Source: Minisyncoccota bacterium (GTDB lineage: Bacteria > Patescibacteriota > Minisyncoccia > Phycocordibacterales > UBA5272). Taken from it: a DNA stretch of 64,000 nt. This document shows positions 1 to 64,000 of the stretch, piece by piece; the stretch's first letter is position 1; the number at the start of each line of letters is the position of its first letter. The position numbers were made by a program, and so were the translations under genes. The stretch spans positions 691,702-755,701 of the forward strand of contig JBAZJW010000001.1 of the NCBI GenBank assembly GCA_041651055.1, in the 5' to 3' direction. The notes under the pieces are model-generated. The model was given only the letters and a program-made list of their open reading frames with translations. It had not been told where the DNA came from and searched no databases.

Positions 1-96
1 GAAGCTGAAGCTGCTCCAGTTGAAGTGGATCTTTCAGCTATTGAGGTGGAAGCTAAGGGTAAGAAAGAATCAGAGGAAGTTCCTGCTGCTGAGTAA
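1..96 (+). CDS. 3' end of a CDS running in from upstream (acidic C-terminus ...EAEAAPVEVDLSAIEVEAKGKKESEEVPAAE); product unknown
   Basis: Open frame from window edge to TAA at 94..96; no recognisable domain in 31 aa. Confidence 0.35.
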   Translation, partial: EAEAAPVEVDLSAIEVEAKGKKESEEVPAAE

Positions 97-337
97 CCGC
101 TTCCAAACTTTTTCTTAATACCATCTGCGCATTTCGAGTCAGCTTGGCTGCGAAGATGTCCTAAGCTAGCAAGCTGAGGACTAAAACAATTTTGAAACCG
201 GCTGACGATGTGTATATTTGGAAAAATACTAAATACAAAAGCGAGTCCGTAAGGATTCGCTTTTGTATTTTGATTTATGTAATTTGTTTTTGGTCATAAA
301 GTCACAACTTTCAGCATTCTCTTGTTATACTGTATAC

Positions 338-1690
338 ATGAAGCATCGGCTAGCTATTTTTATTATTGCCTGTATATGTATCCTTGTTCCCTTGCAAGGA
401 GATATGGTTGTTTTCGCGCAATCACGTGCAGAGCTTGAACAAGACTTGGCAAATCTTGAAGCACAAATAAAAGCACTCACGGATAGTATTTCTCAAACCA
501 AACAACAAGGCGTCTCCATTAAAGGAGACATCGCTGTTCTCTCTAAAAAAATCGCACAAAGTAAATTAAAGATACAAGCACATAATGCAGCTATAACCCG
601 TTTGAATCAAAACATCTCCGAGAAGAACCGTACCATTAATGTGCTTGACGCAAAGATGGAACGAGAAAAAGATTCTCTCGCACAAATCATGAGAAAGACG
701 AGATATCTTGAGCAGTATTCATTGCTTGATTTTGGTTTACAAGCACAAAGCCTCTCGACATTCTTCTCTGACGCGGATTCATTTTCTACACTTAACCGTG
801 CTCTTGATCAAAGCTTTCAAGATATCCGTGCCACAAAGTCAGACATCGAAGAAGTGAAATCAGAGTTGGAGGTTGCGAAAGATGAAGAGACTCAAAAGAA
901 GCTTGCTCAAGAATCAGAAAAGAAAAAAGTAGAAACAAATCAAAAAGAAAAGAATACCCTTCTTACAATTACCAAGAATCAGGAAACTGAATACAAAAAA
1001 GTTCTGGTAACTCGTGAAAAAGAAGCCGCACAAATACGTGCACGACTCTTCGACCTTCGTGATACGGGAAGTATTTCTTTTGGAAAGGCGTACGAGTATT
1101 CGCTTGCGGCATCCAAGACTACAGGGGTGAGACCTGCTCTTATCTTGGCTATCCTTATGCAAGAGTCATCTCTTGGTATTAATGTTGGAGCATGTTACTT
1201 GCGCGACTACGCGACAGGGTCTGGTGTAAGTATTAAATCAGGAGATACGAAGCCTCGCACCATGCACCCGACGCGTGATGTGCCCGTTTTTACATCGTTC
1301 ATGGCAAAGATTGGAAGAGATCCACAAAAAACTCCTGTTTCATGTTGGATAGCGGCGTACAGCGGGGGAAGCCCTTCGGGATGGGGAGGTGCTATGGGTC
1401 CTTCGCAGTTCATTCCGTCTACATGGAAATTATTTGAAAATAGAATAGAAAGTATTACAGGGGCAAGCACCGCAGACCCATGGAATCCGTACCACGCCAT
1501 TACGGCTACAGCGCTCTACTTGTCTGATCTGGGGGCTGTTGCAGGTAACGAGGCTTCAGAGAGAAATGCAGCATGTAAGTACTATTCTGGCCGCTCATGT
1601 GCTTCGTCGTCAGCAGGTGCTGGATACGGTAACTCCGTAATGAAAAAGCTTTACAATATGCAGGCGGATATTGATAAGATACAGGGGTAA
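338..1690 (+). CDS. Membrane-anchored coiled-coil protein with C-terminal SLT-type lytic transglycosylase domain
   Basis: N-terminal hydrophobic segment (MKHRLAIFIIACICILVPLQG). A long heptad-like K/E/Q-rich coiled-coil region follows. The motif ALILAILMQESSLG matches the family-1 lytic transglycosylase Glu-Ser signature. Start chosen at the second ATG of the ORF-track frame 263..1690. Confidence 0.6.
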   Translation: MKHRLAIFIIACICILVPLQGDMVVFAQSRAELEQDLANLEAQIKALTDSISQTKQQGVSIKGDIAVLSKKIAQSKLKIQAHNAAITRLNQNISEKNRTINVLDAKMEREKDSLAQIMRKTRYLEQYSLLDFGLQAQSLSTFFSDADSFSTLNRALDQSFQDIRATKSDIEEVKSELEVAKDEETQKKLAQESEKKKVETNQKEKNTLLTITKNQETEYKKVLVTREKEAAQIRARLFDLRDTGSISFGKAYEYSLAASKTTGVRPALILAILMQESSLGINVGACYLRDYATGSGVSIKSGDTKPRTMHPTRDVPVFTSFMAKIGRDPQKTPVSCWIAAYSGGSPSGWGGAMGPSQFIPSTWKLFENRIESITGASTADPWNPYHAITATALYLSDLGAVAGNEASERNAACKYYSGRSCASSSAGAGYGNSVMKKLYNMQADIDKIQG

Positions 1691-1856
1691 AAAAAAGTAA
1701 TATTCATTGAAATAATATTCAATATTCAAACAAAATGCTCTGTATTTTCATTAAAAATTAAAAATTAAAAACTAAAAATTTTGGTTAAATGCTTACAAAA
1801 TAATCTTTAAATAACCCATTGCACAACACAAGTAAATATGTTATTATAGGGCGACT

Positions 1857-2069
1857 ATGAAAGCAGATATTCACCCAACATATTACTCGAATGCAACAGC
1901 CACATGTGCGTGTGGGGCTGTATATTCTGTCGGATCAACACAAGAAAAGATTGATGTTGAAATCTGTGCTACCTGTCACCCATTTTATACAGGACTTGAA
2001 AAGGTTCTCGATACTACAGGACGTGTGGACAAGTTCAAGAAACGAATGGCAGCGGTTAAGAAGTCATAA
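1857..2069 (+). CDS. rpmE: 50S ribosomal protein L31
   Basis: MKADIHPTYY...CxC...C..CHPFYTG, typical L31 with zinc-binding cysteines; 70 aa. Confidence 0.9.
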   Translation: MKADIHPTYYSNATATCACGAVYSVGSTQEKIDVEICATCHPFYTGLEKVLDTTGRVDKFKKRMAAVKKS

Positions 2070-2251
2070 ACAAGCGAACTACTTTGTCGAGCGCATGTTT
2101 TTGTCGGTCAATGTACAGATAAGTACATTTTCCTCCAAAAACATGCGCTCTTCGCGTATTTCATCTTGTTTTTGACTTCTTAATTTGGCGACATTGTTTA
2201 TTTTTTGTATTAAACTAAGAACGAAGAACGTCCTAACGAATAACTGCCCAT

Positions 2252-3226
2252 ATGGAACTCGAAGATTTCAAATCCAACCCACGCACCAAGTACACCGCAG
2301 AGGAGTATGAGCGCCTTTTGCATGCGAAGACAGAAGCTGAACTCCTTCTTTCTGACGAATCAATGAAAGAACTTGCCGAGAGTGAGATAGAGTCTCTCAC
2401 CCCACAACTAGAAGCTCTTTGGAAGCAAATGGAGGAATCTGCGGAAGCTGCGAAAGCTGAAGAAGAAGCACCGAAGGCTATGATACTTGAAATACAAGGT
2501 GGAGCAGGAGGAGATGAATCATCGCTCTTCGCGGCAGAGCTCGCACTCATGTATCAGAACTATGCTGAACAAAGGGGTTGGGGTTGGAACAAACTCGACG
2601 AGTCCCTTTCGGATGTTGGTGGGTACAAAGATGTTTCTTTTGAAGTGAAAGGAAAGGGGTGTTACGAAGCGCTTCGTTTTGAAACAGGTGTGCATCGTGT
2701 TCAGCGTATTCCTGAAACCGAAAAGAATGGTCGTGTACACACGTCGACCGTGACGGTATCTGTTATGCCTATTCGTGCGAAGACAAACGTCGTCATTCCT
2801 CCGAGTGATCTTGAGTTCGAAACATCTCGTTCAGGTGGTGCAGGAGGTCAGAATGTGAACAAGGTGGAAACCGCTGTACGTGTCATTCACAAACCGACAG
2901 GTATCGCTATTCGTTGTACGATTGAACGTTCTCAGTTGAAGAACAAAGAGCGTGCCCTTCAAATGTTGCAAGCGAAGTTAGATCAACTCTCTCAAGAAGA
3001 AGACGACAAGAAACATGCCTCTGAAAAGAGGTCACAGGTAGGAACAGGTGACAGAAGTGAAAAGATTCGTACGTATAACTTCCCGCAAGATCGCGTGACG
3101 GATCACCGCATTCGCGAGTCATGGCACGGTCTTCCAAAAATTATGATAGGTAATATGGGTCCAATTGTCGAAGCCCTACAAAATTTCACCGGCGAATTTG
3201 GCGAAGCCGAAGACTCTGATGATTAG
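2252..3226 (+). CDS. prfA: Peptide chain release factor 1 (compact, 324 aa)
   Basis: GGQ motif ([17 protein letters not shown]). RF1-type PxT tripeptide present as PET ([15 protein letters not shown]). Confidence 0.85.
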
Positions 3227-3260
3227 GAATTGTTAAGGGTGAGGAGTAAACTAATTTTAC

Positions 3261-3881
3261 ATGAACGAATTAGCTGCAACCAGGCCATATACTTTTAAAA
3301 TTGTATTACTTGTTATTCCAAGTCTCATATCTATTTTCGGGGTTTTGTTTTTACGTTGGAGTATTTTTGATATTTTTTTTGGGTTTTGGTTGGAGACATT
3401 AGTCATGGGTATATTTGGGTTATTTATGATATTAGCTCGTTCTACCTTTGGAGATAGAATTGTTGCCACTTTCCTCATTGTTCATTTTGGGGGATTTCTC
3501 CTTGGTTTTTTTGGTCTTATTTATGGTTTTTTTGCTGATACTGCTTATATTGTAAACTCAACTACCGTGCGTATTCCAAATCTTTTTGGAGTAATAGGTG
3601 AAACCTTTTTTCTTTTTAAGTGGACATTCCTTTCTCTAATTAGTAGTTATGCAATTTCTTATTATCATCTCTTCTCTCAAAGAGAGGAATCTGTAAACTT
3701 TTCAAGAGACCTTGTAAAAGATTCGTATAAAAGGATCTTTATTCTTTACTTTCCAATAATCATAGCTGGTAAAGTTATTGTAGGATTAGGGGTGGCCACC
3801 ATTCCACTTATTTTATTGATTTTTGGTAAGACAATTCTTCAAATTTTTGATTACATTAGTATGAAAAAGCAAGAAATATAG
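3261..3881 (+). CDS. Polytopic membrane protein, unknown function
   Basis: 206 aa, at least 5 hydrophobic helices, no recognisable motif. Confidence 0.45.
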   Translation: MNELAATRPYTFKIVLLVIPSLISIFGVLFLRWSIFDIFFGFWLETLVMGIFGLFMILARSTFGDRIVATFLIVHFGGFLLGFFGLIYGFFADTAYIVNSTTVRIPNLFGVIGETFFLFKWTFLSLISSYAISYYHLFSQREESVNFSRDLVKDSYKRIFILYFPIIIAGKVIVGLGVATIPLILLIFGKTILQIFDYISMKKQEI

Positions 3882-4077
3882 CGCTATGTGCCTCATAAAT
3901 AATAAGCTTAAAGTCTTCCCAAAAAGCACAATTCGTGCTAGAATAACCACATTCATCCAATCGGGCAAATCAGGATTTGGACACCTGAGCATATCACTTC
4001 GAGCATAATTGACGCTTACCAAACAGGTATTTCGGAGAAGAGATAATGTGGCACGAGGCAAATGTATTATTAAACGC

Positions 4078-4170
4078 AGATTTTAGATTTTAGATTTTGG
4101 ACTTTAGATATATTGCATAAAGTAATGTATCGAGTCTCATCTAAAATCTAAAGTCTAATCTCTAACATCT
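4078..4170. repeat. Palindromic intergenic element built from 7-bp TAGATTT / AAATCTA units (family copy 1), abutting rpsB start codon
   Basis: Left arm agattttagattttagattttggactttagat. Right arm atctaaaatctaaagtctaatctctaacatct ends directly at the ATG 4171. Confidence 0.7.
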
Positions 4171-4848
4171 ATGTCAAACATCAATAAAGAAGCTCTTGCA
4201 AAAGCAGGCCTCCAATACGGCTACTCACGTACTCGTCGTCATCCATCAGTAAAGCCTTTTATCGAAGGTAATTACAACAATGTTGACTTTATCAACCTCG
4301 ACACAACAAAGACTCAGCTTGAAAACGCTACCGCGTTCCTCGCCTCAATGCACGCTGCAGGAAAGGTTATTTTGTTCGTTGGTGTTAAACCAGAAATCCG
4401 CCAAATCGTAAAAGAAGTAGCACTTTCACTCAACGCTCCATACATCGCTGAACGTTTCATCGGTGGAACACTTACAAACTTCCCACAAATCAAGAAGCGT
4501 ATCGAAAAGCTTCATGATCTTTTGAAGAAGAAAGAAACAGGTGAACTCGCTGTGTACACAAAGAAAGAACAGCTTCTCATCCAGCGTGATATCGATAGAT
4601 TGGACCGTGACTTCGGAGGCATCTCTTCACTTACAAATATTCCTTCAGCTATTGTCATGATCGACTCTCGTCATGAAGATATGTGTCTCAAAGAAGCAAA
4701 GCGTCTCCACATCCCTGTGGTTGCACTTTGTAATACTGACTGTACACTGGAAGGTATCGAGTATCCTGTTGTCGGTAATGACGGATCTGTAGCGTCTGTA
4801 CGTTTCGTACTCGAAACAATCAAAGAAGCTCTCGCTACGACAGCGTAA
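4171..4848 (+). CDS. rpsB: 30S ribosomal protein S2
   Basis: Characteristic S2 N-terminus (AGLQYGYSRTRRHP...) and length. Confidence 0.9.
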   Translation: MSNINKEALAKAGLQYGYSRTRRHPSVKPFIEGNYNNVDFINLDTTKTQLENATAFLASMHAAGKVILFVGVKPEIRQIVKEVALSLNAPYIAERFIGGTLTNFPQIKKRIEKLHDLLKKKETGELAVYTKKEQLLIQRDIDRLDRDFGGISSLTNIPSAIVMIDSRHEDMCLKEAKRLHIPVVALCNTDCTLEGIEYPVVGNDGSVASVRFVLETIKEALATTA

Positions 4849-4922
4849 AAGTAAAACAGTGAGGAATTGTATTAGATTCGTATTTACTAAAAACTAAAAA
4901 CTGGAAACTAAAAACTATTTTT

Positions 4923-5393
4923 ATGGACACAATCAAAGAACTTCGTGAAGAAACAGGTCTCTCATTTGCACAAATAAAAAAAGCACTTGATGAAGCAAAT
5001 GGAGACAAGGAACAGGCTCGTGCCGTGCTTTCACAGTACTCATCTGCTCAAGCTGAGAAGAAAGCTGACCGTGAATTATCTGCCGGAGTTATTTCTGCAT
5101 ATGTTCACTCAACAGGTACTGTTGGTGTGCTTCTCGAGCTCGGATGTGAGACAGACTTCGTTGCAAAGAATGAAGAGTTCGTAGCACTTGCTCGTGACCT
5201 CGCCATGCATGTCTGTGCTATGGCGCCGACATCAGTTAATAATGAAGACGGTCTTGGTGAAGAAACATCACTCATGAATCAATCATTCATTAAAAATCCT
5301 GGAATCACAGTAGAGCAGAGAATTCAGGCAGCTGTTCAGAAGTTTGGCGAAAACACTAAAGTGATACGCTTCACCCGTTACGCATTAGCGTAA
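4923..5393 (+). CDS. tsf: Elongation factor Ts (short form, 156 aa)
   Basis: N-terminal UBA-like TS-N motif (IKELREETGLSFAQIKKALDEANGD), immediately downstream of rpsB as in the conserved rpsB-tsf operon. Confidence 0.85.
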   Translation: MDTIKELREETGLSFAQIKKALDEANGDKEQARAVLSQYSSAQAEKKADRELSAGVISAYVHSTGTVGVLLELGCETDFVAKNEEFVALARDLAMHVCAMAPTSVNNEDGLGEETSLMNQSFIKNPGITVEQRIQAAVQKFGENTKVIRFTRYALA

Positions 5394-5407
5394 ACAAAAA
5401 CATACTC

Positions 5408-5797
5408 ATGCTGGTACTCCTTTTAGTAATAAGTGGAATACTAGCCGCACTCTCTGCGGTGTCTATCCTTGTACTTCAAAGCTATAGTGTAGCTAAGGGG
5501 AGAGTGATTATTGATCCAGAGTACAACGGTCCTGCACAAGTCTCGACGACACTGCGTACGATTCTTCGCCTGCTTCTCAAGCGAAGTGTGTATATACGAA
5601 AATTTATTTTCCAGTATCTCGCACACTTGGCGGTGCGAGTTATGTTCTATGTGGATAAATTTTCTACATTCTTGTATGCCAAATCACGAAACTGGTTTGT
5701 GCAAAATGCCGTACGTAATCGTGGGACGGTGCCTCACTTTTGGGAGCACCTAAAGGTGTATAAGCAGGAAATGGACCGCGAAAAGGAAGAGGAATAA
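5408..5797 (+). CDS. Hypothetical membrane-anchored protein
   Basis: N-terminal TM helix, 129 aa, no known motif. Confidence 0.4.
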   Translation: MLVLLLVISGILAALSAVSILVLQSYSVAKGRVIIDPEYNGPAQVSTTLRTILRLLLKRSVYIRKFIFQYLAHLAVRVMFYVDKFSTFLYAKSRNWFVQNAVRNRGTVPHFWEHLKVYKQEMDREKEEE

Positions 5798-5798
5798 A

Positions 5799-5922
5799 GC
5801 CTGTTTCAAAATTGACGATCTGCTTGTTATTTTTAAGAAAAAGTGTTTCAACGTACACATTAGTACGTCTCCAAACTTTTTCTTAAAAACAACTGCGCAT
5901 CTCATTCAATTTTGAAACAGGC
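5799..5922. repeat. Intergenic element bounded by perfect 16-bp inverted repeat GCCTGTTTCAAAATTG / CAATTTTGAAACAGGC; internal motif shared with 98..215
   Basis: Arms at 5799..5814 and 5907..5922. The interior carries CCAAACTTTTTCTTAA..CTGCGCAT, which recurs at 103..137, plus hairpin CAACGTAC..GTACGTCTCC. Confidence 0.65.
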
Positions 5923-6042
5923 TTGCGTCGCACTTTTTTAATTAATAAGTACGCTCAACTAATCCTTTTGTTACAAGGATTTATTCTTTGTTATCATGGT
6001 GACAAAATTATAGAAATATGCTAAGATTAGGAGCGTGAATAA

Positions 6043-6115
6043 GCCGCTTTAGCTCAGTTGGTAGAGCAATTGTTTTGTAAACAATAGGTCCTCAGTTCGA
6101 GTCTGAGAAGCGGCT
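6043..6115 (+). tRNA. tRNA-Thr (anticodon TGT)
   Basis: Hand-folded cloverleaf: acceptor GCCGCTT/AAGCGGC, D-stem GCTC/GAGC, anticodon stem ATTGT/ACAAT with loop TTTGTAA, T-arm CTCAG-TTCGAGT-CTGAG, 73 nt. Confidence 0.8.
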
Positions 6116-6201
6116 CCCTAAAATGTTTGTACACAAATGTTTAGGCGAGCACAGTTTTTGTAAATGGGCCCGCAAAAAGGTGCTTTAGCCAATACCATCT
6201 T

Positions 6202-6900
6202 ATGATCGACATAAAAAAATACATTTTTACATTCGTCATTACTGCTGCAATATTTACAACAGCTTTTTTCGCCTCGACTTTCTTTTCTAATAAGCGTGTT
6301 GAAGATGTTAAGTCGATTCAAGACAATATCGCCATCGACATTCTTTCAAGTGAGACACAGTTTGATCTTCTCAAAGAAGTTCCGTGCGCTAATGTTAGTG
6401 ATTCAATGCTCTCACCTGAGCTCTCGGCATTGGGTGACAAACTTTCACGCACAGAAAATGAACGAGGTGCAACCGATGCAGATATTGTTTATCTTAAGAA
6501 GTACTATTCATTACTTGAAATTAAAGATTATATTCTTTCGAAGAAACTTGCAGCACAGTGTGGCCAAGCCAAGAAACCTGTTTTTATTATTTATTTTTAC
6601 TCAAACAAAGGAGATTGTGCTGATTGTGAGAAAGAAGGGTATGTACTTACTCGTTTGAAGGAGATGTATCCCGATCTTCGTGTATATTCATTCGACTACA
6701 ATCTCGACCTTGCTGCGCTTGATTCTATGAAGATGATTTATCGTATTAAGTCATCACTCCCAGCACTTGTAATAGAAGACAAGACATATATTGGTTTTAG
6801 ATCAATAGATGACTTAGATAAACTTTTACCGGACACACTTAAAATTGCAACCAGCACCGCTTCAGTGTCGAACGCTACCAGTACGAAGCGTGTAAAATAA
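6202..6900 (+). CDS. Hypothetical membrane-anchored protein with CxxC pair (possible thioredoxin-like fold)
   Basis: N-terminal TM helix; CADCEKEG motif; precedes the GT2 gene with 7-bp spacing. Confidence 0.4.
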   Translation: MIDIKKYIFTFVITAAIFTTAFFASTFFSNKRVEDVKSIQDNIAIDILSSETQFDLLKEVPCANVSDSMLSPELSALGDKLSRTENERGATDADIVYLKKYYSLLEIKDYILSKKLAAQCGQAKKPVFIIYFYSNKGDCADCEKEGYVLTRLKEMYPDLRVYSFDYNLDLAALDSMKMIYRIKSSLPALVIEDKTYIGFRSIDDLDKLLPDTLKIATSTASVSNATSTKRVK

Positions 6901-6907
6901 TTTTTGT

Positions 6908-8170
6908 ATGATTGCTTCTATTTTACAAGGGCTCATGTATCCGTTCTTGTTTTTGTCTATGTATTTTCAAGTGCTTCTGTTAATATCTTTTTTTGAAAAT
7001 AAACGACGCATTAAACGTGAAGAAGACCATGAGGTGAAGGTATATCCGACGGCAACCGTTGCTGTGCCGTGTTGGAATGAAGAGCGGACACTCGCAGCGA
7101 CACTTGATTCATTACTTTCTCTTGAATATCCAAAAGACAAACTTTCTATTGTCGTCGTTGATGATGGGAGTACCGACAACACGCTTGCAATAGCGAGGGC
7201 ATACGAGCAATCACACAAGGATCAGATTACAGTGCTTACTAAAGAAAATGGTGGCAAGCATACGGCGGTGAACATGGCTCTCGAAAGATCAAATAGTGAA
7301 CTTTTTGGATGCCTCGATGCTGATTCATTTGTTACACCGACAACACTTAGTGTTATTGTTTCTTATTTTGATGCAGACCCTAAGGTTATGGCTGTGACTC
7401 CATGTATTCACATTCGTAAACCAAAAACACTTATTCAGCGCATGCAGGCGATTGAGTATTTGATGGGAGTATTTTTGCGAAAGGCATACGGTTCGCTTGA
7501 TGCTATTCAGGTGACACCTGGCCCATTTTCTTTTTTCCGTCGTGAGATTTTTGCGACAATTGGGAATTATCATAAGGCGCACAATACAGAAGATTTTGAA
7601 ATTACGTTACGTATGCATAGGGCTCACATGAAAATTGTGAACTCACACAAGGCGCTCGTGTACACCGTGGGTCCAGAAACTGCGAAAGGATTCTTTTATC
7701 AGCGTCTTAGATGGGCTCGGGGATTTCTTGAAAATTCACTTGACTACAAAGAATTATTTTTCAAAAAAGAATATGGAAACTTCGGCATGTTTACCCTACC
7801 GATGGCCTTCTTATTCTTTTTTTATGGACTCTATGCGGCTCTTTTCTCATACTACAGCATACTTTCTTCTGTGAGCACATCTGTGAAAAAGTGGTTGACT
7901 GTTGGCTTTCATCCACATATTCCAACCTTTGATATTTTTTATCTGAATACAACAGTCATGTCATTTATTATTATGGTGATGTTGACTATGTTTTTGCTTG
8001 TGCTTTATATCGGTAATACACTTTCAGATGATAGACAGGAATTTTACCGTAACTTCCCACTCTTCTTTATCCTTTACCCACTCTTTGTTCCGCTCTTTTT
8101 GGGGCGAGCTATAGCAGATACATTTATGAAGAGAAAGAATGAGTGGGTTCTGCAGGATACCAAAAAATAG
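6908..8170 (+). CDS. Family-2 glycosyltransferase, processive (cellulose/chitin-synthase-like) with C-terminal membrane domain
   Basis: VVVDDGSTDNT, GCLDADS (DxD) and QRLRWARG (QxxRW) motifs; multiple C-terminal TM helices. Confidence 0.75.
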   Translation: MIASILQGLMYPFLFLSMYFQVLLLISFFENKRRIKREEDHEVKVYPTATVAVPCWNEERTLAATLDSLLSLEYPKDKLSIVVVDDGSTDNTLAIARAYEQSHKDQITVLTKENGGKHTAVNMALERSNSELFGCLDADSFVTPTTLSVIVSYFDADPKVMAVTPCIHIRKPKTLIQRMQAIEYLMGVFLRKAYGSLDAIQVTPGPFSFFRREIFATIGNYHKAHNTEDFEITLRMHRAHMKIVNSHKALVYTVGPETAKGFFYQRLRWARGFLENSLDYKELFFKKEYGNFGMFTLPMAFLFFFYGLYAALFSYYSILSSVSTSVKKWLTVGFHPHIPTFDIFYLNTTVMSFIIMVMLTMFLLVLYIGNTLSDDRQEFYRNFPLFFILYPLFVPLFLGRAIADTFMKRKNEWVLQDTKK

Positions 8171-8271
8171 ATTTTAGACTTTAGAGATTAGATGTTAGAT
8201 TATTCAGCACGACAAGAAGAGAGTATGTATTTGTATGACTCTAAAATCCAAAATCTAATATCTAAAGTCTT
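8168..8271. repeat. TAGATTT-unit palindromic element (family copy 2); its first TAG is the GT2 stop codon
   Basis: Left arm tagattttagactttagagattagatgttagatta; right arm ctctaaaatccaaaatctaatatctaaagtctt. Confidence 0.7.
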
Positions 8272-8294
8272 TGGCATTATGATATAATGCCATC

Positions 8295-9107
8295 ATGACC
8301 GGCCATTTTCACCCTATAACAAAGGCAATAGACAAAATCTCTCGCATCTTTACTGAGATTGGTTTTGACGTAGTCGATGGCCCCGAACTTGAAAGTGAAT
8401 GGTACAACTTTGATGCCTTAAACGTGCCGCGAGACCATCCATCACGTGATATGCAGGATACGTTTTGGATTAAAGAAAGTAGCCTTGCTGAACGTTCTAT
8501 GACTGAGGCGGAGAAGAAAGTTCTTGCACAAGGTCTCTCGCTTGGACATGTGCTCCGTACACATACGTCCGGTGTACAGGTTCGTACTATTGAACGTTGG
8601 ATTAGAGAAGGAAAAGAATTTCCTTTGGCGGTGATTGTTCCTGGCAAGATATATAGAAATGAAGCGACAGATGCTCGTCATGAAGCACAATTCTTTCAAG
8701 TAGAAGGGTTAATGATTGGTAAAGATGTAACGCTTGCGAACTTGAAAGGTTTGCTAGAACATTTCTTTACAAAGTTTCTTGAGAAACATGTGGAGGTACG
8801 TTTTCGGTCATCTTTTTTTCCATTCACTGAGCCAAGTGTAGAGGTGGATATGCAATGCTTTAAGTGTGAAGGAACAGGGAAGATAGAGGGAAAGCAATGT
8901 CCTCTTTGTTCAGGATCAGGGTGGATTGAAATCATGGGTGCAGGAATGGTACATCCACAGGTGTTACAAAACGCAGGACTCAATGCACAAGAATACCAAG
9001 GGTTCGCATTCGGCGCAGGGCTTGACCGTCTCGTGATGCTCGAGACGGGCATTGATGATATTCGCATGCTGTATAATGGTGACTTGCGTTTGGTAAATCA
9101 ATTTTAA
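8295..9107 (+). CDS. pheS: Phenylalanine--tRNA ligase alpha subunit (compact, 270 aa, with inserted Cys4 zinc ribbon)
   Basis: Class II motifs (FPFTEPSVEVD, GWIEIMGAGMVHPQVL, GFAFGAGLDRL); insert CFKCEGTGKIEGKQCPLCSGSG. Confidence 0.9.
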   Translation: MTGHFHPITKAIDKISRIFTEIGFDVVDGPELESEWYNFDALNVPRDHPSRDMQDTFWIKESSLAERSMTEAEKKVLAQGLSLGHVLRTHTSGVQVRTIERWIREGKEFPLAVIVPGKIYRNEATDARHEAQFFQVEGLMIGKDVTLANLKGLLEHFFTKFLEKHVEVRFRSSFFPFTEPSVEVDMQCFKCEGTGKIEGKQCPLCSGSGWIEIMGAGMVHPQVLQNAGLNAQEYQGFAFGAGLDRLVMLETGIDDIRMLYNGDLRLVNQF

Positions 9108-9109
9108 CT

Positions 9110-11026
9110 ATGAAATTCTCAAAAAGCTGGCTGCAAGACTATAGTAAAGAACCTCTTCCTGAAGTAAAAAAACTTGAGGAGATTGTGACGTTCAACGCCT
9201 TTGAAATTGAAGAGGTGACGAAATTCGGTGATGATGACATTTTGGATATTAAAGTTTTGCCGAATCGGGCACATGATGCGCTTGGTCACAGAGGAATGGC
9301 GCGGGATATTACCGCATTACTTGGAAATACGTTTATTGACCCAAATGAATTTTATCAGGCAGAAGGAGATGCTTCTGTTGCTGCACCTCTCATTACCATT
9401 GTGGATGCGAAAGCGTGTACGCGATTTATGAGTGTGCGTATCGATGGTGTGCGTGTCACAGAGTCCCCAGAATGGTTAAAGGTACGACTTCAATCAATTG
9501 GACAGAAAAGTATTAACTCAATTGTAGATATCACTAATTACGTGCAGTTTGCTATCAATAAACCAATGCATGCATACGATTCTACGTTGCTCGCCGGTAA
9601 CACACTCTCTGCACGTTTCGCCCATATAGGGGAGACACTGACAACGCTTGATGATAAGGATCTCACGCTTGATGAGGATACGCTTGTGATTGCGGACACT
9701 GAAAAGCCACTCGGGCTTGCGGGAATAAAAGGTGGGAAGTTTTCTGGCATCAGTGCTGCGACGACGTCGATTGTTATTGAGTCCGCAAACTTTAATCCGA
9801 CACGTATCAGAAAGACTGCACAGAAGTATGGTATACGTACAGATGCTTCGAAGCGTTTTGAAAATGAAATAAGTGACACGCTTGTAGAGGACGGTCTTCG
9901 TATGACTATCTCGCTTGTGCAAAAATTAAATGAAGGCGTGCGTGTGAGTGCTATCGTTGATGTGTATCCTTCGCCGACTGTCATCGCAACTGTTTCCGTA
10001 CCACTTTCTCATATCAATGGCGCACTTGGAACAACGTATAACGGTGAAGATATTGAAAAAGTTTTTACTGCACTTGGTTTTGTTTATACAACAACCGGAG
10101 AAAATTACAGTGTTACTGTACCGTCTGAGCGTCTCGATATTCGCATCAAAGAAGATTTGATCGAAGAGGTTGCTCGTGTGAAAGGTCTGTCGTCTATTGT
10201 GGGTGTGCTCCCTATGCTTAATCGCACAGGGCTTCCACATAAGCGTTTGTACTATGAAAACAAAGTGAAGAATATTTTGTATGCGAATGGATTTTCGGAA
10301 ATCATGACGTACTCGTTTGGTGACGTAGGTGAAGTAGAAATAGTGAAAGGTCTTGCAACCGATAAAGAAAAGTTGCGTAGCGCACTTGCAAGCGGCGTGG
10401 AGAGGGCCTTTCACATGAACATGTTGAATGCTCCGTTGCTCAACATTCAAACCGTAAAGATGTACGAATTCGGAAATGTGTTTACAAAAATAACAGAGCG
10501 TAGACACCTCGCCCTTGTGATTGATGACGGGAAAAAGAAATCATCCTTCACCGATGAAGTCGATACGATTCTTTCACAGATTAAACGTGACCTTGGTGTG
10601 GCCACAATAGAATACGAAACCGTGAGCGCTAAGCCGTATGTCATTGAACTTGATTTTGATACACTGATAGCAACGCTTCCCGAGCCGACATCTTATGAAT
10701 CGCTTACACGCTCTCAAAATTCAATTGCTTACACACCAATCTCTCCTTATCCGTTTATCGTCCGTGATATTGCTGTGTGGGTTCCTGCTTCTGTCACATG
10801 GGAAGACCTCCATACTCTCGCTCTACAAATTGATTCTCCTCTCATCATTCGTATTGATTGTTTTGATACCTTCTCGAAAACAGCGGAAGATGGAAGCGTA
10901 AAAACATCCTTTGCATTTCGTTTCGTTTTGCAGTCAAAAGAAAGAACGCTTACCGACGAAGAGGCGAATGCTGTTGCGGAGAAGATGTACACAATCCTTA
11001 AGGAGAAGGGATACGAAATTCGCTAG
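9110..11026 (+). CDS. pheT: Phenylalanine--tRNA ligase beta subunit (shortened, 638 aa)
   Basis: Starts 3 nt after pheS; B3/B4 and B5 region similarity; C-terminal anticodon-binding-like domain. Confidence 0.85.
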   Translation: MKFSKSWLQDYSKEPLPEVKKLEEIVTFNAFEIEEVTKFGDDDILDIKVLPNRAHDALGHRGMARDITALLGNTFIDPNEFYQAEGDASVAAPLITIVDAKACTRFMSVRIDGVRVTESPEWLKVRLQSIGQKSINSIVDITNYVQFAINKPMHAYDSTLLAGNTLSARFAHIGETLTTLDDKDLTLDEDTLVIADTEKPLGLAGIKGGKFSGISAATTSIVIESANFNPTRIRKTAQKYGIRTDASKRFENEISDTLVEDGLRMTISLVQKLNEGVRVSAIVDVYPSPTVIATVSVPLSHINGALGTTYNGEDIEKVFTALGFVYTTTGENYSVTVPSERLDIRIKEDLIEEVARVKGLSSIVGVLPMLNRTGLPHKRLYYENKVKNILYANGFSEIMTYSFGDVGEVEIVKGLATDKEKLRSALASGVERAFHMNMLNAPLLNIQTVKMYEFGNVFTKITERRHLALVIDDGKKKSSFTDEVDTILSQIKRDLGVATIEYETVSAKPYVIELDFDTLIATLPEPTSYESLTRSQNSIAYTPISPYPFIVRDIAVWVPASVTWEDLHTLALQIDSPLIIRIDCFDTFSKTAEDGSVKTSFAFRFVLQSKERTLTDEEANAVAEKMYTILKEKGYEIR

Positions 11027-11032
11027 ACATAT

Positions 11033-11554
11033 ATGAAATTAATTATTGTTCCGGGTAACTCTTTGATGCACAAGGAATGGTCTTTAAAAGCCAAGGAAGT
11101 GCTTAGTGAATTTTTTGATGAGGTACACGTACTCTTTTATTCTCATTGGGAAACAGAAGGCTCTGTTTTGGATTTTGATGTGGAGCTAGACAAGCTCGTT
11201 TCTCTTACAAAAAACATAGGGGAGTATATGGTCTTCGCAAAATCTGCAGGTTCTCTTCTTACAATGAGAGGCGTACATGAGGGAGTGATTGATCCTAAAA
11301 AATGTTTTTTCCTAGGCGTTCCTTTTGTGTGGGCGCATAAAAATAATTTTCCAGTTGAATATTGGGTAAAGAATTTTTCTATACCAACACGTATTATTCA
11401 ACAGGAATTTGATCGTACATGTTCTGCTCTAGAGTTAGAGAAGTTTCTCAAAGAATATGCTATTTCAAATTACACCATGAAAGTTATTCCTGGAGAGGAT
11501 CATTATTATTCAGACTGGGAAGATATAACAAGAGAAGTTGGTCTATTGCTGTAG
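11033..11554 (+). CDS. Putative alpha/beta-fold serine hydrolase (YdeN/RBBP9-like)
   Basis: 173 aa; IIVPG..HKEW N-terminus and FAKSAGS nucleophile-elbow-like motif. Confidence 0.4.
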   Translation: MKLIIVPGNSLMHKEWSLKAKEVLSEFFDEVHVLFYSHWETEGSVLDFDVELDKLVSLTKNIGEYMVFAKSAGSLLTMRGVHEGVIDPKKCFFLGVPFVWAHKNNFPVEYWVKNFSIPTRIIQQEFDRTCSALELEKFLKEYAISNYTMKVIPGEDHYYSDWEDITREVGLLL

Positions 11555-11579
11555 ATCTGAACCAAGCAGGAGTTCTGCT

Positions 11580-12239
11580 TTAATTAAACATTCTGGGGAC
11601 GTGATTTGAATCCATCTCGCTGCTTTTTAGTACGTGTACAGGAATATCTTGTGCCATGCCGACAATGGTGTGAGGAAGACCAAATTCTGTATCAGATACA
11701 CGGACAAGAGGATAGGAAAAGTAGTCTTTTGAAATCACGCATGCGCCGGTGTTGATGAGTGATGAAGGAAATCCCGTTTGTGATTGACCCTCATTGAGAC
11801 CAAAAAGTAGCCCATCTTTTTCGACGACTTGACCTTTTTTCTGTAGACCAGTTTCACCTTCATCAAATACGAGCATTGCATTGTCGTGTGCTATGAGTTT
11901 TTCTAAGTCACTGTTTTCGTAAATATCATCTCCCATAAGTATGAGAGCTTTTTCTTGTACGTATTCCTTGCAGAGAGCGATGGCTCCACCTGTACCGTTT
12001 AGTTCATCTTGAATGATGTATGTGACAGGGATGGTGTTCCACGAAGAACCGAAGTAGTCCATAATGATTTCTTTTTTATAGCCGACTACAAAAATGATTT
12101 CGGAAACTTCTTTCGGAAGCGCTTCTAATTTCCATTCGAGGAGGTTTTTATTCAAGACACTAAGCATGGGCTTGGGTGTGTTTTCTGTGAGTGTTCCCAT
12201 GCGTACACCACGGCCTGAGGCCAAAATAATTGCGAGCAT
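11580..12239 (-). CDS. Sugar-phosphate nucleotidyltransferase (NTP-transferase family)
   Basis: N-terminal LAIILASGRGVRMG signature of nucleotidyltransferases. Confidence 0.7.
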   Translation of the reverse strand: MLAIILASGRGVRMGTLTENTPKPMLSVLNKNLLEWKLEALPKEVSEIIFVVGYKKEIIMDYFGSSWNTIPVTYIIQDELNGTGGAIALCKEYVQEKALILMGDDIYENSDLEKLIAHDNAMLVFDEGETGLQKKGQVVEKDGLLFGLNEGQSQTGFPSSLINTGACVISKDYFSYPLVRVSDTEFGLPHTIVGMAQDIPVHVLKSSEMDSNHVPRMFN

Positions 12240-12303
12240 CTCTTGATAGTATCAAAAAGTTGCACATAATGAAAACAGAATTGCGGTGTGGTAGTATAGG
12301 GAT

Positions 12304-13569
12304 ATGAAAGTCTATTGTATAGGAATTGGAGGCATCGGCCTCTCAGCGCTCGCCAGATATTACAAGCACAAAGGGTATGATGTGTCTGGGTCTGATTCGG
12401 CAGAATCAGACATCGACAGTGCACTTCGTAAAGAAGGCATCGATGTCGCGATTGGACATAATGGTGACCATATCACAGATGATATAGATTTGGTGGTCTA
12501 CACTATCGCCATTTCAATCGACAATGTCGAGTATGTTCGTGCACAAGAGCTCGGCATTACGTGTATGAGTTATCCAGAAGCGCTTGGTGAAATTACAAAA
12601 GAAAAGACCACCATTGCTGTGTCGGGTACACACGGGAAGACGACAACAACGGCGATGATGTATTATGCGCTCAGGGCTTGCGGTATCAATCCGACGGTTA
12701 TTGTTGGCAGCCTTCTTGCAGACGGTGGTACTAATTTTATTGCCGGAGACAGTGATTATATGGTAGTGGAAGCGTGTGAGTACAGGCGTTCATTTCTCAA
12801 TCTTCATCCGACGCATATTATTGTGACAAATATTGATGCAGATCATTTGGATTATTACAAAGATCTCGAAGATATTCACACAGCCTTCCAGTCGTTTGCA
12901 GAAAAGTTGGAAGGTAAAGGGTTGCTCGTCGCTCACAGTAATGTTTCTTTGAATACTGATGGAAAGAAAGTGGATGCCGATTGTGTCGATAAAAAAAGTA
13001 TCACGCTCAGTGTTCTTGGTGAACACAATCAAGAAAATGCACAGCTTGTCCTTGCTCTCACAAACGCTCTTGGGTTAGATGAGGAAAAGGCACGAAAAGG
13101 ACTCCTCCTCTTTCCTGGTACATGGCGTAGACTTGAGTACAAAGGTGTCACAGAGCATGGCGTGGCGGTATACGATGACTATGGACATCATCCTACCGAA
13201 ATACATGCGACACTCGCCGCCCTTCGTCAAAAGTATCCCAAAGGGGACTACAAGCTTCATGTATTTTTTCAGCCACATTTGCATTCACGCACGAAGGCTT
13301 TTTTTGATGAGTTCGGTGAAGTGTTGAAAGAAGCTGATTATGTTTCTCTTATGCCAATTTACAAAGCGCGACTTGAAACAGACACCTCTGTGTCGTCAGA
13401 GGATCTTCGGGATCTCATTATTCTAAAAGGCGGACAAGCAGAAAGCTTGCCCTCTATTGCTGATATGCCTTCGCACATTATAGCTATTACTGATGCCAAA
13501 ACTGTGGTGGTGAATGTTGGTGCTGGAGATGCATTTGCAGGGCTTAACGCAATACATCTCACCAAATAA
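12304..13569 (+). CDS. murC: UDP-N-acetylmuramate--L-alanine ligase
   Basis: VYCIGIGGIGLSALARY N-terminus and GTHGKTTTTAM P-loop typical of MurC. Confidence 0.85.
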   Translation: MKVYCIGIGGIGLSALARYYKHKGYDVSGSDSAESDIDSALRKEGIDVAIGHNGDHITDDIDLVVYTIAISIDNVEYVRAQELGITCMSYPEALGEITKEKTTIAVSGTHGKTTTTAMMYYALRACGINPTVIVGSLLADGGTNFIAGDSDYMVVEACEYRRSFLNLHPTHIIVTNIDADHLDYYKDLEDIHTAFQSFAEKLEGKGLLVAHSNVSLNTDGKKVDADCVDKKSITLSVLGEHNQENAQLVLALTNALGLDEEKARKGLLLFPGTWRRLEYKGVTEHGVAVYDDYGHHPTEIHATLAALRQKYPKGDYKLHVFFQPHLHSRTKAFFDEFGEVLKEADYVSLMPIYKARLETDTSVSSEDLRDLIILKGGQAESLPSIADMPSHIIAITDAKTVVVNVGAGDAFAGLNAIHLTK

Positions 13570-13570
13570 T

Positions 13571-14896
13571 ATGAAGCGCGAAATTTACCTCCCATATTTT
13601 GAAAATAAAAAAGTGACCGTCATGGGGCTTGGCCTTCTTGGCCGCGGCATAGGAGATACTGCGTTTCTTGCACAAGCGGGAGCGGAAATTATTGTTACAG
13701 ATAAGAAAACAAAAGAACAGTTGGAAGAATCTCTCGAAGCGCTCAAGGAATGTGCGGATATAACGTATGTATTAGGTGAACACAGAATGGAGGATTTTGA
13801 AAACAGAGATTTTATTATGGAAGCTGCCGGTGTGCCACTTGATAGTGAGTTCATTATGCATGCAAAGGAGAATCATATACCTGTGTATATGTCAGCAGCA
13901 CTTGTATGTGACATTGTCATGAAGAATATTCCTGAGGTAGTGATTATCGGTGTGACAGGAACGAGAGGAAAAAGTACAACCACACAAATGATTGCACATA
14001 TATTGCGAGAGAATGGATCGCGGGTGCACCTCGGTGGTAATGTTCGCGGTGTTGCCAATCTTCCGTTACTTGATGCTATTGATGACGGAGATTTTCTTGT
14101 GCTTGAACTTGATAGTTGGCAGTTACAAGGTTTTGGAGAAATGAAAATCAGTCCACATATCGCAGTGTTTACGAGTTTCTTGGATGATCACATGAATTAT
14201 TACAAGAATGATAAAGAAGCATACTTCAGTGACAAGGCGAATGTGTACCGTAATCAACATTCTGGAGATGTGTTCATTGCAAGCGCACAAGCAAGTAGTG
14301 AAATTATTATGCGGGGAGAACGAGTTGCTATTTCTGTTCCAGAAAATATTCATTTTGAAATGAAATTAATCGGGGAACATAATCAGGTTGCGGCAGGGTT
14401 GGCATACGAAGTGGCCACTCAGTGTGGATTAGATGATGAAAGTATTCGTGCAGCAATTGCGACATTTTCTGCTGTGGATGGACGGTTGGAAGATCTGGGT
14501 GTCTTTAGAGGGGTTCGTGTTTTTAATGACAATAATGCCACAACACCAGATGCTACTATTGCAGGAATAAAAGCTATCAACGAAACCTATCATGTAAAAC
14601 CTATTCTTATTATGGGCGGTTCAGATAAAGGACTTCCTCTTGAAGATTTGGAGCATGTAGTGCAAGAAGATACGAAGGCGTGTGTGTTGCTCGCTGGGAC
14701 GGGTACAGATACATTATCTCTATCGAAAGATATTGTCTGCGAGACGCTTTCTGAATGTGTTGCCAAAGCCTTCAGTCTCGCTAAAGAGGGTGATGTTATT
14801 CTTTTCAGCCCAGCATTTGCTTCGTTCTCAAAGTATTTTAATAATGAATATGAGAAGAATGATACGTTTGTAAAAGAGGTACAAAAATACGTCTAA
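13571..14896 (+). CDS. murD: UDP-N-acetylmuramoylalanine--D-glutamate ligase
   Basis: VTGTRGKSTTTQM P-loop, Mur ligase architecture. Start moved to ATG 13571, 1 nt after the murC stop. The ORF-track start at 13514 would overlap murC. Confidence 0.8.
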   Translation: MKREIYLPYFENKKVTVMGLGLLGRGIGDTAFLAQAGAEIIVTDKKTKEQLEESLEALKECADITYVLGEHRMEDFENRDFIMEAAGVPLDSEFIMHAKENHIPVYMSAALVCDIVMKNIPEVVIIGVTGTRGKSTTTQMIAHILRENGSRVHLGGNVRGVANLPLLDAIDDGDFLVLELDSWQLQGFGEMKISPHIAVFTSFLDDHMNYYKNDKEAYFSDKANVYRNQHSGDVFIASAQASSEIIMRGERVAISVPENIHFEMKLIGEHNQVAAGLAYEVATQCGLDDESIRAAIATFSAVDGRLEDLGVFRGVRVFNDNNATTPDATIAGIKAINETYHVKPILIMGGSDKGLPLEDLEHVVQEDTKACVLLAGTGTDTLSLSKDIVCETLSECVAKAFSLAKEGDVILFSPAFASFSKYFNNEYEKNDTFVKEVQKYV

Positions 14897-14956
14897 AAAC
14901 CCTTGAAGATAAAGGTTAAAATGGTGACTTTTCCCCTTTATTTTTGATTGTAAAAA

Positions 14957-14965
14957 TGGTATAAT
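14957..14965 (+). promoter_or_regulatory. Extended -10 promoter element TGgTATAAT upstream of gyrB
   Basis: TGGTATAAT 25 nt upstream of the gyrB ATG; weak TTTATT -35 at 17-nt spacing. Confidence 0.45.
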
Positions 14966-14977
14966 TGAAGGACTTAA

Positions 14978-17065
<2,088 letters not shown>

Positions 17066-17254
17066 TTCGTCTAAAATAACCCATCTACTTTGTTGTGTTC
17101 GTCGCTCGCTCGTCAACGTACTCTTTCGTACGTCTCCTCGCTCGCTTCTCCACGCCGCGTAGCTGAGTCATTTTATACAAACTAGGGACCCCTGAATCCT
17201 GTGTCTCGCTTCTAAAACAATTTCTGACTTAGCTGGGTATCGTTGAAACTATTT

Positions 17255-17290
17255 TTAATTAAAAAAAGCGCCCATTTGCACGGGCGCTTG
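17255..17290 (-). terminator. Rho-independent terminator of the minus-strand gene 17305..17709
   Basis: Hairpin AGCGCCC-GTGCAAAT-GGGCGCT followed by T7 on the minus strand. Confidence 0.6.
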
Positions 17291-17304
17291 AAGGCGAGTC
17301 TTCT

Positions 17305-17709
17305 TTATTCCGAGGCGAGGATCTTGCCAATTCTTTTTTGATATTTCTCTACACGGGCCAAAAGTTTTTTACTCCCACCCGAGTTTAAACGTAAATAATC
17401 CATGGCAATTTTCACATCTTTCATTTGTGCTTTTTGCCAGGATGGATATATGCTTTTTGCGTGCTCAATCATCCACTGCTCCGTTTCATCTCCGATTCTT
17501 GTTCGGGCTGCAACAAGCTGTTGTGGATCAAATGGTGCCAGCACCTTGTCCAAGAGCTTAAGACACAGAATCATTTTTTCTGCCTTCTCTTTCCGCTTTG
17601 CTATAAATTTTGACACATACGACACACCCTCTAAAACGCAAAGGAAGAGAAGGGCAAGGATTGAAAGAACTACAACGACCGGATCGAATTGTATTAAACT
17701 TGTGTTCAC
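17305..17709 (-). CDS. Hypothetical membrane-anchored protein
   Basis: 134 aa, N-terminal TM helix, no known motif. Confidence 0.4.
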   Translation of the reverse strand: MNTSLIQFDPVVVVLSILALLFLCVLEGVSYVSKFIAKRKEKAEKMILCLKLLDKVLAPFDPQQLVAARTRIGDETEQWMIEHAKSIYPSWQKAQMKDVKIAMDYLRLNSGGSKKLLARVEKYQKRIGKILASE

Positions 17710-17829
17710 GATGAAACTCCTCTGGTTGGTTTATTTGAAACTACCACAATCGCTTAACATCGTCAACTGAACACTTTTACTTTTGTCTCTCATTGTAGTA
17801 GAGTGGTGGAGGATTTCTTTAACCCTCTA

Positions 17830-18545
17830 AAGGAGTAGAAAGTGACAATAATAGTTCTAGATAGTACAGGAGGCGAGGGTCTCAACGGGATTCTCATTGA
17901 AGTGTTGCCTGACACTCTCATCCTCACTCTCAGTACAGTCTTCCTTGATTCGTGGGGCGACGAACGAGATATTTGCCACCTTCTTGATGCTCTTGAGGGT
18001 GCGGCGGACGAGGTGCCGTGTGGCATTCGTTCCGATGGAAATAATCCAGTTAACCTTGTCATAGTGGACGATCGCCGTGAGCCCGTTCTTGGACTTGTCC
18101 AATCGCTTGCGCTAGGGCTTGGAGATCTTGGAGACTCCTCCGTTGGATTTATTTCGAAGAGACCAAGTCTCCATCCATACGGTCCACTAAAACATGGAAA
18201 GAAAGGAAAGGCAAAGAAATGGTGAAAACAATCTGTTCTTGTGGTGTATGCTGTGAACACCGGCCACCACAAACGTGCCGAATTTTGGCCGAACGTTCTG
18301 ACGAAGCAAGAAGAGGTGCGCTCCTTCAGCTTGGGGTTGAGTGCCACCTGCTGACCCTGTCAACTGAGATGGGGCAGCCTGTCATCCAGGCGACCCCTTC
18401 AGATCCCCATAACGGGGACTTCCACGATGAGGCTCTTCCTGCTTGGGGAGAGTCTGCCGTACCCGACATGCTCTGAAATATGTCCGTCCGTGAGCGCTTC
18501 AAGCTCAAATGCCTTCGAGACATCTCGTCGGCTTTTTTATTTGTA
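17830..18545 (+). other. GC-rich (~50%) 0.7 kb segment without credible CDS; candidate large structured ncRNA or decayed foreign gene, ending in a + strand terminator
   Basis: Only low-complexity Ser/Arg/Pro-rich or Leu/Asp/Gly-rich ORFs overlap on both strands; local stems (e.g. GGAGACT/AGTCTCC); terminator-like hairpin + T6 at about 18500..18545. Confidence 0.2.
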
Positions 18546-18548
18546 TCC

Positions 18549-18577
18549 TTGATATATAACGATTTTTATGGTATAAT
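18549..18577 (+). promoter_or_regulatory. Sigma70-type promoter TTGATA-N17-TATAAT with TGg extension; predicts a near-leaderless mRNA for the 18587 gene
   Basis: -35 18549..18554, -10 18572..18577; ATG at 18587, only about 9 nt after the -10. Confidence 0.6.
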
Positions 18578-18586
18578 GCACACCTC

Positions 18587-19105
18587 ATGAAATGGGTAAT
18601 TTTTACAGGGACATGGCGTCTCACGAATAAAGAAGTTGAGAATGATGTACGCCTCGCTGCAAGGCGGGTTTTTGAAAATGGTGATGGACTAGTCACGGGA
18701 GGTGCTACAGGAGTGGACTTTTTTGCCATGGATGAATTTGTAAAACTTAACCCAGAATGTACTCGTATACGTATTTTTATACCAGCACGACTACATCATT
18801 TTATTGATGACTATAAGAAAAACTGGAAGCATTTTCCAGTGTCAGATATGGACATCGAAAATCTCGATTATCTTTTACAATTGATTAAAGAGAGGAATCC
18901 AAGTGCTGTGTTTGAAGTGCGAAAAGACAGTGGAGACATCACACAGATAGAGTATGACCTACGTCACAATGAAGAAGTGACTTTTTCTGATGAAGTGTAT
19001 GCTTTCCACGTGAATTCAAGTACGGGCACTCACGATACTATTACCAAAGCACAAGCGGCAGGCCTTCCTGTGACATTGCATAAGAAATATATAATAGCGG
19101 AGTAG
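18587..19105 (+). CDS. Rossmann-fold SLOG/DprA-like (Smf-LOG superfamily) protein
   Basis: GLVTGGATGVDFFAMDEF resembles the DprA/LOG GxxxGxD nucleotide-binding motif; 172 aa; assignment tentative. Confidence 0.45.
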   Translation: MKWVIFTGTWRLTNKEVENDVRLAARRVFENGDGLVTGGATGVDFFAMDEFVKLNPECTRIRIFIPARLHHFIDDYKKNWKHFPVSDMDIENLDYLLQLIKERNPSAVFEVRKDSGDITQIEYDLRHNEEVTFSDEVYAFHVNSSTGTHDTITKAQAAGLPVTLHKKYIIAE

Positions 19106-19120
19106 GCGGTTTCCTTGTGA

Positions 19121-19149
19121 TTGACTCAACCTGTTTTTCGAGCTATAAT
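19121..19149 (+). promoter_or_regulatory. Consensus sigma70 promoter TTGACT-N17-TATAAT
   Basis: -35 19121..19126, -10 19144..19149, followed by AGGAG (19167..19171) and ATG 19177. Confidence 0.65.
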
Positions 19150-19176
19150 GACGACCTGTTCAAATTAGGAGACCCT

Positions 19177-19314
19177 ATGACCCCAGAAGTTCCGCCGACT
19201 CAGGTCGACAAACCCCTGGCTGAGCTGGTGGTTCAGGAGATACCACCGCACCAGCGCTCTCATCTGAACGATGAGAGAATTGCGCAAATGCAGATGCAGG
19301 CGCAACAACAATAG
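19177..19314 (+). CDS. Small protein (45 aa), unknown function, independently transcribed
   Basis: MTPEVPPTQVDKPLAELVVQEIPPHQRSHLNDERIAQMQMQAQQQ; consensus promoter, AGGAG RBS at 5-nt spacing, and terminator downstream. Confidence 0.45.
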   Translation: MTPEVPPTQVDKPLAELVVQEIPPHQRSHLNDERIAQMQMQAQQQ

Positions 19315-19336
19315 TCGCGGAGTAATCCACCGCGCA

Positions 19337-19366
19337 AGCCGCACCCTAAAAAGTGCGGCCTTTTTC
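19337..19366 (+). terminator. Rho-independent terminator
   Basis: GCCGCAC-CCTAAAAA-GTGCGGC followed by CTTTTTCTT. Confidence 0.6.
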
Positions 19367-19440
19367 TTGCATAGTTTTTCGAAAAAGCGTAGGATGAAAA
19401 CTGTTTTTACAACAATAGTTCTTTTTTAGAGAGGTTTTTT

Positions 19441-19971
19441 ATGTCAAATGTTTTGGCCAACGCAGACGCCGCCACGATGTTGTCCTTCCAAAAGGTGATT
19501 CTTATCGCCGGCGTATTCAATGATGCGCGTATCTCCGGCGCCGTTGAGGAAGAATTCATGATTCCCTCGCAGAGACTTCTCGTGAGAGCTTTTGCGGAAG
19601 TTCTCGGCGAAGAGTTTGTATTGTGTGAAGGTGAAATTCTAAATATCACACAAGATACAAACTTCCCACACGGCGCATCTGCTCAAATCCGCTTTGACTC
19701 AACCAGGAAGGTTGTAAACGTGAAGACGTCGAGGTATGAGCATTCATGGCTTTGCCTTCTGAAGTTCGATGTTTGGATAGACGTTACACCTCCCGGATCT
19801 GACCCGAGATGGCTTTCACCGGTGAAGTATTCCCCAGGTGGAGCTCGTCCAGCGTACAGAAAGTTGGACAAGAACAACGAAGCAACTAAGCCGAAGCAAA
19901 GTGACGTTCGCCGTCTTTCGCAGATACTCGATCATCTTTGGCAAGAGGCTATAGGTGAAGGTGTTGCATGA
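19441..19971 (+). CDS. Hypothetical protein (176 aa), GC-rich, ends in TGA
   Basis: No recognisable motif; followed by hairpin GCCGC-CCCCAAGGGA-GCGGC plus T6 at 19992..20019. Confidence 0.45.
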   Translation: MSNVLANADAATMLSFQKVILIAGVFNDARISGAVEEEFMIPSQRLLVRAFAEVLGEEFVLCEGEILNITQDTNFPHGASAQIRFDSTRKVVNVKTSRYEHSWLCLLKFDVWIDVTPPGSDPRWLSPVKYSPGGARPAYRKLDKNNEATKPKQSDVRRLSQILDHLWQEAIGEGVA

Positions 19972-20038
19972 CTTCTCACCTGATCGCAAAACGCCGCCCC
20001 CAAGGGAGCGGCATTTTTTATTCTTAACAGAGGAATTT

Positions 20039-21799
20039 TTATTTCTTATTCCGTATTTCTTCTGTCATCTTCATGAGCAATTCTTCTATTTTCATTTCAC
20101 CGATTTTGCCTTCTGTTCGATGTTCGAGTGTTACGGTATCATTTGCCACTTCAGCGTCTCCGATAACCGCCCAGTAGGGGGTTTTCATTTCACGCGTGTT
20201 ACGAATCTTTTTACCGAGACCTTCTCTACTGTTATCAATTTTCACACGAACATTTACTGCATCGAGTTCTTCATATACTTTCTTCGCATGTTCGTAGTGA
20301 TTATCTGTGATAGGAAGAATCGTAATTTGATTTGGCGATAGCCAAAGAGGGAAGTTGCCTGCAAAGTGTTCTATCATCACACCCATGAAGCGTTCGAGTG
20401 ATCCAGAAATAGCTCGATGTATAACAACAGGTCTTTCCTTTTTTCCTTCTTCATTAATAAATGAAAGATCAAAACGTTCAGGCAGGTTAAAGTCACACTG
20501 TACAGTTGCTAATTGCCATTCGCGTCCGATTGCATCTTTAAACATAAAGTCGAGCTTAGGTCCGTAGAAAGCTGCTTCATCTTTTGCTGGTTTGTATGGA
20601 AGGTTTTGCTTTTCACATACATTAGTAAGTGCTTGTTCTGCATTGTTCCAAACTTCGTCACTTCCTAGATATTTAGAAGTATCATCACCACGAAGAGAAA
20701 GACGAACCCAATAACCATCAATCATGTTCATGGTTGTATAAAATTCTTTGATGATAGAAACAATTGTAGACATCTCCTCTTCAATCTGACTTACTCTACA
20801 GAATAGGTGTCCGTCATCTTGTGTAATGGCTCGTACACGGGTTAGTCCACCGAGCTGTCCTGATTTTTCATCACGATAAATAGTAGCTGGTTCGAAGTAT
20901 CGTATTGGCATATCTCTGTACGAGAACTGGTTATCAGCATAAATTTGCATATGGTGAGGACAGTTCATCGGCTTCATGATGAATTTTTCTTCCTTTCCTT
21001 GTACGCGGAAAAGCTCATCTCCAAATTTTGCCGCATGGCCAGAAGTTTCGTAAAGTGCTTCCTTTGCGATATGTGGAGTCCATACACGAGAGTATCCTTT
21101 TTTAGCATGAAGTGACCAAAGGTAATCTTCTATTTCTTTACGGATAATCATACCGTTTGGCTGCATAAGCGGAAGCCCTGGGCCGATGAGAGATGAGACG
21201 GTAAAGAGTTTGAGCTGTGCCCCCAATATTCTATGATCTCGTTTCTTGGCTTCTTCTTGTTGTGTGATGTATGCATCGAGCTCAGCTTTTCCTTCGAAAG
21301 CAAGACCATAGATACGTGTGAGCATTGGCTTTGTTTCATCGCCGCGCCAGTATGCTCCAGCGATGTGCGTGAGAGCGAATCCATCAAGCGGAATTTCTTC
21401 GGAATTCGAAACATGAGGTCCTTCACAGAGATCGAAGAAATCATCACCCGTTCTATAGATGGTCACGTCTTCACCTTTATCCGCGATGCCGTCGATAAGT
21501 TCTAGCTTGAAAGGGTTAACAGAAAAAAGTGTTCGCGCCTGATCAGGGGACAAAGCTTCTACGGTAAATGGAAGATGTCGCTTGATAATATCTCGCATTG
21601 TATCTTCTACTTTTTTCAAGTCATCCACGCCTATTTTTACACCATCTACAAAGTCTATATCATAGTAAAAGCCGGTCTCAGTCACTGGGCCGATGGTCGG
21701 AAGTGCATGAGGAAAATGATGCTTGATGGCCATCAAAAGAATGTGCGCAAGGGAATGACGCTGTTTGAATAAAGGTGTTTGATCTTGTTTCTGTGACAT
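20039..21799 (-). CDS. thrS: Threonine--tRNA ligase (586 aa, lacks long N-terminal extension)
   Basis: Class II aaRS motifs and ThrRS zinc-site residues; HSLAHILLMAI N-terminal region of the second additional domain. Confidence 0.9.
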   Translation of the reverse strand: MSQKQDQTPLFKQRHSLAHILLMAIKHHFPHALPTIGPVTETGFYYDIDFVDGVKIGVDDLKKVEDTMRDIIKRHLPFTVEALSPDQARTLFSVNPFKLELIDGIADKGEDVTIYRTGDDFFDLCEGPHVSNSEEIPLDGFALTHIAGAYWRGDETKPMLTRIYGLAFEGKAELDAYITQQEEAKKRDHRILGAQLKLFTVSSLIGPGLPLMQPNGMIIRKEIEDYLWSLHAKKGYSRVWTPHIAKEALYETSGHAAKFGDELFRVQGKEEKFIMKPMNCPHHMQIYADNQFSYRDMPIRYFEPATIYRDEKSGQLGGLTRVRAITQDDGHLFCRVSQIEEEMSTIVSIIKEFYTTMNMIDGYWVRLSLRGDDTSKYLGSDEVWNNAEQALTNVCEKQNLPYKPAKDEAAFYGPKLDFMFKDAIGREWQLATVQCDFNLPERFDLSFINEEGKKERPVVIHRAISGSLERFMGVMIEHFAGNFPLWLSPNQITILPITDNHYEHAKKVYEELDAVNVRVKIDNSREGLGKKIRNTREMKTPYWAVIGDAEVANDTVTLEHRTEGKIGEMKIEELLMKMTEEIRNKK

Positions 21800-21932
21800 A
21801 GTCTTTTTATAGTACCAGAAAAAGGAGATAGTAAAAAGTTTCTAAAGTTCATAAAGATAAAAGTCGAAATTCGGGCACCGTCAGAATTCCTTTATGAACC
21901 TTACAACGTTATGAACTTTCAGACTCTTGTCC

Positions 21933-21960
21933 TTGACATAGTGGGTAGGTTTTGTACTAT
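21933..21960 (+). promoter_or_regulatory. Promoter TTGACA-N16-TACTAT upstream of lemA
   Basis: -35 21933..21938, -10 21955..21960. Confidence 0.5.
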
Positions 21961-22032
21961 GAAGTAACCTGCTAGAGGGAATATGACAAGAACACAGAAA
22001 TGAGAATCTAGCAACTAACCCTAACCTAAACT

Positions 22033-22593
22033 ATGACACCACTTTATATTGTTATTGGAATACTTGTTGTGCTCTTACTTGTTGTTGTTGGCATCTATAA
22101 CGGCCTTGTTACATCGCGCATGCGTGTGCGTGAAGCATGGTCAGATATCGACGTACAAATGAAGCGTCGTTTCGACCTTATTCCTAACCTTATTAACACA
22201 GTGAAGGGTTCGACGAATTTCGAAAGCTCTACGCTCGAGAAAGTGATTGAAGCTAGAACAAAAGGCCTACAAGCAAGCACACCTTCTCAGGTAGGTGAGG
22301 CTGATGTTGCTATGCGTGGGGCACTCACAGGATTCTTTGCTCTTGCAGAAAGTTATCCAGATTTGAAATCGAACCAAAACTTCATTGCACTTCAATCTGA
22401 GCTTTCAGATACAGAAAATAAAATACAAGCAGCACGTCGTTTCTATAACAGTGTTGTCACTGAGTACAATACAAAGATAGCAACTGTTCCTGCGAACATC
22501 TTTGCGAATATGTTTTCTTTCACAGCATCAGAATTCTTTGAATTAGAAGCTGGTGAAGAAGCTGCGCGCAAACCCGTCGAAGTAAAGTTTTAG
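22033..22593 (+). CDS. lemA: LemA family membrane protein
   Basis: N-terminal TM + RMRVREAWSDIDVQMKRRFDLIPNL, a LemA hallmark. Confidence 0.85.
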   Translation: MTPLYIVIGILVVLLLVVVGIYNGLVTSRMRVREAWSDIDVQMKRRFDLIPNLINTVKGSTNFESSTLEKVIEARTKGLQASTPSQVGEADVAMRGALTGFFALAESYPDLKSNQNFIALQSELSDTENKIQAARRFYNSVVTEYNTKIATVPANIFANMFSFTASEFFELEAGEEAARKPVEVKF

Positions 22594-22664
22594 TTTTTAT
22601 GGTGGATATGTGGATTTTGTATTTTCAAAACTCCTAACCCCTAACTGTTAGCTCCTAACGACTT

Positions 22665-23576
22665 ATGGCCTCCTTCTACACAAAACAATCTTCAAACATA
22701 CGAAAGACATGGTTCCTTATGACAGGATTTTTGCTTGGAATAATTCTGCTTGGTTTTATTCTTTCGTATCTCTACGGAAATCCGAACATTTTGTACGCGG
22801 CGTTTGTCGTCAGTATTTTGCTTAATGTTTTTGCGTATTGGTTTTCAGATCGTGTTGTACTTTCGATGGCTCATGCTACACGTATCGAATCCCATGATCA
22901 GTATCCAGACTTGTGGAACACGATGGAGAATCTTTGTATTACTGCCGGACTTCCAATGCCGGCGCTCTATATTGTGGACGACCCAGCACCGAATGCTTTT
23001 GCAACAGGAAGAAACAAAGATCATGCAGTGGTCGCAGTAACAACAGGTCTTTTACCATTGCTTACGAAGTCAGAGCTTGAAGGAGTGCTTGCTCATGAAC
23101 TCGCGCACATAGGGAATCGCGACATGCTTGTCCAGACCGTCATCGTCGTGTTTGCAGGGCTTATTTCTTTTGTGGCAGATTTTGCTCTTCGTGCTTCTAT
23201 GTTTGGCGGAGGGTCTGATGAAAAGAAGAATCCTCTCGTTATGATTCTTGGTATTATTGCGATTCTCTTGGCTCCACTTGCAGCTATGGTTATTAAGCTC
23301 GCCGTTTCTCGTGAGCGAGAATTTTTGGCAGATGCAACCGGTGCGCTCATTACACGATATCCAGAAGGGTTAGCCTCTGCGCTCGAAAAGATAAGTAATT
23401 TCCATCAGCCGATGCGAGTGCAACACAACGCTATCGCGCATTTATTTATTTCTGATCCATCTGGATCAAACGATGAATCAGAAATTCGAGAACACGAGAA
23501 TGTTTCATGGATTGCAAAACTCTTCATGACACATCCGCCAGTTAAAGAACGAATAGCAAGACTTATCGCGCGTTAG
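22665..23576 (+). CDS. htpX: HtpX-like M48 zinc metalloprotease
   Basis: HELAHIGNRD (HExxH) with flanking TM helices; 303 aa. Confidence 0.85.
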   Translation: MASFYTKQSSNIRKTWFLMTGFLLGIILLGFILSYLYGNPNILYAAFVVSILLNVFAYWFSDRVVLSMAHATRIESHDQYPDLWNTMENLCITAGLPMPALYIVDDPAPNAFATGRNKDHAVVAVTTGLLPLLTKSELEGVLAHELAHIGNRDMLVQTVIVVFAGLISFVADFALRASMFGGGSDEKKNPLVMILGIIAILLAPLAAMVIKLAVSREREFLADATGALITRYPEGLASALEKISNFHQPMRVQHNAIAHLFISDPSGSNDESEIREHENVSWIAKLFMTHPPVKERIARLIAR

Positions 23577-23603
23577 TTTTATTGATATACTCATAATCAT
23601 TAT

Positions 23604-24173
23604 ATGAAAACAACAACAATTATTTGGGGAAGTGTTATTGGGCTTGCACTTATTATTTCTTTGTGGGGATTTTCGACATACAATTCACTTGTAAAAGCAA
23701 ATCTTGCAGTTGATACACAATGGGCACAAGTTGAAGCTCAGTACCAAAGGAGATTTGATTTAATTCCAAGTTTAGTTGCATCAGTGCAAGGTATTTTTGA
23801 TCAAGAAAAAAGTGTTTTTGGAGATATTGCTAAAGCTCGTCAGGGATATGCCGGAGCTAAGACAGTAGATGAGAAGGCACAAGCAGCATCTCAAATGGAA
23901 GGAGCACTAGGGAGACTTCTTGTGATTACAGAAAATTATCCTCAACTTGCTTCGAGTCAGACAGTACAGAATCTCATGACTCAATTAGAAGGAACAGAGA
24001 ATCGCGTTTCTACAGAACGTGGACGTTTCAACGAATCTGTTAGTACATTGAATGCGAAAGTTCTATCTTTCCCTACAAATATTTTTAGTAAAATGTTTGG
24101 TTTTAATGCACGCACCTTCTTTAAGGCAACAGAACAAGCGTCAGTTGCTCCCGTTGTTGAATTTAAGAAATAG
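23604..24173 (+). CDS. lemA: LemA family membrane protein (second copy)
   Basis: TQWAQVEAQYQRRFDLIPSL; same architecture as 22033..22593. Confidence 0.85.
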   Translation: MKTTTIIWGSVIGLALIISLWGFSTYNSLVKANLAVDTQWAQVEAQYQRRFDLIPSLVASVQGIFDQEKSVFGDIAKARQGYAGAKTVDEKAQAASQMEGALGRLLVITENYPQLASSQTVQNLMTQLEGTENRVSTERGRFNESVSTLNAKVLSFPTNIFSKMFGFNARTFFKATEQASVAPVVEFKK

Positions 24174-24176
24174 TAT

Positions 24177-25067
24177 ATGCGATGGCTGCTCGTTGCTTGT
24201 CTGAGTGCTCTTGTTTTTACGAGTACTGCTTTTGCTTTTGATGCGCCTTCAAAACCTACAGGGTATGTGAATGATTACGCGGGCATCCTTTCGGTAGAGA
24301 CAAAGCAAGGGCTTGAAAAAGAACTTACTTTATTTACAGCAAGTACAACTAATGAAATTGCTGTAGTTACGGTTCCGGATCTTGGGGGAATTACTATCGA
24401 AGAATACGCAATCAAGATTTTTGATGCGTGGAAAATAGGAAAAGAAAAACAAGATAACGGTGTACTTTTTTTGATAGCCCCAAACGACAGAACGGCTCGC
24501 ATAGAGGTTGGGTATGGTTTAGAAGGTGCACTTCCAGATATCCTTGCTAAGGATATTTTGAACACAAAAGTTTTTCCTGAATTCAAAAATGGCAATTACA
24601 ATCTTGGCATCTTGCAGGGGGTGAAAGCTATCGCAGAAGCAACAAAAGGTGAGTATTCTCCTGTTGGAACAAATAAGAACTCGTCAGGAAATTCTAACCT
24701 GTCAGGTATTGCTATTTTTATTATCATTATCTTTCAGTTTTTTTCAGCATTGTTTGCGAGAAGTAAATCATGGTGGGCTGGTGCTATAGCGGGAGGGCTT
24801 CTCAGTGGCGGCATTGTATATTTTTTTGGATATATATTTGGTGTTACTTTTATTGTCGGTGTTGGGGTTGTCGTTGTTTCAATCTTTTTAGGAGCGCTGT
24901 TTGATTACATTGTTTCATCTGGTTATCAAAAAGCTAAGCTTCAAGGTTCTTCGGTTCCTTGGTGGGCAGGAGGTGGGTCCGGATCTTCATCGAGTTCCAG
25001 CGGCGGGTCATTTGGTGGCTTTGGAGGGGGCTCCTCCGGTGGAGGGGGCGCGAGTGGCAGCTGGTAA
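24177..25067 (+). CDS. TPM-domain (YgcG-like) protein with C-terminal TM helices and Gly/Ser-rich tail
   Basis: Signal peptide, TPM phosphatase-like domain (DYAGILS...IAVVTVPDLGG...LFLIAPNDRTARIEVGYGLEG), TM segments, GGSGSSSSSSGGSFGGFGGG tail. Confidence 0.8.
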   Translation: MRWLLVACLSALVFTSTAFAFDAPSKPTGYVNDYAGILSVETKQGLEKELTLFTASTTNEIAVVTVPDLGGITIEEYAIKIFDAWKIGKEKQDNGVLFLIAPNDRTARIEVGYGLEGALPDILAKDILNTKVFPEFKNGNYNLGILQGVKAIAEATKGEYSPVGTNKNSSGNSNLSGIAIFIIIIFQFFSALFARSKSWWAGAIAGGLLSGGIVYFFGYIFGVTFIVGVGVVVVSIFLGALFDYIVSSGYQKAKLQGSSVPWWAGGGSGSSSSSSGGSFGGFGGGSSGGGGASGSW

Positions 25068-25119
25068 AATGTCGGATTTTTAATTAATAAATTCATATCT
25101 AAAAATATGATAGAATAAT

Positions 25120-25150
25120 CACGGCGCACACAGTGCGCCGTGATTATTGT
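25120..25150 (+). terminator. Terminator-like hairpin after the TPM gene
   Basis: CACGGCGCA-CACAG-TGCGCCGTG followed by ATTATTGTT. Confidence 0.5.
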
Positions 25151-25153
25151 TAT

Positions 25154-25186
25154 GGAGGCGTCGGATAGTGGTTTATTGCACCACTT
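25154..25186 (+). pseudogene. 5' fragment (~33 nt) of a tRNA-Ser-like gene
   Basis: GGAGGCGTCGGATAGTGGTTTATTGCACCAC versus the intact GGAGGCGTCGCATAGTGGTCTAGTGCACTACC 115 bp downstream. Confidence 0.55.
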
Positions 25187-25268
25187 TGTTCCCGATTTTT
25201 TAAGTTGTACTCAACTTGTTAAAATCGCAATCCAGAAAAAAGTAAAATAATTGTATTGTTTTTAATGC

Positions 25269-25355
25269 GGAGGCGTCGCATAGTGGTCTAGTGCACTACC
25301 TTGGAAAGGTAGCAACGGGGTAACCTGTTCGAGAGTTCAAATCTCTCCGCCTCCG
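25269..25355 (+). tRNA. tRNA-Ser (anticodon GGA), long variable arm, discriminator G
   Basis: Hand fold: acceptor GGAGGCG/CGCCTCC, 3-bp D-stem with GG loop, anticodon stem CTACC/GGTAG with loop TTGGAAA, variable arm about 17 nt, T-arm GAGAG-TTCAAAT-CTCTC. Confidence 0.7.
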
Positions 25356-25384
25356 CTTTGAAAACAATCTGTTCTACTTTTTTT

Positions 25385-25441
25385 CGGAGAAAGGTAGCAA
25401 CGGGGTAACCTGTTCGAGAGTTCAAATCTCTCCGCCTCCGC
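25385..25441 (+). repeat. Direct duplicate of the 3' half of tRNA-Ser(GGA), starting inside the anticodon loop
   Basis: GGAGAAAGGTAGCAACGGGGTAACCTGTTCGAGAGTTCAAATCTCTCCGCCTCCGC is identical to the tRNA from the anticodon stem 3' strand to the 3' end. Confidence 0.75.
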
Positions 25442-25449
25442 AAAATCGC

Positions 25450-25636
25450 GAGCGTACTCGCGACCAGATTTTGCTAGTGCATTTCAAGGAGCGTACTCGC
25501 GACTATGAATATGCCTCCGCAAACAAATATAAAAAGACTACTAAAATCAGAAGTTTATTTTGTGTGAGCGTACTCGCGACCAGATTTTGCTAGTGCATTT
25601 CAAGGAGCGTACTCGCGACTATGAATATGCCTCCGC
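25450..25636 (+). repeat. Two 71-bp tandem units (period 116 bp), each ending in tRNA-acceptor-like GCCTCCGC
   Basis: Unit gagcgtactcgcgaccagattttgctagtgcatttcaaggagcgtactcgcgactatgaatatgcctccgc at 25450..25520 and again at 25566..25636; internal 15-mer gagcgtactcgcgac twice per unit. Confidence 0.8.
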
Positions 25637-25663
25637 TCTGAAAAGAATCAATTTACTTTGTGT

Positions 25664-25747
25664 CGGAGAAAGGTGATAAGGTGAAAGCCTTCACGGGTTC
25701 GAATCCCGCACCCTCTGCTTTGCTCGGGAGAAAGGTAGTAATAGGCG
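25664..25747 (+). repeat. Two further anticodon-loop-to-3'-end tRNA fragments (a different Ser/Leu-type tRNA, then a diverged copy)
   Basis: CGGAGAAAGGTGATAAGGTGAAAGCCTTCACGGGTTCGAATCCCGCACCCTCTGC, then CGGGAGAAAGGTAGTAATAGGCG; all fragments begin with the same GGAGAAAGG junction. Confidence 0.6.
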
Positions 25748-25829
25748 ATTTTTAAGCGTAAAAATCGCGTCGAAATTAGCAAATTTCGACGTAAATAAAT
25801 CGCACTGTCTCCTTTAAAAATAACCCTTC

Positions 25830-26420
25830 CTAATTCCCCTCAGAAATTTTAGCTTTAAAAAATTCTTCGATATCAATCTCATACCACTCTTTCGGAATTT
25901 TTTCTCTAAACCAAATACTTCGTTCGTAGTCATCGAGTTCTGTTGCGATGACCCATGTCAGAATAACGACAAAGACTATACAAAAAACAGACGCTCCTCC
26001 TATAATGAGATTTTCATAATTAAAGAGCATTGAGAGAATTATTAATATACATGATGGTGCTCCAACTAAAATATGCATCATAATAGGTATCTGCTCATCA
26101 CGATAAAGAAGAAATGTTTCAAGATCCTTCCGTAAAACACATTTTGAAATAATTTTATATTCTTTAAAGACTGACTCTACAGCAATACTTGCGAATATGA
26201 CATAAATGAAAGCAACAAGAGGCATAATCATGAAGAGGATTGGATTTTCTGCTTCTTTACTAAACATAAGACCATTTTGAATAAAAACATATTTCCAGAT
26301 GCCAACCATAATAATCCCAGCCACAATAGGCTTGAGGATAATAGGAAGATGTCGTTTCAGTGTATTCCAGTTCCTGTTCCAAGGAATGTAATTTCTTTTT
26401 CTAACGATTGTTGTTTCCAT
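25830..26420 (-). CDS. Hypothetical 4-TM membrane protein
   Basis: 196 aa, four hydrophobic helices, no known motif; first gene after the tRNA-Ser repeat scar. Confidence 0.5.
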   Translation of the reverse strand: METTIVRKRNYIPWNRNWNTLKRHLPIILKPIVAGIIMVGIWKYVFIQNGLMFSKEAENPILFMIMPLVAFIYVIFASIAVESVFKEYKIISKCVLRKDLETFLLYRDEQIPIMMHILVGAPSCILIILSMLFNYENLIIGGASVFCIVFVVILTWVIATELDDYERSIWFREKIPKEWYEIDIEEFFKAKISEGN

Positions 26421-26565
26421 GATAGTTGAATACTATTCTTCTCTAGAGCGCTAGTCAATAGAGCGTAATCTGGGCTGGACTCTGTTATGTGGTTATTTTC
26501 TTGTTGTCGAAAAAAGTGCGCAATTTGAAAATTACTAGACATCTAGTGCTATACTAAACTTAACT

Positions 26566-28611
26566 ATGCAAGAAAAGATTTCTTCGTTTTTACGTATCAA
26601 ATGGGCCCTTCTTCTGTATACAGGTGTTAGTATTGTTTGTGCACTTTCTCTTTCTTTCTATGCACAAGATGTCGGCCTTCGTCTATTTGATTTTGTTGCA
26701 CAAAACCAAGAAAAGAAATTAATAACCTATTTACGTACCGAAGGGGATTCAATTATAGAAAAAGTATCCACATTCAGTGCGAGAGATGATGTTAAAGAGT
26801 CTTTGCGTCAGAAAGATGTATCAAGACTTACAGAACTTTTGGAACAAGCAAAGATATCCACGGGACTTATGGCCTTCACAGCGGCAGATGCTCAAGGTGT
26901 TGCATTATCTCGTTTTCCCGTAAAAGCAAACCTTGGGGATAATGTGTTTCTTACACTTCCGATCGGGAGAATCGCTTCACAAGGGGCGACAGCTATTACC
27001 TATGGTCCAGGAAGAAACTTTTCTTTAACCATGGCGTCAGGCCATTTGGTTCAAGACAAAGGAATTCTTCTCGGTGCAGTTTTTGGAGGACATTGGTTCA
27101 ATAGTTCTTATGCAAAAGCTTTCAAAACAAATTATCTGAGCTCTTTTTTGAAACAAGAAGTCATTTTTTATTCGAAAGAAGAAGGAATGACCGGGAGTAG
27201 TTTTGAGAGTATAGATGTTCAAAATAAGCTCAGTACATACGTGACACATGCCTCACCACTTATTCAGGAGGGGAGATCGGGAGACTTGATAAACATTAAT
27301 GGAAAGGATTATATAGTGACGAACCATCTTCTTTCTGGAGGCGAAGAAGTGTATGGAGGAATTCTCTTGCTCACTCCTTTACCAAAGACTCTTTTGTTTA
27401 GAAGTTTAGTTATGTCTTTTGTGCTAACACTCCTTTTCCTCATCAGTCTTCTTCTTGTTGAAAAAGTTACCGTGCCAGAACTTTTACGGTTTAAGAAAAA
27501 GCACTTATATTGGCTTCTCCTTATTCTTTCATTGATTGTTTTAGTTACGTTGTGGATGGGGATATATCTTCACGGAAAGTCAGCAACGATGCAATTGGAT
27601 AAGCCAAAGTTTGCCATATATAATTCAACTATAAAGTTACGACCTGAGGCCGGGGTGTACACCATGGGGCATACACAACAGGTTTCTATTGTTGTTTCTT
27701 CTGGTGGGGAAGAGATAAATGCTGTGAAGGTTGGTTTACATTTTAATCCAAAAGTAATTCATGTCGACTCAGTTTCTTTTGATCGATCGATTTGTACACC
27801 AGAAACAATTATTGAGAACAATATTGATAATACAGAAGGAACTATTTCAGTTTCTTGCGTCATCACAGAAAAAGTATTCTCGGATATACGAGGGGTTGTC
27901 GCTGATATTAATTTTACACCAGTCAAATTTGGCGACGCAGCTATTACCTTTACTGACGATACTCACGTGCTTGCTGCAGACGGGCTCGGCACAGAAGTTC
28001 TTCGTTCGATGACGTCTGGTTTTTATAGAGTTTTTGATGATAAAGATTTAGAGGATTCTTTTTCTAAAAATACGCTTATCATTCCCTACTCTCCTACGCA
28101 TGAAAATAGTTCTAGATGGTATAGTAGCAACAACATAACCGTAGCGTGGCCAAAAGTAGAAGGAGCAGACTATCTCTATGAATTTTCAGAAGATGCAACG
28201 ACGACATTCAGTAATCCAAAGAAGATACATGCCAATGAAATTAAAATAGTGGCCCCTCATGATGGTGTATATTATTTTAAACTTGCAGCAAAGAAGGGTG
28301 ATGTCGAAGGTCTTATATCGCGTCTTAAGATTAAGATAGATACAACAGCTCCAGGTATTCCTTTGATTAAGGTAAGTAATCTTTCTGTCATAAAAGATAA
28401 TGTTGTACGTTTTGAATTAAGTTCAGATGACGAGTCTAGTGGTTTGCAAAAGAATTTTTATGTACAGGTTGATGGTAGTGTTTGGTTGCCGTCATTTGCG
28501 AAGTTATATATGCCTTTCCATGATAAAGGTAGTCACATTGTAGGGGTGAGAGTCTTTGATAATGCGGAAAACTATTCTGAGTCGGAAGTGAGAATTCGTG
28601 TTAAAAATTAA
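26566..28611 (+). CDS. Large membrane protein with N-terminal sensor-like extracytoplasmic domain and C-terminal beta-sandwich (Ig/Fn3-like) repeats
   Basis: TM1, about 250-aa domain, TM2-3, then 340-aa beta-rich region; no catalytic motif recognised. Confidence 0.55.
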   Translation: MQEKISSFLRIKWALLLYTGVSIVCALSLSFYAQDVGLRLFDFVAQNQEKKLITYLRTEGDSIIEKVSTFSARDDVKESLRQKDVSRLTELLEQAKISTGLMAFTAADAQGVALSRFPVKANLGDNVFLTLPIGRIASQGATAITYGPGRNFSLTMASGHLVQDKGILLGAVFGGHWFNSSYAKAFKTNYLSSFLKQEVIFYSKEEGMTGSSFESIDVQNKLSTYVTHASPLIQEGRSGDLININGKDYIVTNHLLSGGEEVYGGILLLTPLPKTLLFRSLVMSFVLTLLFLISLLLVEKVTVPELLRFKKKHLYWLLLILSLIVLVTLWMGIYLHGKSATMQLDKPKFAIYNSTIKLRPEAGVYTMGHTQQVSIVVSSGGEEINAVKVGLHFNPKVIHVDSVSFDRSICTPETIIENNIDNTEGTISVSCVITEKVFSDIRGVVADINFTPVKFGDAAITFTDDTHVLAADGLGTEVLRSMTSGFYRVFDDKDLEDSFSKNTLIIPYSPTHENSSRWYSSNNITVAWPKVEGADYLYEFSEDATTTFSNPKKIHANEIKIVAPHDGVYYFKLAAKKGDVEGLISRLKIKIDTTAPGIPLIKVSNLSVIKDNVVRFELSSDDESSGLQKNFYVQVDGSVWLPSFAKLYMPFHDKGSHIVGVRVFDNAENYSESEVRIRVKN

Positions 28612-28898
28612 TGATCGCTCCATCATTTAAAGAGAGGGTTCTTACTATTGTCAGGGAAATTCCCAAGGGAAGAGTCCTTTCGTATGGTGAGGTAGCGAAG
28701 TGTGCTGGTAGTCCTCAGGCTTTTCGTGCTGTGGGGACGGTGTTGGCAAAAAATGAGGATGTATCGGTGCCGTGTCATCGTGTTATACGATCTGATGGGC
28801 ATGCTGGTACCTATAATGGATTACAAGGAAAGAGTAAAGAAGCTGTTTTGCGTAGTGAAGGGGTAATCTTTGATAAAAATAATAAGGTGGTAGTATAG
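28611..28898 (+). CDS. MGMT-family DNA-binding domain protein (O6-alkylguanine-DNA alkyltransferase C-terminal domain only)
   Basis: VPCHRVIRSDG contains the PCHR active-site signature; 95 aa. Confidence 0.75.
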   Translation: MIAPSFKERVLTIVREIPKGRVLSYGEVAKCAGSPQAFRAVGTVLAKNEDVSVPCHRVIRSDGHAGTYNGLQGKSKEAVLRSEGVIFDKNNKVVV

Positions 28899-28902
28899 GT
28901 AG

Positions 28903-29373
28903 ATGAAAATTGCTGTCCTTGATAACCTCCGCTCTGTGCACAATGTCGGTTCTATTTTTAGAACTTGTAATGCTGTTGGAATAGAAAAGATATATTTGTG
29001 TGGTACGACACCGACTCCTTTAGATAAAAAGGGGGGCAGAAGAAAAGATTTTGCAAAGGTGGCGCTTGGTGCGGAAGATACTGTCCTCTGGGAATATATC
29101 GAGAGCACTGCTTCATGTATTGATACTCTTAGTGCGACAGGTTTTTACTGTATTGCTCTTGAACAAGCTGACACTTCTGTTGACTATAAAAATGTCGATG
29201 TCACGGGAAAAGAAAATATTGCTTTTATTATTGGGAATGAAGTTGATGGCATTTTGCCAGACGTTGTTTCGAAATGTGACGTGGTTGCAGAAATTCCTAT
29301 GCTTGGCACGAAAGAATCTCTGAATGTTACCATTGCTTTTGGTATCGCGGTGTACAGAATTCTCGGTATTTAG
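28903..29373 (+). CDS. SpoU/TrmH-family RNA 2'-O-methyltransferase (TrmL-sized)
   Basis: SPOUT motifs: N-terminal VHNVGSIFRTCNAVGI, IIGNEVDG, and C-terminal SLNVTIAFGIAVYR; 156 aa. Confidence 0.8.
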   Translation: MKIAVLDNLRSVHNVGSIFRTCNAVGIEKIYLCGTTPTPLDKKGGRRKDFAKVALGAEDTVLWEYIESTASCIDTLSATGFYCIALEQADTSVDYKNVDVTGKENIAFIIGNEVDGILPDVVSKCDVVAEIPMLGTKESLNVTIAFGIAVYRILGI

Positions 29374-29509
29374 ACTCATCTTTGGTATATCGTGTGAAAG
29401 ATCGAGAAAGGATGTGTCGTCTTTTGTTACAGCAACCCAGCTCTCTTTTTTGTAAAGACATTTTCTAAATGAGTGAGTCATTGCATGGCTTTTTCTGTCC
29501 ACCTTTTAC

Positions 29510-29545
29510 TGTTGCGCAACTCCTAAACTAGCAGGATAATGAAAC
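29510..29545 (+). promoter_or_regulatory. Putative promoter TTGCGC-N17-GATAAT upstream of nrdD
   Basis: -35/-10 spacing 17 nt about 45 nt upstream of ATG 29583. Confidence 0.35.
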
Positions 29546-29582
29546 TATAGGGAGGTTATTATTCACGTTATATTTTATTGTC

Positions 29583-31748
29583 ATGCTTACAACCATCATC
29601 AAAAGAACAGGGGAAAAGGAAACTTTCGAGAAGGCAAAAATTACAAAAGCACTTACTAAAGCTGGTGCCGCAACTAAAGAATTTAATGATGAGCAGGCAA
29701 TTATATTAACGGAAAAAGTAATCGCATACCTCGAAGGAAAAGTTCATAATGGTATTGCTCAAATAGAACAAGTGCAAGATGCTGTTGAGCATGTCTTGAT
29801 GACATCTCGTTACAAAGCAACAGCTAAGGCCTATATTCTCTACCGTGAACAGCATGCTGAGATGCGGTCATTTGCTACGATGTCCTCACTTGGTTTGGTA
29901 GATAATTACTTGGACAAGCTCGATTGGCAAGTGAAGGAAAACAGTAACATGGGGTACTCATTACAAGGGCTCAACAATTATATTTTTTCTGAAGTAAGTA
30001 AAACATACTGGCTCAACAAAATTTATCCACAAGAAATTCGTACAGCGTATGAAAATGGCGACCTCCATATTCACGATCTTGGAACACTTTCGATTTATTG
30101 TGTTGGGTGGGATTTAACTGACTTGCTCACGGTTGGCTTTAAGGGTGTGTCTGACAAAATAGAATCAGCACCACCAAAACATTTTCGCACCGCACTCGGT
30201 CAAATTGTAAACTTCATGTACACCATGCAAGGTGAGGCTGCAGGAGCAATTGCATTTTCAAACTTCGATACATTGCTCGCACCGTTTATTCGCTATGACA
30301 AACTCTCTCAAGGAGAAGTGAAGCAGGCGATTCAGGAATTCGTCTTTAACATGAACGTACCGACACGTGTAGGATTCCAGACACCATTTTCAAATATCAC
30401 ACTTGATCTTACGCCGTCCGTAAACTTCAAAAACCTGCCCGCTATTATCGGAGGTAAACCACAAGCAGAAACGTATGGAGATTTTCAGGAAGAAATGGAC
30501 ATGTTCAACGAAGCTTTTTTCGCCGTCATGGCAGAAGGAGATTCGGCAGGACGAGTATTTTCATTCCCGATTCCAACCGTCAATATCACAAAAGATTTTA
30601 ATTGGGAAAACCCAAAGCTAAAAGGGTTATGGGAAATTACAGCGAAGTACGGTATTCCATACTTCAGTAATTTCGTGACATCGGATATGAAACCAGAAGA
30701 TACACGGTCCATGTGTTGTCGTCTTCGCCTTGATCTCGAAGAATTGGATCGTCGAGGAGGAGGACTCTTTGGAGCAAATGCGCTCACTGGCTCTGTGGGG
30801 GTTGTGACGATCAACTTGCCACGTATCGCGTACCTCGCGAAGTCAAAGCACGGGAGTTCTCTTGATGAAGCAAAGACGGCTTTTTATGAACGACTCGACG
30901 CACAAATGGATATCGCAAAAGAAAGTCTGGAAATCAAGAGAAAGTTACTCGAGAAATTAACCGATGCGAATCTCTACCCATACACAAAGTTTTATTTGAG
31001 AAATATTAAAAAATCATTTGGCCAGTATTGGACGAATCACTTTTCTACGATTGGACTTATCGGTATGAATGAAGTGACCCTAAACTTGTTCGGAGAAAAC
31101 ATCGGAAGCAAAGTAGGGCGACAGTTCGCAGGTGAAGTACTTGATCATATGCGCCACCGCTTGATCGGCTATCAGCACGAAACCGGGAATCTTTACAACC
31201 TCGAAGCTACCCCTGCCGAAGGAGTGACGTATCGTTTTGCTTCTCGTGATAAAAAAGTGTATCCGGATATTATTGTCGCCAATGAAGCAGAAACCAAAAA
31301 AGGAGCACAACCATTCTATACGAACTCATCACATTTACCAGTGAATTACACACAGGATATTGTTGAGACGCTTGATATTCAAGATGGTCTACAAACAAAG
31401 TACACAGGAGGAACGGTTATTCATCTTTTCTTGGGTGAACGTGTATCGGACTATCGAGCTGTTCCGAATCTTGTAAAGAAAATTTGTGAAAATTACAAAT
31501 TGCCATACTTTACGATTACGCCGACATTCAGTGTATGTTCTGCGCATGGCTATGTTGCTGGAGAACATTTCAAGTGCCCAACATGTAATACCAATTGTGA
31601 AGTGTATTCACGTATCGTCGGCTACTTGCGTCCAGTGAGTCAGTGGAATGAAGCCAAGCAAGCAGAATATGATATACGAGAAATGTATATACCAGAAAGT
31701 GTACCTGCTCATGCCGAAGCAATGAAGGTGCTACAAGCGAGCGCATAA
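29583..31748 (+). CDS. nrdD: Anaerobic ribonucleoside-triphosphate reductase (class III)
   Basis: N-terminal ATP-cone (IIKRTGEKETFEKAKI); C-terminal Cys4 site CPTCNTNC and glycyl-radical loop SRIVGYLRP. Confidence 0.9.
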   Translation: MLTTIIKRTGEKETFEKAKITKALTKAGAATKEFNDEQAIILTEKVIAYLEGKVHNGIAQIEQVQDAVEHVLMTSRYKATAKAYILYREQHAEMRSFATMSSLGLVDNYLDKLDWQVKENSNMGYSLQGLNNYIFSEVSKTYWLNKIYPQEIRTAYENGDLHIHDLGTLSIYCVGWDLTDLLTVGFKGVSDKIESAPPKHFRTALGQIVNFMYTMQGEAAGAIAFSNFDTLLAPFIRYDKLSQGEVKQAIQEFVFNMNVPTRVGFQTPFSNITLDLTPSVNFKNLPAIIGGKPQAETYGDFQEEMDMFNEAFFAVMAEGDSAGRVFSFPIPTVNITKDFNWENPKLKGLWEITAKYGIPYFSNFVTSDMKPEDTRSMCCRLRLDLEELDRRGGGLFGANALTGSVGVVTINLPRIAYLAKSKHGSSLDEAKTAFYERLDAQMDIAKESLEIKRKLLEKLTDANLYPYTKFYLRNIKKSFGQYWTNHFSTIGLIGMNEVTLNLFGENIGSKVGRQFAGEVLDHMRHRLIGYQHETGNLYNLEATPAEGVTYRFASRDKKVYPDIIVANEAETKKGAQPFYTNSSHLPVNYTQDIVETLDIQDGLQTKYTGGTVIHLFLGERVSDYRAVPNLVKKICENYKLPYFTITPTFSVCSAHGYVAGEHFKCPTCNTNCEVYSRIVGYLRPVSQWNEAKQAEYDIREMYIPESVPAHAEAMKVLQASA

Positions 31749-31749
31749 C

Positions 31750-32439
31750 ATGGAATTCGGAGGATTCGAAAAGTTCACCCTGATAGATTACCCGAGTAAG
31801 GTCGCGTGTATGGTCTATACTATCGGCTGTCCTTTTCGTTGTCCGTACTGTCACAACCCAGAGCTTGTCGACGAGACGTGTACAACACATATACCAGAAA
31901 AAGTTATTTTAGACTTTCTTGATGAGAGGAAAGGAATGCTCGATGGTGTTGTTATTACCGGCGGTGAGCCGAGTATGCATGGAGACTCACTTATTTCTTT
32001 TATGAAAGAGGCGAAGGCTCGTGGCTTCTTGGTGAAATTGGATTCCAATGGTGTTGACCCAGTCTTTTTACAAAAAGTGATTGATGATGGTCTGGTAGAT
32101 TATATTGCTATGGATATCAAATCTCCTTTGGCGAAATATACACAGACCGTAGCGCGTCCCGTAAACATTGAAGCGATCAAAAAAAGTATTGCTATCATAC
32201 AAAACAGTGGCATCGAGTACGAGTTCCGTACGACGATTGTGAAGTCTATGTTGTCCGTCGAAGACCTTGAGCAGATCGGCAAAGAAATTAAAGGTTCGAA
32301 AACGTACTACCTGCAAAAGTTCATTCCTTCCAAGATACTCAACCCACAGTTCCTTAAAAAGGTGACATACAGTGACGAAGAATTTGCAGATATCAAAACG
32401 ATGATGGAGCGTTATGTTTCGTTTTGTGGTATACGATAA
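31750..32439 (+). CDS. nrdG: Anaerobic RNR activating protein (radical SAM)
   Basis: CPFRCPYCHNPE CxxxCxxC cluster motif; follows nrdD by 2 nt. Confidence 0.85.
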   Translation: MEFGGFEKFTLIDYPSKVACMVYTIGCPFRCPYCHNPELVDETCTTHIPEKVILDFLDERKGMLDGVVITGGEPSMHGDSLISFMKEAKARGFLVKLDSNGVDPVFLQKVIDDGLVDYIAMDIKSPLAKYTQTVARPVNIEAIKKSIAIIQNSGIEYEFRTTIVKSMLSVEDLEQIGKEIKGSKTYYLQKFIPSKILNPQFLKKVTYSDEEFADIKTMMERYVSFCGIR

Positions 32440-32449
32440 TCATACTGCC

Positions 32450-33676
32450 ATGAAACATCTTACGCCCATATACTTTGACCACGCTGCGACGACACAAGTG
32501 GCACCGGAGGTTCTTGAGGCGATGCTTCCGTATTTTGGAAAGGAGTATGGGAACCCTTCGTCGATGTATGCGTCTGGCAGAAAGGCTCGTGCTGTCATGG
32601 AGCGCGAAAGGAAAAACATTGCCACGATATTGGGATCTGAGGCAGAAGAGATACTCTTTACAGGATCCGGCACTGAATCAGACAACATGGCAATTCTTGG
32701 AATTGCCCGCGCGAATAGGTCGTATGGCAATCATATTCTTGTTTCTTCTATTGAGCATAAAGCTGTTCTTGAAGCTGCAAAGCAATTATCCAAAGAAGGA
32801 TTTCTTATTGAATATATTCCGGTAAACAAAGAAGGATTGATTGATGTGGAGGATTGTATGGCGCGTATTACCGATGCAACCATTTTGATATCTGTCATGT
32901 ATGCCAATAATGAAATAGGAACGATACAACCGATTAAAGAACTGGGGAGGAGAATACAAGAAGTACGAAGTAGGAAGCAAGAAACTCCTAACGAAGAACG
33001 AAGAACGAAGAACGATGCCTGCCCTATCTTTCACACCGACGCCTGCCAGGCCGCTGGACACCTATCGCTTGACGTCCGCACACTCGGTGTTGATTGTATG
33101 ACCATAAACGGCTCCAAGATATATGGTCCGAAAGGTGTCGGTGTTTTGTATAAACGTAACAGTGTGCCTATCGAACCAATTATTTTTGGAGGAGGACAAG
33201 AACGAGCTCTTCGTAGTGGAACGGAGAATCTTCCGTCCATAGTGGGTATGTCGTACGCGCTTACTCGTGTAGAAAAAAGAAGAGAAGAAGAATCCAAAAG
33301 ACTGATCGCACTTCGTGACTATTGTATGAGCGAGCTTGTTTGTATTCTTCCTGATGTGGTGATAAATGGCAGCTGCACATCTCGTTTGCCGAATAATATT
33401 CATATCTCAGTGCCCTTTGTAGAAGGTGAGTCCATGGTGCTTATGTTAGATGAAGAAGGAATAGAAGCATCCACCGGGTCCGCCTGTTCGGCGAGCGACT
33501 TACAAGTGTCTCATGTTCTTACCGCCATCAATCAGGACACGTCGCTTATGCACGGCAGTCTTCGTTTTTCTTTTGGAGAGGCGACTACCAAGGAAGAGTG
33601 TGATTATCTTCTCACTGTGCTACCTGGTATTATTAAACGACTACGAAGCATGTCACCACTAACTATTTCTCTATGA
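32450..33676 (+). CDS. iscS: Cysteine desulfurase (IscS/NifS family) carrying an about 20-aa in-frame insertion
   Basis: PLP-lysine SSIEHKAVLE, INGSKIYGPKGVGVLY, catalytic Cys loop STGSACSAS. Start placed at MKHLTPIYFDHAATT, just after the nrdG stop. Confidence 0.8.
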   Translation: MKHLTPIYFDHAATTQVAPEVLEAMLPYFGKEYGNPSSMYASGRKARAVMERERKNIATILGSEAEEILFTGSGTESDNMAILGIARANRSYGNHILVSSIEHKAVLEAAKQLSKEGFLIEYIPVNKEGLIDVEDCMARITDATILISVMYANNEIGTIQPIKELGRRIQEVRSRKQETPNEERRTKNDACPIFHTDACQAAGHLSLDVRTLGVDCMTINGSKIYGPKGVGVLYKRNSVPIEPIIFGGGQERALRSGTENLPSIVGMSYALTRVEKRREEESKRLIALRDYCMSELVCILPDVVINGSCTSRLPNNIHISVPFVEGESMVLMLDEEGIEASTGSACSASDLQVSHVLTAINQDTSLMHGSLRFSFGEATTKEECDYLLTVLPGIIKRLRSMSPLTISL

Positions 33677-34110
33677 GTACACCATTCCAAGGCATGTGCG
33701 ATGTAGGAGATTGGATTTACACCGAAACGGTACGAGATCATTTTTTTCATCCGAGAAATATTTTGCTTGATGACAAAGAATATGTGGCAGACGGAATCGG
33801 TATTGCCGGTAGCCCATTGTGTGGAGATATGATGGCGGTGTGGATCAACGTAGATAACGAGAAGGGTGTCATCACGGAATGCAAGTGGCGCACCTTTGGG
33901 TGTGCTTCAGCAATAGCTTCGACGTCGATGATGTCAGTTATGGTGATGGAAAATGGAGGCATGACACTTGCCCGTGCAAAAAGAATTTCACCAGAAGCAA
34001 TTATCGAACGGCTAGGTGGACTTCCGGATAGGAAGTATCACTGCTCTGTGTTGGGGCATGAAGCTTTGCGCAAGGCTGTCGAGGACTATGAGTCGAACTT
34101 GCATACTTGA
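33673..34110 (+). CDS. iscU: Fe-S cluster assembly scaffold (IscU/NifU N-domain)
   Basis: Three conserved Cys (SPLCGD, FGCASA, HCS) in IscU spacing. Confidence 0.85.
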   Translation: MSTPFQGMCDVGDWIYTETVRDHFFHPRNILLDDKEYVADGIGIAGSPLCGDMMAVWINVDNEKGVITECKWRTFGCASAIASTSMMSVMVMENGGMTLARAKRISPEAIIERLGGLPDRKYHCSVLGHEALRKAVEDYESNLHT

Positions 34111-34223
34111 CGAGCTTCTTTGTTAAAGTCAAACTTTTATCGTTGCCGTACCAGTAAGTACGTCTTCTCAAAAAGTTTAACTTTGCCTCGAATCTCATTC
34201 AAGTCTTCAAGTCCTTAAAATAC

Positions 34224-34922
34224 ATGAATACAAATAATATATATAACGTCGAAGAGGTCATTCAAGAAACTTCAAATGTGTTTACTTTGAAGTTGTCGTG
34301 TGAGAGTGTCTTGCCCACATATAGAGCAGGACAATTTATTACGGTATTTTTTCCAGAGACAGGGCATGTTGAAGGAAAGAGTTATAGTATCTCAAGTGCG
34401 CCACATGAAAATCACGTACGTATCACCGTAAAAAGAATCGGAGAGTTTTCCAAGAGACTCACTTCAAAAAAAGTCGGTGACACAATAACGGCATCACTTC
34501 CATACGGCTACTTTTATTCTGAGTCAGAAACAAGTTCTCTGGTTATTATTACGGGTGGTATTGGCATCGCACCGTTTCGAAGTATGATTCTCGACTCACT
34601 AACAAAAAATCCACAGAGAAAAATTGTACTGTTGTATGCCAATAAAACTGTTGAGAGTATTATTTTCAAACAAGAGTTTGATGAGCTTGCAAAAAAACAT
34701 GAGGGAATTTTTACGGTACAGTATTACATCACACAAGAAACTGCTGGAGAAAACATGAAGCAGGGACGTATTCCTATTGAGCATGTTATCGAAGCATCTA
34801 AAAATCCCCCTGAAGCAGAATTTTTTATCTGTGGCTCTATTTCTTTTGTGCGCGGATATTGGAAAGGATTAAAAGATTCTGGTATTAAAGAAGAGACTAT
34901 ATATACTGAGGCTTTTTTCTAA
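34224..34922 (+). CDS. FAD/NAD(P)-binding oxidoreductase (ferredoxin-NADP reductase-like, PyrK/FNR fold)
   Basis: RAGQFITVFFPE..KSYSISS (FAD-binding) and GGIGIAPFRSM (NAD-binding) motifs. Confidence 0.7.
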   Translation: MNTNNIYNVEEVIQETSNVFTLKLSCESVLPTYRAGQFITVFFPETGHVEGKSYSISSAPHENHVRITVKRIGEFSKRLTSKKVGDTITASLPYGYFYSESETSSLVIITGGIGIAPFRSMILDSLTKNPQRKIVLLYANKTVESIIFKQEFDELAKKHEGIFTVQYYITQETAGENMKQGRIPIEHVIEASKNPPEAEFFICGSISFVRGYWKGLKDSGIKEETIYTEAFF

Positions 34923-34980
34923 AGTATTGTCGCGTTGAAGTGCTTCTCTATTTTTTGTATACTAGCCACATCGTCATCCT

Positions 34981-35286
34981 ATGAAATCTCCACTTCCCAA
35001 AGAAGCTTATCAAAAGAACGCTCTCATTTACAAAATTCTCGCAAATGAAAAAAGGTTAGAGATTTTGAATATTTTAAAGATCAAAGAATCTTCTGTTGAG
35101 GACTTGCTCGCAATTACGAAAATTTCTAAATCAAATTTGTCACAACACCTCGCACTTCTTCGTTTGAATGGTCTTGTTGTAGCCGATAAAAAAGGAATCA
35201 CGGTTTCGTACAGAATCGTTGATCCTCGTATCGTCGAGCCTTGCAAAATCTTGCATCAATTACGTGGCCGATCGCTCGTCGTCTAA
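34981..35286 (+). CDS. ArsR/SmtB-family transcriptional regulator
   Basis: wHTH: LANEKRLEILNIL...SVEDLLAITKISKSNLSQHLALLRLNGLV. Confidence 0.75.
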   Translation: MKSPLPKEAYQKNALIYKILANEKRLEILNILKIKESSVEDLLAITKISKSNLSQHLALLRLNGLVVADKKGITVSYRIVDPRIVEPCKILHQLRGRSLVV

Positions 35287-35308
35287 ATATGCCTAGTATA
35301 CTTATTGT

Positions 35309-36547
35309 ATGGTAAATTTAGAACAAGCATTACTTCATCCAGACAAAATTCTTTTTCTAGATATAGAGACTACAGGTCTCTCTAGGTATTATGATCAGGT
35401 TACTGTTATCGGGTACGATTTTGGCGGTAAATTTCATTATCATCTTCAAGGGGATGATCTTTCTCATTTTGAAAAGACATTATCAAAGGCATACGCAATT
35501 GTAACTTTTAATGGAACAATTTTCGATGTGAAATTCTTACAGCATCATTTCCCTCATTTAAAATTTCCAGAGCATCATATAGATTTGCGATACCTCATGC
35601 GTCGTGTTGGTTATGCAGGGGGTCAGAAACTCATTGAGGTTTTACTTGGAATGAAAAGAGCCGAGGACATCAAAGGGGTAACGGGATATGAAGCCGTCGT
35701 TTTGTGGCATGAATACCGGAGAGGAAATGAAGATTCATTGCGTAAATTACTTGCGTATAATCATGCAGATGTCCAGGGTATGAAATACATGCTTTCTTTT
35801 GCTCTTGATAAAACCAGTAATGTTCCAAAACTGATCTTTGAAAAGACAGAAAATCCAAGAATTAAAACACGCGCTGTTAAAACTGAAAAACCAAAACCAA
35901 AAGTATACGCAAAAGACTTGTGGAAAAAAATAAAAAAACCACATGGTCCGATTATCGGAATAGATTTAACGGGAAGTGAACTGCGCCCAAGTGGCTTCGC
36001 TATTCTTAATGGTTATACAGCAGAAACTAGACAATGCCTTACGGATAAAGAGATGATAAAACTATGCCGCGAAGCAAAGCCAATGCTTGTTTCAATAGAC
36101 TCACCACTCGGAATTCCAAAAGGAAGAAAGACTTGTTTTGATGATGATCCGACAAGGTATGAAATTGGAATAATGCGATGGGCTGAGAGGGAATTGAAAC
36201 GTCGTGGTGTAAATGTGTACCCATGTCTTATTCCGAGTATGCAAAGGCTCACTAATCGTGGAATGAAGCTTGCAAAAGCACTACGGAAACATGGTATCAA
36301 AGTTATTGAAAGTTATCCTGGTGCAGCACAGGATATCATGCAGATACCACGCAAACAGGCTGGACTGCCATATTTGAAAGATGGGCTGAGGGAATTTGGT
36401 ATTGATGGCTTTTATCACAAAAATATTGTTTCTCATGATGAGATTGACGCCATTACGTCTGCCATCGTTGGCCTTTTTTATTTAGCCGGTAATTATGAAG
36501 CACTCGGAAATGACGATGAAGAGTATTTAGTAATACCAAAAATTTAA
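35309..36547 (+). CDS. Fusion protein: N-terminal DEDDh 3'-5' exonuclease (YprB/MrfB-like) + C-terminal DUF429-like RNase-H-fold domain
   Basis: Exo I LFLDIETTGL, Exo II FNGTIFDVKFL, Exo III YNHADVQGM; C-half GIDLTGSELRPSGFAIL resembles predicted RNase-H-like nucleases. Confidence 0.55.
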   Translation: MVNLEQALLHPDKILFLDIETTGLSRYYDQVTVIGYDFGGKFHYHLQGDDLSHFEKTLSKAYAIVTFNGTIFDVKFLQHHFPHLKFPEHHIDLRYLMRRVGYAGGQKLIEVLLGMKRAEDIKGVTGYEAVVLWHEYRRGNEDSLRKLLAYNHADVQGMKYMLSFALDKTSNVPKLIFEKTENPRIKTRAVKTEKPKPKVYAKDLWKKIKKPHGPIIGIDLTGSELRPSGFAILNGYTAETRQCLTDKEMIKLCREAKPMLVSIDSPLGIPKGRKTCFDDDPTRYEIGIMRWAERELKRRGVNVYPCLIPSMQRLTNRGMKLAKALRKHGIKVIESYPGAAQDIMQIPRKQAGLPYLKDGLREFGIDGFYHKNIVSHDEIDAITSAIVGLFYLAGNYEALGNDDEEYLVIPKI

Positions 36548-36552
36548 TTTTT

Positions 36553-37188
36553 ATGTCCCATCCGTATTGCACATACGTCGCAGCTATTACTGATGAGAGT
36601 GATGTCGACAAAATATATCATGACAATCACTACGGTGTACGAATAGACAGTGACAATGAGCTCTTTTGTCGTCTAGTGATGGAAATCAATCAAGCCGGGC
36701 TTTCGTGGCATACTATTCTTGTAAAAGAGAAACATTTTAGAAAGGCATATAGTAATTTTGATATTACAAAAGTCGCACGATATGGTGAGGAAGATTTCGG
36801 GCGGCTAATGAGTGATGCTGGAATTATTCGAAATCGTTTGAAAATACATGCGGCGATACATAACGCGAAGCAATTGCTCGCCATTCAAAAAGAGTTTGGA
36901 AGTTTTAGGAACTGGCTTGATGTACAAAAGAAGGAAATTGAATTAGGTATCTTTGTCATTCCCGCGAAGGCGGGAATCCAGTGTCTTGAATCTATGAATA
37001 CTAACCTGGATTCCCGCCTTCGCGGGAATGACAATACGGAAACAAAAAATGAAATCAAAAAACTTTGGCTCAAACTTTTTAAAAAGAATTTTAAATTCGT
37101 CGGTGGAGAAATAGTCGGAGAATTTTTGATGAGTATAGACATGCTTCCTGGGTCACACGATAAGAATTGTGAAGTCAGTAAGCAGTAA
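36553..37188 (+). CDS. tag: DNA-3-methyladenine glycosylase I, with an 82-84-bp palindromic in-frame insertion
   Basis: Tag motifs YHDNHYGVRIDSDNELFCRLVMEINQAGLSWHTIL and C-terminal FVGGEIVGEFLMSIDMLPGSHDKNCEV; 211 aa versus about 187 typical. Confidence 0.8.
   Translation: MSHPYCTYVAAITDESDVDKIYHDNHYGVRIDSDNELFCRLVMEINQAGLSWHTILVKEKHFRKAYSNFDITKVARYGEEDFGRLMSDAGIIRNRLKIHAAIHNAKQLLAIQKEFGSFRNWLDVQKKEIELGIFVIPAKAGIQCLESMNTNLDSRLRGNDNTETKNEIKKLWLKLFKKNFKFVGGEIVGEFLMSIDMLPGSHDKNCEVSKQ
36953..37034. repeat. Perfect 29-bp inverted repeat pair separated by 24 bp, GC-rich, inserted in frame inside tag
   Basis: ttgtcattcccgcgaaggcgggaatccag ... ctggattcccgccttcgcgggaatgacaa (exact reverse complements); each arm also self-folds (attcccgc-gaag-gcgggaat). 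Confidence 0.85.
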
Positions 37189-37223
37189 AAACGAAGAAAG
37201 TAATTTGTGGTAGTATTAAGGTA

Positions 37224-38123
37224 ATGGAGAAAAAGATGTTCAAAAACATAGAAGCAAAAGAGATTAGAAATCTAGATTCTTACTTGCCTCAGTCTGAAAA
37301 AGAATGGCTTGAGAGTGGCACATTTACTATTGAAAATGTTGCTATTGGAGAAAAAAGTATTAGATGTGCTTTTGCAGAGGGGTCTGAGGGGAATAGCTTG
37401 GTGACCATGGTTGGAGGAATTCCTCGAGACCCGGAACGTAGAAAGAATTTACCGCTTATTAATAAACTTTATGGTCATCTTGCTATTAAATTAGCAGCCG
37501 TTAGAGAGTCGTCAGTAATGTATAATCAGCCAGCCACTGGAGGTTCTGGAGGAGATTGGGATAAGGAAACACTTCAAACAAGAGCTCGTGTTCTCGCAGG
37601 AGTCTCTGAGCATTTTTGTGAAAAAGTAAAACCAAAACAAGTTGCAATAGTAGGTACAAGTGCAGGTGCTTATATGGCGGCAAAATCTATTTTAGAATTA
37701 CAGGAATCGGGTATTAATGTTTCTAAATTAGTATTATTATCTCCAGCAGCATACCCCGAATCAATTGATGATATTCCTTATGGGGAAAAATTTTCAGAAA
37801 TTGTCCGCACCCCTTGGAATGTTAGTGATTCTCCCATATTTTCAATTTTACAAAGATTTACTGAATCTGGTGGAAGTGTTTTGATTAGTTTTTTTGAAGA
37901 TGACGACCCTCCAATTCCAAAACAAATTCAAGAATATTATAGAAATTTTGTTAAAGAGCTCTCTGATGCTGGTGGAAAAATAAAAATTATTACAATTCCC
38001 GGAGTTGCTCATAATTTTAGAAGAATCGGTAGTCAGGAAAGTAAAAATGTTGTAGATAATGATAGTGTTCGTTCGGCTGCAGGAATATTTTTTTCTTTTT
38101 TATCTCAAGAGCATAATGAATAA
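37224..38123 (+). CDS. Alpha/beta hydrolase-fold protein
   Basis: GTSAGAY nucleophile elbow (GxSxG), 299 aa. Confidence 0.6.
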   Translation: MEKKMFKNIEAKEIRNLDSYLPQSEKEWLESGTFTIENVAIGEKSIRCAFAEGSEGNSLVTMVGGIPRDPERRKNLPLINKLYGHLAIKLAAVRESSVMYNQPATGGSGGDWDKETLQTRARVLAGVSEHFCEKVKPKQVAIVGTSAGAYMAAKSILELQESGINVSKLVLLSPAAYPESIDDIPYGEKFSEIVRTPWNVSDSPIFSILQRFTESGGSVLISFFEDDDPPIPKQIQEYYRNFVKELSDAGGKIKIITIPGVAHNFRRIGSQESKNVVDNDSVRSAAGIFFSFLSQEHNE

Positions 38124-38814
38124 ACACATACATACGATAAAGATTGGAGGATATCAAGTCCGGGGTGATTATATTTCTAATACAAATATAGCATCAGTTC
38201 TTTTTTTGCACGGCGGAGGATTACGAGGAAGGGCCGGCTTTAATGCTTTGAGAGAGACTTTAGCAAAAAGAGATATCGCTTCAGTTGCTTTTGATTTTAA
38301 AGGACACGGAGAGACAGGTGGAGAATTATCAGAAACCTCATTAGAGGATAAAGTTAAACAGGTTGTTACTATTTTAGATTCAGACATCTTGCAAAAACCA
38401 ATAACACTTATAGCCTCAAGTATGGGTGGGTACATTGCTATCAAAATAACAGAATTATTGCCCATTGAGAATCTTATTCTTATTGCACCTGCTGTCTATG
38501 ATAGAAATGCGTACAGACTTCCTTTTGGTGAAGAATTTTCTTCTGTAATTCGTAAGCCGTATAGTTGGATTAATAGTGATGCCTGGGGAATTATTAATAA
38601 GTACCAAGGTAATCTTTTAATACTCAAGGCAGAAAATGACCAAGTAATCCCAAAAGGTCTTGTGGAGAAAATATACGACTCGGCAGCTAATGTTGGAAAA
38701 AGAAAAATTGTTACTATAAAAAATGCAATGCACCCACTTACTGATTGGTTGAGTAAGTATCCGAATGATTTAGAATTAGCACTTCATGAAATACTAGAGT
38801 TTATTAAAAAGTAA
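38116..38814 (+). CDS. Alpha/beta hydrolase-fold protein (second, adjacent)
   Basis: LIASSMGGYIAI elbow-like motif. Start at ATG 38116 overlaps the upstream stop (ATGAATAA); the ORF-track start at 38059 would overlap 60 nt. Confidence 0.55.
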   Translation: MNKHIHTIKIGGYQVRGDYISNTNIASVLFLHGGGLRGRAGFNALRETLAKRDIASVAFDFKGHGETGGELSETSLEDKVKQVVTILDSDILQKPITLIASSMGGYIAIKITELLPIENLILIAPAVYDRNAYRLPFGEEFSSVIRKPYSWINSDAWGIINKYQGNLLILKAENDQVIPKGLVEKIYDSAANVGKRKIVTIKNAMHPLTDWLSKYPNDLELALHEILEFIKK

Positions 38815-38905
38815 GATATATAAAAGCAAAAAAAGAAAGTAATCAACGTCATTGTATCTTTTTGCGCAGATCTGCGATTCTTAATTTTTATGCTAAAATG
38901 AAAAA

Positions 38906-40903
38906 ATGAAAACACTTCCGCTTTCCACAAAAGACTTTGCTTGGGTGAAAATGACGCAGGCTACAATGAAAAAACAGGCCGACCTGTATATCGCTAATAA
39001 GAAAAAAGTGTACACAGAAATCAAGAATATTCTTCCTGAGAATCGTACCTTTGTGAACACTCTCTACGCACTCGAACGCTGTGACGATTCATTCGATAGT
39101 TTCTTTTCAAAAATGGGACTACTTTCTGAAGTGTCACCAAAGAAAGAAGTACGTGACGCGGCCCATATTATTGCTACAGAAATGTCACAGAAATTGGTGG
39201 ATATCGAGTATGATCGAGATCTTTTTATTGCGCTCTGTGAATACTATGAGGGGAATTTTGAATATGAAAAGAAGAAACTTCGCAAAGAGGATATCAAACT
39301 TCTCGAAGAAACACTTCGTGAATATCGTCGTATGGGATTTGATTTGCCGAATGAAAAGCAAAAGAGACTTAAACTTTTGATGAAGAAGATTTCTAAACTT
39401 TCAATTGCCTTCCGTCAGCACATCAATGACTATCAGGATTATATTTTGTGTACAAAGGAAGAACTTGCCGGTCTGTCTGAGAGGTTTATTTCTACACTTC
39501 CGAAACACACTGATGGTAGATATATTGTTTCGCTTCAGTATCCGCACATCGGTCCATTTATGGCAGAGGCCGAGAATCGCGAAAAGAGAAAAGTTCTCGC
39601 GGAAAAGAATTTGAAAAAAGGCGGAGCAAAGAATCTTAAGATCATAGAAGAGATTGTGAAATTACGCCATGAAGTTGCAACTATTTTGGGATACAAACAT
39701 CATGCAGACTTTCGCACTGAAAATAGAATGGCTAAAAGTGCGAAGACGGCTGAAGATTTTCAGAACTCACTCCTAAAGACACTCGTGCCGTTAGCAAAAA
39801 AAGATGGCGAAGTTTTGCGTGCACATGCAAAGACACTTGGCATTACTAAGCTAGAGCATTATGACATCGGTTATGTGGCGACACATCTCAAGAAAAAGTT
39901 ATACGACCTTGACCCAGAGACAGTGCGTGCATACTTTCCTCTTGAACACGTAAAGACTGAATTGTTCGCACTGTGTGAAAATCTTTTTGGTATTGTTATT
40001 GCAGAATATCCGACAACGCTATGGCACAAAGATGTGAAGCTATATCAAATTAATAACACTGACGGCACTCTTGTTGGATATTTTGCTATGGATCTGTATC
40101 CACGAGAAGGGAAGTTTGGTCATGCAGCTATGTTTGACATTGTCGTTCCTCACGAAGAAGGGTATTTGACAGAAGAGTACTGCGCGCCGCTTTCAAGTAT
40201 GGTGTGTAATTTCCCTGTACCAACGAAAAAGATTCCGTCACTTCTTTCGCTGAATGAAGTGGAGACACTATTCCATGAATTCGGTCATTGCCTGCACATG
40301 ACGCTTACTCGTGCACGACTCGAATCTCAAGCAGGGGCGAATGTGGCATGGGACTTCGTGGAGACACCGTCACAGATTATGGAAAATTGGGTATGGAATG
40401 AAGAAGTAATGGCAAAACTTTCGATGCATTACGAAACAGGAAAGCAGATGCCGAAAGATATGATTGACCGTATCATTAAAGGGAAGATATTTCAGAATGC
40501 TTACTTTTATACACGGCAACTTATTCAAGGCAAGCTCGACTTAGACCTTCATACAGGAAAAGTAAAAGACGCAAGTGCTGCGTATAGAAAAATGAACAAG
40601 CTGTACTTCAACATCGACCTTCCAGAAAAGGAAACATTGTTCCCGGCAGGTTTCGGACACCTTGTCGGATATGATGCAGGATACTATTCGTACTTGTGGG
40701 CGCTTGTGTATGCATGTGATGCTTTCGAATCATTCAAGACAAAGGGGAACAAAAATGTTATGACCAATACCGAAGTCGGCATGAAGTGGCGCCATGAAGT
40801 TCTTGAAAAGGGAAGCAGCGAAGATGAAATGAGACTCGTTAAGAATTTCTTAGGGCGAGCACCGAACCAGAAGGCATTTTTGAAGGAGGTGATTGGGAAA
40901 TAA
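38906..40903 (+). CDS. M3-family zinc oligoendopeptidase (oligopeptidase F/thimet-like)
   Basis: HEFGHCLHM (HExxH) plus downstream Glu; 665 aa. Confidence 0.85.
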   Translation: MKTLPLSTKDFAWVKMTQATMKKQADLYIANKKKVYTEIKNILPENRTFVNTLYALERCDDSFDSFFSKMGLLSEVSPKKEVRDAAHIIATEMSQKLVDIEYDRDLFIALCEYYEGNFEYEKKKLRKEDIKLLEETLREYRRMGFDLPNEKQKRLKLLMKKISKLSIAFRQHINDYQDYILCTKEELAGLSERFISTLPKHTDGRYIVSLQYPHIGPFMAEAENREKRKVLAEKNLKKGGAKNLKIIEEIVKLRHEVATILGYKHHADFRTENRMAKSAKTAEDFQNSLLKTLVPLAKKDGEVLRAHAKTLGITKLEHYDIGYVATHLKKKLYDLDPETVRAYFPLEHVKTELFALCENLFGIVIAEYPTTLWHKDVKLYQINNTDGTLVGYFAMDLYPREGKFGHAAMFDIVVPHEEGYLTEEYCAPLSSMVCNFPVPTKKIPSLLSLNEVETLFHEFGHCLHMTLTRARLESQAGANVAWDFVETPSQIMENWVWNEEVMAKLSMHYETGKQMPKDMIDRIIKGKIFQNAYFYTRQLIQGKLDLDLHTGKVKDASAAYRKMNKLYFNIDLPEKETLFPAGFGHLVGYDAGYYSYLWALVYACDAFESFKTKGNKNVMTNTEVGMKWRHEVLEKGSSEDEMRLVKNFLGRAPNQKAFLKEVIGK

Positions 40904-41002
40904 GATCTTACTAGCTTGGCCAAAGTATATTTGAGGTGAACTAGTAAAAGTGATACTCTTTCTTGAGGGTTCAGTTGTTCAACTTCGTGAAAGGGGTTTG
41001 AT

Positions 41003-41167
41003 ATGGAAAACCTTCTCGGACTCTCTATCGTATACAACTTCATTGGACTTCTTCCGGTATTCCTAACATCCGGCAACCTAAAAAAGCTTTTCATTAAACT
41101 ATGGGCTGCCAATCTTGTTTTTGGTATTCTGCTCACGGCACTCTTTGTTGTGAATCACTCCGACTGA
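41003..41167 (+). CDS. Possible small hydrophobic protein (54 aa)
   Basis: MENLLGLSIVYNFIGLLPVFLTSGNLKKLFIKLWAANLVFGILLTALFVVNHSD; GGGG 7 nt upstream; below ORF-track cutoff. Confidence 0.25.
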   Translation: MENLLGLSIVYNFIGLLPVFLTSGNLKKLFIKLWAANLVFGILLTALFVVNHSD

Positions 41168-41289
41168 TTATCTCATCAGACAAATAGCTTTCATAATTCT
41201 GTTACTCAACATCTTGGGTGATAGAATTTTTTGTTTGTACTATCTTGCTATATAAAAAGCCACCTCTTTCGGTGGCGGGATGACTACTA

Positions 41290-41400
41290 TTGTATACAGT
41301 AGTATGGGTATTGGTAGTCGTGGCAGGCAGGCCACGTACTTTGCTTCGCACCTTCATGGGTGGTGAAGGTAAGCGCGTACGGAGGACGATGTCCTAAAAC
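41290..41400. ncRNA. Candidate small structured RNA/leader, GC-rich nested hairpins upstream of typA
   Basis: Outer GGCAGG/CCTGCC, inner CGTAC/GTACG and ACCTTCA-TGGGTGG-TGAAGGT stems; flanked by terminator-like hairpins at 41245..41270 and 41489..41516; strand unresolved. Confidence 0.2.
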
Positions 41401-41488
41401 CTGCCTTGTATGCCACAACTATCTATAATCCTACATCCAAAAAGTGACTAGCACAATAGCAGAAAATGTGTTATTATGGTAGCCATCT

Positions 41489-41516
41489 AAGCGGCGTTGT
41501 CCGCTTCGTATTTTTC
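41489..41516 (+). terminator. Terminator-like hairpin immediately upstream of typA
   Basis: AAGCGG-CGTTGT-CCGCTT then CGTATTTTTC. Confidence 0.45.
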
Positions 41517-41590
41517 TAGAGCATTAGTATCGCATTTGTATGTATTTGCACTACTAATAACTAGCAACTAATAACTAGTAACTATCATTC

Positions 41591-43378
41591 ATGCAACAAG
41601 AAATTCGTAACATCGCCATTATCGCTCACGTGGACCATGGAAAGACCACGCTTACCGACGCACTCATGAAACAGTGTGGTGTTGGTGTTGAAGGTCAGAC
41701 AATGGACTCAAATCCAATGGAAAAGGAGCGTGGTATTACGATTACTGCCAAGAATACCTCGGTACCATACAAGGGTGTGAAGATTAACATTTTGGATACT
41801 CCTGGTCACGCGGACTTCGGCTCTGAAGTAGAGCGCGTACTAAGGTCAATTGACTGTGTGCTTCTTGTTGTTGATGCTCAGGAAGGTCCAATGCCTCAGA
41901 CACGTTTCGTTCTCAAGAAGTCACTTGAACTTGGTATTAAGCCGATTGTTGTTATTAATAAAATCGATAAACCAGCTGCTGATGCGAAGAAAGTGCACGA
42001 TGAAGTATTTGAACTTTTTATGGAACTTGGAGCAAACGATGAACAACTCGACTTCACCACGGTATACGCTATCGGACGTGAGGGTGTTGCGATGAAGAAT
42101 CTCGACGACGAACGAAAGGATCTCACACCGCTCCTTGATATTATTTTGGAAAAAGTTCCGAAGGCAACAGGAGACATCAATAGTCCGTTCGTGGCACAGG
42201 TGTTTAACCTTGCATATGATAATTTCCTCGGTCGTATGGCTATTTGTCGTGTGTATGACGGAGTTGCAAAAGTTGGTGAAGAAATTGTCGTAAAGAAAGC
42301 AACAGGCGAAACACGAAAGGGACGTATTACAAAGATGTATACCTTCAACGGTATCGCTCGTGTTGAGGCTCAAACTGCTGAAGCGGGAGATATTGTCATG
42401 GTTGCTGGATTTGCTGATATTTTCATCGGTGAGACATTTATTAAGAATGAAAGTCAGGAAGCTCTTCCTGCAATCCATATTGATGAACCAACTATCGCCC
42501 TTAACTTCCTTGTGAACGATTCTCCCTTTGCTGGAAAGGAAGGAAAGTTCGTAACGGGTCGTCAGATTCGTGACCGCCTCGAAAAAGAACTTGAGATCAA
42601 TGTCGGTCTTCATGTTGATTTTGAAATGGAAAAATTCTTGGTGTACGGTCGTGGTGAACTCCACATCGCTGTACTTCTCGAAACAATGCGTCGTGAAGGA
42701 TATGAACTTCAAGTGTCACAACCACAGGTTATTTTCCATGAAAAAGATGGTGTGAAAGAAGAGCCATATGAAGAACTTGTGATCGATGTACCGGTAGAGT
42801 CGTGTGGTATCGTGATGGAAAAGCTTGGACGTCGTAAAGCAATGATCGAAGACATGACTGAAAAGCATGGAGTGAATCGTATTAAGGCAACTATTCCTAC
42901 TCGAGGACTTCTCGGTTATCGTGGAGAATTCGTTATTGATACGAAAGGTCTTGGAATTCTTTCAGCACGTTTCAGTAAATTTGGTCCATACGCTGGTCCT
43001 ATCACTCGTCGCCTCGTTGGTTCTATGACATCGATGGCATCCGGCAAGTCTCTCGCATTCTCACTTTGGAATCTCCAGGATAGAGGTGTGATTTATATTC
43101 TTCCTACAACAGAAGTATACGAAGGTATGGTTATTGGTAACACATCAAAGGGTGAAGAAATGATGGTGAATCCGACAAAGGGTAAAGCGCTTTCAAACAT
43201 GCGTTCGTCAGGTGCAGATGAAGCTATCGTTCTCGTGCCTGCATGGGAAATCAGTATCGAACGCGGTCTTGAAATCATGAACGCTGATGAATATCTTGAA
43301 GTGACACCGAAGTCAGTGAGACTACGAAAGCAGTTGCTCACAGAATCAGATCGCGCAAAGGCTGGCCGTAAAGCATAA
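41591..43378 (+). CDS. typA: Translational GTPase TypA/BipA
   Basis: NIAIIAHVDHGKTTL G1, DTPGHADF G3, EF-G-like domains; 595 aa. Confidence 0.9.
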   Translation: MQQEIRNIAIIAHVDHGKTTLTDALMKQCGVGVEGQTMDSNPMEKERGITITAKNTSVPYKGVKINILDTPGHADFGSEVERVLRSIDCVLLVVDAQEGPMPQTRFVLKKSLELGIKPIVVINKIDKPAADAKKVHDEVFELFMELGANDEQLDFTTVYAIGREGVAMKNLDDERKDLTPLLDIILEKVPKATGDINSPFVAQVFNLAYDNFLGRMAICRVYDGVAKVGEEIVVKKATGETRKGRITKMYTFNGIARVEAQTAEAGDIVMVAGFADIFIGETFIKNESQEALPAIHIDEPTIALNFLVNDSPFAGKEGKFVTGRQIRDRLEKELEINVGLHVDFEMEKFLVYGRGELHIAVLLETMRREGYELQVSQPQVIFHEKDGVKEEPYEELVIDVPVESCGIVMEKLGRRKAMIEDMTEKHGVNRIKATIPTRGLLGYRGEFVIDTKGLGILSARFSKFGPYAGPITRRLVGSMTSMASGKSLAFSLWNLQDRGVIYILPTTEVYEGMVIGNTSKGEEMMVNPTKGKALSNMRSSGADEAIVLVPAWEISIERGLEIMNADEYLEVTPKSVRLRKQLLTESDRAKAGRKA

Positions 43379-43495
43379 ATTGCTTTATCTACTGCGTTAT
43401 AGAAAATTTTTCCTCCACGCGCCGTACCATATGTACGTCTTGGTCGTAAAAATTTTCTATGCCTTGTATCTAAAACAATTTCTGCCTTACGGTTC

Positions 43496-44026
43496 GTGTA
43501 TACTGTAAGAATGATACGAAAACTAAAAAAAGAAAAAAAGATTTTGTATGGCTCTATGGCCATACTTTTTCTTGTGCTTGGTTGGTATGGATATACGTGT
43601 GGTATACAAAAGACGTGTGGCAATCAAACTGTAGAGCGATTTGTTCGTCATGATATGGATATTGTTGCACCGCGTGGGACGATTGCCACTGAAGTGGTGG
43701 ACACTTCTGCTTCTCGTGCTCTTGGACTGTCTGGACGAAAGGGACTTGCTCCTAATGAAGGAATGTTGTTTGTCTTTGATGCTTCTGGACGCTATGGTTT
43801 TTGGATGAAAGATATGCTGTTTCCTCTTGATATTATCTGGATAAATCAAAGCGGTGTTGTTGTTCATATTGAAAGAGATGTTACCCCAGAATCATACACA
43901 GGATCAAAAGAGAATCCGAAAACATTTATCAATACACCGGACGCTCTCTATGTGCTTGAAATCAATACCGGAAAAGCAGAGGAGTATGGGTTATATTTGG
44001 GATCAAAAGTAAAACTAGAGAAGTAG
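43496..44026 (+). CDS. DUF192-family protein
   Basis: GMLFVFD...FWMKDMLFPLDIIWI matches the DUF192 core. Confidence 0.65.
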   Translation: MYTVRMIRKLKKEKKILYGSMAILFLVLGWYGYTCGIQKTCGNQTVERFVRHDMDIVAPRGTIATEVVDTSASRALGLSGRKGLAPNEGMLFVFDASGRYGFWMKDMLFPLDIIWINQSGVVVHIERDVTPESYTGSKENPKTFINTPDALYVLEINTGKAEEYGLYLGSKVKLEK

Positions 44027-44106
44027 TTTTGAGATAAATTATTAAACATATATACTTTGTGTATTGATGGGATAGATTAATCATTCTTACGAGAGTAAAA
44101 TAAAAT

Positions 44107-45102
44107 ATGCAAGAACAAGAAATGGAATATGCAGGGTTTTGGGTTAGGTTTTCTGCAACCCTTATTGATACAGTTCTGTTAATATTGCTTACGTTTCCGC
44201 CACTCGTTTATATTTATGGGTGGGCATATTTTGACGCTGAAAAAACTGGCTTTATTGCTGGCCCTACTGATTTTATTATTTCATGGGTACTACCAGCAAT
44301 CGTTGTGATTGTTTTTTGGTTACAAAAACAAGCAACCCCAGGCAAGATGATGGTAGGGGTGCAAATTGTTGATGCTGTAACTGGTAAGTCTATTTCGATT
44401 GGTCAAGCGATAGTCCGCTACTTGGCATATTTTATTTCATTCCTTCCACTCGGTCTTGGTTTTATATGGATTGCTTTTGATAGAAAAAAACAAGGCTGGC
44501 ATGACAAATTAGCAGGAACAATTGTAATTAAGTCAAAGAAATATAAAACACAAAACGTAGTTTATTCTGCAGAAAATAAAAGATTAGAAAATTATCTTGT
44601 ACCGTTTGTTTCTATTCTAATTTTTGGGGTAGCTTTATTTTACCCAGCCTGGAGCAGTATTGAGGTTCCAGATACTAACTACAATGGAGCAGGATTTGTA
44701 TATGGAAAAGATTTACTCATAATAGGCTGGTTTGGGATTATTGCTTTGTATCTGCCTGCATATTTTTTGTTTCCAGCTGTAAGTATAGTTACAAAAATTA
44801 CAAAAGGTGAGGAGGGTAAAATGTTACTAAGTCGTATTTTGTTATTTTTGTTTTGGTTGGAAGGGTTCTTCGGGGTGATAGTTTTTAAGTACGGAGGAAC
44901 CAGTGACGCTGGTGATGCAAAAATAGTATCTGTTGGACCATCTTTTTGGATGTGGACAATACTTGTTTGGTATATTTTACTCTGTGCCTTTTTTTACAGG
45001 CATTTAGGAAAAGAAAAATCTTACAGGGTTTTCAAAGTGCTGTCTATTTTTGCTCTTTCCCTCGTTGTCTTCTTAGCTTTTAATTACTCCTTATCAAAGT
45101 AA
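44107..45102 (+). CDS. RDD-family membrane protein with extra C-terminal TM region
   Basis: RDD signature (FWVRFSATLIDTVLL ... RKKQGWHDKLAGTIVI). Confidence 0.7.
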   Translation: MQEQEMEYAGFWVRFSATLIDTVLLILLTFPPLVYIYGWAYFDAEKTGFIAGPTDFIISWVLPAIVVIVFWLQKQATPGKMMVGVQIVDAVTGKSISIGQAIVRYLAYFISFLPLGLGFIWIAFDRKKQGWHDKLAGTIVIKSKKYKTQNVVYSAENKRLENYLVPFVSILIFGVALFYPAWSSIEVPDTNYNGAGFVYGKDLLIIGWFGIIALYLPAYFLFPAVSIVTKITKGEEGKMLLSRILLFLFWLEGFFGVIVFKYGGTSDAGDAKIVSVGPSFWMWTILVWYILLCAFFYRHLGKEKSYRVFKVLSIFALSLVVFLAFNYSLSK

Positions 45103-45185
45103 GGAATATTTTCGGATATTTTCTTGATTTTAGTGGAACAAAATGAATGTAAGGAAATGGTTATTCGTACTTGATTCGATTCTTG

Positions 45186-45217
45186 GATAAAAGTAAAAAG
45201 CCACCCGGTAAGGGTGG
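45186..45217. terminator. Bidirectional terminator hairpin between the RDD gene and rnpB
   Basis: AAAAAGCCACCC-GGTAA-GGGTGGCTTTT with A/T runs on both sides. Confidence 0.6.
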
Positions 45218-45221
45218 CTTT

Positions 45222-45610
45222 TCCATATGTTCTCTGTCTATAAGCCGAATTCTGTTTTTGTGTAGACATGTATCTAGCTCGTTAATTGCTCAATGAGTCA
45301 AGCGACACTCCCGTATTACTACGGGCACGGTCTTGCACACACGTATGTATTTAGCCGTTTCAGCCGGACTAAACCGGATCGTTTCTGTTCGCAACACGGT
45401 GGTCACCCACGACGGGCATTACCCGCTACGCTTCCAATTTTGCCCACCAGAGGTGGCTGCAAAATTGAGAATCCTGAGCTTGTCGAAGGATAGTCCCTCA
45501 ACTTCGTTCGGGACACTCAATTCTGCAACTGCCTATGGCAGGCAGAATTGGTGTGTGTTCGGACTTTCCTCACGATATTACTATCGCGCGTCTACCCAAC
45601 AAAGAACAAA
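45222..45610 (-). ncRNA. rnpB: RNase P RNA, bacterial type A
   Basis: Minus-strand read gives P3 hairpin CGCGAUA-GUAA-UAUCGUG followed by P4 5' strand GAGGAAAGUCCGAAC. Downstream come CCAUAGGCAG and GCGGGUAAUGCCCG. The 3' part CUAGAUACAUGUCUACACAAAAACAGAAUUCGGCUUAUAG parallels E. coli CUAGAUGAAUGACUGUCCACGACAGAACCCGGCUUAUCGG. P1 pairs UGUUCUUUGU with ACAGAGAACA. The ends are approximate. Confidence 0.8.
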
Positions 45611-45679
45611 ATAACTATACGATATATTATTACCTTTGTCAAAGAAGTGAGAATATATATGGTATACTAGGATATCTCT

Positions 45680-46954
45680 ATGATTCTCAAGAACTCATTA
45701 CTCCTCTCTATATTTTCTATGCTTTCGGTGTTGCTCGGTATCGTGCGCGATAGACTTTTATCTACCCATGTTGGTGTTGGCCCAATTCTCGATATTTACA
45801 ATGCATCATTTAGACTGCCAGATTTTTTGTATGCAATGTCTCTTGCTTTTGTGACGGCAGGAACCGTTATTCCATTTTTAACAATTGAAAATAAATCAGG
45901 GGATGTTATTGATTCTCGTCATAGGCTTTCTTCTATATCCCTTTTCTTTGCTGGAGCTGCCTCACTTATTGGTGTATTAATTGTAATTACAATTCCATTG
46001 TATGCTCATGGCATTGTTCCTGGATTTACGGGAGAACAGACAGCAGTATTTATTAGTGTTACTAGATTGCTAATGATACAGCCAATATTGCTTGGTATTA
46101 CATCTTTAATTTCTTGTTTTGCACAAATGAAGAATCACTTTGTTCTTTATGGTATCGCACCACTCGGTTATTCATTGGGAATTATTTTTGGAATTATGTA
46201 TCTTTATCCAAGCTATGGTGTGCACGGATTGATCTATGGTGTAATTATTGGTGCAGCTGCTTCTTTCCTTATTCAGTTGTGGTCACTTAAGGGGGTGAGG
46301 TTTATTGAAGTTCTTCCTTATTTTTCTTTTAAGCATATTAAAGAATTATTTAGACTTTCATTTCCGCGCATGGGTGTAAATATTCTCACACAACTTAGAA
46401 TTATTTTTTTTACAGCCTTTGCCACCACTCTTGGACCGGGAGTACTTTCGAGTTATCTTTTTGCCCAGAGAATCACCGATGCAGTAACACAAATTATTCA
46501 ACAAAGTGTTACGACTGCGAGTCTGCCGGTTCTTTCGAAAAAATTTATTGATAATCAATTCAAGGAATATAAAGAGGTTGTAAAAATGTATGTTCTCATT
46601 CTTGGAGCTATTGGGTTTTTTGCGGCGGCAGCAATTTATTTTTTGAAGGATATTGTTATCGCTATTTTATACGGTAATACGAATGCTCATGACCTGATTG
46701 CTTTCTTCTTGATAGGATTTTTGATAGCGCTCCCACTCCAAATGATGATCGGCTATTTTTCGATTAGTCTCTATTCCGCCAAAGATACCAAGAGTGTTTT
46801 TTATTCGAATCTTATTTCAACACTCGTCGCAGTAGCTGCATGTTATGCAACACAAACCCTAGGGAACATTAGTCTTGTCTATGGAATTATTGCTATGTCT
46901 ACTTCAAACTTTATTGTCATTGCTCTTTTGTATAGTAAGAAAAAGTTGATATAA
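45680..46954 (+). CDS. MurJ/MviN-like MOP-superfamily flippase (short, 424 aa)
   Basis: Polytopic; N-terminal LLGIVRDRLLSTHVGVGPILDIYNASFRLPDFLYA resembles the MurJ N-terminus (..RDxxxAxxFG.....DAFxxAFRLPN). Confidence 0.6.
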   Translation: MILKNSLLLSIFSMLSVLLGIVRDRLLSTHVGVGPILDIYNASFRLPDFLYAMSLAFVTAGTVIPFLTIENKSGDVIDSRHRLSSISLFFAGAASLIGVLIVITIPLYAHGIVPGFTGEQTAVFISVTRLLMIQPILLGITSLISCFAQMKNHFVLYGIAPLGYSLGIIFGIMYLYPSYGVHGLIYGVIIGAAASFLIQLWSLKGVRFIEVLPYFSFKHIKELFRLSFPRMGVNILTQLRIIFFTAFATTLGPGVLSSYLFAQRITDAVTQIIQQSVTTASLPVLSKKFIDNQFKEYKEVVKMYVLILGAIGFFAAAAIYFLKDIVIAILYGNTNAHDLIAFFLIGFLIALPLQMMIGYFSISLYSAKDTKSVFYSNLISTLVAVAACYATQTLGNISLVYGIIAMSTSNFIVIALLYSKKKLI

Positions 46955-47050
46955 AAGGAAAGTAAAATCACCATCTTGTCTGAGATTACATGTTGCGTCC
47001 GGAGGTCTCCTTGGTGTAGGATGGTCTAAGAGTAAATAAGGGAGGTCTGT

Positions 47051-47548
47051 ATGCCTAAACTTTCTCATCTTTTGACTGATGAGCGTTTTTCTTCAGCTCA
47101 GAGGGAACATGTTCGCACGAGAGTCGCTGCTAATATTTCAAGGGGCGAAGATGCGAAATCCTCTGCCCAAGTGTGTCTGCAAGAGCTGTGGCAATCGTAT
47201 GACTACGATGGTATTTCCATGGGTAGATCGCTTAGGGCTTGCATTTTGGAAGAACTGTTACAGTTGCTTGATGGTTGCTTTGATGATGAAGCAAGGCAGC
47301 TGCTTGCATTTCTGGTTGCGATGTATCACGACGTCGATTACCTGAATAGTGTTGGGTGGTATGATTACGTGGTCACCATTGAAGCCTTGCCACTGGGGTA
47401 TAGAATCCTCCTTCTCTCTGCGGCAGTTGCCCTCGACATCGAAGAGCTTCCAGAAATCGATGAAGAGTCTAATTCTATAGTTAGGCAGCTTGTGCTAGAG
47501 GGGAAGGAAAAACGACGGTTGGTACGGGCCCCATATGTGTGGGTCTGA
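47051..47548 (+). CDS. Hypothetical protein (165 aa), GC-rich orphan ending in TGA
   Basis: No known motif; own strong terminator downstream. Confidence 0.45.
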   Translation: MPKLSHLLTDERFSSAQREHVRTRVAANISRGEDAKSSAQVCLQELWQSYDYDGISMGRSLRACILEELLQLLDGCFDDEARQLLAFLVAMYHDVDYLNSVGWYDYVVTIEALPLGYRILLLSAAVALDIEELPEIDEESNSIVRQLVLEGKEKRRLVRAPYVWV

Positions 47549-47555
47549 AGAATCA

Positions 47556-47586
47556 AAGGAGGGCCCAGGTCCTCCTTTTTTATTTG
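47556..47586 (+). terminator. Rho-independent terminator
   Basis: AAGGAGGGCC-CA-GGTCCTCCTT followed by T8. Confidence 0.7.
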
Positions 47587-47678
47587 TCGATTTTCGTGTA
47601 GTATGTACTGTATTAGAAACGTAGTTGTTTGGATGCAATACGCGACAAAGTAGTACGCCAAACAAGTGTGTTTACCTT

Positions 47679-49481
47679 ATGGAAATACGAAACTTCTCAA
47701 TCATTGCCCATATTGACCACGGCAAGTCGACCTTAGCGGATCGGCTTTTGGAGGTGACTGCGACTATTGATAAGCGTCACATGAAGGAACAGGTGTTAGA
47801 TAATATGGAACTTGAACGCGAACGTGGAATCACTATTAAAATGACGCCGGTGCGTATGAATTGGAAGGATTCTTCCGGTAAAGAATATATTCTGAATCTC
47901 ATCGATACTCCAGGACACATCGACTTTTCGTATGAAGTATCGCGAGCCCTCCAAGCGGTAGAAGGAACACTTCTTCTCGTGGATTCGACCCAGGGTGTAC
48001 AAGCGCAGACGCTTACCACACTTGAAATGGCGAAGAACTCTGGTCTTACGATTATTCCTGTTATCACCAAGATAGATAGTCCACTCGCTGAGATTGATGA
48101 AGTGAAAGAAGAAATTATCAGACTTCTCGGCTGTAAAGAAAGTGATATTCTCGCGGTATCAGGAAAGACTGGCGAAGGTGTACTGGCCCTCATCGAAGAG
48201 ATCGTAAAAAGAATTCCTGCTCCAAAAAGTGAATTCATAGCCGCGGAAGGGAATCAAACACGTGCGCTTATTTTTGACTTTGAATACAGCAATCACATGG
48301 GGGTTATTTTGTATGTGCGTGTGCTCGATGGAAATGTAAAAGCGGGGGACACATTACTCTTTGCACAATCAAAAGCAAAATTTATCATACGAGAAGTGGG
48401 AACCTTTTCTCCTGCGAAAAAAGAAGCGAGCCTGGTGGGTGCTGGTGAGATCGGTTACATCGTGACAGGAATCAAAGAGCCAGGTATCGCGCGTGTTGGA
48501 GATACAGTGACCACATTCTCGAAGCCACTCCCTGCGTTTCCTGGATATGCTGAACCGGTACCTATTGTGTTCGCATCTATTTATCCAGAGTCACAAGATG
48601 AATTCGATGACTTGCGATCTAGTCTTTCGAAATTAAAACTTTCTGATTCATCGCTTACGTTTGAAGAAGAATCTTCTGGTGCGCTTGGCCGTGGATTTCG
48701 TTGCGGATTCCTCGGTATGCTTCACTTGGAAATTGTGACTGAGCGACTTCGTCGAGAATTCGATCAAGAGCTCGTGGTGACGACACCGTCTATTACCTAT
48801 GAAGTGACGCTCAAAAATGGTGACGTAGAAATGGTGTATACGCCGATTCATTTTCCAGATCATGGATCATTTATTTCTGTGCGTGAACCATGGATTATTT
48901 TGACACTCATTACGCCGCATGATTATGTGAGTCCTCTCATGCAACTCTTTCCACCGCATGAAGCAGAGGTTATAGATTTAAGTGACTGGGGGCATAACAG
49001 AGTACGTATACAACTCAACATGCCACTTCGTGAACTCATGCGCAACTTTTTCAATGAAGTAAAATCTGCGTCGAGTGGGTATGCGTCTATTGTTTACGAA
49101 AAAGGTGAAATGAAGAAAGCTGATGTGACGAGACTTGATGTCTATGTGGCCGAAGAACGTGTCACGGCATTTTCTCGTGTGATACCGGTATATCGTGCCC
49201 GTGAAGAAAGTGAAGAAGTAGTAGATAAATTAGAGAAAATACTTCCCGTTGAAATGTTCCGTGTGAAAATCCAAGCGTATGTGGATGGACGAATTGTCGC
49301 CTCGAGATCCATTGCTCCGATGAAGAAGGATGTGACAGGATATATGTACGGAGGAGACATTACACGAAAGATGAAGTTGCGCGATAAACAAAAGAAAGGG
49401 AAGGACAGAATGCAGCGAGAGGGAAAGGTACATATTTCGCATGACACATTTTTATCGATGATGAAGCCAGGAGAAAAATAA
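47679..49481 (+). CDS. lepA: Elongation factor 4 (LepA)
   Basis: IRNFSIIAHIDHGKSTLADRLL G1 and the LepA-specific C-terminal domain. Start set at MEIRNFSII; the ORF-track 5' extension lacks similarity. Confidence 0.9.
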   Translation: MEIRNFSIIAHIDHGKSTLADRLLEVTATIDKRHMKEQVLDNMELERERGITIKMTPVRMNWKDSSGKEYILNLIDTPGHIDFSYEVSRALQAVEGTLLLVDSTQGVQAQTLTTLEMAKNSGLTIIPVITKIDSPLAEIDEVKEEIIRLLGCKESDILAVSGKTGEGVLALIEEIVKRIPAPKSEFIAAEGNQTRALIFDFEYSNHMGVILYVRVLDGNVKAGDTLLFAQSKAKFIIREVGTFSPAKKEASLVGAGEIGYIVTGIKEPGIARVGDTVTTFSKPLPAFPGYAEPVPIVFASIYPESQDEFDDLRSSLSKLKLSDSSLTFEEESSGALGRGFRCGFLGMLHLEIVTERLRREFDQELVVTTPSITYEVTLKNGDVEMVYTPIHFPDHGSFISVREPWIILTLITPHDYVSPLMQLFPPHEAEVIDLSDWGHNRVRIQLNMPLRELMRNFFNEVKSASSGYASIVYEKGEMKKADVTRLDVYVAEERVTAFSRVIPVYRAREESEEVVDKLEKILPVEMFRVKIQAYVDGRIVASRSIAPMKKDVTGYMYGGDITRKMKLRDKQKKGKDRMQREGKVHISHDTFLSMMKPGEK

Positions 49482-49528
49482 CAGAAGAAGCTAAAAGACG
49501 GAAGCCGTACGGATGCTATACTCTTCCT

Positions 49529-50080
49529 ATGCAAAAACTTACATTTATTACAGGAAATGAAATGAAGGCGAAACAGTTAAGCGATCATTTTCATTTTCCT
49601 GTTGATCATATGAAGCTTGATTTACCTGAGATTCAATCGCTTGATGTTGAGGAGGTTGTTATCGATAAGGCTCGCCGTGCATACGCTATTGTGAAATCGC
49701 CCGTTCTTGTAGAAGACGTATCTTTTACATTAAATGCACTCGGTTCACTTCCCGGTCCGCTTATCAAGTGGTTTCTTCAATCAATGGGAAATAGCGAGCT
49801 TTGCAAATTACTTGATGGGCATGAAGATAGATCTGCAACCGCAGAAGTTTGTTTTGGCTTTTGTGATGGGGACAAAGTTCATGTTTTTAAAGGTACAAGG
49901 AAAGGGGTGGTTACAAAGTCTCCTCGTGGTGTGGCGGGTTTTGGTTTTGACCCTATTTTTATACCAGAAGGATTTACCAAGACCTGGGGAGAGATGAATG
50001 AAGAAGAAGGAAGAGAGTCTTCAATGAGAAGGTTGGCTTTAGAGAAGCTTAGTGTGTTTTTAGCAGACTACAACAAGTAG
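49529..50080 (+). CDS. rdgB: Non-canonical purine NTP pyrophosphatase (Ham1/RdgB family)
   Basis: MQKLTFITGNEMKAKQ N-terminus, FGFDPIFIPEG motif. Confidence 0.85.
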   Translation: MQKLTFITGNEMKAKQLSDHFHFPVDHMKLDLPEIQSLDVEEVVIDKARRAYAIVKSPVLVEDVSFTLNALGSLPGPLIKWFLQSMGNSELCKLLDGHEDRSATAEVCFGFCDGDKVHVFKGTRKGVVTKSPRGVAGFGFDPIFIPEGFTKTWGEMNEEEGRESSMRRLALEKLSVFLADYNK

Positions 50081-50088
50081 TACAAGGT

Positions 50089-50604
50089 ATGGAATATTTT
50101 TCAATTATTAAAGACTCAGATATTTTTGAGAATCCTTTACCAGAACCGGAGGGGTATACTTCTCGTCCCACAGTGAAAGGTATTGTTTCTGATGCTGATG
50201 GTGCTATCAGTGTTCTCACTATTCACGGTCGTAGTCTTTTCCCAGGAGGAGGGGTTGAAGACGGAGAGACATTTGAAGAGGCTTTTGTACGTGAATGCAA
50301 AGAAGAAATTGGGTGTGATATAAAAATTATCTCTTCGCTTGGTTCCGCTCTTGAATTTCGTAACAAAGATGCTAAGAAGTATGAGGTTCACTTCTTTGTC
50401 GCTCATGTGATTGGTGAGAAAGGAATACCCACAACAACACAGGAAAATGAACAGGGTGTTACCATAGAATGGCTTTCAAAAGAAATAATCTCCACAAGAC
50501 TGGCAACACAAGAAGCAACATTGGCACAGGACGTGTATATGCCATACTTTGCAACTCGTACGCATTTCTCGGCACTTCAAAAGTTTTTAGAAACCTGTGA
50601 GTAA
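50089..50604 (+). CDS. NUDIX hydrolase
   Basis: NUDIX box GGGVEDGETFEEAFVRECKEEIGCD. Confidence 0.8.
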   Translation: MEYFSIIKDSDIFENPLPEPEGYTSRPTVKGIVSDADGAISVLTIHGRSLFPGGGVEDGETFEEAFVRECKEEIGCDIKIISSLGSALEFRNKDAKKYEVHFFVAHVIGEKGIPTTTQENEQGVTIEWLSKEIISTRLATQEATLAQDVYMPYFATRTHFSALQKFLETCE

Positions 50605-50860
50605 AGAGAATACAAAAGAGCGATGCCTGTGGCATCGCTCTTTTGTGCTACTGACCATAGACTATCGTCTATTGACCACCAGTCGTCACTAGCGGAACAA
50701 TGAAACAACTGAGAATCCAACCATACCAATAATGGCAATGATTGAAACGACAGCCCAGACACGGTGAACCAGTTTTCTATTTTTTCCTGTGAAAATCATA
50801 TGTGTTAGTACCAGATTAACTTTTTGAGTATGGTATTATGAATACAATCTTACCTCATTT

Positions 50861-51250
50861 ATGCGCGAATATCAACACAAGTATATGGTGCGAACGCTCC
50901 TCTACTCGAGGGTGACTATCGTAATCTTGTTTGTGTTATGTATTCTTTTGCTTCGTTCAATTATGGAGCTTAACGATAAACGAATAGAAGTTACGAAGCT
51001 TCGTAACGATTCAGCGGCGGAGAAGGCATTGCTCGAAGACAAGGTCGCAAAAGCGAAGGAAAAGAATGACATCATTGCTACTCCTCGTGGCTTTGAAAGT
51101 TACGTACGTACGACGTATCCCGTCGTAAAGGAAGGAGAAGGCGTGATTGTTATTTATGATGGTGACAAGGGCCTTGTAAGCCCTGTACGTGAGGATATGA
51201 CGGTCTGGGAGAGATTTATTCTCTTTTGGCGACGAATGACAAGTAAGTAG
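50861..51250 (+). CDS. Hypothetical bitopic protein, possibly FtsB/DivIC-like septal coiled-coil protein
   Basis: TM helix followed by a coiled-coil-prone stretch (ELNDKRIEVTKLRNDSAAEKALLEDKVAKAKEKND); weak assignment. Confidence 0.35.
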   Translation: MREYQHKYMVRTLLYSRVTIVILFVLCILLLRSIMELNDKRIEVTKLRNDSAAEKALLEDKVAKAKEKNDIIATPRGFESYVRTTYPVVKEGEGVIVIYDGDKGLVSPVREDMTVWERFILFWRRMTSK

Positions 51251-51277
51251 TATTTCATTTGCGTATTTTCTAAAAAC

Positions 51278-51583
51278 TTGAAACTTAAAACTCTCCTGAT
51301 ATACTGGCCTCATATGGATACACAAAATACTCAAACACAAGGAACTCAAACAGTTGAAATTTATAGTACGGCATCATGTCACTTTTGTCATATGGCAAAG
51401 GATTGGATGGCAGCAAAAAATATTCCTTTCAAGGATTACAATGTCGGTGAAGATTTAGTAAAGCGAAAGGAAATGGTGGAGATGACGGGTCAGCTCGGTG
51501 TGCCGGTTATCAAAATAGGGGACGAAGTGATGATTGGATTTAATCAGGAGAAAATGGCGCAGTTACTCGGGGTAGCGGTATAA
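51278..51583 (+). CDS. Glutaredoxin-like protein (NrdH/Grx family)
   Basis: VEIYSTASCHFCHMAKDWM CxxC in a thioredoxin fold; GVPVIKIGDEVMIGF. Possible true start at MDTQNT (51314). Confidence 0.75.
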   Translation: MKLKTLLIYWPHMDTQNTQTQGTQTVEIYSTASCHFCHMAKDWMAAKNIPFKDYNVGEDLVKRKEMVEMTGQLGVPVIKIGDEVMIGFNQEKMAQLLGVAV

Positions 51584-51612
51584 GTCAAAAAGGTATCATA
51601 TATGTGTAAAAT

Positions 51613-51643
51613 AAAACCAGTCGAAAGACTGGTTTTATTTTTG
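51613..51643. terminator. Rho-independent terminator (palindromic, usable on both strands)
   Basis: AAACCAGTC-GAAA-GACTGGTTT followed by TATTTTTG; identical hairpin recurs inverted at 53441..53463. Confidence 0.7.
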
Positions 51644-51794
51644 TCTTTATCCAGGCTCGGCTATGAGTTTCATCTTGTCGCTCTTAGCTCCTTGAACTGT
51701 ACCCATTCAGCTTATTGTAGGACACGCAGATATCGTACTGTCCAAGCACAAAATACAAAAAGCGATATCATATGACATCGCTTTTTGTATTTTG

Positions 51795-51867
51795 TGCTTG
51801 GACCCAGGCTCGAACTGGGGACCTATTCCTCTTCAGGGAAGCGCTCTACCAACTGAGCTATCCAAGC
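51795..51867 (-). tRNA. tRNA-Phe (anticodon GAA)
   Basis: Minus-strand fold: acceptor GCTTGGA/TCCAAGC, D GCTC-AGTTGGTA-GAGC, anticodon loop CTGAAGA, T-arm CCCAG-TTCGAGC-CTGGG, discriminator A. Confidence 0.8.
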
Positions 51868-52116
51868 ATATTTTTTAATTATATCACCGACACACAATGT
51901 GCACGTTTGAATAGTAGTTACCAACCGGGTCGAAAGTTTGTTAACTTTCGACATCTTCGAAGCCAAGCTTCTCGAGTCACCCAAGCATATTTATTTGAAA
52001 CGGGCTTCTGTATATACTTTATTTCTCTTTCCTTTTTACTGTTGCCTGTCTTTACACTTCTCTATCCTATCATAAAATAATCCTTCAAGGAAGAAGGCTT
52101 TATTATTAAAAGGTAA

Positions 52117-52443
52117 CTATTGAGGAGTGCTGGTTGCTACCGTTTTTACACCTTGAAATACCTGATCAAATAGCCTTGATTCTGGAAGCTGAGCACGCAA
52201 TACATCAAACTGTTTAAGAGTTTCTTCAATTTTACTTTTGTTATCTGCGACACTCGTAATAACAGGACGCAAGTAGTAGTACGCTCCTCCCAAAGCCCCA
52301 AGGATAATGAGCCAATACAAAAATCGAAATGTGTTCGCAATATGCTGCTGTCTTCGCATACTACGAAGTATCATATTGTTTTGAAGAGTCATCTCGTACA
52401 CCTCTTCTAGTTTTTCTTGGTTACTCAAATCTGATCCTGACAT
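52117..52443 (-). CDS. Hypothetical small membrane protein
   Basis: 108 aa, one TM helix; no motif. Confidence 0.4.
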   Translation of the reverse strand: MSGSDLSNQEKLEEVYEMTLQNNMILRSMRRQQHIANTFRFLYWLIILGALGGAYYYLRPVITSVADNKSKIEETLKQFDVLRAQLPESRLFDQVFQGVKTVATSTPQ

Positions 52444-52508
52444 TACTCATAAGTATACCGCATATCACGACCTCACCAAGTGCATAAAATATGCTAGAAT
52501 CTTCACAC

Positions 52509-52580
52509 GCCCTCGTAGTTCAATGGATAGAACAGTTTCGTCCTAAGAAATTGATGTGGGTCCGATTCCTGCCGAGGGCA
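52509..52580 (+). tRNA. tRNA-Arg (anticodon CCT) with atypical T-arm
   Basis: Acceptor GCCCTCG/CGAGGGC, D GTTC-AATGGATA-GAAC, anticodon stem GTTTC/GAAAT with loop GTCCTAA. T-stem GTGGG/CCTGC has two G-U pairs, and the T-loop is TCCGATT (C at the usually invariant U55). Confidence 0.6.
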
Positions 52581-52765
52581 CTATAAGTAAAACACCTTCA
52601 AGTAATCTTGTGGGTGTTTTACTTATAGCTGTTTATAGGAACAAGTTAGCCTGCGCTGACTTGTGACAGGAATCGGATACGGGGTCGAGGAGTCTCCTGT
52701 TTCGAGTGAAGCGAGAAACGAGACGAGGTGACCGAAAATGTACTCATGGTTCCTGCCGAGGGCAC
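52581..52765 (+). repeat. tRNA-Arg-associated element A: 16-bp perfect hairpin, CUGC-loop hairpin, 68-nt conserved core, then 16-bp direct repeat of the tRNA 3' end
   Basis: Hairpin CTATAAGTAAAACACC...GGTGTTTTACTTATAG at 52581..52628; GTTAGC-CTGC-GCTGAC at 52645..52660; core at 52666..52733; ttcctgccgagggcac at 52566..52581 and again at 52750..52765. Confidence 0.75.
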
Positions 52766-52845
52766 AGTCATGTGAGATAGACCGAGAGGTCTAAGTTTCT
52801 TCAAAATTACCTTAATAACTATTATTAAGGTAAAATTGGTAGTAT

Positions 52846-53373
52846 ATGAAATTCCAAAAAGACATTCTTATTATAGATTTTGAAGGACGAAAAAATCCTG
52901 TGCAAATCGGTGCTGTTCTTCTCGACAAAGAAACACTGGAAGAAAAAGATAGTTTTGTCACATACATTTATGCAGACCTAGAGGGTGATACAGTTCTAAA
53001 ATCGGGTATTACTCAAGAGATGATTAATAATGCCCCCAAACAAGAAGAAGTTGGTAAAATGTTGTATGAAAAGTTTGGGACAGATATTTTTATTGCCTCA
53101 TGGGTACAGAACTTAGATATAACTCACTTTACAAAATTACTTTCCGCCTCCGGTATAGATTTTACTGAAGGAAGAACAAGCTTCACAAAATATGATTTTC
53201 ATATTTTAGATATATGGCCAGCTGCCTATATTCACGCGATAAAGAATGGCTATAAAGGTGGTGTAAATTCAGAAGAAATGTTTCAATACTTTGGAGCAAA
53301 ACCAAGGGGGTTACACAGTGCACTAGAAGATTGCAGAATCACGGCAGAAGTTTTGAGAAAAATCACTTTGTGA
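52846..53373 (+). CDS. DEDDh-family 3'-5' exonuclease (DnaQ/RNase T-like)
   Basis: Exo I ILIIDFEG, Exo III HSALEDCRITAEV; 175 aa. Confidence 0.65.
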   Translation: MKFQKDILIIDFEGRKNPVQIGAVLLDKETLEEKDSFVTYIYADLEGDTVLKSGITQEMINNAPKQEEVGKMLYEKFGTDIFIASWVQNLDITHFTKLLSASGIDFTEGRTSFTKYDFHILDIWPAAYIHAIKNGYKGGVNSEEMFQYFGAKPRGLHSALEDCRITAEVLRKITL

Positions 53374-53440
53374 ACATAATAACACATGCTAAGTTTTCTA
53401 GAAATATACCCCTGACCGAGGTGGGGAACAAGTAAAACTA

Positions 53441-53463
53441 AAACCAGTCTTTCGACTGGTTTT
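53441..53463. terminator. Terminator hairpin, inverted identical copy of 51614..51635
   Basis: AAACCAGTC-TTTC-GACTGGTTT flanked by A/T runs; lies between convergent genes 52846..53373(+) and 53595..54143(-). Confidence 0.65.
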
Positions 53464-53594
53464 AATGTATATATCGATTTAGTCAGAAATTGTCCTAGAT
53501 GCTAGGCGTGGGAAAAGTTTTGTCGGAGACGTACGAATAGTACGTTGACTGAAAAACTTGGGGCCCACAACAACGCAGATGGGATAATTTATGG

Positions 53595-54143
53595 CTAAAT
53601 ACTCTTTACTTTCAATTTCGTTTGACGTGCCTTATCCACCTTCGGTAATCTAATGATAAGCAATCCATGTTTCTCGACTGCCTCGGCTTCTTCGATCTCT
53701 ACTTCATGTGGAAGGAGAATCGTACGAGTGAACGTTCCCCAATAGAGCTCCTTGTAGAAATAATCATCGTGAGTCACCTGTGTGTTGCCATCGCGACGTC
53801 CTTTAATGGTAACCATATCGCGTGTAATAGAAAGATGAAGGTCTTCTGGTTTTACACCAGCGACCATGGCTTCAATGATAATTTCACTTGGTGTCTGATA
53901 CACGTCGACAGAAAGTTCTCCCTCTTCTAGATCAGGATCAACTTCTTCCATATCTTCATCGAGACTAATATGTCGTGCCTTTGGGCGAGTTGCAGGTACT
54001 TCTGCTTTTTTACCTACATGCTTGATAGGCACTTCCTCCATGTCTTCGTCATCTTCTTGTACGAAGTCAACCTGATCGTCTTCATCGTCAACACTTATTG
54101 AACCAGCGAGACGTTCGAAGAATGATTTTTTTTCTTTAAGCAT
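53595..54143 (-). CDS. Small heat-shock protein (Hsp20/alpha-crystallin) with acidic N-terminal extension
   Basis: Alpha-crystallin domain (..TILLPHEVEIEEAEAVEKHGLLIIRLPK). Confidence 0.8.
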   Translation of the reverse strand: MLKEKKSFFERLAGSISVDDEDDQVDFVQEDDEDMEEVPIKHVGKKAEVPATRPKARHISLDEDMEEVDPDLEEGELSVDVYQTPSEIIIEAMVAGVKPEDLHLSITRDMVTIKGRRDGNTQVTHDDYFYKELYWGTFTRTILLPHEVEIEEAEAVEKHGLLIIRLPKVDKARQTKLKVKSI

Positions 54144-54254
54144 AAATAAATATTACCAGTTAGATGTGTATGCACGCAGTATACCTCTAGTGTTGTCAAT
54201 AAAGGTGAAAAGTTATACACATGTACAGTAGTGGAGAGTGAAGAGGAGAGAGTC

Positions 54255-54290
54255 CAGAGTAAAATACAAGCGGCGCCGTAGGCGCCGCTT
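54255..54290 (-). terminator. Terminator hairpin downstream of valS (minus strand)
   Basis: ACAAGCGGCGCC-GTAG-GCGCCGCTTGT, 12-bp perfect stem. Confidence 0.6.
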
Positions 54291-54343
54291 GTATTAATGT
54301 TCTCTCTTGTCTCTTTCCTGTCAACTCTAGATTTATTAATAAT

Positions 54344-56536
54344 TTACCAATTGGTAATTATTAATAAATCGTCCTCGTCTTTCTTAATGTACTTCCAAAT
54401 TTCTTCTGTGATGAACGGCATGAATGGATGAAGTACAATGATTTGTTCACGAAGCAATGTTACAAGAAGTGTTTGCGCACTCGCTTTATCCTTATCTTCT
54501 ACGATGCGTACTTTGTGTGATTCAATAATCTGGTCACAAAATGTCTTCCAGAAGTAGTCGTATATCTTTTGTGAAGCCAAATGTAGGCGATAATTATCAA
54601 GATCAGAGGTAATATCCGCTTTTACTTCTCGCCAAGCATCATACAGTGCCTTGTCTTCCGCAATAAGTTCTACAGAAGTTTCGAAGTCTGTTGTCTTCTC
54701 AAACACAAAGCGTGTGGCATTCCAGATTTTATTGGCAAAGAGTTTGTACGCTTTTACTTTATCTTCCCCCAACTTCAAATCGTTCCCAGGACCATTTCCT
54801 ACAAGAAGGGCCATGCGAAGCGCGTCCGTTCCATATTTCGCAGTGAGGTCGCGAGGGTCAAGTACGTTTCCAAGTGATTTACTCATCTTACGTCCTTGCG
54901 TATCACGCACGAGTCCATGAAGGTATGCATGTTTAAATGGAACCTCGTTGAGTGCATAGGTTGAAAAGAGAATCATGCGTGCAACCCAGAAGAAAATAAT
55001 GTCGTGACCAGTTTCAAGTAGGTCTGTCGGATGGAATGTTTCCATATCTTTTGTTTTCTCTGGCCAACCAAGTGTTGAGAATGTCCACATACCAGAAGAG
55101 AACCATGTATCTAATGTGTCTTCGTCCTGTGCCCAGCCATCTCCCTCCGGAGGGTTAACTCCACAGTAGAGTTCTTTTGCGTTTTGCATCTCGCTTCCAG
55201 CTTCCAGCTTCTCACTGCTAGCTTCTCCCTGTCTATACCAAACAGGAATTCGATGTCCATACCAAATCTGACGAGAAATACACCAGTCGCGAAGATTTTC
55301 TATCCAGTGGAAATATACTTTTTCGAATCTATCTGGAATGATTGTTGTTCCTTTGCTTTCGACAGCTTCACGCATGAGATTCTTCAGTGTCGTTTCTTTA
55401 CCGAAATGAAGGAATGGTTTATTTACAGCGACGAACCATTGGAGTTTTGGTAATGGTTCTATAACACCGCCTGTTCGTTCCGCCGTAGGAATGTTTTGGG
55501 TTACCTCTTCTTCATTAATGAGTAAGTTATTTTCACGAAGCCAGTTCACGATGTAGTCGCGAGCATCGTTCACTTTTTTGCCATTTAATTCTTCATTCTT
55601 TAGTCCGTACATTTTGGCGTACTCATTAATTACTTGTCGTGAAGGTAAATCATGGCGGTCTTTTATTTCCCAGTCGATAGCACTGTGTGCAGGGGTCACG
55701 CCGAGAGCTCCTGTTCCGAAGTCTTTTTCAACAGCTTCGTCTGCGATCACTTTGATGGTAATGGGACATCCCGCGAATATACATTCATATGTCTTACCGA
55801 CGTATTCTTTGTATCGTTCATCATCTGGATGCACCGCCACAGCTACGTCACCAACTTTTGTTTCCGGTCGTGTTGAAGAAATAGCGATAGGGAAGTCAGC
55901 ACTGTACTTGAAGGTATACATAACACCTTTTCGTTCTTCAGCAACAGTTTCATCGTCTGAGATAGTCGTCTGACCTTTCGGATCCCAGTTTACAATACGT
56001 TCTCCACGATAAATAAGTCCATCATCGTACATTTTTTTGAACATCGTACGTACGGCGAGGTTACGTGTATCATCTAAGGTGAAAGCGAGACGTGACCAGT
56101 CGAGTGATGCCCCCATGCTTTTGGTTTGCGAAAGAATCGTGTTTTGACTTTCAAGAGCAAACGCGTTGATACGTGTAAGCATTTCTTCACGACCAATATC
56201 ATGACGAGATTTTCCTTCTTCCTTGAGAAGCTTCTTTTCTACGACGGACTGTGTCGCGATAGCAGCATGATCTGTTCCTGGAAGCCAGAGTGTTTTGTAG
56301 CCTTGCATACGCTTAAACCTCACAAGAGTATCTTGAATAGCGAGCATAATAGCGTGACCCGTATGAAGTGTTCCAGTGACGTTCGGTGGAGGGAGGATGA
56401 CGGTATACGCTTCTTTTCTTTCGCCCGGTAAATTATCAGGATTAAAGTACCCGCTCTTTTCCCACATGTCATAGAGCGGCGCTTCGACAGATGTTGCGTC
56501 GAATGGTTTGGTTAATGATTCTGGAACTTGTTTCAT
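54344..56536 (-). CDS. valS: Valine--tRNA ligase (compact, about 730 aa, no long C-terminal coiled coil)
   Basis: HIGH-type PPPNVTGTLHTGHA and KMSKS; start placed at MKQVPESLTKPF (second Met of the ORF-track frame). Confidence 0.9.
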   Translation of the reverse strand: MKQVPESLTKPFDATSVEAPLYDMWEKSGYFNPDNLPGERKEAYTVILPPPNVTGTLHTGHAIMLAIQDTLVRFKRMQGYKTLWLPGTDHAAIATQSVVEKKLLKEEGKSRHDIGREEMLTRINAFALESQNTILSQTKSMGASLDWSRLAFTLDDTRNLAVRTMFKKMYDDGLIYRGERIVNWDPKGQTTISDDETVAEERKGVMYTFKYSADFPIAISSTRPETKVGDVAVAVHPDDERYKEYVGKTYECIFAGCPITIKVIADEAVEKDFGTGALGVTPAHSAIDWEIKDRHDLPSRQVINEYAKMYGLKNEELNGKKVNDARDYIVNWLRENNLLINEEEVTQNIPTAERTGGVIEPLPKLQWFVAVNKPFLHFGKETTLKNLMREAVESKGTTIIPDRFEKVYFHWIENLRDWCISRQIWYGHRIPVWYRQGEASSEKLEAGSEMQNAKELYCGVNPPEGDGWAQDEDTLDTWFSSGMWTFSTLGWPEKTKDMETFHPTDLLETGHDIIFFWVARMILFSTYALNEVPFKHAYLHGLVRDTQGRKMSKSLGNVLDPRDLTAKYGTDALRMALLVGNGPGNDLKLGEDKVKAYKLFANKIWNATRFVFEKTTDFETSVELIAEDKALYDAWREVKADITSDLDNYRLHLASQKIYDYFWKTFCDQIIESHKVRIVEDKDKASAQTLLVTLLREQIIVLHPFMPFITEEIWKYIKKDEDDLLIITNW

Positions 56537-56596
56537 ATATATGTAGTATGGTAGGCTAAACGCTATTGTTATATACATTCATACTACCATAAAGCC

Positions 56597-57127
56597 ATGC
56601 TAAGCAAACAGTCAACCCTCCTCAAAAAAGGATCAAAGAAAGTCATCGAAAAAGTGAAGAAACTCTCGCCGAATACTAAGCAATTACCAGACCACCACTT
56701 TAAGGCAGTGAAAGTGAAGCGTGGATTGGATGGGCTCGGTCTTTTTGCAGAAGAACAAATCAAAAAAGGGGAAATGATTATCGAATATATCGGCAATATT
56801 CTTACCAAAGAAGAGGCGGATAAGAAGACGACAAGTCAGTATCTTTTTGAGGTGAGTAGAAATAAAACTATTGACGGAACGCCGAGATGGAATATTGCAC
56901 GATATTGTAATCATGCGTGCAACGAAGCGGCGAATGCCGAGAGTGATATCACAAAGGGTCGCGTCATCATTAAGGCGATCAAGACCATTAATATAGGCGA
57001 TGAGATTGTGTATGATTACGGAGAAGAGTTTGTGAAAGAGCACATCGCACCGCACGGATGTCGATGTAAAGCAAAAAAGCACGCGTATGGAATGGAGGGA
57101 GGAGATGAGTCAGATGTTAGAAATTAG
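56597..57127 (+). CDS. SET-domain protein-lysine methyltransferase
   Basis: GLGLFAEEQIKKGEMIIEYIG, NHACNEAAN (NHSC-type motif), GDEIVYDYGEEF, and post-SET-like CRCKAK cysteines. Confidence 0.75.
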   Translation: MLSKQSTLLKKGSKKVIEKVKKLSPNTKQLPDHHFKAVKVKRGLDGLGLFAEEQIKKGEMIIEYIGNILTKEEADKKTTSQYLFEVSRNKTIDGTPRWNIARYCNHACNEAANAESDITKGRVIIKAIKTINIGDEIVYDYGEEFVKEHIAPHGCRCKAKKHAYGMEGGDESDVRN

Positions 57128-57243
57128 ATTTTAGACTTTAGAGTATACAAATACGATATGAGACAAAAAGCGGCCACAAAGTGGCCGCTTTTTGTGTTTT
57201 TGCGTTGTCCTCTAACGTCTAAAATCTAATACCTAAAATCTAT
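57125..57243. repeat. TAGATTT-unit palindromic element (family copy 3) with an embedded terminator hairpin; its first TAG is the SET gene stop codon
   Basis: Left arm tagattttagactttagag at 57125..57143; centre AAAAAGCGGCCAC-AAA-GTGGCCGCTTTTTG; right arm cctctaacgtctaaaatctaatacctaaaatctat. Confidence 0.7.
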
Positions 57244-57432
57244 ACTTGCGAACTCTTCGCATTTGCATATACATACAAAAATAAAAATAAAAGTTATCCA
57301 CACATTTTGTATGCGTATCTATTGTGTGTGTATGTGTGCGTGACATACTTAGTGTATCGAGAGTAATGATTACGGTCGTGATCATAAATAACATTTATTA
57401 ATACTCTCTGATTTGCATAATAAAAATATATT

Positions 57433-57546
57433 TATGGCAGCAAAAAAGAAAGCGGTAAAGAAGGTAGCAAAGAAGGCAACAAAGAAAGTTGCAAAGAAGG
57501 CTGCTCCAAAGAAGAAGGCCGCAAAGAAGACAGCAAAGCGCGCGTA
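57433..57546 (+). CDS. Histone-H1-like Lys/Ala-rich small basic protein (37 aa)
   Basis: MAAKKKAVKKVAKKATKKVAKKAAPKKKAAKKTAKRA. A + strand terminator follows immediately. The 77-aa minus ORF from the track is its Phe/Ala-rich antisense. Confidence 0.5.
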
Positions 57547-57568
57547 ATCGCATTTGCCCGTTTCGAAT

Positions 57569-57601
57569 AAATCACCCGCTCCCACGGGTGATTTATTTTT
57601 T
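57569..57601 (+). terminator. Rho-independent terminator after the KA-rich gene
   Basis: ATCACCCG-CTCCCA-CGGGTGAT followed by TTATTTTTT. Confidence 0.7.
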
Positions 57602-57875
57602 CTGGGCATAATCATCTCATTTGCTTCGTTGGGTAATATTTTTTCTCCCGCAATGTACTATTCGTACATCTTGGTCGAAAAAATATTACCCGCCTTGCAA
57701 CTAAGACAATTTCTGCCCAGAAATTTTCGAATAAAATCATTCCATAAACAATGACGGTCATTGTTTTTTTGAATATTGAATATTGTCTCCATTATATATT
57801 CCACTCTTTCTTTCTTATTTTGTTCTCTCTAAAAATGAAGGCAAAAGCTTGTAAATATGCTATAATCTATCAACT

Positions 57876-60419
57876 ATGTCTTTCATTACAAAGCTTTTCC
57901 CCGATGAGTCAAAAAAGACCATCAAAAAACTCGAACCCATTGTAAATGAGGTGTTTTCTCACGAAGACGCACTTAAACTTCTTTCAGATACCGAACTCAA
58001 GCATCGCAGTCTCGCACTCAAGGCACGTGTCATGAAAGAAATCGAAGGGCTTACCGGAGATACTCTTAAACATACAGAAAAGAAAGTCCTCGAGGCTGTT
58101 CTTCCAGAAGCCTTCGCTCTTGTCCGTGAGTCTGCTCGTCGCACGCTTCACATGATGCATTACCGTGTGCAAATTATTGGAGGAATTCTTCTTCATCGTG
58201 GTAATATCGCCGAAATGCGTACCGGAGAAGGAAAGACACTTGTTGCGACACTGCCAGCATACCTAAACGCCCTCACTGGTCGTGGTGTGCACATTGTCAC
58301 CGTGAACGACTATCTATCACGTCGTGATGCAGTATGGATGGGGCAAGTATACGACGCTCTCGGTATCACAAGTTCCGTCATTAATCATCAGTCATCATTT
58401 ATGTATGACAGTACACATCTTGATGAAAGCGAACGAAAAGAAGACGATGAAAAGCGTGACGATGTTGGGTCTTACAAAGTCGTGTATGATTTCTTGAAAC
58501 CATGTAGCCGCCAAGAAGCCTACCGTGCGGATATTACCTATGGAACAAACAACGAATTTGGTTTTGATTATTTGAGAGACAATATTGGATACAGTAAAGA
58601 GGCTATAACTCAACACACACATCACTACGCTATCGTGGACGAAATAGACTCCATCTTGATCGACGAAGCACGTACACCGCTTATTATTTCTGCACCAGCT
58701 GCAGAATCGAGCGACATGTACAAGAAGTTCGCAAGCATTGCCATGTCACTTGTCGAAGCAGAGGACTATACTGTCGATGAAAAGCAGCGCGCTATTTCTC
58801 TTTCTGAGTCCGGTATCAATAAAGCCGAAGAAATGCTCGGCATTACGAATATTTATTCTGTTGAAGGAATGAAGTATGTGCATCATTTGGAAACTGCTGT
58901 CAAAGCAAAGGCATTATTTATTCGTGAACGCGAATATGTGGTCAAAGATGGCGAAGTGATCATCGTGGATGAGTTCACAGGACGTATGCAGCCGGGGCGT
59001 CGTTGGTCAGATGGGCTTCATCAGGCTGTCGAAGCAAAAGAAGGAACAAAGATCGAACAAGAGTCTCGTACACTTGCGTCTATTACGTTCCAGAATTACT
59101 TCCGTTTTTATGAAAAGTTGGCAGGCATGACAGGGACTGCCGAGACATCAAAAGAAGAATTCTATAAAGTGTACGGACTTGTGGTAACTCCTGTGCCAAC
59201 ACACAATCCGATTCACCGTAAAGATCACAATGATTTTATTTTCCAAACAGAAAAAGGAAAGTGGCAAGCGCTCGCTCGTAAGGTGAAAGAACTTCATGAA
59301 AAAGGTCAGCCGGTACTCATCGGAACCATTTCTATTGAAAAGAACGAAGCGGTTTCGAAGTATCTCGAACATGCAGGTGTTCCTCATGCTGTGCTCAATG
59401 CGAAGAACCATGAGAACGAAGGGGCTATCATCGTGGAAGCTGGAAAGAAAGGTGCGGTGACTATCGCTACCAACATGGCCGGTCGTGGAGTGGACATCAA
59501 GCTTGGTGGTCCACAGGCGACAGATGCAGAACGAGAAGTAGTACTCGCACAAGGCGGCCTCTTTGTGATCGGTACAGAGCGTCATGAAGCTCGCCGTATC
59601 GACAATCAGTTGCGTGGTCGTTCAGGACGACAGGGTGATGTGGGAGAAACACAGTTCTTCGTATCACTTGAAGACGATCTCATGCGTGTGTTTGGTTCAA
59701 GTAATATTAAGTCTATGATGGGGCGCTTTGGTATTCCAGAAGACGAGCCGGTCTCGAGCAAGCTCGTATCACGCGCACTTGAATCAGCTCAAGAAAAGAT
59801 TGAAGGATTCCACTTCGACACTCGTAAGCACACACTTCAGTACGATGACGTGCTTAATCATCAGCGTACAAGTATTTATGCGAAGCGTCGCAGGATTTTG
59901 TTTGAAGATGAAGCGCTTGTCGATGAAGTTATCGCAGAACTTATTGCAGAAAAACCAGAACTCGAGGCAGTTCTTGCACAGAAAGAAGAAAAGTACAGCC
60001 GTGAAGCAGTGCGTCACATTTTCCGTGTGATGATGCTACAAATTATCGATACGTTGTGGATGGAACATCTCGATGCGATGGAGCATTTGCGAAATAGTGT
60101 GAACCTTCGCGCCTATGGTCAGCGTGATCCTTTGGTTGAATACAAAAAAGAAGGCTTGCGAGCATTCCGTTCACTTGAAAGTTCACTTCGTGCTGAGCTT
60201 ACTATGTTTATCGAAAACTTGGATGGATTCTTCGCATCACAGCAAGCAATTGCGAATCAGCAGTTTGTTCCTGTTATTCCAGGAGATGGTAAGACTGAGG
60301 CGATTGAACAGGGAAAGATCGGAAGAAATGATCCTTGTCCATGTGGTAGCGGAAAGAAATGGAAGAAGTGCGGCGAATTGAATACCAACGAGCATCAGAC
60401 GTTGATGATGAAAAGTTAG
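57876..60419 (+). CDS. secA: Preprotein translocase ATPase SecA
   Basis: DEAD-like motor motifs, PPXD, and C-terminal zinc finger CPCGSGKKWKKC. Confidence 0.95.
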   Translation: MSFITKLFPDESKKTIKKLEPIVNEVFSHEDALKLLSDTELKHRSLALKARVMKEIEGLTGDTLKHTEKKVLEAVLPEAFALVRESARRTLHMMHYRVQIIGGILLHRGNIAEMRTGEGKTLVATLPAYLNALTGRGVHIVTVNDYLSRRDAVWMGQVYDALGITSSVINHQSSFMYDSTHLDESERKEDDEKRDDVGSYKVVYDFLKPCSRQEAYRADITYGTNNEFGFDYLRDNIGYSKEAITQHTHHYAIVDEIDSILIDEARTPLIISAPAAESSDMYKKFASIAMSLVEAEDYTVDEKQRAISLSESGINKAEEMLGITNIYSVEGMKYVHHLETAVKAKALFIREREYVVKDGEVIIVDEFTGRMQPGRRWSDGLHQAVEAKEGTKIEQESRTLASITFQNYFRFYEKLAGMTGTAETSKEEFYKVYGLVVTPVPTHNPIHRKDHNDFIFQTEKGKWQALARKVKELHEKGQPVLIGTISIEKNEAVSKYLEHAGVPHAVLNAKNHENEGAIIVEAGKKGAVTIATNMAGRGVDIKLGGPQATDAEREVVLAQGGLFVIGTERHEARRIDNQLRGRSGRQGDVGETQFFVSLEDDLMRVFGSSNIKSMMGRFGIPEDEPVSSKLVSRALESAQEKIEGFHFDTRKHTLQYDDVLNHQRTSIYAKRRRILFEDEALVDEVIAELIAEKPELEAVLAQKEEKYSREAVRHIFRVMMLQIIDTLWMEHLDAMEHLRNSVNLRAYGQRDPLVEYKKEGLRAFRSLESSLRAELTMFIENLDGFFASQQAIANQQFVPVIPGDGKTEAIEQGKIGRNDPCPCGSGKKWKKCGELNTNEHQTLMMKS

Positions 60420-60515
60420 AAGCTAAAGGACGGAAGCTAGAAGAGAGAAGTTGGAAGTGGAAAGCTGGAAGCGGGGAAAATACAAAACAAGAAGTGACGC
60501 CGTAGGCGCAGCTTC

Positions 60516-60575
60516 TTGTGCTATAATTTTAGTATCCGCATTATCTAATGTCTAAAAGCTAATATCTAACATCTG
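60516..60575 (+). promoter_or_regulatory. Extended -10 promoter TTTGTGCTATAATTTT followed by a single TAGATTT-family arm abutting the murF ATG
   Basis: TGcTATAAT at 60519..60527. The same 15-mer plus flank recurs upstream of tRNA-Glu at 62547..62563. Arm atctaatgtctaaaagctaatatctaacatct at 60544..60575. Confidence 0.55.
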
Positions 60576-60580
60576 GCCCT

Positions 60581-61882
60581 ATGAAAGATCTCATCAAACC
60601 ATTCATTGTTCGACTTCTCACATGGGAAGCAGAGCTTGTCCTTGCAAAGCACAAACCCTTCATCATTGGTGTGACGGGGAATCTCGGCAAGACGTCTACC
60701 AAGGATGCGATCTACGCCGTCATGAAGCAGCATTTTTACGTGCGTCGGAGTGAAAAAAGTATGAATAGCGAATTCGGTGTGCCTCTCACCATCTTGGGTG
60801 AAAAGTCCGGATGGAATAGCCCTCTTCACTGGGCGGTTATTCTTGTTCGTGGATTCTTCACAGTCTGGCAAAAGAATTATCCGACTCATCTCGTTTTAGA
60901 AATCGGTGCTGATAGACCGGGGGACATACAGTCTATTGCTTCATGGCTTCATCCAGATATTTGTGTAGTCACACAGTTCGGCCAAGTGCCGGTGCATATT
61001 GAGTTTTTTGAAAATAGAGATGCAGTTGTTGCAGAGAAAGCATATCTTGTACAGGCTTTGAAAGAGAGTGGTCTATTTATTTACAATGCTGATGATCATG
61101 ATGGTCAAAAGTTGGCGGGTGTGACGACGTCTCGAAAAGTAAGTGTTGGTATTCATGATGTTGCCGATATAAAGGCAGAGAATGTGAAAGTATACGGTTC
61201 ACCTTTTGCAGGAACAGAGGCGGATGTGACGATTGACGGGGCTGTTCATCACCTTGTTCTTCCTGAAGTGATAGGGAAGTCTTCTGTGTATTCGGCACTT
61301 CCAGCGCTTGCGGTGGCTCGTGAACTTTCTATTCCGCTTGAAGTGGCCTGTGCCGCTCTTCGTGATGCCGATAAACCAAAAGGTCGCATGCGACTACTTT
61401 CAGGAATGAACGGGTCAATCATTATTGATGACACCTACAATGCTTCACCGAAAGCGACAGAGCATGGACTAAAGACATTGGGTGAATTAGACCTTTCGAA
61501 TTCCTCAAGGCAAACATACGGCCGAAAGATTGCTGTCCTAGGAGATATGCTTGAGCTCGGTCAGTACACACGTGATGAACATTACAAAATAGGGCAAGAA
61601 GCCGCGAAGGCATGCCACAAGCTCTACACGGTTGGCATACGAGCACGTGTAATGGCAGAAGGTGCACTCGACGCAGGCATGTCAGATGAAAATATTATGC
61701 AGTGTGACTCATCGATTGATGCCGGTAAAGAATTGGTGCAAGTACTAGCTGAAGGGGACGTAGTGTATATGAAAGGATCTCAAGGTGTGCGTATGGAACG
61801 TGCTGTGAAGATGATATTGGCGGAGACTCATAATCCTAAATCTGTTTTAGTTCGCCAAGAAAAACAATGGCTCCACAGATAG
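60581..61882 (+). CDS. murF: UDP-N-acetylmuramoyl-tripeptide--D-alanyl-D-alanine ligase
   Basis: GVTGNLGKTSTKDAI P-loop, Mur ligase domains, 433 aa. Confidence 0.85.
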   Translation: MKDLIKPFIVRLLTWEAELVLAKHKPFIIGVTGNLGKTSTKDAIYAVMKQHFYVRRSEKSMNSEFGVPLTILGEKSGWNSPLHWAVILVRGFFTVWQKNYPTHLVLEIGADRPGDIQSIASWLHPDICVVTQFGQVPVHIEFFENRDAVVAEKAYLVQALKESGLFIYNADDHDGQKLAGVTTSRKVSVGIHDVADIKAENVKVYGSPFAGTEADVTIDGAVHHLVLPEVIGKSSVYSALPALAVARELSIPLEVACAALRDADKPKGRMRLLSGMNGSIIIDDTYNASPKATEHGLKTLGELDLSNSSRQTYGRKIAVLGDMLELGQYTRDEHYKIGQEAAKACHKLYTVGIRARVMAEGALDAGMSDENIMQCDSSIDAGKELVQVLAEGDVVYMKGSQGVRMERAVKMILAETHNPKSVLVRQEKQWLHR

Positions 61883-62249
61883 ATCTGAATATTTAGCGCA
61901 TCACTTTGTTTCTTCAAGATGTTGGCTTGTTAACAATGTTATATGTATTGCCCAGGCACACTCCACCCTCTTGTTTTACGTAGAGCCCCCTCTAAGTTGC
62001 CTACCGTTTCTTGCTCGAAGCCTTTCTGCATTTACTGCTACAGAACTTTACACTTTCCCAGTCCTCACGTTCCTTAAAGCTCTTCATGGTATTGAGATCT
62101 ATTTTACAAACAACACATTTCTTATCTATTTTTTGAGTGGTCATGAAGATAGTATACAGTTTTCAGTCGACAGTTTACAGCGAATGCTTTTCCGTGCAAA
62201 ATAGGGGATTTGGCATTTCAAGAATGAAGCAAACAGAAATGAAACCATA

Positions 62250-62462
62250 TTATTTCAAATATCTAGAATTATCTTTCTCACAGTCATTTCTTGATGGATA
62301 GATTTTTTCAAATAATTCTGGGCGAGTTTTTCTTACCTCTTTCATTCTAAAAAAACATTTCTTACTGTAATAATCAAAATAATAAAAACTTGATTTTTTA
62401 AATAAAAAATAGGTTCCTGATAAAATAAAGACACCAATCAGCAAGTATGTTACTTTTTTCAT
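62250..62462 (-). CDS. Possible small secreted/membrane protein (70 aa)
   Basis: Signal-peptide-like N-terminus MKKVTYLLIGVFILSG; AT-rich context; weak. Confidence 0.3.
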   Translation of the reverse strand: MKKVTYLLIGVFILSGTYFLFKKSSFYYFDYYSKKCFFRMKEVRKTRPELFEKIYPSRNDCEKDNSRYLK

Positions 62463-62572
62463 ATATTACAGAATTGATTATATCATGCGACCTTGCGATG
62501 GATGCGCAGGGTCGACTAAAATACAGCTCAGTGCAAAATAGGGGATTTGTGCTATAATTTTCTTACTTTATC

Positions 62573-62644
62573 GGCCTTATCGTCTATCGGTTAGGACACA
62601 GGCTTCTCATGCCTGGAAGCGGAGTTCGATTCTCCGTAAGGTCA
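62573..62644 (+). tRNA. tRNA-Glu (anticodon CTC)
   Basis: Acceptor GGCCTTA/TAAGGTC (one G-U), D GTC-loop-GAC, anticodon stem CAGGC/GCCTG with loop TTCTCAT, T-arm CGGAG-TTCGATT-CTCCG, discriminator A. Confidence 0.75.
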
Positions 62645-62792
62645 CATCAACAAAAATACACAGGTTCTTCCTGTGTATTTTTGTTGACTGTGATCAGTAG
62701 AAGCAAACCACCTGCGTGGTTTGCGGGAGAATCGAATACGGGGTCGCGGAACTACTTCGAGCAAAGCGAGGTAGTTCTGTGACCGGTTCTCC
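62645..62792 (+). repeat. tRNA-Glu-associated element B (second copy of the family at 52581..52765)
   Basis: 17-bp perfect hairpin CAACAAAAATACACAGG-TTCTTC-CCTGTGTATTTTTGTTG at 62649..62688; GCAAACCAC-CTGC-GTGGTTTGC at 62703..62724; 68-nt core at 62725..62792. Confidence 0.75.
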
Positions 62793-62931
62793 TCACGTTG
62801 TATTTGGCACTCCATTTCCACCCCAAAATCCAAAAAAGTCACCTAAAGTCTAGTTTCCTGAAATACCTTGGTATATAACCCTTATTTATGTCCTTTATAT
62901 TGACAAATAGGCTATTTCCGTGTTGTAATAC

Positions 62932-63034
62932 TTGACAAAGGGGTCAGAATTTGCTATGATTAGAACACAGAAGAGTTGAAGTGTAAATACCAGAGTTTCT
63001 CAGGTATTTTTATTTTAGCTCAAAGTTATACAGA
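62932..63034 (+). promoter_or_regulatory. Promoter TTGACA-N17-TATGAT followed by an about 65-nt segment ending in a terminator-like hairpin + U-run (tiny transcript or attenuator before 63069 gene)
   Basis: -35 62932..62937, -10 62955..62960; ATACCAGAG..CTCAGGTAT then TTTTTATTTT around 63005..63034. Confidence 0.35.
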
Positions 63035-63068
63035 CGTGGTTCGTTTTGGAGAGCGTAACTCCTAAACT

Positions 63069-63605
63069 ATGATCAAAAACATTTACAAGGTTAGCCAGAT
63101 GCTTGCGTTTGTGCCATTCATGGCCATCCCAAGTATCTCACTTGCCTCACATATTGGTTCACTTGACGCGACTCCTGTAACAAAGGCAGAAGTATCAGTG
63201 AACGATCTCCGTCAGCAGAAAGCCGATGCCATCGATAGTTACTTTAAGGAACGCTCAATGCCCCTTTTAGGAACTGGTATGACATTCGTGCTTGTAGCAG
63301 AAAAATATGGACTGGACTGGAGACTTCTTCCAGCCATTGGTGTTCGCGAATCTTCAGGTGGTAAAGCTGCTTGTGGATACAACCCATTCGGTTGGGGGTC
63401 ATGTAAGCTAAGTAACTTCTCAAGTTACGAGCAGGCTATTGAATCCCTTGGCCGAAACCTAGGTGGAGCCAACCCAAAGACAGCTCGTTACTATGCTGGT
63501 AAATCTACAATGGAAAAGTTGTATCACTATAACGGTACTGTTGTTGAATCATATCCAGACGAAGTTGCTAGTATTATGAATAAAGTTGAGACGTATATGA
63601 ATTAA
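63069..63605 (+). CDS. Hypothetical secreted protein
   Basis: Signal peptide (MLAFVPFMAIPSISLASH); 178 aa; no firm motif. Confidence 0.5.
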   Translation: MIKNIYKVSQMLAFVPFMAIPSISLASHIGSLDATPVTKAEVSVNDLRQQKADAIDSYFKERSMPLLGTGMTFVLVAEKYGLDWRLLPAIGVRESSGGKAACGYNPFGWGSCKLSNFSSYEQAIESLGRNLGGANPKTARYYAGKSTMEKLYHYNGTVVESYPDEVASIMNKVETYMN

Positions 63606-63770
63606 AAACCGTATAGTGTCTCATGCTCAATACCAGAGTAACCATTAAGGTAAATCAAACAGCAAAAGCGCGTCCGCAAGGTCGCGCTTTTGTTTTAATC
63701 TAAAGCATTCCTCGATGCTATACGGTGGTCCACTGAATTTATATGTGTCACCCCAATGAAAATTGGGGTC

Positions 63771-63832
63771 CAGTGTCCACTGGATTCCAAATCGAGTTTG
63801 GAATGACACAGAAGAGGACTTCTTGGCAACAG
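63771..63832. repeat. Cloverleaf-like cluster: three adjacent perfect hairpins enclosed by an outer 6-bp stem
   Basis: GTGTCA [ACCCCAAT-GAAA-ATTGGGGT][CCAGTG-TC-CACTGG][ATTCCAAA-TCGAG-TTTGGAAT] TGACAC. Confidence 0.6.
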
Positions 63833-63838
63833 TATTTC

Positions 63839-64000
63839 TTAATCCTTTTTCTTGTCCAATTTATCGAGACCAAGTTTCTTTACACCAAAATAAACAACAG
63901 CCGCGATGACACAAAAGTTTATGAAAGTTGTGAAGAGTGCTCCGTACTTAATGGTCGCTCCGAGAAAAATAACAGAGGATTGTGTTATTCCTTGCGCTTG
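63839..64000 (-). CDS. mscL: Large-conductance mechanosensitive channel, C-terminal part (5' end outside window)
   Basis: Minus-strand translation ...IKYGALFTTFINFCVIAAVVYFGVKKLGLDKLDKKKD* resembles the MscL TM2/C-terminal helix. Confidence 0.55.
   Translation of the reverse strand, partial: QAQGITQSSVIFLGATIKYGALFTTFINFCVIAAVVYFGVKKLGLDKLDKKKD

Follow-up and report, generated by a model that had tools for sequence, protein, structure and literature searches.

The element described here lies in tag, the gene for 3-methyladenine DNA glycosylase I, of a CPR (Paceibacterota) genome from which a stretch of 64 kb, referred to below as the window, was analysed. The tag gene occupies positions 36553-37188 on the forward strand as an intact open reading frame encoding 211 amino acids, and an identical protein is annotated in a Candidatus Paceibacterota MAG. 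The gene product belongs to Pfam family PF03352 (E = 5e-39) and its best sequence matches in the PDB were 1LMZ and 2OFK. An AlphaFold2 model built from 120 sequences had a mean pLDDT of 85, and Foldseek matched it to 2OFK and 4AIA with a probability of 1.0 and target-normalised TM scores of 0.72-0.75. Residues C6, H23, E44, W52, H202, and C206 were invariant in 120 homologues. C6, H23, H202, and C206 align with what we take to be the zinc ligands of Escherichia coli Tag, and invariant residues also align with what is presumably the base-binding pocket of that enzyme.

A repeat search detected a perfect inverted repeat within tag. Its 29-nt arms (36953-36981, TTGTCATTCCCGCGAAGGCGGGAATCCAG, and 37006-37034) are 100% complementary and 24 nt apart, and each arm contains a hairpin of its own with an 8-bp stem and a 4-nt loop (36958-36977 and 37010-37029). 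A sequence-only reading of the window had already described a perfect 29-bp inverted repeat with hairpin arms, and the measured coordinates agree with that description. The palindrome is 82 nt long in total and is in frame within the intact tag reading frame.

No stop interrupts the frame within the repeat, and beyond the insert comes the conserved C-terminal block of Tag (FKFVGGEIVGEFLMS, followed by H202 and C206); the earlier statement that the frame is kept and the C-terminal motif resumes was confirmed by the open reading frame and by the alignment of homologues. The best 120 homologues were used for comparison, and the length of the loop that carries the insert was counted between D123 and W172. 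The loop-coding segment of the window (36922-37065, forward strand) specifies 48 residues (124-171), in the place of a 12-residue loop in 82 of the 120 close homologues. The excess is therefore 36 residues, of which about 27 come from the 82-nt palindrome, and not the approximately 28 residues first estimated. The loop region is also length-variable in comparison with E. coli Tag. In the AlphaFold model, residues 141-158 (codons 36973-37026) had a pLDDT below 50 and form a predicted disordered excursion between helices 118-134 and 161-179, which agrees with placement of the insert in a surface loop, a point that had been proposed for checking by modelling. Because of this low pLDDT, the variable length of the region and the unaffected invariant residues, the insert is predicted to be a tolerated surface excursion of Tag that spares the residues for catalysis and zinc binding. 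Tag is most likely a merely tolerant host. The 28-nt arm motif is free of stop codons in five of its six reading frames, so in-frame read-through comes easily.

Several other sources of such a repeat were discarded. An assembly artefact was ruled out by related doublets in independent assemblies from ENA, JGI, NCBI, and Logan. A CRISPR repeat, a 29-nt hairpin unit, was ruled out by the presence of just two inverted copies and by irregular spacing elsewhere, and a terminator by the absence of a T-run and the position inside an open reading frame.

Relation of the arms to Ssn-related motifs

The Ssn nuclease family was described in 2025 (Nat Commun, PMC11893778). SsnA of Neisseria is a GIY-YIG protein of about 94 amino acids (cd10448) that binds and cuts ssDNA upstream of a hairpin and cleaves neither dsDNA nor RNA (PMC11893778). 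The hairpins of the 28-nt Neisseria Transformation Sequence (NTS) and of Ssn-related motifs (SRMs) are directional, and an ssn gene typically has SRMs on its flanks (PMC11893778). NTS copies are rarely genic, with 2% in genes in N. meningitidis 8013 (PMC11893778).

The arms of the palindrome were compared with these motifs. The arm sequence TGTCATTCCCGCGAAGGCGGGAATCCAG matches the NTS consensus CGTCATTCCCGCGMAVGCGGGAATCYRG at 27 of 28 positions, the first base being T and not C; NTS searches in the original work tolerated one mismatch (PMC11893778). The dRS3 core, ATTCCC-N8-GGGAAT, is exact in both arms. Both arms also fit the published degenerate SRM pattern, HGTCWYN(0-2)YYVSBRHN(0-5)WNVSBRGN(0-2)RNCYNB (PMC11893778), for which 36954-36981 on the forward strand and 37006-37033 on the reverse strand were the two hits in the window and shuffled windows gave 0-1 hits. 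The left motif has its sense on the coding strand, where it encodes the peptide VIPAKAGIQ, and its hairpin (36958-36977) consists of the dRS3 core ATTCCCGC-GAAG-GCGGGAAT. The right motif, with its hairpin at 37010-37029, has its sense on the template strand and reads LDSRLRGND on the forward strand. The two are separated by a 24-nt spacer (36982-37005) whose sequence is not conserved. A search with a 22-mer of the arm, allowing up to three mismatches, detected the two arm sites only, far more than chance would give (0.00 expected from 100 shuffles of the window), and the SRM pattern detected neither a second doublet nor any further SRM in the 64 kb; the palindrome is, as first proposed, the sole copy in the window. 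Because each arm is a complete NTS/dRS3-type SRM, the palindrome is read as a convergent doublet of two 28-nt SRMs and not as one MITE with terminal inverted repeats.

The likeness to NTS and SRMs extends beyond the directional hairpins, the core and the pattern. Among the arms resident in tag genes, the TGTC on the 5' side of each arm's palindrome never varied, and the C immediately 3' of that palindrome was nearly invariant. A TGTC upstream of the palindrome and a C after it are the determinants reported for SsnA cleavage and binding (PMC11893778), so the positions kept in Tag-resident arms are those described as critical for SsnA. In addition, the identical arm convergently flanks ssn genes in other genomes. 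The window doublet differs from NTS and SRMs in its CPR host, in its position within a coding sequence, in frame, in its T for C at the first base, and in standing alone in 64 kb without an ssn gene; searches of the window for such a gene by tblastn, a local HMM, a motif regular expression, and Pfam analysis of more than 60 open reading frames were negative.

The arm is widely distributed. The exact 27-mer was detected in 74 IMG/VR stretches and the exact 28-mer in at least 120 stretches of species-representative genomes from many phyla. The matches listed included about 19 from CPR, together with Zixibacteria, Planctomycetota, Nitrospirota, Chloroflexota, several proteobacterial classes, a Rickettsia endosymbiont, Omnitrophota, and Gemmatimonadota. 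The survey of the arm covered 194 loci with 371 SRM hits. Among pairs with a spacer of 120 nt or less, 55 were convergent (forward then reverse), 14 divergent, and eight tandem; the spacers of the 55 convergent doublets ranged from 0 to 101 nt and were mostly 10-35 nt. A second group of convergent pairs had spacers of 300-326 nt, which is about the size of an ssn gene, and an Ssn HMM hit lay between the arms in five convergent pairs. A local HMM made from Ssn-like open reading frames detected a GIY-YIG gene in 12 of the 194 loci, mostly right beside the arm. The exact arm adjoined Ssn-like GIY-YIG open reading frames at viral loci L008, L017, L033, L041, L048, and L069 and at genome loci L108, L128, and L207. 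Since the short convergent doublets share their architecture with the pairs of 300-326 nt that sometimes span ssn, the window element looks, from its sequence, like a gene-less miniature of an SRM-ssn-SRM unit.

Doublets at other loci had spacers unrelated to one another, and their two arms were often different variants. An intergenic doublet of another Paceibacterota MAG (L200) has arms identical to those of the window. In CPR loci the motif was mostly intergenic, beside housekeeping genes, and the small open reading frames beside SRMs in these loci encoded L31, deformylase, and riboflavin kinase, with no GIY-YIG protein among them. SRM arms also occurred singly, and in either orientation.

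These observations bear on the earlier proposal that the element is a selfish MITE. The part of this proposal that stands is that repeat DNA lies in a permissive, length-variable loop of Tag; the MITE architecture does not, as the arms are independent hairpin repeats. A classical MITE or REPIN would have been inserted once by a trans-acting transposase, either of a Correia or RPE type or a RAYT that mobilises a REP doublet, and then fixed, and the small size, the inverted-repeat architecture, the RPE-like in-frame site, and the REPIN-like inverted hairpin doublet would all be in keeping with such an event. However, the arms are self-contained SRM units that are also found singly, and their sequence fits the Ssn-associated motif and not any described transposase end. 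Pfam analysis of the more than 60 scanned open reading frames of the window detected no member of a transposase, RAYT, IS110, or integrase family. Alignment with orthologues, which had been suggested as a way of defining a target duplication, gave no clean one; the best candidate was an unconvincing direct repeat matching at 7 of 10 positions (36933-36942 and 37050-37059). We consider this origin improbable. SRM-ssn-SRM units with identical arms occur in other genomes; Ssn, however, is a nuclease and is not known to act as a transposase.

Like REP/BIME and REPIN elements, SRMs are short hairpins that occur singly or as inverted doublets and are recognised as ssDNA by a small cognate enzyme whose gene they flank. 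RAYT, however, is an IS200/IS605-type HUH Y1 transposase, whereas the partner of SRMs is the GIY-YIG protein Ssn; no Y1_Tnp family was present in the Pfam hits of the more than 60 window open reading frames, and the gene beside the arm elsewhere, where there was one, was an Ssn-like GIY-YIG open reading frame and not a RAYT. REP elements are also extragenic by definition, whereas the window doublet is genic. A resemblance to Correia elements had been suggested, and the two do share a small inverted-repeat form and a possible place in transcripts, where RNase III can act on them. Their sequences are unrelated, however. Correia elements end in 26-bp inverted repeats and duplicate a TA target, whereas each window arm is a full hairpin repeat and target duplication is not evident; the suggestion did not survive the identification of the arms as complete NTS/dRS3-type SRMs.

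Doublets in other Tag alleles and the pairing that is kept

The loop was longer than 12 residues in a minority of Tag homologues. It had 17-30 residues in 26 of the 120 sequences, and 34-72 residues with SRM-type peptides (VIPAKAGIQ...LDSRLRGND and variants) in 12 of them. A codon alignment of ten alleles with the insert (filled) and one without (empty) placed a convergent SRM doublet at one place in every filled allele; rearranged arms or nested insertions were seen in L085 and L086. Spacers in Tag alleles other than that of the window were 3-24 nt long. Orthologues that share the extra segment but lack palindromic DNA had been named as the observation that would speak against an inserted palindrome; when this was examined, the Tag homologues sharing the segment did have palindromic DNA there. 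Eight filled alleles had in common a right flank of non-SRM sequence, ATACRRAA...GAAATYAAAAA, that was absent beside doublets elsewhere, and this shared flank argues for common ancestry of most of the inserts. The related doublets in 11 other Tag homologues indicate that the doublet of the window is neither fresh nor private.

The presence of the insert did not follow the relatedness of the Tag proteins. Identity outside the loop was 80.3% between filled alleles and 80.6% between filled and empty alleles, and the nearest neighbour of 9 of the 12 filled alleles had no SRM doublet (a loop of 12 or 17-30 residues). In the closest filled and empty pair (P0008 and P0035), the sequences were 99% identical outside the loop and about 89% identical in the surrounding DNA; the whole loop differed between them, with no simple insertion junction. 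The distribution of inserts is thus uncoupled from the phylogeny of the Tag backbone and is patchy among Paceibacteria-type tag genes, and allele transfer by recombination or repeated loss is a possible cause of this pattern. In a comparison aimed at a co-conversion or recombination tract, the filled allele L085 and the empty allele L087 diverged at 5 of 36 positions next to the loop, no excess over the 5' part (10.8%). No SRM was found in 27.7 kb flanking related tag loci. Metagenomic relatives of tag among the matches listed were mostly distant (47-53% identity, one 65%) and insert-free, and 217 kb of this DNA contained no SRM. In the rest of the window and the 27.7 kb of tag flanks examined, SRMs are otherwise rare in these genomes.

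Substitutions among the doublets revealed which base pairs are kept. Across 19 Tag-resident arms, 99.3% of cells in the intra-arm helix were paired and six of the eight pairs had changed on both sides, a result equalled by none of 500 shuffles. In an alignment of the doublets of nine alleles, the local hairpins were 97.9% paired (100% in the left arm and 95.8% in the right) and 9 of 16 pairs were compensatory (four of eight on the left and five of eight on the right); again, 0 of 500 shuffles reached the score. The 29-pair helix between the arms, on the other hand, was 84.7% paired vs. a shuffle mean of 84.8%, and 328 of 500 shuffles were as high. Because arm-to-arm pairing equals the shuffle mean, the perfect 29-bp repeat of the window is simply incidental: both of its arms happen to be one variant.

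The substitutions within the arms altered the encoded peptide (A to V or T, P to L), giving VIPAKAGIQ, VIPVKTGIQ, VILAKAGIQ, and VVPMKVGIQ, with pairing kept. The constraint acts on the nucleic acid and not on the protein, since compensatory changes alter amino acids. Five arms carry a variant with ATCCTC...GGGGAT, and in each of them the motif-sense strand forms a T.G wobble. Two of these are right arms (L077 and L078), in which the template strand has the wobble and the mRNA strand has a C.A mismatch at the same pair; such mismatches speak for a DNA feature specific to one strand and against a structure in the mRNA.

A regulatory hairpin in the mRNA, such as an RNase or riboregulator site, had also been proposed; it might control Tag expression as a target of RNase III, as a riboregulator, or by making ribosomes pause. 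The stability of the fold would favour it. The 111-nt region folded as RNA at -61 kcal/mol (z = -11.6), the 82-nt element of the window alone forms a perfect 29-bp stem of about -59 to -61 kcal/mol (-58.6 in the allele comparison), and in most other alleles the structure of lowest free energy remains the long hairpin (-27 to -47 kcal/mol). RNase III is, moreover, known to act on Correia elements within Neisseria transcripts (PMC10969869). The proposal nevertheless found no support, and we regard it as distinctly improbable. Covariation between the arms is absent and the selected pairs fall inside each arm, and the two right arms just described are mismatched on the strand where such a structure would form. 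Elsewhere the motif is mostly intergenic and in either orientation; there is no terminator tail, and Rfam gave no family match, only sub-threshold miRNA-precursor hairpins that are generic for long stems. RNA is also not a substrate of SsnA (PMC11893778). A protein segment that equips Tag for a new task, such as binding a partner, with the palindrome a relic of its origin, is very improbable: the frame is open in 12 alleles despite varied insert lengths and flanking residues such as NT(E/K)..NEIKK are common to filled alleles, but arm substitutions change amino acids and keep base pairing, the insert is predicted by AlphaFold to be disordered, 82 of 120 close homologues do without it, and its occurrence does not follow the phylogeny of the Tag backbone.

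Palindromes in other coding genes and the origin of the doublet

In-frame SRM doublets were not confined to tag. The ileS gene of Sphingopyxis indica pMC4, an intact coding sequence in RefSeq, contains two of them, and others were detected in a Rickettsia endosymbiont (IleRS) and a Roizmanbacteria MAG (GatB). The Rickettsia endosymbiont carries the exact 28-mer as doublets of 120-140 bp, of which the one within IleRS is an example. A peptide search with the 44-residue insert gave 45 matches, all of them hypothetical open reading frames of 35-74 amino acids; the known Tag homologues were not recovered by this search.

The protein-coding palindromic elements of Rickettsia (RPEs) are inserted in frame, occupy one locus across orthologues, and are solvent-exposed (PMC10969869, PMC3767692). 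The sequence ATGAC, the complement of GTCAT, is characteristic of RPE-4, RPE-6, RPE-7, and the Wolbachia palindromic elements (WPE) (PMC10969869, PMC3767692). The palindrome of the window resembles these families in that it is in frame in a housekeeping gene, in a predicted exposed loop, and at the same site in orthologues, and the sequence-only comparison with Rickettsia palindromic elements was apt in these respects. GTCAT/ATGAC also forms the outer end of each window arm. RPEs, however, are 100-150 bp long and belong to Rickettsiales, whereas the window element is 82 bp long and belongs to CPR, and the likeness seen is that of the GTCAT/ATGAC motif, of behaviour, and of the exact-arm doublets in the Rickettsia endosymbiont. 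By this analogy, we infer that the RPE-4, RPE-6, RPE-7, and WPE families may be SRM doublets.

The reading that best accounts for the locus is that of an SRM doublet, a gene-less derivative of an SRM-ssn-SRM unit, that lies in frame in the Tag loop with its hairpins under constraint; we give it a probability of roughly 0.7. The doublet would be a miniature, non-autonomous derivative of such a unit that occupies a naturally length-variable surface loop of Tag and is read through in frame, adding a disordered excursion of about 36 residues. The features kept are the 8-bp hairpin of each arm, the 5' TGTC, and the 3' C, and not the long palindrome. Alongside the observed motif identity, architecture, distribution, covariation, and loop location, this reading would include recognition: an Ssn-type nuclease or another process that acts on ssDNA may recognise the hairpins in this organism, and such recognition may drive the persistence or spread of the doublet.

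A broader proposal would join these elements. The doublet would be a self-maintaining, homing-like cassette that recombines between Paceibacteria tag alleles and is kept recognisable to Ssn by selection, and RPE-4, RPE-6, RPE-7, WPE, and the inserts in ileS and gatB might all be SRM doublets. Taken jointly, these statements are rather unlikely to hold.

The element is of a known kind, an NTS/dRS3-type SRM doublet that behaves as an RPE-like coding palindrome, and it is the host and setting, a CPR tag gene, that are new. For annotation, such doublets account for the recurrent peptides VIPAKAGIQ, LDSRLRGND, and IPAFAGMT in conserved proteins and for spurious small open reading frames. In the Tag alleles, nature supplies a clear case of selection that acts on DNA hairpins within a reading frame: base pairs are kept and amino acids changed. 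With this finding, the range of the Ssn/SRM hairpin-repeat system comes to include CPR/Patescibacteria and coding sequences. A connection that can be put to the test is also suggested, between SRMs and the palindromic repeats that encode protein in Rickettsia and Wolbachia. If RPEs are indeed SRM doublets, the 25-year-old puzzle of how RPEs spread into genes would be tied to Ssn nucleases.

Tag loop variants and the surroundings of tag

The Tag loop that carries the SRM doublet varied in length among the homologues. In homologue P0008, whose gene lies at L085:450-1160, both SRM arms were broken up by extra sequence, which brought the loop to 72 residues and which contained an additional small hairpin (GTCTGCA-GGTAATT-TGCAGAC) within the extra arm sequence. 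The same contig carried, 3' of tag, an additional 584 nt containing a 161-aa RNA_pol_A_CTD ORF, a segment that was absent from the close relative L087. A second class of Tag loop, 17-20 residues long and exemplified by TEDKKLKVESGKNSDIKAL, was detected in 24 of the 120 homologues (including P0013, P0014, P0022, P0047, P0070, and P0100). The right-arm peptide (..RGND..) was faintly similar to part of this shorter loop, which may be what is left of the doublet after decay or deletion.

Gene order around tag also differed. In three relatives (loci L077, L078, and L082), tag was adjoined by genes for an Ogt-like DNA_binding_1 protein and a SpoU methylase, together with nrdD, whereas in the window these three genes were located about 5-8 kb upstream of tag (28611-31748), with iron-sulfur cluster genes and an RNase_H_2-family gene in between. 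The window differs from these relatives by a local rearrangement around a DNA-repair gene cluster.

Other palindromes and repeats in the window

Three intergenic imperfect palindromes (2089-2150, 5826-5893, and 57631-57691) had arms of 28-31 nt with 81-86% complementarity and a shared centre (..AAYGTAC-N5-6-GTACRT..); they may represent a genome-specific hairpin family or a type of terminator. Strong palindromes also directly adjoined three tRNA genes, namely tRNA-Phe (51794-51867, minus strand; palindrome 51740-51803), tRNA-Arg (52509-52581, plus strand; palindrome 52581-52628) and tRNA-Glu (62573-62645, plus strand; palindrome 62647-62687). The first of these palindromes is 64 nt long, near-perfect and overlaps the low-coordinate end of tRNA-Phe. 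All three are most simply explained as tRNA terminators. Inverted pairs of short repeats of the AGATTTTAGA type were present in two intergenic regions (4078-4156 and 57112-57241).

SRM doublets in other genomes

Near-identical doublets were found in many copies in Candidatus Hatepunaea meridiana (L096, L111, L124, L134, and L168), where the inverted repeat runs past the SRM (cccattt...aaatggg or cccttttt...aaaagggg) and the spacer sequence is kept inside each subfamily. These doublets look like a longer MITE that was built on the same SRM arms and amplified recently. In the Rickettsia endosymbiont of Polydrusus tereticollis (L102, L150, L194, and L198), the exact 28-mer occurred in many convergent doublets with spacers of 63-82 nt, giving units of 120-140 bp, the same size as Rickettsia palindromic elements (RPE). 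The GTCAT/ATGAC motif reported for RPE-4, RPE-6, RPE-7 and Wolbachia elements (PMC10969869, PMC3767692) is also the end motif of the endosymbiont doublets. It is possible that certain RPE families consist of SRM doublets.

SRM inserts in housekeeping proteins

The ileS gene of Sphingopyxis indica plasmid pMC4 (L289:1499-4570), annotated as intact in RefSeq, contained two in-frame SRM doublets (L289:2507-2585 and 4193-4271), both with a 23-nt spacer; the first encodes the peptide RHPRESGDPERASANPTLDSRFRGND. IleRS was an SRM host in a second case, in the Rickettsia endosymbiont (L102:862-4272, minus strand). An in-frame SRM was also detected in GatB of Candidatus Roizmanbacteria GW2011_GWA2_35_19 (L176:4919-6367, minus strand), where it encodes AVIPAKAGIQ... 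and where the protein exceeds the Pfam GatB_N profile by about 30 residues across the SRM stretch. The Roizmanbacteria GatB is a second CPR housekeeping protein with an SRM-type insert.

Follow-up and report, generated by a model that had tools for sequence, protein, structure and literature searches.

The stretch of DNA analysed here (the window, 64,000 nucleotides of a Patescibacteria genome) carries, behind tRNA genes, copies of a previously undescribed insertion of ultra-small (CPR/Patescibacteria) bacteria. For the interval behind tRNA-Arg we favor, with about an even chance of being right, the reading that it is a complete copy of a protein-less integrative element that enters the tRNA and tmRNA genes of Patescibacteria and duplicates them from C56 onward.

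The element is an insertion, and its target has been duplicated. The tRNA-Arg(CCT) site is empty in one relative (L087), where the terminator directly follows the tRNA and the hairpin T1 is absent, and the orthologous site is filled in another (L085), with the same Grx/tRNA-Arg context and 171 extra nucleotides that contain no ORF. In L085 the native terminator stands after the second copy of the tRNA end, with a pairwise score of 19 there and of 7 on the T1 side. Both this second copy and the native terminator are chromosomal sequence that the insertion has displaced. A syntenic region with tRNA-Met gives another such pair (L006 empty, L015 filled), and L073 has the same sequence beyond the second repeat as the window (gtgagatagaccga, which follows copy 1) but a different interior. 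Relatives found via the neighboring RNase_T had mostly lost synteny, and it was the glutaredoxin neighbor that gave the empty and filled tRNA-Arg pair. One of three identities offered in the original prediction was that of remnant attL/attR cores of a small integrative element targeting tRNA 3' ends. A small tRNA-targeting integrative element is indeed the best supported of the three, but the copies are complete, recurrent units and not remnants; insertion at the tRNA 3' end is borne out by the empty and filled sites, with the duplication starting in the T-loop at C56.

Two copies of common layout had been described, behind tRNA-Arg and tRNA-Glu, and all of the described parts are present. Copy 1, behind tRNA-Arg, comprises the following.

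52509..52581, plus strand: tRNA-Arg(CCT), the target gene (ARAGORN; Rfam tRNA, 54.5 bits)
52566-52581, plus strand: direct repeat 1, the last 16 nt of tRNA-Arg, ttcctgccgagggcac
52581..52628, plus strand: T1, an element-borne hairpin with a 16-bp perfect stem (52581-52596 with 52613-52628)
52641..52664, plus strand: H1, a 10-bp hairpin with a CUGC loop
52667..52677, plus strand: A', CAGGAATCGGA, the exact antisense of tRNA-Arg positions 54-64 and the 5' strand of helix P1
52678..52683, plus strand: the joint TACGGG, nearly invariant across the aligned copies
52684..52732, plus strand: P2, GTCG...UUCGAG-YR-AAGCGAG...GUGAC (covariance-model match, 44.8 bits)
52733..52765, plus strand: second, displaced sense copy, starting at C56 of the tRNA and forming the 3' strand of P1
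52750-52765, plus strand: direct repeat 2, an exact second ttcctgccgagggcac
52778..52793, plus strand: native intrinsic terminator of the tRNA-Arg locus, pushed downstream by the insertion (terminator scan)

The exact 16-mer repeat of the tRNA-Arg 3' end was thus confirmed at both places. With the two A residues before it, TACGGG makes up the 8-nt bulge that separates P1 from P2, and P2 is longer than in other versions. The sense copy reads CGA, then a 14-nt mini-hairpin insertion (52736-52749), then TTCCTG..., which is direct repeat 2, so that the repeat of copy 1 starts at C56, like that of other copies. Mini-hairpin insertions related to this one are also present in L024 and L085. Copy 2, behind tRNA-Glu, comprises the following.

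62573..62645, plus strand: tRNA-Glu(CTC), the target gene (ARAGORN; Rfam)
62642..62693, plus strand: T1, an 18-bp perfect stem with a one-bulge extension into the tRNA acceptor 3' end
62703..62724, plus strand: H1, a CUGC loop on a 9-bp stem
62726..62736, plus strand: A', GGAGAATCGAA, antisense of tRNA-Glu positions 54-64
62737..62783, plus strand: the joint TACGGG and P2, in consensus form with the loop AGCAAAG (covariance-model match, 108.7 bits)
62743-62783, plus strand: P2 alone
62784..62792, plus strand: shortened sense copy cggttctcc, tRNA positions 56-64 with A58 changed to G, the 3' strand of P1

The far portion of the copy-2 repeat is degraded; the relative L063 still has about 19 nt of the repeat, and its T-loop shows a difference from copy 2 that is followed by both arms. 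A 21-nt core pattern matches the window at two sites only, those of copies 1 and 2, with zero matches expected by chance (100 shuffles, 3 mismatches allowed).

Across the family the parts come in a constant order: tRNA 3' end, T1, the antisense 3' part of the tRNA (A') with H1, a G-rich joint of 8 nt, P2 (a conserved 17-bp hairpin) and a second sense copy of the tRNA that begins at C56 in the T-loop. The element is about 150-190 bp long and encodes no protein. A' is usually split between positions 66 and 65 by H1, a 9-bp hairpin with a C-U-N-C loop that has no consistent relation to the tRNA anticodon arm. The proposed match between a copy and its own tRNA holds well beyond the window, with exact antisense matches of 10-14 nt in 17 of the 20 copies tested. 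The direct repeats (20 copies tested) vary in length from 6 to 35 nt, and roughly half of the copies have an intact core but lack the acceptor portion of the second repeat. In L015 (Met) and L060 the repeats extend 16 to >27 nt into the locus-specific trailer, a pattern more in keeping with homologous recombination or gene conversion than with a fixed attP. T1 copies the native terminator in L060 only, and partly in L015; mostly the two are unrelated. In our reading of its sequence, T1 appears to be built like the native tRNA terminators of empty sites. The terminator scan did not call it a terminator, so placing the module downstream of a terminator depends on this reading of its build (A-tract, stem, T-tract).

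The module is held together by helices that have changed in concert. Compensatory changes, originally noted between two copies, were borne out in an alignment of 26 sequences tested against shuffles and slid controls: 93% of helix cells are paired (79% in shuffles), 19 pairs have changed on both sides, and the covariation score is 0.41, compared to 0.15 in shuffles (0 of 500 reach 0.41) and about 0.07 in the slid controls. Helices H1, P1 and P2 all covary, H1 at 8 of its 9 pairs, and the core is about 90% conserved. In P2, GTC..GAC becomes CTC..GAG in L008 and L014, and GCTACA..TGTAGC is found in L015. P2 has 73 G.T cells versus 3 A.C cells, and the fold is specific to the top strand; the mismatches of P1 show no G.U preference (10 G.T versus 7 A.C). 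Folded as DNA, the top strand is more stable than the bottom strand by 3.8-6.8 kcal/mol, and the top strand of copy 2 (62700-62795) has a DNA fold z of -6.7.

We know about 40 copies, in Patescibacteria MAGs from several CPR phyla. A search of 185,579 species genomes with the core pattern gave 14 loci, in Patescibacteria, and a metagenome scan gave 49 matches, of which 11 are real loci and 38 are chance matches (GC rich, with long gaps). A covariance model recovered further copies that the core pattern had missed. Where the upstream DNA can be read, nearly all copies stand immediately 3' of a gene for tRNA or tmRNA, or of a remnant of such a gene, and the same module is present behind tRNAs of at least ten isotypes and behind two tmRNA genes, always in the orientation of the tRNA. 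Decayed copies, tandem copies and solo right ends occur as well. In viral contigs the strict core pattern had no match and a relaxed pattern had four, all in one GC-rich phage coding sequence and therefore due to chance. Neither window copy matched a known Rfam family: only tRNAs in the window pass the gathering threshold of Rfam 15, and with E values up to 10 the two copies gave only spurious miRNA or U3 matches far below threshold. Rfam found tRNA and tmRNA only in 20 related loci, and ARAGORN and the Rfam tRNA/tmRNA models call the upstream tRNA or tmRNA only, never the module. Inspection by eye for hammerhead, HDV, twister and similar ribozyme motifs revealed no conserved motif.

In three loci of Saccharibacteria (L008, L014 and L001), the module punctuates arrays of single-gene cassettes of ~1 kb. 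The array unit consists of the core, a tRNA end, a conserved promoter, an ORFan, a terminator and T1-A'-H1-A'-core, and all three loci end or are cut before the tRNA-proximal side. Among the cargo ORFs, Pfam recognized only NADAR, the ThsA Macro domain and an S24 peptidase. We attempted to trace an array via the neighboring HsdR, and this was given up, as the type I restriction-modification operon occurs elsewhere in contexts without arrays. There was no Pfam match to a recombinase, transposase or reverse transcriptase among the scanned window ORFs of at least 100 amino acids or among the array cargo and neighboring ORFs scanned individually, and the TnpB or integrase partner that had been considered was thus not found in the window ORFs scanned. 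When 77 neighboring ORFs were pooled for Pfam, no recurrent family appeared among the best 25 of 89 families, a listing that a lone integrase could have escaped, and all-against-all blastp of the ORFs of 24 loci returned synteny pairs only, with no recurrent neighbor family.

The best reading of these results is that the element is non-autonomous and aimed at the tRNA T-loop, and that the folded module would be its recombination site. The insert brings a new 3' end for the tRNA, the terminator-like hairpin T1, A' with H1, the joint and P2; on its far side follow the displaced old tRNA 3' end (A) and then the native terminator. A' pairs with A to form helix P1, stacked directly on P2, so that a single top strand can rebuild the tRNA-gene duplex from the T-loop onward as a hairpin, and this rebuilt duplex adjoins the conserved bulge and helix. 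The folded module may then serve as the attachment site of the element, on which a recombinase encoded elsewhere would act, by analogy with integron attC and the attP(+) of CTX phage; the arms would have to match the target for the site to form. We infer that the element is currently mobile and that DNA rather than RNA is its active form, and also the kind of enzyme that acts on it and the way in which the arms become matched to new tRNAs. Against an integrative element stand the facts that no linked recombinase and no excised form were seen, that viral contigs, phage records and plasmid records gave no genuine match, and that near-invariant G.U pairs and a GNRA-like apical loop are classic RNA features.

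It is also conceivable, though we hold this only tentatively, that the module is the tRNA-gene counterpart of integron attC: a one-strand mimic of the target duplex through which a trans-acting, possibly housekeeping, recombinase captures a bare unit or one of promoter and single gene into the T-loop, giving cassette arrays at CPR tRNA genes. As arm complementarity would set the target, such a system would in principle be reprogrammable. The attC site is an imperfect palindrome that is recognized by its structure and not by its sequence (PMC2727003). The module, with its covarying helices, the unpaired bases between two helices (here an 8-nt bulge) and its strand-specific fold, may be a site of this kind, and the Saccharibacteria sites alternate with single ORFs as in integron arrays. 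However, it is the bottom strand that folds in attC and the top strand here; there are no RYYYAAC/GTTRRRY core sites, the palindrome ends being derived from the tRNA (..GGAATCGAA / CGATTCC..); the target is a tRNA gene instead of attI, with no intI found among the ORFs scanned; the cassettes carry their own promoter; and the outer helix of the site is copied from the target. In CTX phage, the folded single strand of attP(+) mimics the chromosomal dif duplex for XerCD, the enzyme being XerC. There, too, two inverted target copies with a spacer fold into a hairpin imitating the target duplex, and the integrated form keeps antisense, spacer and sense beside one junction, but the target is dif and not a tRNA, and the phage is 7 kb long. 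With non-autonomous mini-elements (MITEs, and cis-mobilizable elements that att sites flank), the element has in common that it is short, non-coding, present in many copies and presumably mobilized in trans. It differs from MITEs in having inverted arms that derive from the target and change with the copy and its tRNA, instead of fixed terminal inverted repeats, a duplication that is long and variable (6-35 nt) instead of short and of fixed length, and a strict specificity for tRNA genes.

Of the other explanations, a structured non-coding RNA survives best, although we consider it unlikely. Such an RNA would be cotranscribed with the tRNA or read through from it and would act as a decoy, a processing element or a regulator, or be needed by the element itself; its P1 stem and an acceptor-like pairing would mimic the acceptor and T-arm of the cognate tRNA. 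This proposal of a new tRNA-linked RNA, also made originally, keeps part of its weight through the top-strand specificity of the fold and its conserved G.U pairs. The shared orientation with the tRNA, the apical loop of most copies (A-GNRA-AG, as A-GCAA/GCGA/GUGA-AG), the RNA fold z of -8.0 for copy 2 (62690-62795) and the compensatory changes between related copies (copy 2 and L063, L002 and L004) all agree with it, and in about half of the copies the 3' arm of the hairpin and the second tRNA-end copy could make an acceptor-like stem of 7 bp. However, the module comes after a terminator-like hairpin and, in arrays, just ahead of a promoter, and about half of the copies have lost the acceptor portion of the second repeat despite an intact core. 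In addition, the mismatches of P1 have no preference for G.U, presence and absence differ between related genomes, decayed and tandem copies exist, and neither Rfam nor ARAGORN matches the module.

Passive scars, that is, functionless attL/attR leftovers of double-stranded prophages or islands that have since been deleted, are a good deal less probable. Islands are classically recognized by a direct repeat of the tRNA 3' end (PMC4383910), and a clear scar of another kind, with a 53-nt exact repeat, lies behind tRNA-Ser in the window. Against this, one unit of ~170 nt with a constant internal order stands at more than ten tRNA isotypes in several CPR phyla, its core is about 90% conserved while its helices covary, antisense arms would not be expected of scars, and blastn with the core found no match in phage and plasmid records. 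The likeness to tRNA/tmRNA islands is real in several respects. In the class with a T-loop crossover, e.g., mycobacteriophage Ms6 in tRNA-Ala (PMC1762012), and in the Islander definition (PMC4383910), insertion likewise strikes a tRNA or tmRNA gene and duplicates it from the T-loop as far as the 3' end, the split gene is made whole again by the element, a displaced fragment marks the far end and repeated insertion gives arrays of partial tRNA ends. The split, the restoration and the far-end fragment are all found here. Unlike such islands, the element is only ~170 bp long without integrase or any other gene, it has an antisense target copy and two conserved or covarying hairpins, and its single scaffold serves at least ten tRNA isotypes. 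The tycheposons of Prochlorococcus, which integrate at several tRNA genes and at tmRNA (bioRxiv 10.1101/2020.12.28.424599), are similar in that successive integrations push older ones inward with partial tRNAs between them, in their cargo of small adaptive or defense genes and in their streamlined host genomes. What defines a tycheposon is a tyrosine (or serine) recombinase of its own together with replication genes, none of which are seen here, and no att module of hairpins and antisense has been described for them (the word "hairpin" is absent from bioRxiv 10.1101/2020.12.28.424599).

RNA-guided, reprogrammable insertion is slightly less probable again and, to us, very unlikely. The antisense segment would be a guide to the tRNA gene and a trans-acting enzyme would do the chemistry, on the model of the bridge or seek RNAs of IS110 or the EBS/IBS pairing of group II introns. 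An antisense segment of 11-14 nt at a fixed position does span the insertion point (positions 54-65) in each copy, and one scaffold carries different arms at different tRNAs. However, the whole of this "guide" pairs with the sense copy beside it. The arms are also complementary to each other and lie on a single side of the target, whereas the two guide loops of IS110/IS1111 bridge RNAs address left and right halves of target and donor. The scanned window ORFs include no adjacent DEDD recombinase, no IS110-type recombinase, reverse transcriptase or TnpB was found in the scanned window, array and neighboring ORFs, and direct repeats of 16-33 nt are not expected for IS110. A palindrome-associated element of the IS200/IS605 type or an omega-RNA/reRNA scaffold, the remaining one of the original identities, shares the several hairpins, the strand-specific fold and the small size of the module, but it is highly improbable: IS200/IS605 elements are not known to make a target duplication, and the direct repeats of 16-33 nt of the tRNA end contradict this reading, the specificity is for the tRNA T-loop and not for a fixed tetra- or pentanucleotide, no tnpA- or tnpB-type Pfam match occurs in the scanned window ORFs, and there is no Rfam match. 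A group I intron was also considered and rejected, as the intron known from Patescibacteria tRNA is inserted at a different position (35/36, in the anticodon loop; PMC13011429).

The integrative element that we favor appears to be a common one, for which tRNA and tmRNA genes are the points of entry. A large part of bacterial diversity belongs to the CPR/Patescibacteria, which have tiny genomes and few recognizable mobile elements, and how they gain and shuffle genes is poorly understood. In Saccharibacteria the module delimits arrays of small unknown genes and, if the folded module is a recombination site, this would be a new way of capturing genes; the recognition of targets through matched arms could also serve engineering. 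The duplicated tRNA ends and long palindromes that such elements leave can confuse tRNA annotation and assembly, and a covariance model for the family would improve the annotation of CPR genomes.

Between two and three of the five tRNA genes of the window carry the element, the third case being a decayed member behind tRNA-Phe (51794-51867, minus strand).

51651..51803, minus strand: third, decayed family member behind tRNA-Phe

In this member a 27-bp hairpin runs into the acceptor 3' strand, the CUGC hairpin has decayed, the core is shortened ("type C") and the T-arm repeat is partial (ccgagcctgg). The member scores below the significance threshold of the covariance model and aligns with a fuller element behind tRNA-Phe in L085. 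The scar behind tRNA-Ser is of a different kind, its 53-nt exact repeat starting at the anticodon loop.

The element reported in the original prediction is present twice, behind tRNA-Arg(CCT) (copy 1) and behind tRNA-Glu(CTC) (copy 2). The features behind the two genes are identical in kind and order, and the 21-nt core, which is not expected by chance, has no third occurrence in the window; the prediction is therefore borne out. On the tRNA sense strand, the tRNA is followed by a terminator-like hairpin (T1), a linker of 1 to 8 nt, a second hairpin (H1), a single G, the antisense of tRNA positions 65-54 (A'), the joint TA(C)GGG, a conserved hairpin (P2), and the tRNA again from C56.

Features of the two copies in the window
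52509-52581, tRNA-Arg(CCT), target of copy 1
52581-52628, T1 of copy 1, perfect stem of 16 bp
52641-52664, H1 of copy 1, 9-10 bp, loop CUGC
52667-52677, A' of copy 1, 11 nt, exact antisense to tRNA positions 54-64
52684-52732, P2 hairpin of copy 1, preceded by joint TACGGG
52733-52765, sense tRNA copy from C56, copy 1
62573-62645, tRNA-Glu(CTC), target of copy 2
within 62642-62693, T1 of copy 2, perfect, 18 bp, with a one-bulge extension into the acceptor 3' strand
62703-62724, H1 of copy 2, 9-10 bp, loop CUGC
62726-62736, A' of copy 2, 11 nt, exact antisense to tRNA positions 54-64
62743-62783, P2 hairpin of copy 2, preceded by joint TACGGG
62784-62792, sense tRNA copy from C56, copy 2

A' and the downstream sense repeat (6-35 nt) form a helix, P1, that adjoins P2; where the two meet, 8 nt bulge out on the 5' side and none on the other. 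The sense arm of copy 1 consists of CGA, a 14-nt mini-hairpin, and an exact 16-mer of the tRNA end, and that of copy 2 retains only positions 56-64. In the family as a whole, whose loci in related genomes and metagenome contigs are designated L001, L085, and so on, many copies also carry an antisense copy of the acceptor 3' strand after T1, which prolongs T1 into the tRNA end. The claim that each copy is matched to its own tRNA extends to the family, with exact antisense matches of 10-14 nt to the local tRNA in 17 of 20 copies. One sublineage has a mini-hairpin, RYG-TACT-CRY, between A58 and T59 of the sense arm (window 52736-52749; L024, aagcgtactcgcgg; L085, aacgaagtgg); its pairs covary (ATG/CAT versus GCG/CGC), and it makes P1 a three-way junction. 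Type B copies (L002, L042, and L008) have a continuous antisense arm and an additional hairpin in the joint, and type C copies, with a longer core, lie behind tRNA-Phe (L085, L087, and the second unit of L019). Behind the tRNA-Phe of the window, a decayed, shortened type C copy (51651-51803, minus strand) aligns with the fuller one of L085, so that three of the five window tRNA genes bear family members; a 27-bp hairpin that takes in the acceptor 3' strand of this tRNA comes first, and the decayed relative lies beyond it. Solo right ends (..tttgtgac plus a T-arm copy), with the rest of the element absent, occur in L002 (2085-2110) and L004 (2375-2395), which suggests deletion between repeated tRNA-end copies.

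No Rfam model matches the element at E values up to 10. A pattern derived from the two window copies gave 16 loci in the one-genome-per-species GTDB set, of which 14 are in Patescibacteria MAGs (Saccharibacteria, Paceibacterota, Nomurabacteria, and Gracilibacteria) and 2 are chance matches; a similar pattern gave 11 genuine loci in JGI metagenome contigs. The window host itself is a Candidatus Paceibacterota MAG. A covariance model trained on 26 copies gave copy 2 a score of 108.7 bits and copy 1 a score of 44.8 bits, and it picked up extra copies invisible to the pattern search. Nearly all copies with upstream DNA present sit behind a tRNA or tmRNA gene or remnant: Val, Arg (three anticodons), Asp, Gln, Ala, Leu, Met, Glu, Ser, and several without an isotype. 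Two targets are tmRNA (ssrA) genes, detected by Rfam and missed by ARAGORN (L013 1664-2206 and L024 8551-9102), and the arms there match the tmRNA T-arm and acceptor end.

The compensatory changes proposed from two copies hold in the 26-copy alignment. Paired cells make up 93%, versus 79% in shuffles, 19 pairs show changes on both sides, and the covariation score is 0.41, compared with 0.15 in shuffles (none of 500 reaching it) and about 0.07 with slid partners. In H1, 8 of 9 pairs covary. The basal pairs of P2 covary in variants (GTC..GAC to CTC..GAG in L008 and L014), and L015 has GCTACA..TGTAGC. Covariation of the P1 arms is trivial, because both come from the tRNA. Folded as DNA, the top strand is more stable than the bottom strand by 3.8-6.8 kcal/mol.

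Comparison of empty and filled sites upholds, in essence, the proposal of a small integrative element. In L087 (GCA_040384045.1), tRNA-Arg(CCT) is convergent with a glutaredoxin gene and has a terminator directly 3', ACAAAATCCGCC-atat-GGCGGATTTTGT. L085 has the same context plus 171 nt, and the orthologous terminator comes after the second copy of ttcctggcgagggcac (pairwise score of 19, against 7 after the first copy). T1, H1, A', and P2 were therefore brought by the element, and the second tRNA-end copy and native terminator are displaced chromosomal DNA. Likewise, the window and L073 have a common flank after the second repeat (gtgagatagaccga) and interiors that differ throughout, and tRNA-Met is an empty site in L006 but carries the element in L015, a syntenic region. 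In most copies the repeat ends 0-4 nt past the tRNA end and T1 is unlike the native terminator, as expected because the element carries its own tRNA end. The repeats of L015 Met and L060, reaching 16 to >27 nt into the trailer, are hard for us to explain by a fixed att site.

The insert holds no ORF, and no recurrent gene family lies near the copies. Arrays with a module every 1-1.3 kb occur in Saccharibacteria (L008 2780-5170, L014 2430-5300, and L001 6700-7979). Each unit comprises a core, a tRNA-end copy, a promoter, and one small ORF with no function assigned, followed by a terminator, a degenerate tRNA end, T1, A', H1, A', and the next core; one unit differs in having its cargo placed between H1 and A'. 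The promoter, TTGACA-17-TATACT, is conserved, begins 0-4 nt past the tRNA-end copy, and drives the ORF of its unit. The scanned cargo ORFs have no Pfam family except for one NADAR domain. In L003 (2220-4200), genes for a Thoeris ThsA Macro-domain and an S24 peptidase adjoin a tandem array of 2.5 units of 182 nt in which two core types alternate. The Saccharibacteria layout, modules alternating with single ORFs, resembles an integron, and array formation resembles that of tycheposons (bioRxiv 10.1101/2020.12.28.424599).

These results agree with a non-autonomous integrative element whose target is the T-loop in tRNA and tmRNA genes. It matches none of the known RNA or mobile-element families that could be tested, and we count it as a hitherto undescribed variant among the integrative elements that target tRNA genes, with a fairly low chance that it is an attC-like capture system programmed by its arms. 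The logic is that of classical islands at tRNA genes (PMC4383910), with a T-loop attB as in phage Ms6 (PMC1762012), reduced here to some 170 bp. The novelty lies in the antisense target copy and in the hairpins, which are conserved or covary. We favour a role of the folded module at the DNA level, because it follows a hairpin built like native tRNA terminators (a terminator scan did not score T1 as one), because array modules directly precede a promoter, and because P1 mismatches have no G.U bias. In this reading, the top strand may fold into an attachment site that mimics the duplex of the target beside a conserved bulge and helix. Such a site would be analogous to CTX attP(+); a second analogue is the integron attC (PMC2727003). 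Arms could come to match a new tRNA by homologous recombination between genomes into the same tRNA, gene conversion inside palindromes, or rare template switching.

Alternatively, the module may act as RNA, as a new ncRNA: P2 keeps G.U pairs (73 G.T versus 3 A.C cells), and the loop is GNRA-like. The IS605/omega-RNA reading was rejected; those window ORFs that were scanned (100 aa or longer) are housekeeping or familyless and include no integrase, transposase, reverse transcriptase, or TnpB.

Behind tRNA-Ser(GGA) (window 25269-25741), the 3' part of this tRNA from the anticodon loop is repeated exactly over 53 nt (25304-25356 and 25389-25441). Two exact 71-nt repeats, at 25450-25520 and 25566-25636 and each with GAGCGTACTCGCGAC hairpins, come next, and then part of the 3' end of another tRNA-Ser (about 25665-25722). 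The region resembles scarring by a second type of integration, with an anticodon-loop sublocation. Window ORFs without a Pfam family lie at 25830-26420 (minus strand), 26566-28611, and 17790-19971 (196, 681, and 172-185 aa), the 681-aa ORF directly past the scar region. In L043 (5880-6840, minus strand), a small NTF2-like ORF and a degenerate pseudo-tRNA-Ser without a T-arm separate an intact upstream tRNA-Ser from the element, apparently because another kind of cargo element inserted on the upstream side of an older copy. Finally, a type I restriction-modification operon (Fic, HsdM, DUF2130, HsdS, AAA_13, and HsdR) is near-identical in L080, L081, and L014 (34-2421), with HsdR 95-98% identical; its genomic contexts differ across the three metagenomes, and it therefore appears mobile between CPR genomes.

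Follow-up and report, generated by a model that had tools for sequence, protein, structure and literature searches.

The window analysed here, a 64-kb stretch of DNA, comes from a 775-kb contig of a Candidatus Paceibacterota MAG, a setting that fits the reduced genome assumed in an earlier note on this DNA. Within it, a gene for a SET-domain protein is followed on the same strand by an unannotated open reading frame for a Lys/Ala-repeat peptide, here called KA, with predicted control elements of its own, and then by secA. The features are, by position in the window and strand:

56597..57127, + strand: gene for a stand-alone lysine methyltransferase of 176 aa with a SET domain (assigned from Pfam, homologues and an AF2 model)
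57163..57195, + strand: intrinsic-terminator-like hairpin closing the SET unit
57244..57265, no strand assigned: conserved palindrome TGCGAA-ctc-TTCGCA and then TTGCAT, upstream of the KA promoter (a block of the 25-locus alignment)
57294..57302, + strand: DnaA box with the perfect consensus TTATCCACA (9/9 match), 17 nt upstream of the -35 element
57322..57349, + strand: predicted sigma-70-type KA promoter (-35 TTGTGT at 57322-27, TG at 57341-42, -10 CATACT at 57344-49)
57359..57408, + strand: structured 5' leader of KA (minimum-free-energy fold and cross-lineage comparison)
57412..57421, + strand: proximal -10-like box TTTGCATAAT, 12 nt before the KA ATG, conserved in the SET clade
57434 (ATG)..57547 (stop), + strand: unannotated KA gene for a 37-aa Lys/Ala-repeat polycation, built of 12-nt KKxA repeats
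57566..57597, + strand: intrinsic terminator of the KA gene (arms 57566-57578 and 57585-57597, loop CTCCCA at 57579-84)
57876..60419, + strand: secA (Pfam SecA domains with E as low as 5e-115), deeply conserved as the gene downstream of the KA module

The product of the SET gene matches Pfam profile PF00856 over all of its 105 positions (E=1.4e-22; 80.5 bits, cutoff 22.4) and consists of an N-terminal tail rich in Lys (11 K in residues 1-40), the SET core and a C-x-C-x4-H post-SET motif. More than 670 homologues were found in total, and conservation was counted on the top 120, which are 67-83% identical. In these, the cofactor and catalytic motifs G46-L-G48, Y64-I-G66, N105-H106-A-C108 and Y139-D140-Y141 are invariant or at least 90% conserved, with N105, H106, C108, Y139, D140, Y141, C155 and C157 invariant. 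The motif region can also be read as N105-H106-A-C108...N113 (NHxC type) and E136-I-V-Y139-D140-Y141; the NHxCxPN-like and ELxxDY-like motifs described in the earlier note were thus found and are invariant in the 120 homologues, which have kept the catalytic residues whose loss that note had named as counting against its proposal. The post-SET cysteines it mentioned were recovered in part, as C155 and C157, and the Cys expected as third ligand is replaced by His162, which is at least 90% conserved. Given the sequence C155-x-C157-x4-H162 where CxCx4C is canonical, and the invariance of C108 together with the two post-SET cysteines, a zinc site of the Cys3-His type is a plausible prediction.

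The SET motifs align with the same motifs of MLL3 and MLL1, and a PDB sequence search matched the SET domains of MLL/KMT2, NSD, EZH and G9a (E of about 1e-14). An AF2 model built on the 120-sequence alignment (mean pLDDT 82.6, core 86-96) gave only SET domains as top Foldseek matches, MLL1 SET (2w5z) being found with probability 1.0, TM 0.60 and E=7e-11. Compared with MLL/KMT2 and NSD structures (2w5z, 5f59, 6kqp), the modelled fold is the same (Foldseek probability 1.0, TM of about 0.6, 26-34% identity), and the GxG, YxG, NHxC and Y-D-Y motifs as well as the C-x-C start of the post-SET region are shared. In contrast to these enzymes, the window protein has only 176 aa, carries no partner-binding or AWS/pre-SET modules, has His162 for the third post-SET Cys as well as the Lys-rich N-terminal tail, and belongs to a family in which most members have a two-residue insertion after NHAC. 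Judged from sequence and model, the SET gene product looks like a compact lysine methyltransferase with an MLL/NSD-like fold, apparently catalytically competent.

The KA reading frame encodes MAAKKKAVKKVAKKATKKVAKKAAPKKKAAKKTAKRA (17 K, 1 R, 12 A, no D/E; pI 11.7), and no other ORF of 20 aa or more in the window combines K>=25% with A>=15%. Its length and Lys/Ala composition are as previously described, but the repeat unit is KKxA with a 12-nt period (TRF) and not AKK. Orthologues of 21-57 aa with the pattern M[AV][AV]KKK...AKRA are present in frame in 24 related loci, where the earlier note had allowed for a frame that is not conserved, and the ATGGCA start and the ...AKRA-stop end are maintained. 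Between the window and locus L008, which encode the same KA protein, all 8 nucleotide differences are synonymous third-position changes. Moreover, AAG accounts for 14 of the 17 Lys codons against a background of 48% (p=0.004), a bias that suggests efficient translation of a product. The antisense ORF that the earlier note had seen across KA does exist (77 aa, 57382..57615) and is longer than KA, and antisense frames over KA carry stops in many orthologues. Based on the in-frame conservation, the synonymous changes, the AAG bias and the antisense stops, we consider that KA is coding and under purifying selection.

Searches of Pfam and NCBIfam with KA returned no family at E<=1, including Hc1, Hc2 and H1; since a short, biased query of this kind is hard to score, the missing profile match excludes family membership, not analogy, and as far as the sequence goes the likeness to Hc1, Hc2 and H1 is one of composition only. 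An exact look-up of eight sequences, KA among them, in a collection of 15 billion proteins found none of them, and a KA profile run against proteins gave only 18 matches, every one an ORF wrongly extended upstream through the leader. With Hc2, AlgP, the C-terminal tail of HupB and the C-terminal domain of H1, KA shares its composition (K, A, V, P, T) and short tandem repeats whose number determines the length. It differs from them in being free-standing, with nothing attached to its 21-57 aa, and in having no detectable homology, and its DNA binding is putative. Among metagenome matches, KKxA tails like KA form the N-terminal part of fusions with a SWIB domain (E=2.5e-29) and with a primary sigma-70 factor, and as both partners are DNA-associated, this supports a nucleic-acid-binding role of the repeat. 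A literature search for histone-like or leaderless genes of Patescibacteria and for small H1-like proteins found none relevant beyond precedents from Chlamydia and Methanosarcina.

Upstream of KA lies the DnaA box, of which AGTTATCCACA is invariant in the SET clade (25/25 loci). In 46 loci, distant lineages included, the box precedes the KA ATG by 127-231 nt, and almost all aligned loci have 15-18 nt between it and the -35 element. It is the sole intergenic perfect DnaA box of the window, and an origin of replication at this position was ruled out, there being one such box, no cluster and no GC-skew switch. The B. subtilis sda and E. coli nrdAB genes are controlled by DnaA boxes, and sda also encodes a small protein. 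KA resembles them in having a consensus box just upstream of its predicted promoter and differs in having one box only, a candidate binding site. In the literature searched, such an arrangement is undescribed for an H1-like peptide or for Patescibacteria. A single DnaA-box consensus might also serve another regulator. The palindrome further upstream was detected by strict regular expression in 13/25 loci, 41-68 nt from the DnaA box, and may be an operator. On the other side of the box, the block tATTGy-N17-GATAAT/CATACT keeps a fixed distance from it in every lineage aligned, and from its consensus we predict that 57322-57349 is the KA promoter. The proximal box TTTGCATAAT could be a second promoter of the leaderless type.

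The predicted transcript begins with a leader in which GAGAGU (57359-64) pairs with ACUCUC (57403-08) as an outer helix around an inner hairpin (57366-57385) with the loop GGUC (57374-77), and the fold of the whole KA transcript, leader structure included, has z=-4.3 by minimum free energy. Over 24 loci, 87.5% of cells pair, and covariation within the SET clade is little and not significant because the helices barely vary. In distant lineages the helix sequence is replaced wholesale, with GGUC(G) still just 5' of the 3' arm. GGTC is found at -36 to -80 from the KA ATG in 44/46 loci, and the GGUC leader motif occurs once per locus and, by covariance model, once in the window. The covariance model, built on the SET clade, recovers the window, L141, L163 and, weakly, L145, but not the distant lineages, and the cross-lineage comparison of leaders, 80-125 nt long across the lineages of the KA module, therefore relies on views of anchored sequences and on folds of one sequence at a time. 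In Rfam 15, the leader, the terminator and the downstream hairpin had no family match at gathering scores, and nothing meaningful appeared at E<=10 in 57100-57900; the only matches of the window at gathering score were tRNAs. No Shine-Dalgarno sequence precedes the window KA, nor any of 19 DnaA-box-type KA genes (0/19); KA-like small ORFs of other bacteria carry a canonical one in 22/36 cases.

Both genes are followed by predicted terminators. The intergenic palindrome that the earlier note had seen after the SET gene is the hairpin at 57163-57195, whose perfect 15-nt arms form a 15-bp stem with a 3-nt loop and are followed by a T-run, and a strict scan found a hairpin with T-run at most 90 nt from the SET stop in 17/31 related loci, the stem sequences differing. 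KA has its own terminator, again as first noted, with a 13-bp stem that covaries across 25 loci, compensatory double changes being found at 6/6 predicted consensus-stem pairs, and with the loop CTCCCA(C/T) retained in most SET-clade loci. Judged from the terminator after SET and from the promoter block and covarying terminator of KA, the two genes are separate transcription units.

The gene that follows, secA, has its own -10 box in the window (TATAAT at 57861-66, 9 nt before the ATG; 8-12 nt across loci). It comes after KA in 15 SET-clade loci and in 13 of the 19 DnaA-box-type metagenome loci, as well as in L146, L087 and probably L084. The order is kept even in lineages with a SecA only 51-60% identical to that of the window, and 77-300 nt separate KA from secA in most loci. 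The proximity of KA to secA might signal a secretion link instead of a nucleoid link.

Synteny in the clade of the window extends over the whole block Hsp20 - class I aaRS - SET - KA. SET and KA are adjacent on the same strand in 26/30 informative clade loci, with GC contents from 25% to 43%, and SET and the class I aaRS are divergently paired in 29/32, the latter adjacency being at least as well kept. An insertion of 0.9-3.7 kb separates SET from KA in 6/24 loci, and in four related loci (L024, L025, L030 and L031) no KA was found within 6 kb of SET. Likewise, no KA ORF lies within 6 kb of SET homologues that are more distant and belong to other Paceibacterota or to Alphaproteobacteria, and among the more distant homologues (L033-L080) no single neighbour is shared by more than 7 of the 48 loci. 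In a sample collected independently of SET, 13 loci have secA beside the KA module and at least 8 have murB there, and a SET gene is present in only two, both from the window's own clade. The order in distant lineages is usually murB -> KA -> secA, with no SET gene in the surrounding sequence examined, and these modules keep the DnaA box, the promoter, the GGUC(G) leader, the ATG without Shine-Dalgarno sequence and the terminator. The SET-KA adjacency is best explained as synteny inherited within one Paceibacterota clade; linkage beyond shared ancestry was not found in the loci compared, the adjacency being limited to that clade. Because KA has its own controls and lies beside secA in lineages with no nearby SET, its position next to SET is no proof that one modifies the other. 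The enzyme-substrate pair that the earlier note had derived from this adjacency therefore does not pass the co-occurrence check which that note had suggested, given the separate units, the block synteny, SET without KA and KA without nearby SET.

Our preferred reading, to which we give a probability of roughly 0.55, is that SET and KA are two real, independently expressed genes and that KA is an autonomous nucleic-acid-binding peptide resembling the tail of histone H1, possibly tied to DnaA. The SET gene is predicted to be transcribed alone and to stop at its own terminator, and the KA module is a unit typically placed between murB and secA and conserved well outside the SET-bearing clade. Its product would be an abundant, intrinsically disordered polycation similar to the H1 C-terminal tail, which may bind and neutralise DNA or RNA and act on the nucleoid. 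DnaA binding beside the promoter may couple KA synthesis to replication status, and the structured leader could add a further control point.

As to what the SET enzyme acts on, another Lys-rich protein with a housekeeping role, for instance in the ribosome or as a translation factor, with KA an unrelated neighbour, is possible but rather unlikely. Eukaryotic SET enzymes such as Rkm1-4, Efm1 and Rubisco LSMT act on non-histone housekeeping targets. The window's SET is itself conserved about like housekeeping genes (55-82% identity across loci against 45-83% for the neighbouring aaRS), its divergent pairing with the aaRS points the same way, and a ribosome hibernation factor gene (PF02482) lies directly downstream in L031, a similar sequence in L030 pointing to the same gene. 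However, no functional neighbour recurs beside the more distant SET homologues, and such a target would be compatible with our preferred reading and is thus no true alternative to it.

Methylation of KA lysines by SET, in a nucleoid writer-substrate pair like cpnSET with Hc1 or Go1-SET with MC1-alpha, appears doubtful in our analysis. The same-strand adjacency, the intact catalytic motifs and histone-methyltransferase-like fold of SET, the mildly acidic SET core (pI 6.1) facing a strongly basic KA, and published precedents (PMC3980110) are all consistent with it. The precedents cited in the earlier note are real as far as cpnSET and Go1-SET are concerned: cpnSET of Chlamydophila pneumoniae binds Hc1/Hc2 and methylates Hc1 (Murata 2007, in the account given by PMC3980110), and Go1-SET methylates MC1-alpha (PMC3980110), but NUE, which is related to cpnSET, did not methylate Hc1 (PMC3980110). 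Searching the literature on the candidate phyla radiation for SET domains gave nothing relevant beyond these Chlamydia and Methanosarcina cases. As in the cpnSET-Hc1/Hc2 system, a small bacterial SET enzyme and a very Lys/Ala-rich nucleoid-type protein occur here in one reduced genome; however, interaction and methylation were shown by experiment there, whereas here the putative link is adjacency alone, within a lineage-specific synteny, and KA, at 37 aa, differs from Hc1 and Hc2 in having no globular part and no Pfam match to either. Go1-SET, too, is a prokaryotic SET protein that stands alone and has a chromatin protein of the same cell as its proposed substrate, but MC1 is a folded archaeal protein with a single target lysine (K37), whereas KA is a bacterial repeat peptide with 17 lysines. 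Against methylation of KA speak the separate transcription units, the synteny of the entire neighbourhood with an equally conserved aaRS-SET adjacency, the insertions between the two genes, the occurrence of each gene without the other nearby, and the lack of a KA neighbour at more distant SET homologues. A more elaborate version, in which a minimal Patescibacteria 'linker-histone-tail' gene is coupled to DnaA, tuned by the GGUC(G) leader and, in one clade, has its KA product methylated by the adjacent dedicated SET, we regard as improbable; if true, KA and SET would form a stripped-down bacterial chromatin writer-substrate system.

It is very unlikely that KA is not a functional protein but a regulatory uORF or leader peptide for secA, of a SecM-like or attenuation-like kind. 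The KA -> secA order is kept across lineages, a hairpin lies between the two genes, and E. coli secM-secA likewise has a small ORF directly upstream of secA. On the other hand, the hairpin forms a complete terminator, a separate -10 box precedes the secA ATG by 8-12 nt, KA persists where secA has moved away from its downstream side (L003, L005, L023, L026, L029 and L145), and KA is variable in length (21-57 aa) and, unlike SecM, has no conserved arrest motif or signal peptide. The AAG bias favours an efficiently translated product, and similar ORFs with Shine-Dalgarno sequences are found in unrelated contexts. Neither coupling to nor dependence on a downstream secA was found, and a role of KA as a lysine attenuator was rejected on the same grounds. 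That no sense-strand gene exists at KA, the antisense ORF or a non-coding RNA being real instead, would agree with the longer antisense frame shown by a naive ORF track and with the conserved terminator loop CUCCCA, similar to an anti-Shine-Dalgarno sequence, but is hardly credible given that every antisense frame is broken by stops in several orthologues, that sense-frame substitutions are synonymous and both ends of KA conserved, that promoter and T-run face the + strand, and that the antisense protein is absent from the databases searched. Equally far-fetched is an exported SET effector acting on eukaryotic host histones like NUE, RomA/LegAS4 or BaSET, for although eukaryotic histone methyltransferases came out as the best matches in both sequence and structure and a weak sub-threshold NCBIfam match to the Legionella AnkI/LegAS4 model was obtained, that match reached 39 bits with a cutoff of 550, such very strong conservation does not fit a fast-evolving effector, the hydrophilic, Lys-rich N-terminus shows no signal peptide, and MAGs labelled Xanthobacteraceae and Hyphomicrobiales contain relatives.

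The lesson for genome scanning is that adjacency within a syntenic clade is weak evidence, and it was a search begun from the neighbour gene, independently of SET, that altered the conclusion. Gene callers systematically miss KA, in keeping with the absence of the exact sequences looked up from the protein collection; if made, it would rank among the smallest conserved proteins with a proposed nucleic-acid-binding role in bacteria. Its module would add a regulatory RNA or DNA motif missing from Rfam, and its DnaA box and leader would offer a simple, testable case of replication-tied expression in unculturable organisms. The SET enzyme is among the best-conserved proteins of a large Paceibacterota clade, and its substrate would reveal the role of protein lysine methylation in an ultra-small genome.

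The stand-alone SET-domain lysine methyltransferase gene (SET) and the 37-codon Lys/Ala-repeat gene (KA) of the window are separated by about 300 nt, and an alignment of 25 related loci showed that conserved elements fill this spacer up to the KA ATG. The following features were assigned:

56597..57127, +: SET, 176 aa, full-profile match to Pfam SET (E=1.4e-22)
57163-57195, +: terminator-like hairpin of SET, perfect 15-bp stem and T-run
57244-57265: palindrome TGCGAA-N3-TTCGCA, then TTGCAT
57294-57302: perfect DnaA-box consensus, inside invariant AGTTATCCACA
57322-57349: putative KA promoter, -35 TTGTGT, TG, -10 CATACT
57359-64 with 57403-08: outer helix of the KA leader, GAGAGU paired with ACUCUC
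57366-57385: inner hairpin of the leader, loop GGUC
12 nt before the KA ATG: proximal TTTGCATAAT box
57434-57547, +: KA, MAAKKKAVKKVAKKATKKVAKKAAPKKKAAKKTAKRA, with 17 K, 1 R, 12 A and no acidic residue
57566-57597: KA terminator

The earlier note had recognized SET as a lysine methyltransferase, and this identity was confirmed by the Pfam match, by alignment to the PDB SET domains of MLL/KMT2, NSD, EZH and G9a (E about 1e-14), and by diagnostic residues (G46-x-G48, Y64-x-G66, N105-H106-x-C108, Y139-D140-Y141 and C155-x-C157) that were invariant or nearly so when 22 and 120 sequences were aligned. The homologues numbered more than 670, the top 120 at 67-83% identity. Since the third post-SET ligand is His162, conserved in at least 90%, the metal site is predicted to be Cys3-His. 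AlphaFold gave a pLDDT of 54 with the 22-sequence input and of 86-96 in the core with the 120-sequence input, and the best structural matches of the model were all SET domains (MLL1 2w5z, probability 1.0, TM 0.60). The protein has a Lys-rich tail at residues 1-40 (11 K, pI 10.4) and a slightly acidic core (pI 6.1). The divergent aminoacyl-tRNA synthetase (aaRS) ORF, as called mechanically at 54344-56578 (-), probably starts too early; its conserved part begins at Met15 (56536), in which case the divergent aaRS/SET promoter region probably spans about 60 nt and not 18 nt. Arrays of the 7-nt repeats AGATTTT / TCTAAAA at 57112-57143, overlapping the final SET codons, and at 57210-57241 form a 32-nt inverted repeat around the SET terminator, and CTA-periodic repeats occupy the equivalent spot in other loci (e.g., 'ctattaa' about eight times in L010).

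KA consists of a 12-nt (KKxA) tandem repeat, and no second ORF of such composition exists in the 64-kb window. It matched no Pfam or NCBIfam model, and the KA peptide, five orthologues and the 77-aa antisense ORF were all absent from a collection of 15 billion proteins; KA is therefore an unannotated gene. Scanning the SET alignment against one genome per species yielded 80 loci, the 32 closest having a SET at least 54% identical and a GC content of 25-43%. A complete K/A-rich ORF of 21-57 aa, starting M[AV][AV]KKK and mostly ending AKRA, lay downstream of SET on the same strand in 24 of these 32; in two the contig ended within the KA module (DnaA box, promoter, leader, ORF and terminator), in two the downstream sequence was absent, and four had about 6 kb downstream of SET without such an ORF. 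The peptide of L008 is identical to that of the window despite 8 nucleotide differences, all synonymous third-position changes, and differences between other pairs were likewise mostly third-position. AAG accounts for 14 of the 17 Lys codons, whereas its share in ten further genes of the window is 48% (p=0.004), and stops interrupt each antisense frame in several orthologues. In the hairpin 3' of the ORF, all six predicted consensus-stem pairs showed compensatory double changes. Taken together, the synonymous changes, AAG bias, antisense stops and hairpin covariation argue that the plus-strand ORF is a translated gene (probability about 0.85). The small gene of the earlier note stands, and it is conserved; the note's palindrome after SET is the hairpin with T-run, and its separate KA terminator covaries. 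Hairpins equivalent to the SET terminator, with differing stems, were found in 17 of 31 related loci by a strict scan.

The 57244-57265 palindrome could be an operator; it precedes the DnaA box by 41-68 nt in at least 13 of the 25 loci of the SET clade (the window's own Paceibacterota clade), and L027 has the perfect form ATGCAAATGC-GAA-GCATTTGCAT. In nearly all of 26 loci lined up on their DnaA boxes, the box is followed after 15-18 nt by tATTGy and, about 17 nt further on, by GATAAT or CATACT. No Shine-Dalgarno sequence precedes the KA ATG in the 25-locus alignment, and no Rfam family matches the upstream region. Across lineages the leader measures 75-130 nt, and 44 of 46 loci have a GGTC at -36 to -80 relative to the ATG; in single-sequence folds GGUC(G) immediately precedes the 3' arm of a long-range helix. 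This helix reads GAGAGU/ACUCUC plus UGAUCAC/GUGAUCA, GUGUGAU/AUCACAC, GUGGUGAU/AUCAUCAC, GAUGAUU/AAUCAUC or others according to lineage; this variation in sequence speaks for a genuine structure. Formal covariation was weak within the SET clade, since the helices hardly vary there, and a covariance model from this clade did not reach distant lineages. Each locus has a single copy of the motif. In these organisms it is common for a gene to lack a Shine-Dalgarno sequence and to carry a -10-like hexamer 8-12 nt upstream of its ATG (56580-56585 before SET, 57861-57866 before secA, and upstream of secA in L111, L113, L125, L131, L134 and L147), a pattern that points to mostly leaderless mRNAs and to which the long structured KA leader is an exception.

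KA was also found independently of SET. In a protein-database search with a KA profile, the only matches were ORFs wrongly extended through the leader; their contigs read murB, KA, secA (L087) and murB, KA, an 812-aa protein (L084), and SET is absent from the surrounding 5 kb. A metagenome scan (ATGGC-N(1-31)-KKVAKKAVKK) gave 80 loci, of which 55 contain a complete K/A-rich ORF no longer than 70 aa; in 19 of these 55 the ATG is preceded, at 129-231 nt, by the DnaA box TTATCCAC(A/T). A secA gene follows 77-820 nt downstream in 13 of the 19 and encodes a SecA only 51-60% identical to that of the window; of the other six, five had too little downstream sequence and L145 had 3 kb without secA. The gene immediately upstream is murB in eight loci. 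Even where SecA is this divergent, KA is still preceded by a perfect DnaA box, a predicted sigma-70-type promoter at constant spacing from it, and a structured leader with an invariant GGUC(G) (57294-57408 in the window), an arrangement that recurs in L084, L087, L088, L100, L111, L113, L114, L125, L130, L131, L134, L145, L147, L151, L154, L157 and L167. Among the DnaA-box metagenome loci, SET was seen only in L141 and L163, both of the window's clade, and 3.5-11 kb upstream of KA in L088, L114, L131, L151 and L167 contained none. Since KA accompanies secA in distant lineages and SET only in its own clade, it is the KA module, usually beside secA, that shows deep conservation, with SET as a neighbor in one lineage.

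The earlier note read the adjacency as an enzyme-substrate pair modifying a nucleoid protein. This reading has partial support only: the note's two gene identifications and the existence of prokaryotic SET precedents hold, but NUE did not methylate Hc1 (PMC3980110), and adjacency as a functional link is not upheld. Synteny in the clade extends over the entire block of Hsp20, class I aaRS (ValRS-like), SET, KA and (secA), aaRS and SET being adjacent in 29 of 32 loci and SET and KA in 26 of 30, with 0.9-3.7 kb inserted between the latter in 6 of 24. All four loci with SET without KA retain the aaRS neighbor. Distant SET homologues (L033-L080; Paceibacterota, Alphaproteobacteria) had no K/A ORF within 6 kb and no recurrent neighbor of any kind. 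The adjacency is inherited synteny, and the two genes, as read from their signals, are separately transcribed; with each also found without the other nearby, methylation of KA by SET is unlikely. In the KA-less L031 the gene 3' of SET (5049-5414) encodes a ribosome hibernation factor (PF02482, E=8.5e-15; Pfam check on L031), and the downstream sequence of L030 (5901-6300) is near-identical.

A SecM-like or attenuator-type leader function of KA for secA was rejected, because in distant lineages a full terminator follows KA and the secA ATG comes 8-12 nt after a separate -10 box, and because KA is kept also where secA is not downstream. A replication origin at the DnaA box was dismissed, as there is no GC-skew switch and a single intergenic perfect box in the window. 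Most SET-clade loci keep the KA terminator loop CTCCCA(C/T) (57579-57584) despite covariation in the stem, and in distant lineages the stem arms read CCUCC/GGAGG or CUCCC/GGGAG, anti-Shine-Dalgarno/Shine-Dalgarno-like. The KA-secA gap of the window exceeds the 77-150 nt of many distant loci because of a near-perfect hairpin of about 125 nt (57598-57725; RNA fold z=-8.4), a member of a dispersed, MITE- or REP-like repeat family of this clade with copies at 43403-43486 and 53484-53547 and in L002, L004, L005 and L021.

KA has no homology with Hc1 or Hc2. KKxA tails are fused N-terminally to a SWIB/MDM2-domain protein (L096; PF02201, E=2.5e-29) and to a primary sigma-70 factor (L122; Pfam), both of which are DNA-associated. 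Because of these fusions and the H1-tail-like composition, nucleic-acid binding or a nucleoid counter-ion role appears the most likely function, at roughly even odds. Further KKxA-tail fusions (L098, L123, L138, L144, L148 and L150) were assigned by sequence resemblance only, and in L158 and L159 the repeat is attached to a small Cys-rich domain without Pfam hit. Small stand-alone K/A-rich ORFs are common far outside the KA-module group (GC 24-70%); 22 of 36 without DnaA box have a canonical Shine-Dalgarno at the right distance, and these ORFs look like genuine genes. Such free-standing K/A-repeat ORFs, 23-60 aa long, are spread across metagenomes that differ greatly in GC content (e.g., L091, L092, L129, L137, L103 and L139) and seem to form a large, so far unannotated class of small proteins.

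A literature search found nothing on the KA module or on a Cys3-His SET enzyme in a reduced genome. DnaA box, promoter and leader may constitute an undescribed cis-regulatory element, and the box suggests, by inference only, that KA is tied to replication status. What is new is not a SET-KA pairing. The novelty lies in a module of wide conservation, in which a DnaA box and a structured leader precede a mini-polycation gene, and in a predicted Cys3-His SET enzyme of very strong conservation in a reduced genome.

Follow-up and report, generated by a model that had tools for sequence, protein, structure and literature searches.

What is the strongly folded segment that follows the tRNA-Glu gene of a Minisyncoccota contig, and is it an RNA linked to the tRNA or the product of an insertion into the tRNA gene? 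Patescibacteria have tiny genomes, and gene exchange among them is little understood. Within the window (i.e., the whole stretch of DNA analyzed, 64,000 nt), a first-pass annotation had described a 17-bp hairpin, a CUGC-loop hairpin and a 68-nt core behind tRNA-Glu. It had taken this unit for the second copy of a tRNA-linked element (element A), with the same module order.

Layout of the element behind tRNA-Glu

The coordinates and the order of the three parts were borne out. The unit, element B, occupied positions 62646-62797 of the window and comprised two hairpins, of 17 bp and of 9 bp (the latter with a CUGC loop), followed by a conserved core hairpin:

62573-62645, plus strand: tRNA-Glu(CTC) (ARAGORN; Rfam tRNA, 53 bits)
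62627-62645, plus strand: X1, the final 19 nt of tRNA-Glu, CGATTCTCCGTAAGGTCAC, which is the sequence matched by the arms of element B
62648-62686, plus strand: hairpin 1, a perfect 17-bp stem with a 5-nt loop, CAACAAAAATACACAGG/TTCTT/CCTGTGTATTTTTGTTG
62687-62702, plus strand: linker or seg1, 16 nt, ACTGTGATCAGTAGAA (direct reading)
62703-62724, plus strand: hairpin 2 (P2), a 9-bp stem with a CUGC tetraloop, GCAAACCAC/CUGC/GTGGTTTGC
62725-62792, plus strand: 68-nt core with the 3' terminus GTGACCGGTTCTCC
62725-62736, plus strand: seg2, GGGAGAATCGAA, the 5' strand of the closing stem P3
62737-62784, plus strand: conserved core, consisting of the junction TACGG and hairpin P4, GGTCGCGGAAC...GTTCTGTGACC
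62784-62797, plus strand: X2, a degenerate sense copy of the tRNA 3' part and the 3' strand of P3

The element was laid out as an antisense arm, a conserved core, and a sense arm, with the two arms pairing as the closing stem. The initial 11 nt of the core (GGAGAATCGAA) were exactly the reverse complement of TTCGATTCTCC, the T-loop and T-stem 3' strand of tRNA-Glu, and seg1 was weakly antisense to the acceptor 3' strand (GTGATC vs. GGTCAC). This tRNA-complementary antisense arm, the central feature of the element, was absent from the first-pass account. The P4 hairpin of B contained an inner hairpin, CTTCG/AGCAAAG/CGAGG.

X2 of element B started at C56 of the T-loop (CGGTTCTCC vs. CGATTCTCC in the tRNA, then TCACG) and was degenerate, with eight of nine positions matched before the sequences diverged. 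The UUCUCC at the end of the core, previously noticed as an echo of the tRNA-Glu 3' strand, is no coincidence: TTCTCC is what remains of a sense copy of the T-loop and T-stem 3' strand of the tRNA, and such a copy was present in all family members. Two open reading frames crossing B (62609-62782 and 62716-62853) were dismissed, as they started inside the tRNA or the stems and were not conserved.

Copies in the window and in related genomes

The proposal of a second copy with a common module order held, since the element behind tRNA-Arg (element A) was homologous to B and had the same order of parts. A decayed third copy followed tRNA-Phe:

52509-52581, plus strand: tRNA-Arg(CCT)
52582-52765, plus strand: element A, with the module order of B (72 bits)
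52581-52628, plus strand: hairpin 1 of element A
52641-52664, plus strand: P2 of element A
52667-52677, plus strand: seg2 of element A, CAGGAATCGGA, the reverse complement of tRNA-Arg TCCGATTCCTG
52678-52733, plus strand: core of element A
52734-52749, plus strand: GTACTC box of element A, 16 nt
52750-52765, plus strand: X2 of element A, TTCCTGCCGAGGGCAC, identical to the tRNA-Arg 3' end at 16 of 16 positions
51644-51793, minus strand: decayed third copy after tRNA-Phe (51794-51867, minus strand)

Hairpin 1, a degenerate CUGC hairpin, a decayed core and a sense remnant (CGAGCCTGG) were recognized in the tRNA-Phe copy. Its GTGCTTGGAC was antisense to the acceptor 3' strand of tRNA-Phe (GTCCAAGCAC), and a covariance model run with filters off scored it at 9 bits (E = 0.007 within 351 nt). 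No full copy beyond A and B was found in the window. The GTACTC box, which has relatives in the tRNA-Ser locus and in L024 (loci outside the window are given by L numbers), was rejected as a general part of the module. The tRNA-Ser locus itself (25269-25780) contained, besides several short units, a 3' half duplicated over 53 nt.

Besides the three copies in the window, about 20 more were found in Saccharibacteria-type contigs. Scanning a core-derived pattern over species-representative genomes and metagenome contigs gave 43 matches, of which about 35 arose by chance in GC-rich coding DNA and eight were real (L005, L012, L015, L018, L020, L024, L033, and L037); our own arithmetic put the chance expectation for this pattern at roughly at least eight matches per collection. 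Retrieval of loci with orthologs of the downstream gene brought further copies to light in L044, L056, L062/63, L064/65 (two copies), and L066. The synteny secA-murF-...-glucosaminidase-like-mscL was common to related loci. Neighboring genes of B encoded RNase_T, HSP20, glutaredoxin, MurF and a glucosaminidase-like protein, and across the family the genes downstream of the copies were functionally unrelated to one another.

Every copy directly followed the 3' end of a tRNA or tmRNA gene, in the same orientation. The host genes were tRNA-Glu, Arg, Val, Thr, Ser-GCT, Ser-CGA, Ser-ACT, Phe (the decayed copy), and tmRNA, with the same core found behind at least eight different tRNA or tmRNA genes. 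The L024 copy followed a tmRNA gene adjoining smpB (Rfam, 92 bits). A tandem array in L015 was rejected, the locus being a single unit with a 37-nt repeat.

Apart from tRNAs, no Rfam family (release 15) reached the gathering threshold in the window, and Rfam E-value scans of B, A, the tRNA-Ser locus and a locus with a second type of core (type B, see below) gave only sub-threshold chance matches. Neither blastn against phage and plasmid collections nor two IMG/VR pattern scans (type A and type B) returned matches. This family of folded inserts of about 150 bases behind tRNA and tmRNA genes in Patescibacteria is apparently undescribed, being absent from Rfam and from the phage, plasmid and viral collections.

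Conservation of the fold

The B module alone folded at -57.3 kcal/mol (z = -7.35), and B together with the tRNA gave z = -12.0, both well outside the range of chance folding. The opposite strand of B folded at -40.9 kcal/mol, i.e., 16 kcal/mol weaker; a gene on that strand was rejected, as its fold was weaker and G.U pairs turned into A.C. Under DNA parameters, the single-stranded unit from C56 folded into two hairpins (z = -11.8).

Conservation was tested, in an alignment of 12 copies, for a structure that combined hairpin 2 with the closing stem P3 and the core stem P4. Among these copies 88.6% of cells paired, compared with 34-48% when partners were slid, and 14 of the 28 pairs changed on both sides; none of 500 shuffles reached the observed pairing values. 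Across the family, seven of the nine pairs in hairpin 2 changed on both sides, and the loop was CTGC or CTGT in almost all copies. P4 contained an invariant G.U pair (alignment columns 60-104, 12 of 12 copies) next to a pair that varied among GC, GU and AU (columns 62-102) and was A-U in L070. Elements A and B differed by compensatory changes in the CUGC hairpin, the core hairpin and the closing stem (CAGGAA/TTCCTG vs. GGAGAA/TTCTCC), so that the fold they share goes beyond their primary-sequence identity.

Hairpin 1 was common to the tRNA-Glu copies of the window, L005, L018, and L064, and compensatory changes distinguished their hairpin 2, P4 and arms. The flanking gene in L005, L018, and L064 was only 75-85% identical to that of the window. 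The structure is thus maintained, and it is present on the tRNA-sense strand only. B was intact in L070, the closest strain (94% identical to the window): three changes were found in the 152 nt of hairpin 1 and module, one of them from G.U to A-U, while the adjacent spacer and the adjacent gene were 94.5% and 93.7% identical, respectively.

Arms matched to the local tRNA

The match between arms and tRNAs was measured in 12 copies as the longest exact match to the final 24 nt of each tRNA. Antisense arms matched the cognate tRNA over a mean of 9.8 nt (an undercount by one, owing to the way the sequence was cut) and non-cognate tRNAs over 5.5 nt. For the sense copy, the means were 13.3 nt for the cognate tRNA and 5.0 nt for other tRNAs. 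The correspondence extended to single bases of the T-loop. TTCGATT, the T-loop of tRNA-Glu in the window, is accompanied by GAATCGAA and GGTTC; TTCGACT (L005 and L064) by GAGTCGAA and GACTC, the L005 arm having the matching A-to-G change; and TTCAAAT (L062) by GATTTGAA and GTGACC|AAATCC.

The best-preserved copies contained a second antisense segment 5' of the CUGC hairpin, complementing the acceptor 3' strand and the discriminator (L037, GTGACCTCAC; L044, GGCGGAGGGA; L064, GCGGAGACGG). In the better-preserved copies, seg1 was a 10-nt exact complement of the acceptor 3' strand. Together, the two antisense segments covered 20-22 nt of the tRNA 3' part, with the hairpin splitting them. The antisense acceptor segment was Watson-Crick even where the acceptor stem of the tRNA has a G.U pair. 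The arm therefore complements the 3' strand; it does not duplicate the 5' strand.

The sense copy always started at C56 of the T-loop and extended 16-19 nt to the tRNA end. Besides the perfect 16-nt repeat of A, sense repeats were 19 nt long in L012, L056, and L062 and 16 nt long in L044, L064, and L066; the repeat in L015 ran on through the next hairpin for 37 nt with one mismatch. In B, L037, and L064 the antisense arm was perfect while the downstream sense copy had decayed.

Hairpin 1 and promoter context

To judge from its sequence, hairpin 1 looks like a bidirectional intrinsic terminator (A-tract, stem, T-tract) and may act as one. The upper stem ACACAGG/CCTGTGT was followed by ATTTTTGTTG, and the T run itself paired with the A-tract; a simple consensus terminator scan did not call this hairpin. 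It was 100% conserved in L070. Since empty tRNA-Glu sites (e.g., L044) had no hairpin 1, this hairpin belongs to the inserted DNA. Long repeat-extended terminator hairpins also occurred in the genome (families D1, D2, and D8). A search for a promoter of the module's own found no -10/-35 pair between hairpins 1 and 2.

Upstream of the tRNA, the first-pass annotation had pointed to a 19-mer, GTGCAAAATAGGGGATTTG, at 62531 and 62194, bracketing an AT-rich segment. It occurred exactly twice, at these positions, against 0.02 matches expected at three or fewer mismatches. The pair does bracket an insertion, as the segment between was missing from the 94% identical strain. A promoter shared by tRNA-Glu and murF had also been proposed. 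The box TTTGTGCTATAATTTT was present at 62546, and a one-mismatch copy lay ahead of murF at 60515; this box, however, is no more than the extended -10 consensus (TGnTATAAT), which also preceded a tRNA-Val in L012, and so does not amount to an element shared by the two genes.

Variable occupancy behind tRNA-Glu

Nothing of the module kind followed tRNA-Glu in L044, L050, L057, and L060, and the downstream flanks there were not homologous to the window. At the tRNA-Glu sites of L047, L062, and L066 the architecture was the same and the core was different. The L047 site contained a type B core of about 130 nt with a perfect 20-nt antisense arm, and L062 and L066 contained a third kind of core. 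Type B cores with 12-17-nt arms were also found behind tRNA-Ser in L047 and in the L050 group. The type B copies had one long palindrome of 17-20 perfect bp, made up of X1, hairpin 1 and the antisense arm.

The interval from tRNA-Glu to the next conserved gene measured 0.4 kb in the window; in L044 it spanned 2.3 kb and contained unrelated genes, and in L050 it reached 9 kb and included an MmeI-type restriction system. The L060 island behind tRNA-Glu encoded a large serine recombinase and a diversity-generating retroelement (DGR). The interval behind tRNA-Glu is a hypervariable island. In L037 an insertion contained a 169-aa open reading frame of no known family, and the module was located at the far end of this insertion. 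Decayed or mosaic copies included the tRNA-Phe copy, the second unit of L024, and B compared with L005, which had hairpins 1 and 2 in common and not the inner hairpin.

With XerD and lambda Int as tblastn queries, neither the window nor about 25 related loci gave a match, and Pfam annotation of the window neighbors revealed no adjacent recombinase. Precomputed Pfam lists contained only two large serine recombinases, 3-8 kb off, in two islands. No DEDD recombinase, TnpB or IscB was found by Pfam among the window neighbors or in the lists within 10 kb in L044-L068.

Interpretation

The explanation that best accommodates these observations, and which we adopt tentatively, is that element B is a small non-autonomous, structure-dependent insertion module with specificity for tRNA and tmRNA genes at their 3' end. 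Site-specific integration at such a gene classically leaves a direct repeat that extends from the T-loop to the 3' end; Williams, in 2002, reportedly named this repeat as the identity block of T-loop-class integration. The direct repeat of the tRNA 3' part from the T-loop was present here, and the element, at 150-190 nt, had no integrase gene inside. The integrative reading is favored because of this T-loop direct repeat, the patchy occupancy, the variable island and the decayed and mosaic copies.

The inserted DNA was ordered as T-loop C56, tRNA 3' end, terminator-like hairpin, reverse-complement arm, core hairpin, and a second sense copy. Beyond an insertion with a T-loop repeat, we infer each step, and the folded attachment site is taken by analogy. 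Site-specific recombination inside the T-loop would admit the module, whose own 3' end would now complete the tRNA, leaving the displaced original 3' end as the remnant GGTTCTCC. The active form would be a folded single strand, either DNA or RNA. In it the antisense arm and the sense copy would rebuild a duplex replica of the tRNA segment from T-loop to acceptor; the CUGC hairpin would branch from this replica, and the conserved core would cap it. The fold may be recognized by a recombinase whose gene lies elsewhere, much as with integron attC or with the attP of CTXphi in its folded form. Attachment sites that act as folded single strands (that of CTXphi and, in spirit, integron attC) leave a target copy, optional cargo, an inverted copy, a spacer and a target copy.

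Against mobility, the divergence among the tRNA-Glu copies of the window, L005, L018, and L064 resembles that of the flanking gene; these copies look like products of vertical descent, and movement would thus at best be rare. The invariant G.U and the GC/GU/AU exchange in P4 are also seen more typically in functional RNAs than in DNA sites. The lack of an adjacent recombinase gene, the intact B of the closest strain (L070) and the absence of matches in the phage, plasmid and viral collections likewise count against the integrative reading.

A tRNA-linked structured RNA is a serious rival to the integrative module, one that is possible although, in our judgment, unlikely. A noncoding RNA would arise by read-through from the tRNA promoter, and hairpin 2, the closing stem and the core hairpin would persist as a stable RNA after excision of the tRNA. 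Its arms would either imitate the acceptor/T-stem helix, as a decoy or a processing signal, or act antisense to the tRNA 3' part. The strand-specific fold, always in tRNA sense, is consistent with such an RNA, as are the invariant G.U and the pair exchanges in P4 and the slow change in L070 (3 of 152 nt, compared with about 94% identity in the neighboring spacer and coding sequence). The perfect antisense arm beside a decayed sense copy (B, L037, and L064) likewise looks as if pairing with the tRNA mattered. However, the module lies behind a terminator-like hairpin and lacks its own promoter, it is missing at the same tRNA in close relatives, where unrelated cores occur instead, and the tRNA-Phe copy has decayed. 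The arms, strictly Watson-Crick with no G.U, look templated rather than selected, and the functionally unrelated downstream genes and the lack of an Rfam family also argue against an RNA.

A variant of the integrative reading, which we regard as improbable, is that the antisense arm is a programmable guide. A folded RNA or single-stranded DNA would select a given tRNA or tmRNA gene as its integration site by base pairing with the gene's 3' part, a trans-acting recombinase would carry out the insertion, and retargeting would proceed through rewritten arms; the cores of type A and type B would serve one mechanism as two scaffolds.

It is very unlikely that the copies are inert scars, i.e., attL/attR arms and terminators left by integrase insertions, now functionless and alike because the elements were related. 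Fragments of tRNA 3' ends and minimal remnants are indeed common (e.g., the tRNA-Ser locus at 25269-25780), X2 is often degenerate, and one copy is decayed. Yet the stems have accumulated compensatory double changes at loci whose flanking genes are only 75-85% identical, the antisense arms track single-base differences in the T-loop (B vs. L005 and L062), and B evolves more slowly than the neighboring spacer. Ordinary attP arms would not be expected to retain hairpins amid sequence change.

Template switching at the terminator hairpin has an equally small probability as the full account. Template switching is reported to generate hairpins and to maintain them (PMC8794818). Here the quasi-palindrome of X1, hairpin and reverse complement would be kept perfect by copying, and the arms would have no targeting role. 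The type B palindromes of 17-20 perfect bp, the perfectly Watson-Crick arms and the repeat-extended terminator hairpins of the genome (D1, D2, and D8) fit this process, but the conserved core, the CUGC hairpin within the arm, the downstream sense copy and the recurrence of one core behind at least eight tRNA or tmRNA genes are left unexplained; at best it would explain the matching of the arms.

Three other candidates were set aside: a retrovirus-like tRNA-primer binding site, as the arm matches the genomic flank and not CCA and is split by a hairpin; a T-loop intron, which is unnecessary as the upstream tRNA is already complete; and a fragment of a retroelement or group II intron, which is unlikely given that no reverse transcriptase was found near B (the only one being that of the DGR in the unrelated L060 island), that no Rfam intron matched in the window, and that group II introns are reported absent from Patescibacteria (PMC13011429).

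Comparison with known systems

The regions behind Patescibacteria tRNA genes emerge as hot spots for variable and defense genes. The module would be either a minimal structure-dependent integration site with no recombinase of its own or a new class of tRNA-linked RNA, and either reading offers a new handle on genome plasticity in Patescibacteria. If the arms direct targeting, the module would be a compact programmable recognition module; if the guide reading is true, ultra-small bacteria would have a nucleic-acid-guided insertion system specific for tRNA genes. The family also explains tRNA 3' fragments that can confuse tRNA annotation.

Miniature inverted-repeat transposable elements (MITEs), REP/BIME sequences, Rickettsia palindromic elements and Correia elements are, like the module, short, hairpin-forming, multi-copy, noncoding and in some cases decayed, and they are often co-transcribed with their neighbors. 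They differ in having fixed terminal repeats, short fixed target duplications and many kinds of sites. The module falls outside this class, as its arms differ from copy to copy following the adjacent tRNA and all copies lie behind tRNA or tmRNA genes.

The bridge RNA of IS110 and the omega RNA of TnpB and IscB resemble the module in having a structured scaffold flanked by target-matching segments, and the 16-19 nt sense segment at the 3' side of the module is placed where the guide of TnpB would be. In contrast to these guide-RNA elements, the arms of the module both cover the same target segment and pair with each other, and the target is present as a long direct repeat. The module also lacks an Rfam match and an adjacent gene for a DEDD recombinase, TnpB or IscB, which places it outside this class.

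Islands that target tRNA and tmRNA genes (tyrosine-integrase att sites, tycheposon-type arrays, and CIMEs) are closer. CIMEs are cis-mobilizable elements that retain att sites and have no integrase. Common to these islands and the module are the location at the 3' end, the direct repeat from the T-loop, the rebuilt tRNA with a displaced old 3' end, the hypervariable island downstream, the patchiness and the existence of non-autonomous minimal forms. Unlike these islands, the module is only about 150-190 nt long with no integrase within 10 kb, and it has a covarying hairpin core and an inverted att copy matched to each tRNA. To our knowledge, a conserved core and an inverted att copy are not part of the descriptions of tRNA-targeting islands.

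Integron attC sites and the attP(+) site of CTXphi, which are used by XerCD in the latter case, differ from the module in their target, which is here a tRNA gene, and the module has no dif-like sequence, intI or attI and a spacer (the core) that is strongly conserved in sequence. By direct reading, 62687-62797 contained no RYYYAAC/GTTRRRY pair, the sole GTT-initial heptamer near the end being GTTCTGT, and the segment does not qualify as an attC site. The likeness lies in the organization. In both, structure is kept while sequence varies, the fold is strand-specific, the cargo is small or absent, and inverted copies of the recombination sequence around a spacer mimic the duplex target; the layout predicted after integration is exactly that of the module.

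Insertion Upstream of tRNA-Glu

The first-pass annotation had described two copies of a 19-mer, GTGCAAAATAGGGGATTTG, bracketing an AT-rich segment with a tiny ORF upstream of tRNA-Glu, and comparison with the 94% identical strain L070 confirmed this as a real insertion. The window carries two flanking copies of GTGCAAAATAGGGGATTTG, while L070 carries a single copy and is missing the AT-rich 318 nt between them; the segment is therefore an insertion with a 19-22-bp target duplication. The -10 box of tRNA-Glu follows a short distance downstream of the insertion. The features of this region were:
Window 62194-62549: 19-mer-flanked insertion, defined by comparison with L070
Window 62250-62462, minus strand: 70-aa ORF with a hydrophobic N-terminus, inside the flanked segment

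Further Type A Copies and the Type B Core Family

A decayed third type A copy was found behind tRNA-Phe, and its acceptor antisense segment, GTGCTTGGAC, was still intact. In the related contig L024, the tmRNA-linked type A copy was directly followed by another tRNA's 3' end, CCA included (TTCCGCCAGCGTACCA), and by a second, shorter core whose antisense arm, GCGGAATCGAA, fits the tRNA whose 3' end precedes it. This locus looks like a chimeric array of two units.

The antisense-core-sense layout was also found in type B, a second core family of about 130 nt with the core motif GGGAAAGGrGTCGGGGAAAC...TTTCCCGTGG..., which occurred behind tRNA-Glu and tRNA-Ser. Type B antisense arms were 12-20 nt long and were perfect over 17-20 nt in two of the three copies. 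The type B core was absent from both Rfam and IMG/VR. Copies of both families were located as follows:
Window 51644-51793, minus strand: decayed type A copy behind tRNA-Phe
L024 8455-8560, minus strand: tRNA 3' end and second core directly behind the tmRNA-linked type A copy
L047 6911-7110: type B core
L050 13371-13570: type B core
L047, minus strand: type B core behind tRNA-Ser

tRNA-Ser Genes as Module Sites

The tRNA-Ser(GGA) locus of the window was an array of tRNA fragments, for which an Rfam search (25269-25780) returned no match. Two 71-nt units within it were identical to each other; each contained the palindromic box GAGCGTACTCGCGAC twice and terminated in the acceptor 3' strand, GCCTCCGC. 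This unit type was kept behind tRNA-Ser genes of L044, L050, L060, and L062. The array comprised:
25269-25780: tRNA-Ser(GGA) locus, entire array
25389-25441: 53-nt exact duplicate of the tRNA-Ser(GGA) 3' half, with its first base within the anticodon loop
25450-25520 and 25566-25636: the two 71-nt units
About 25664-25718: 3' half of a different tRNA-Ser

In several of these genomes, a tRNA-Ser-like gene, assigned the anticodon ACT by ARAGORN, repeatedly adjoined tRNA-Ser(GCT) and was a preferred module site:
L044 12970-13058
L050 13575-13662
Also present in L056, L060, and L064

When L064 and L065 were compared at 11468-11555, the two contigs were identical over 341 nt apart from three changes. 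All of these fell towards the 3' end of tRNA-Ser(GCT), two forming a compensated T-stem pair and the third altering an acceptor base. The arms of the module retained the L064 version.

tRNA-Glu Orientation and Island Cargo

Relative to the downstream glucosaminidase-like gene, tRNA-Glu and any module that follows it were flipped in some lineages: L018, L060, and L064 have the tRNA on the minus strand, and the window, L044, L047, and L062 have it on the plus strand. Variable islands behind tRNA genes of three contigs carried defence-type cargo:
L060 641-7637: large serine recombinase, methylase, helicase, and DGR reverse transcriptase with bAvd
L064 12566-15994: methylase/MutH pair and large serine recombinase
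L050 950-6715: MmeI-type enzyme, DEAD helicase, and T5orf172

Repeat-Extended Hairpins at Gene Ends

Several gene ends in the window carried GC-rich hairpins, for example AAAGCGGCGCCGTAGGCGCCGCTT, between inverted AGATTTTAGA-type repeat units (families D1, D2, D4, and D8):
4072-4170
8155-8270
57112-57241
60485-60574
These hairpins look like terminators with arms lengthened by the repeats.
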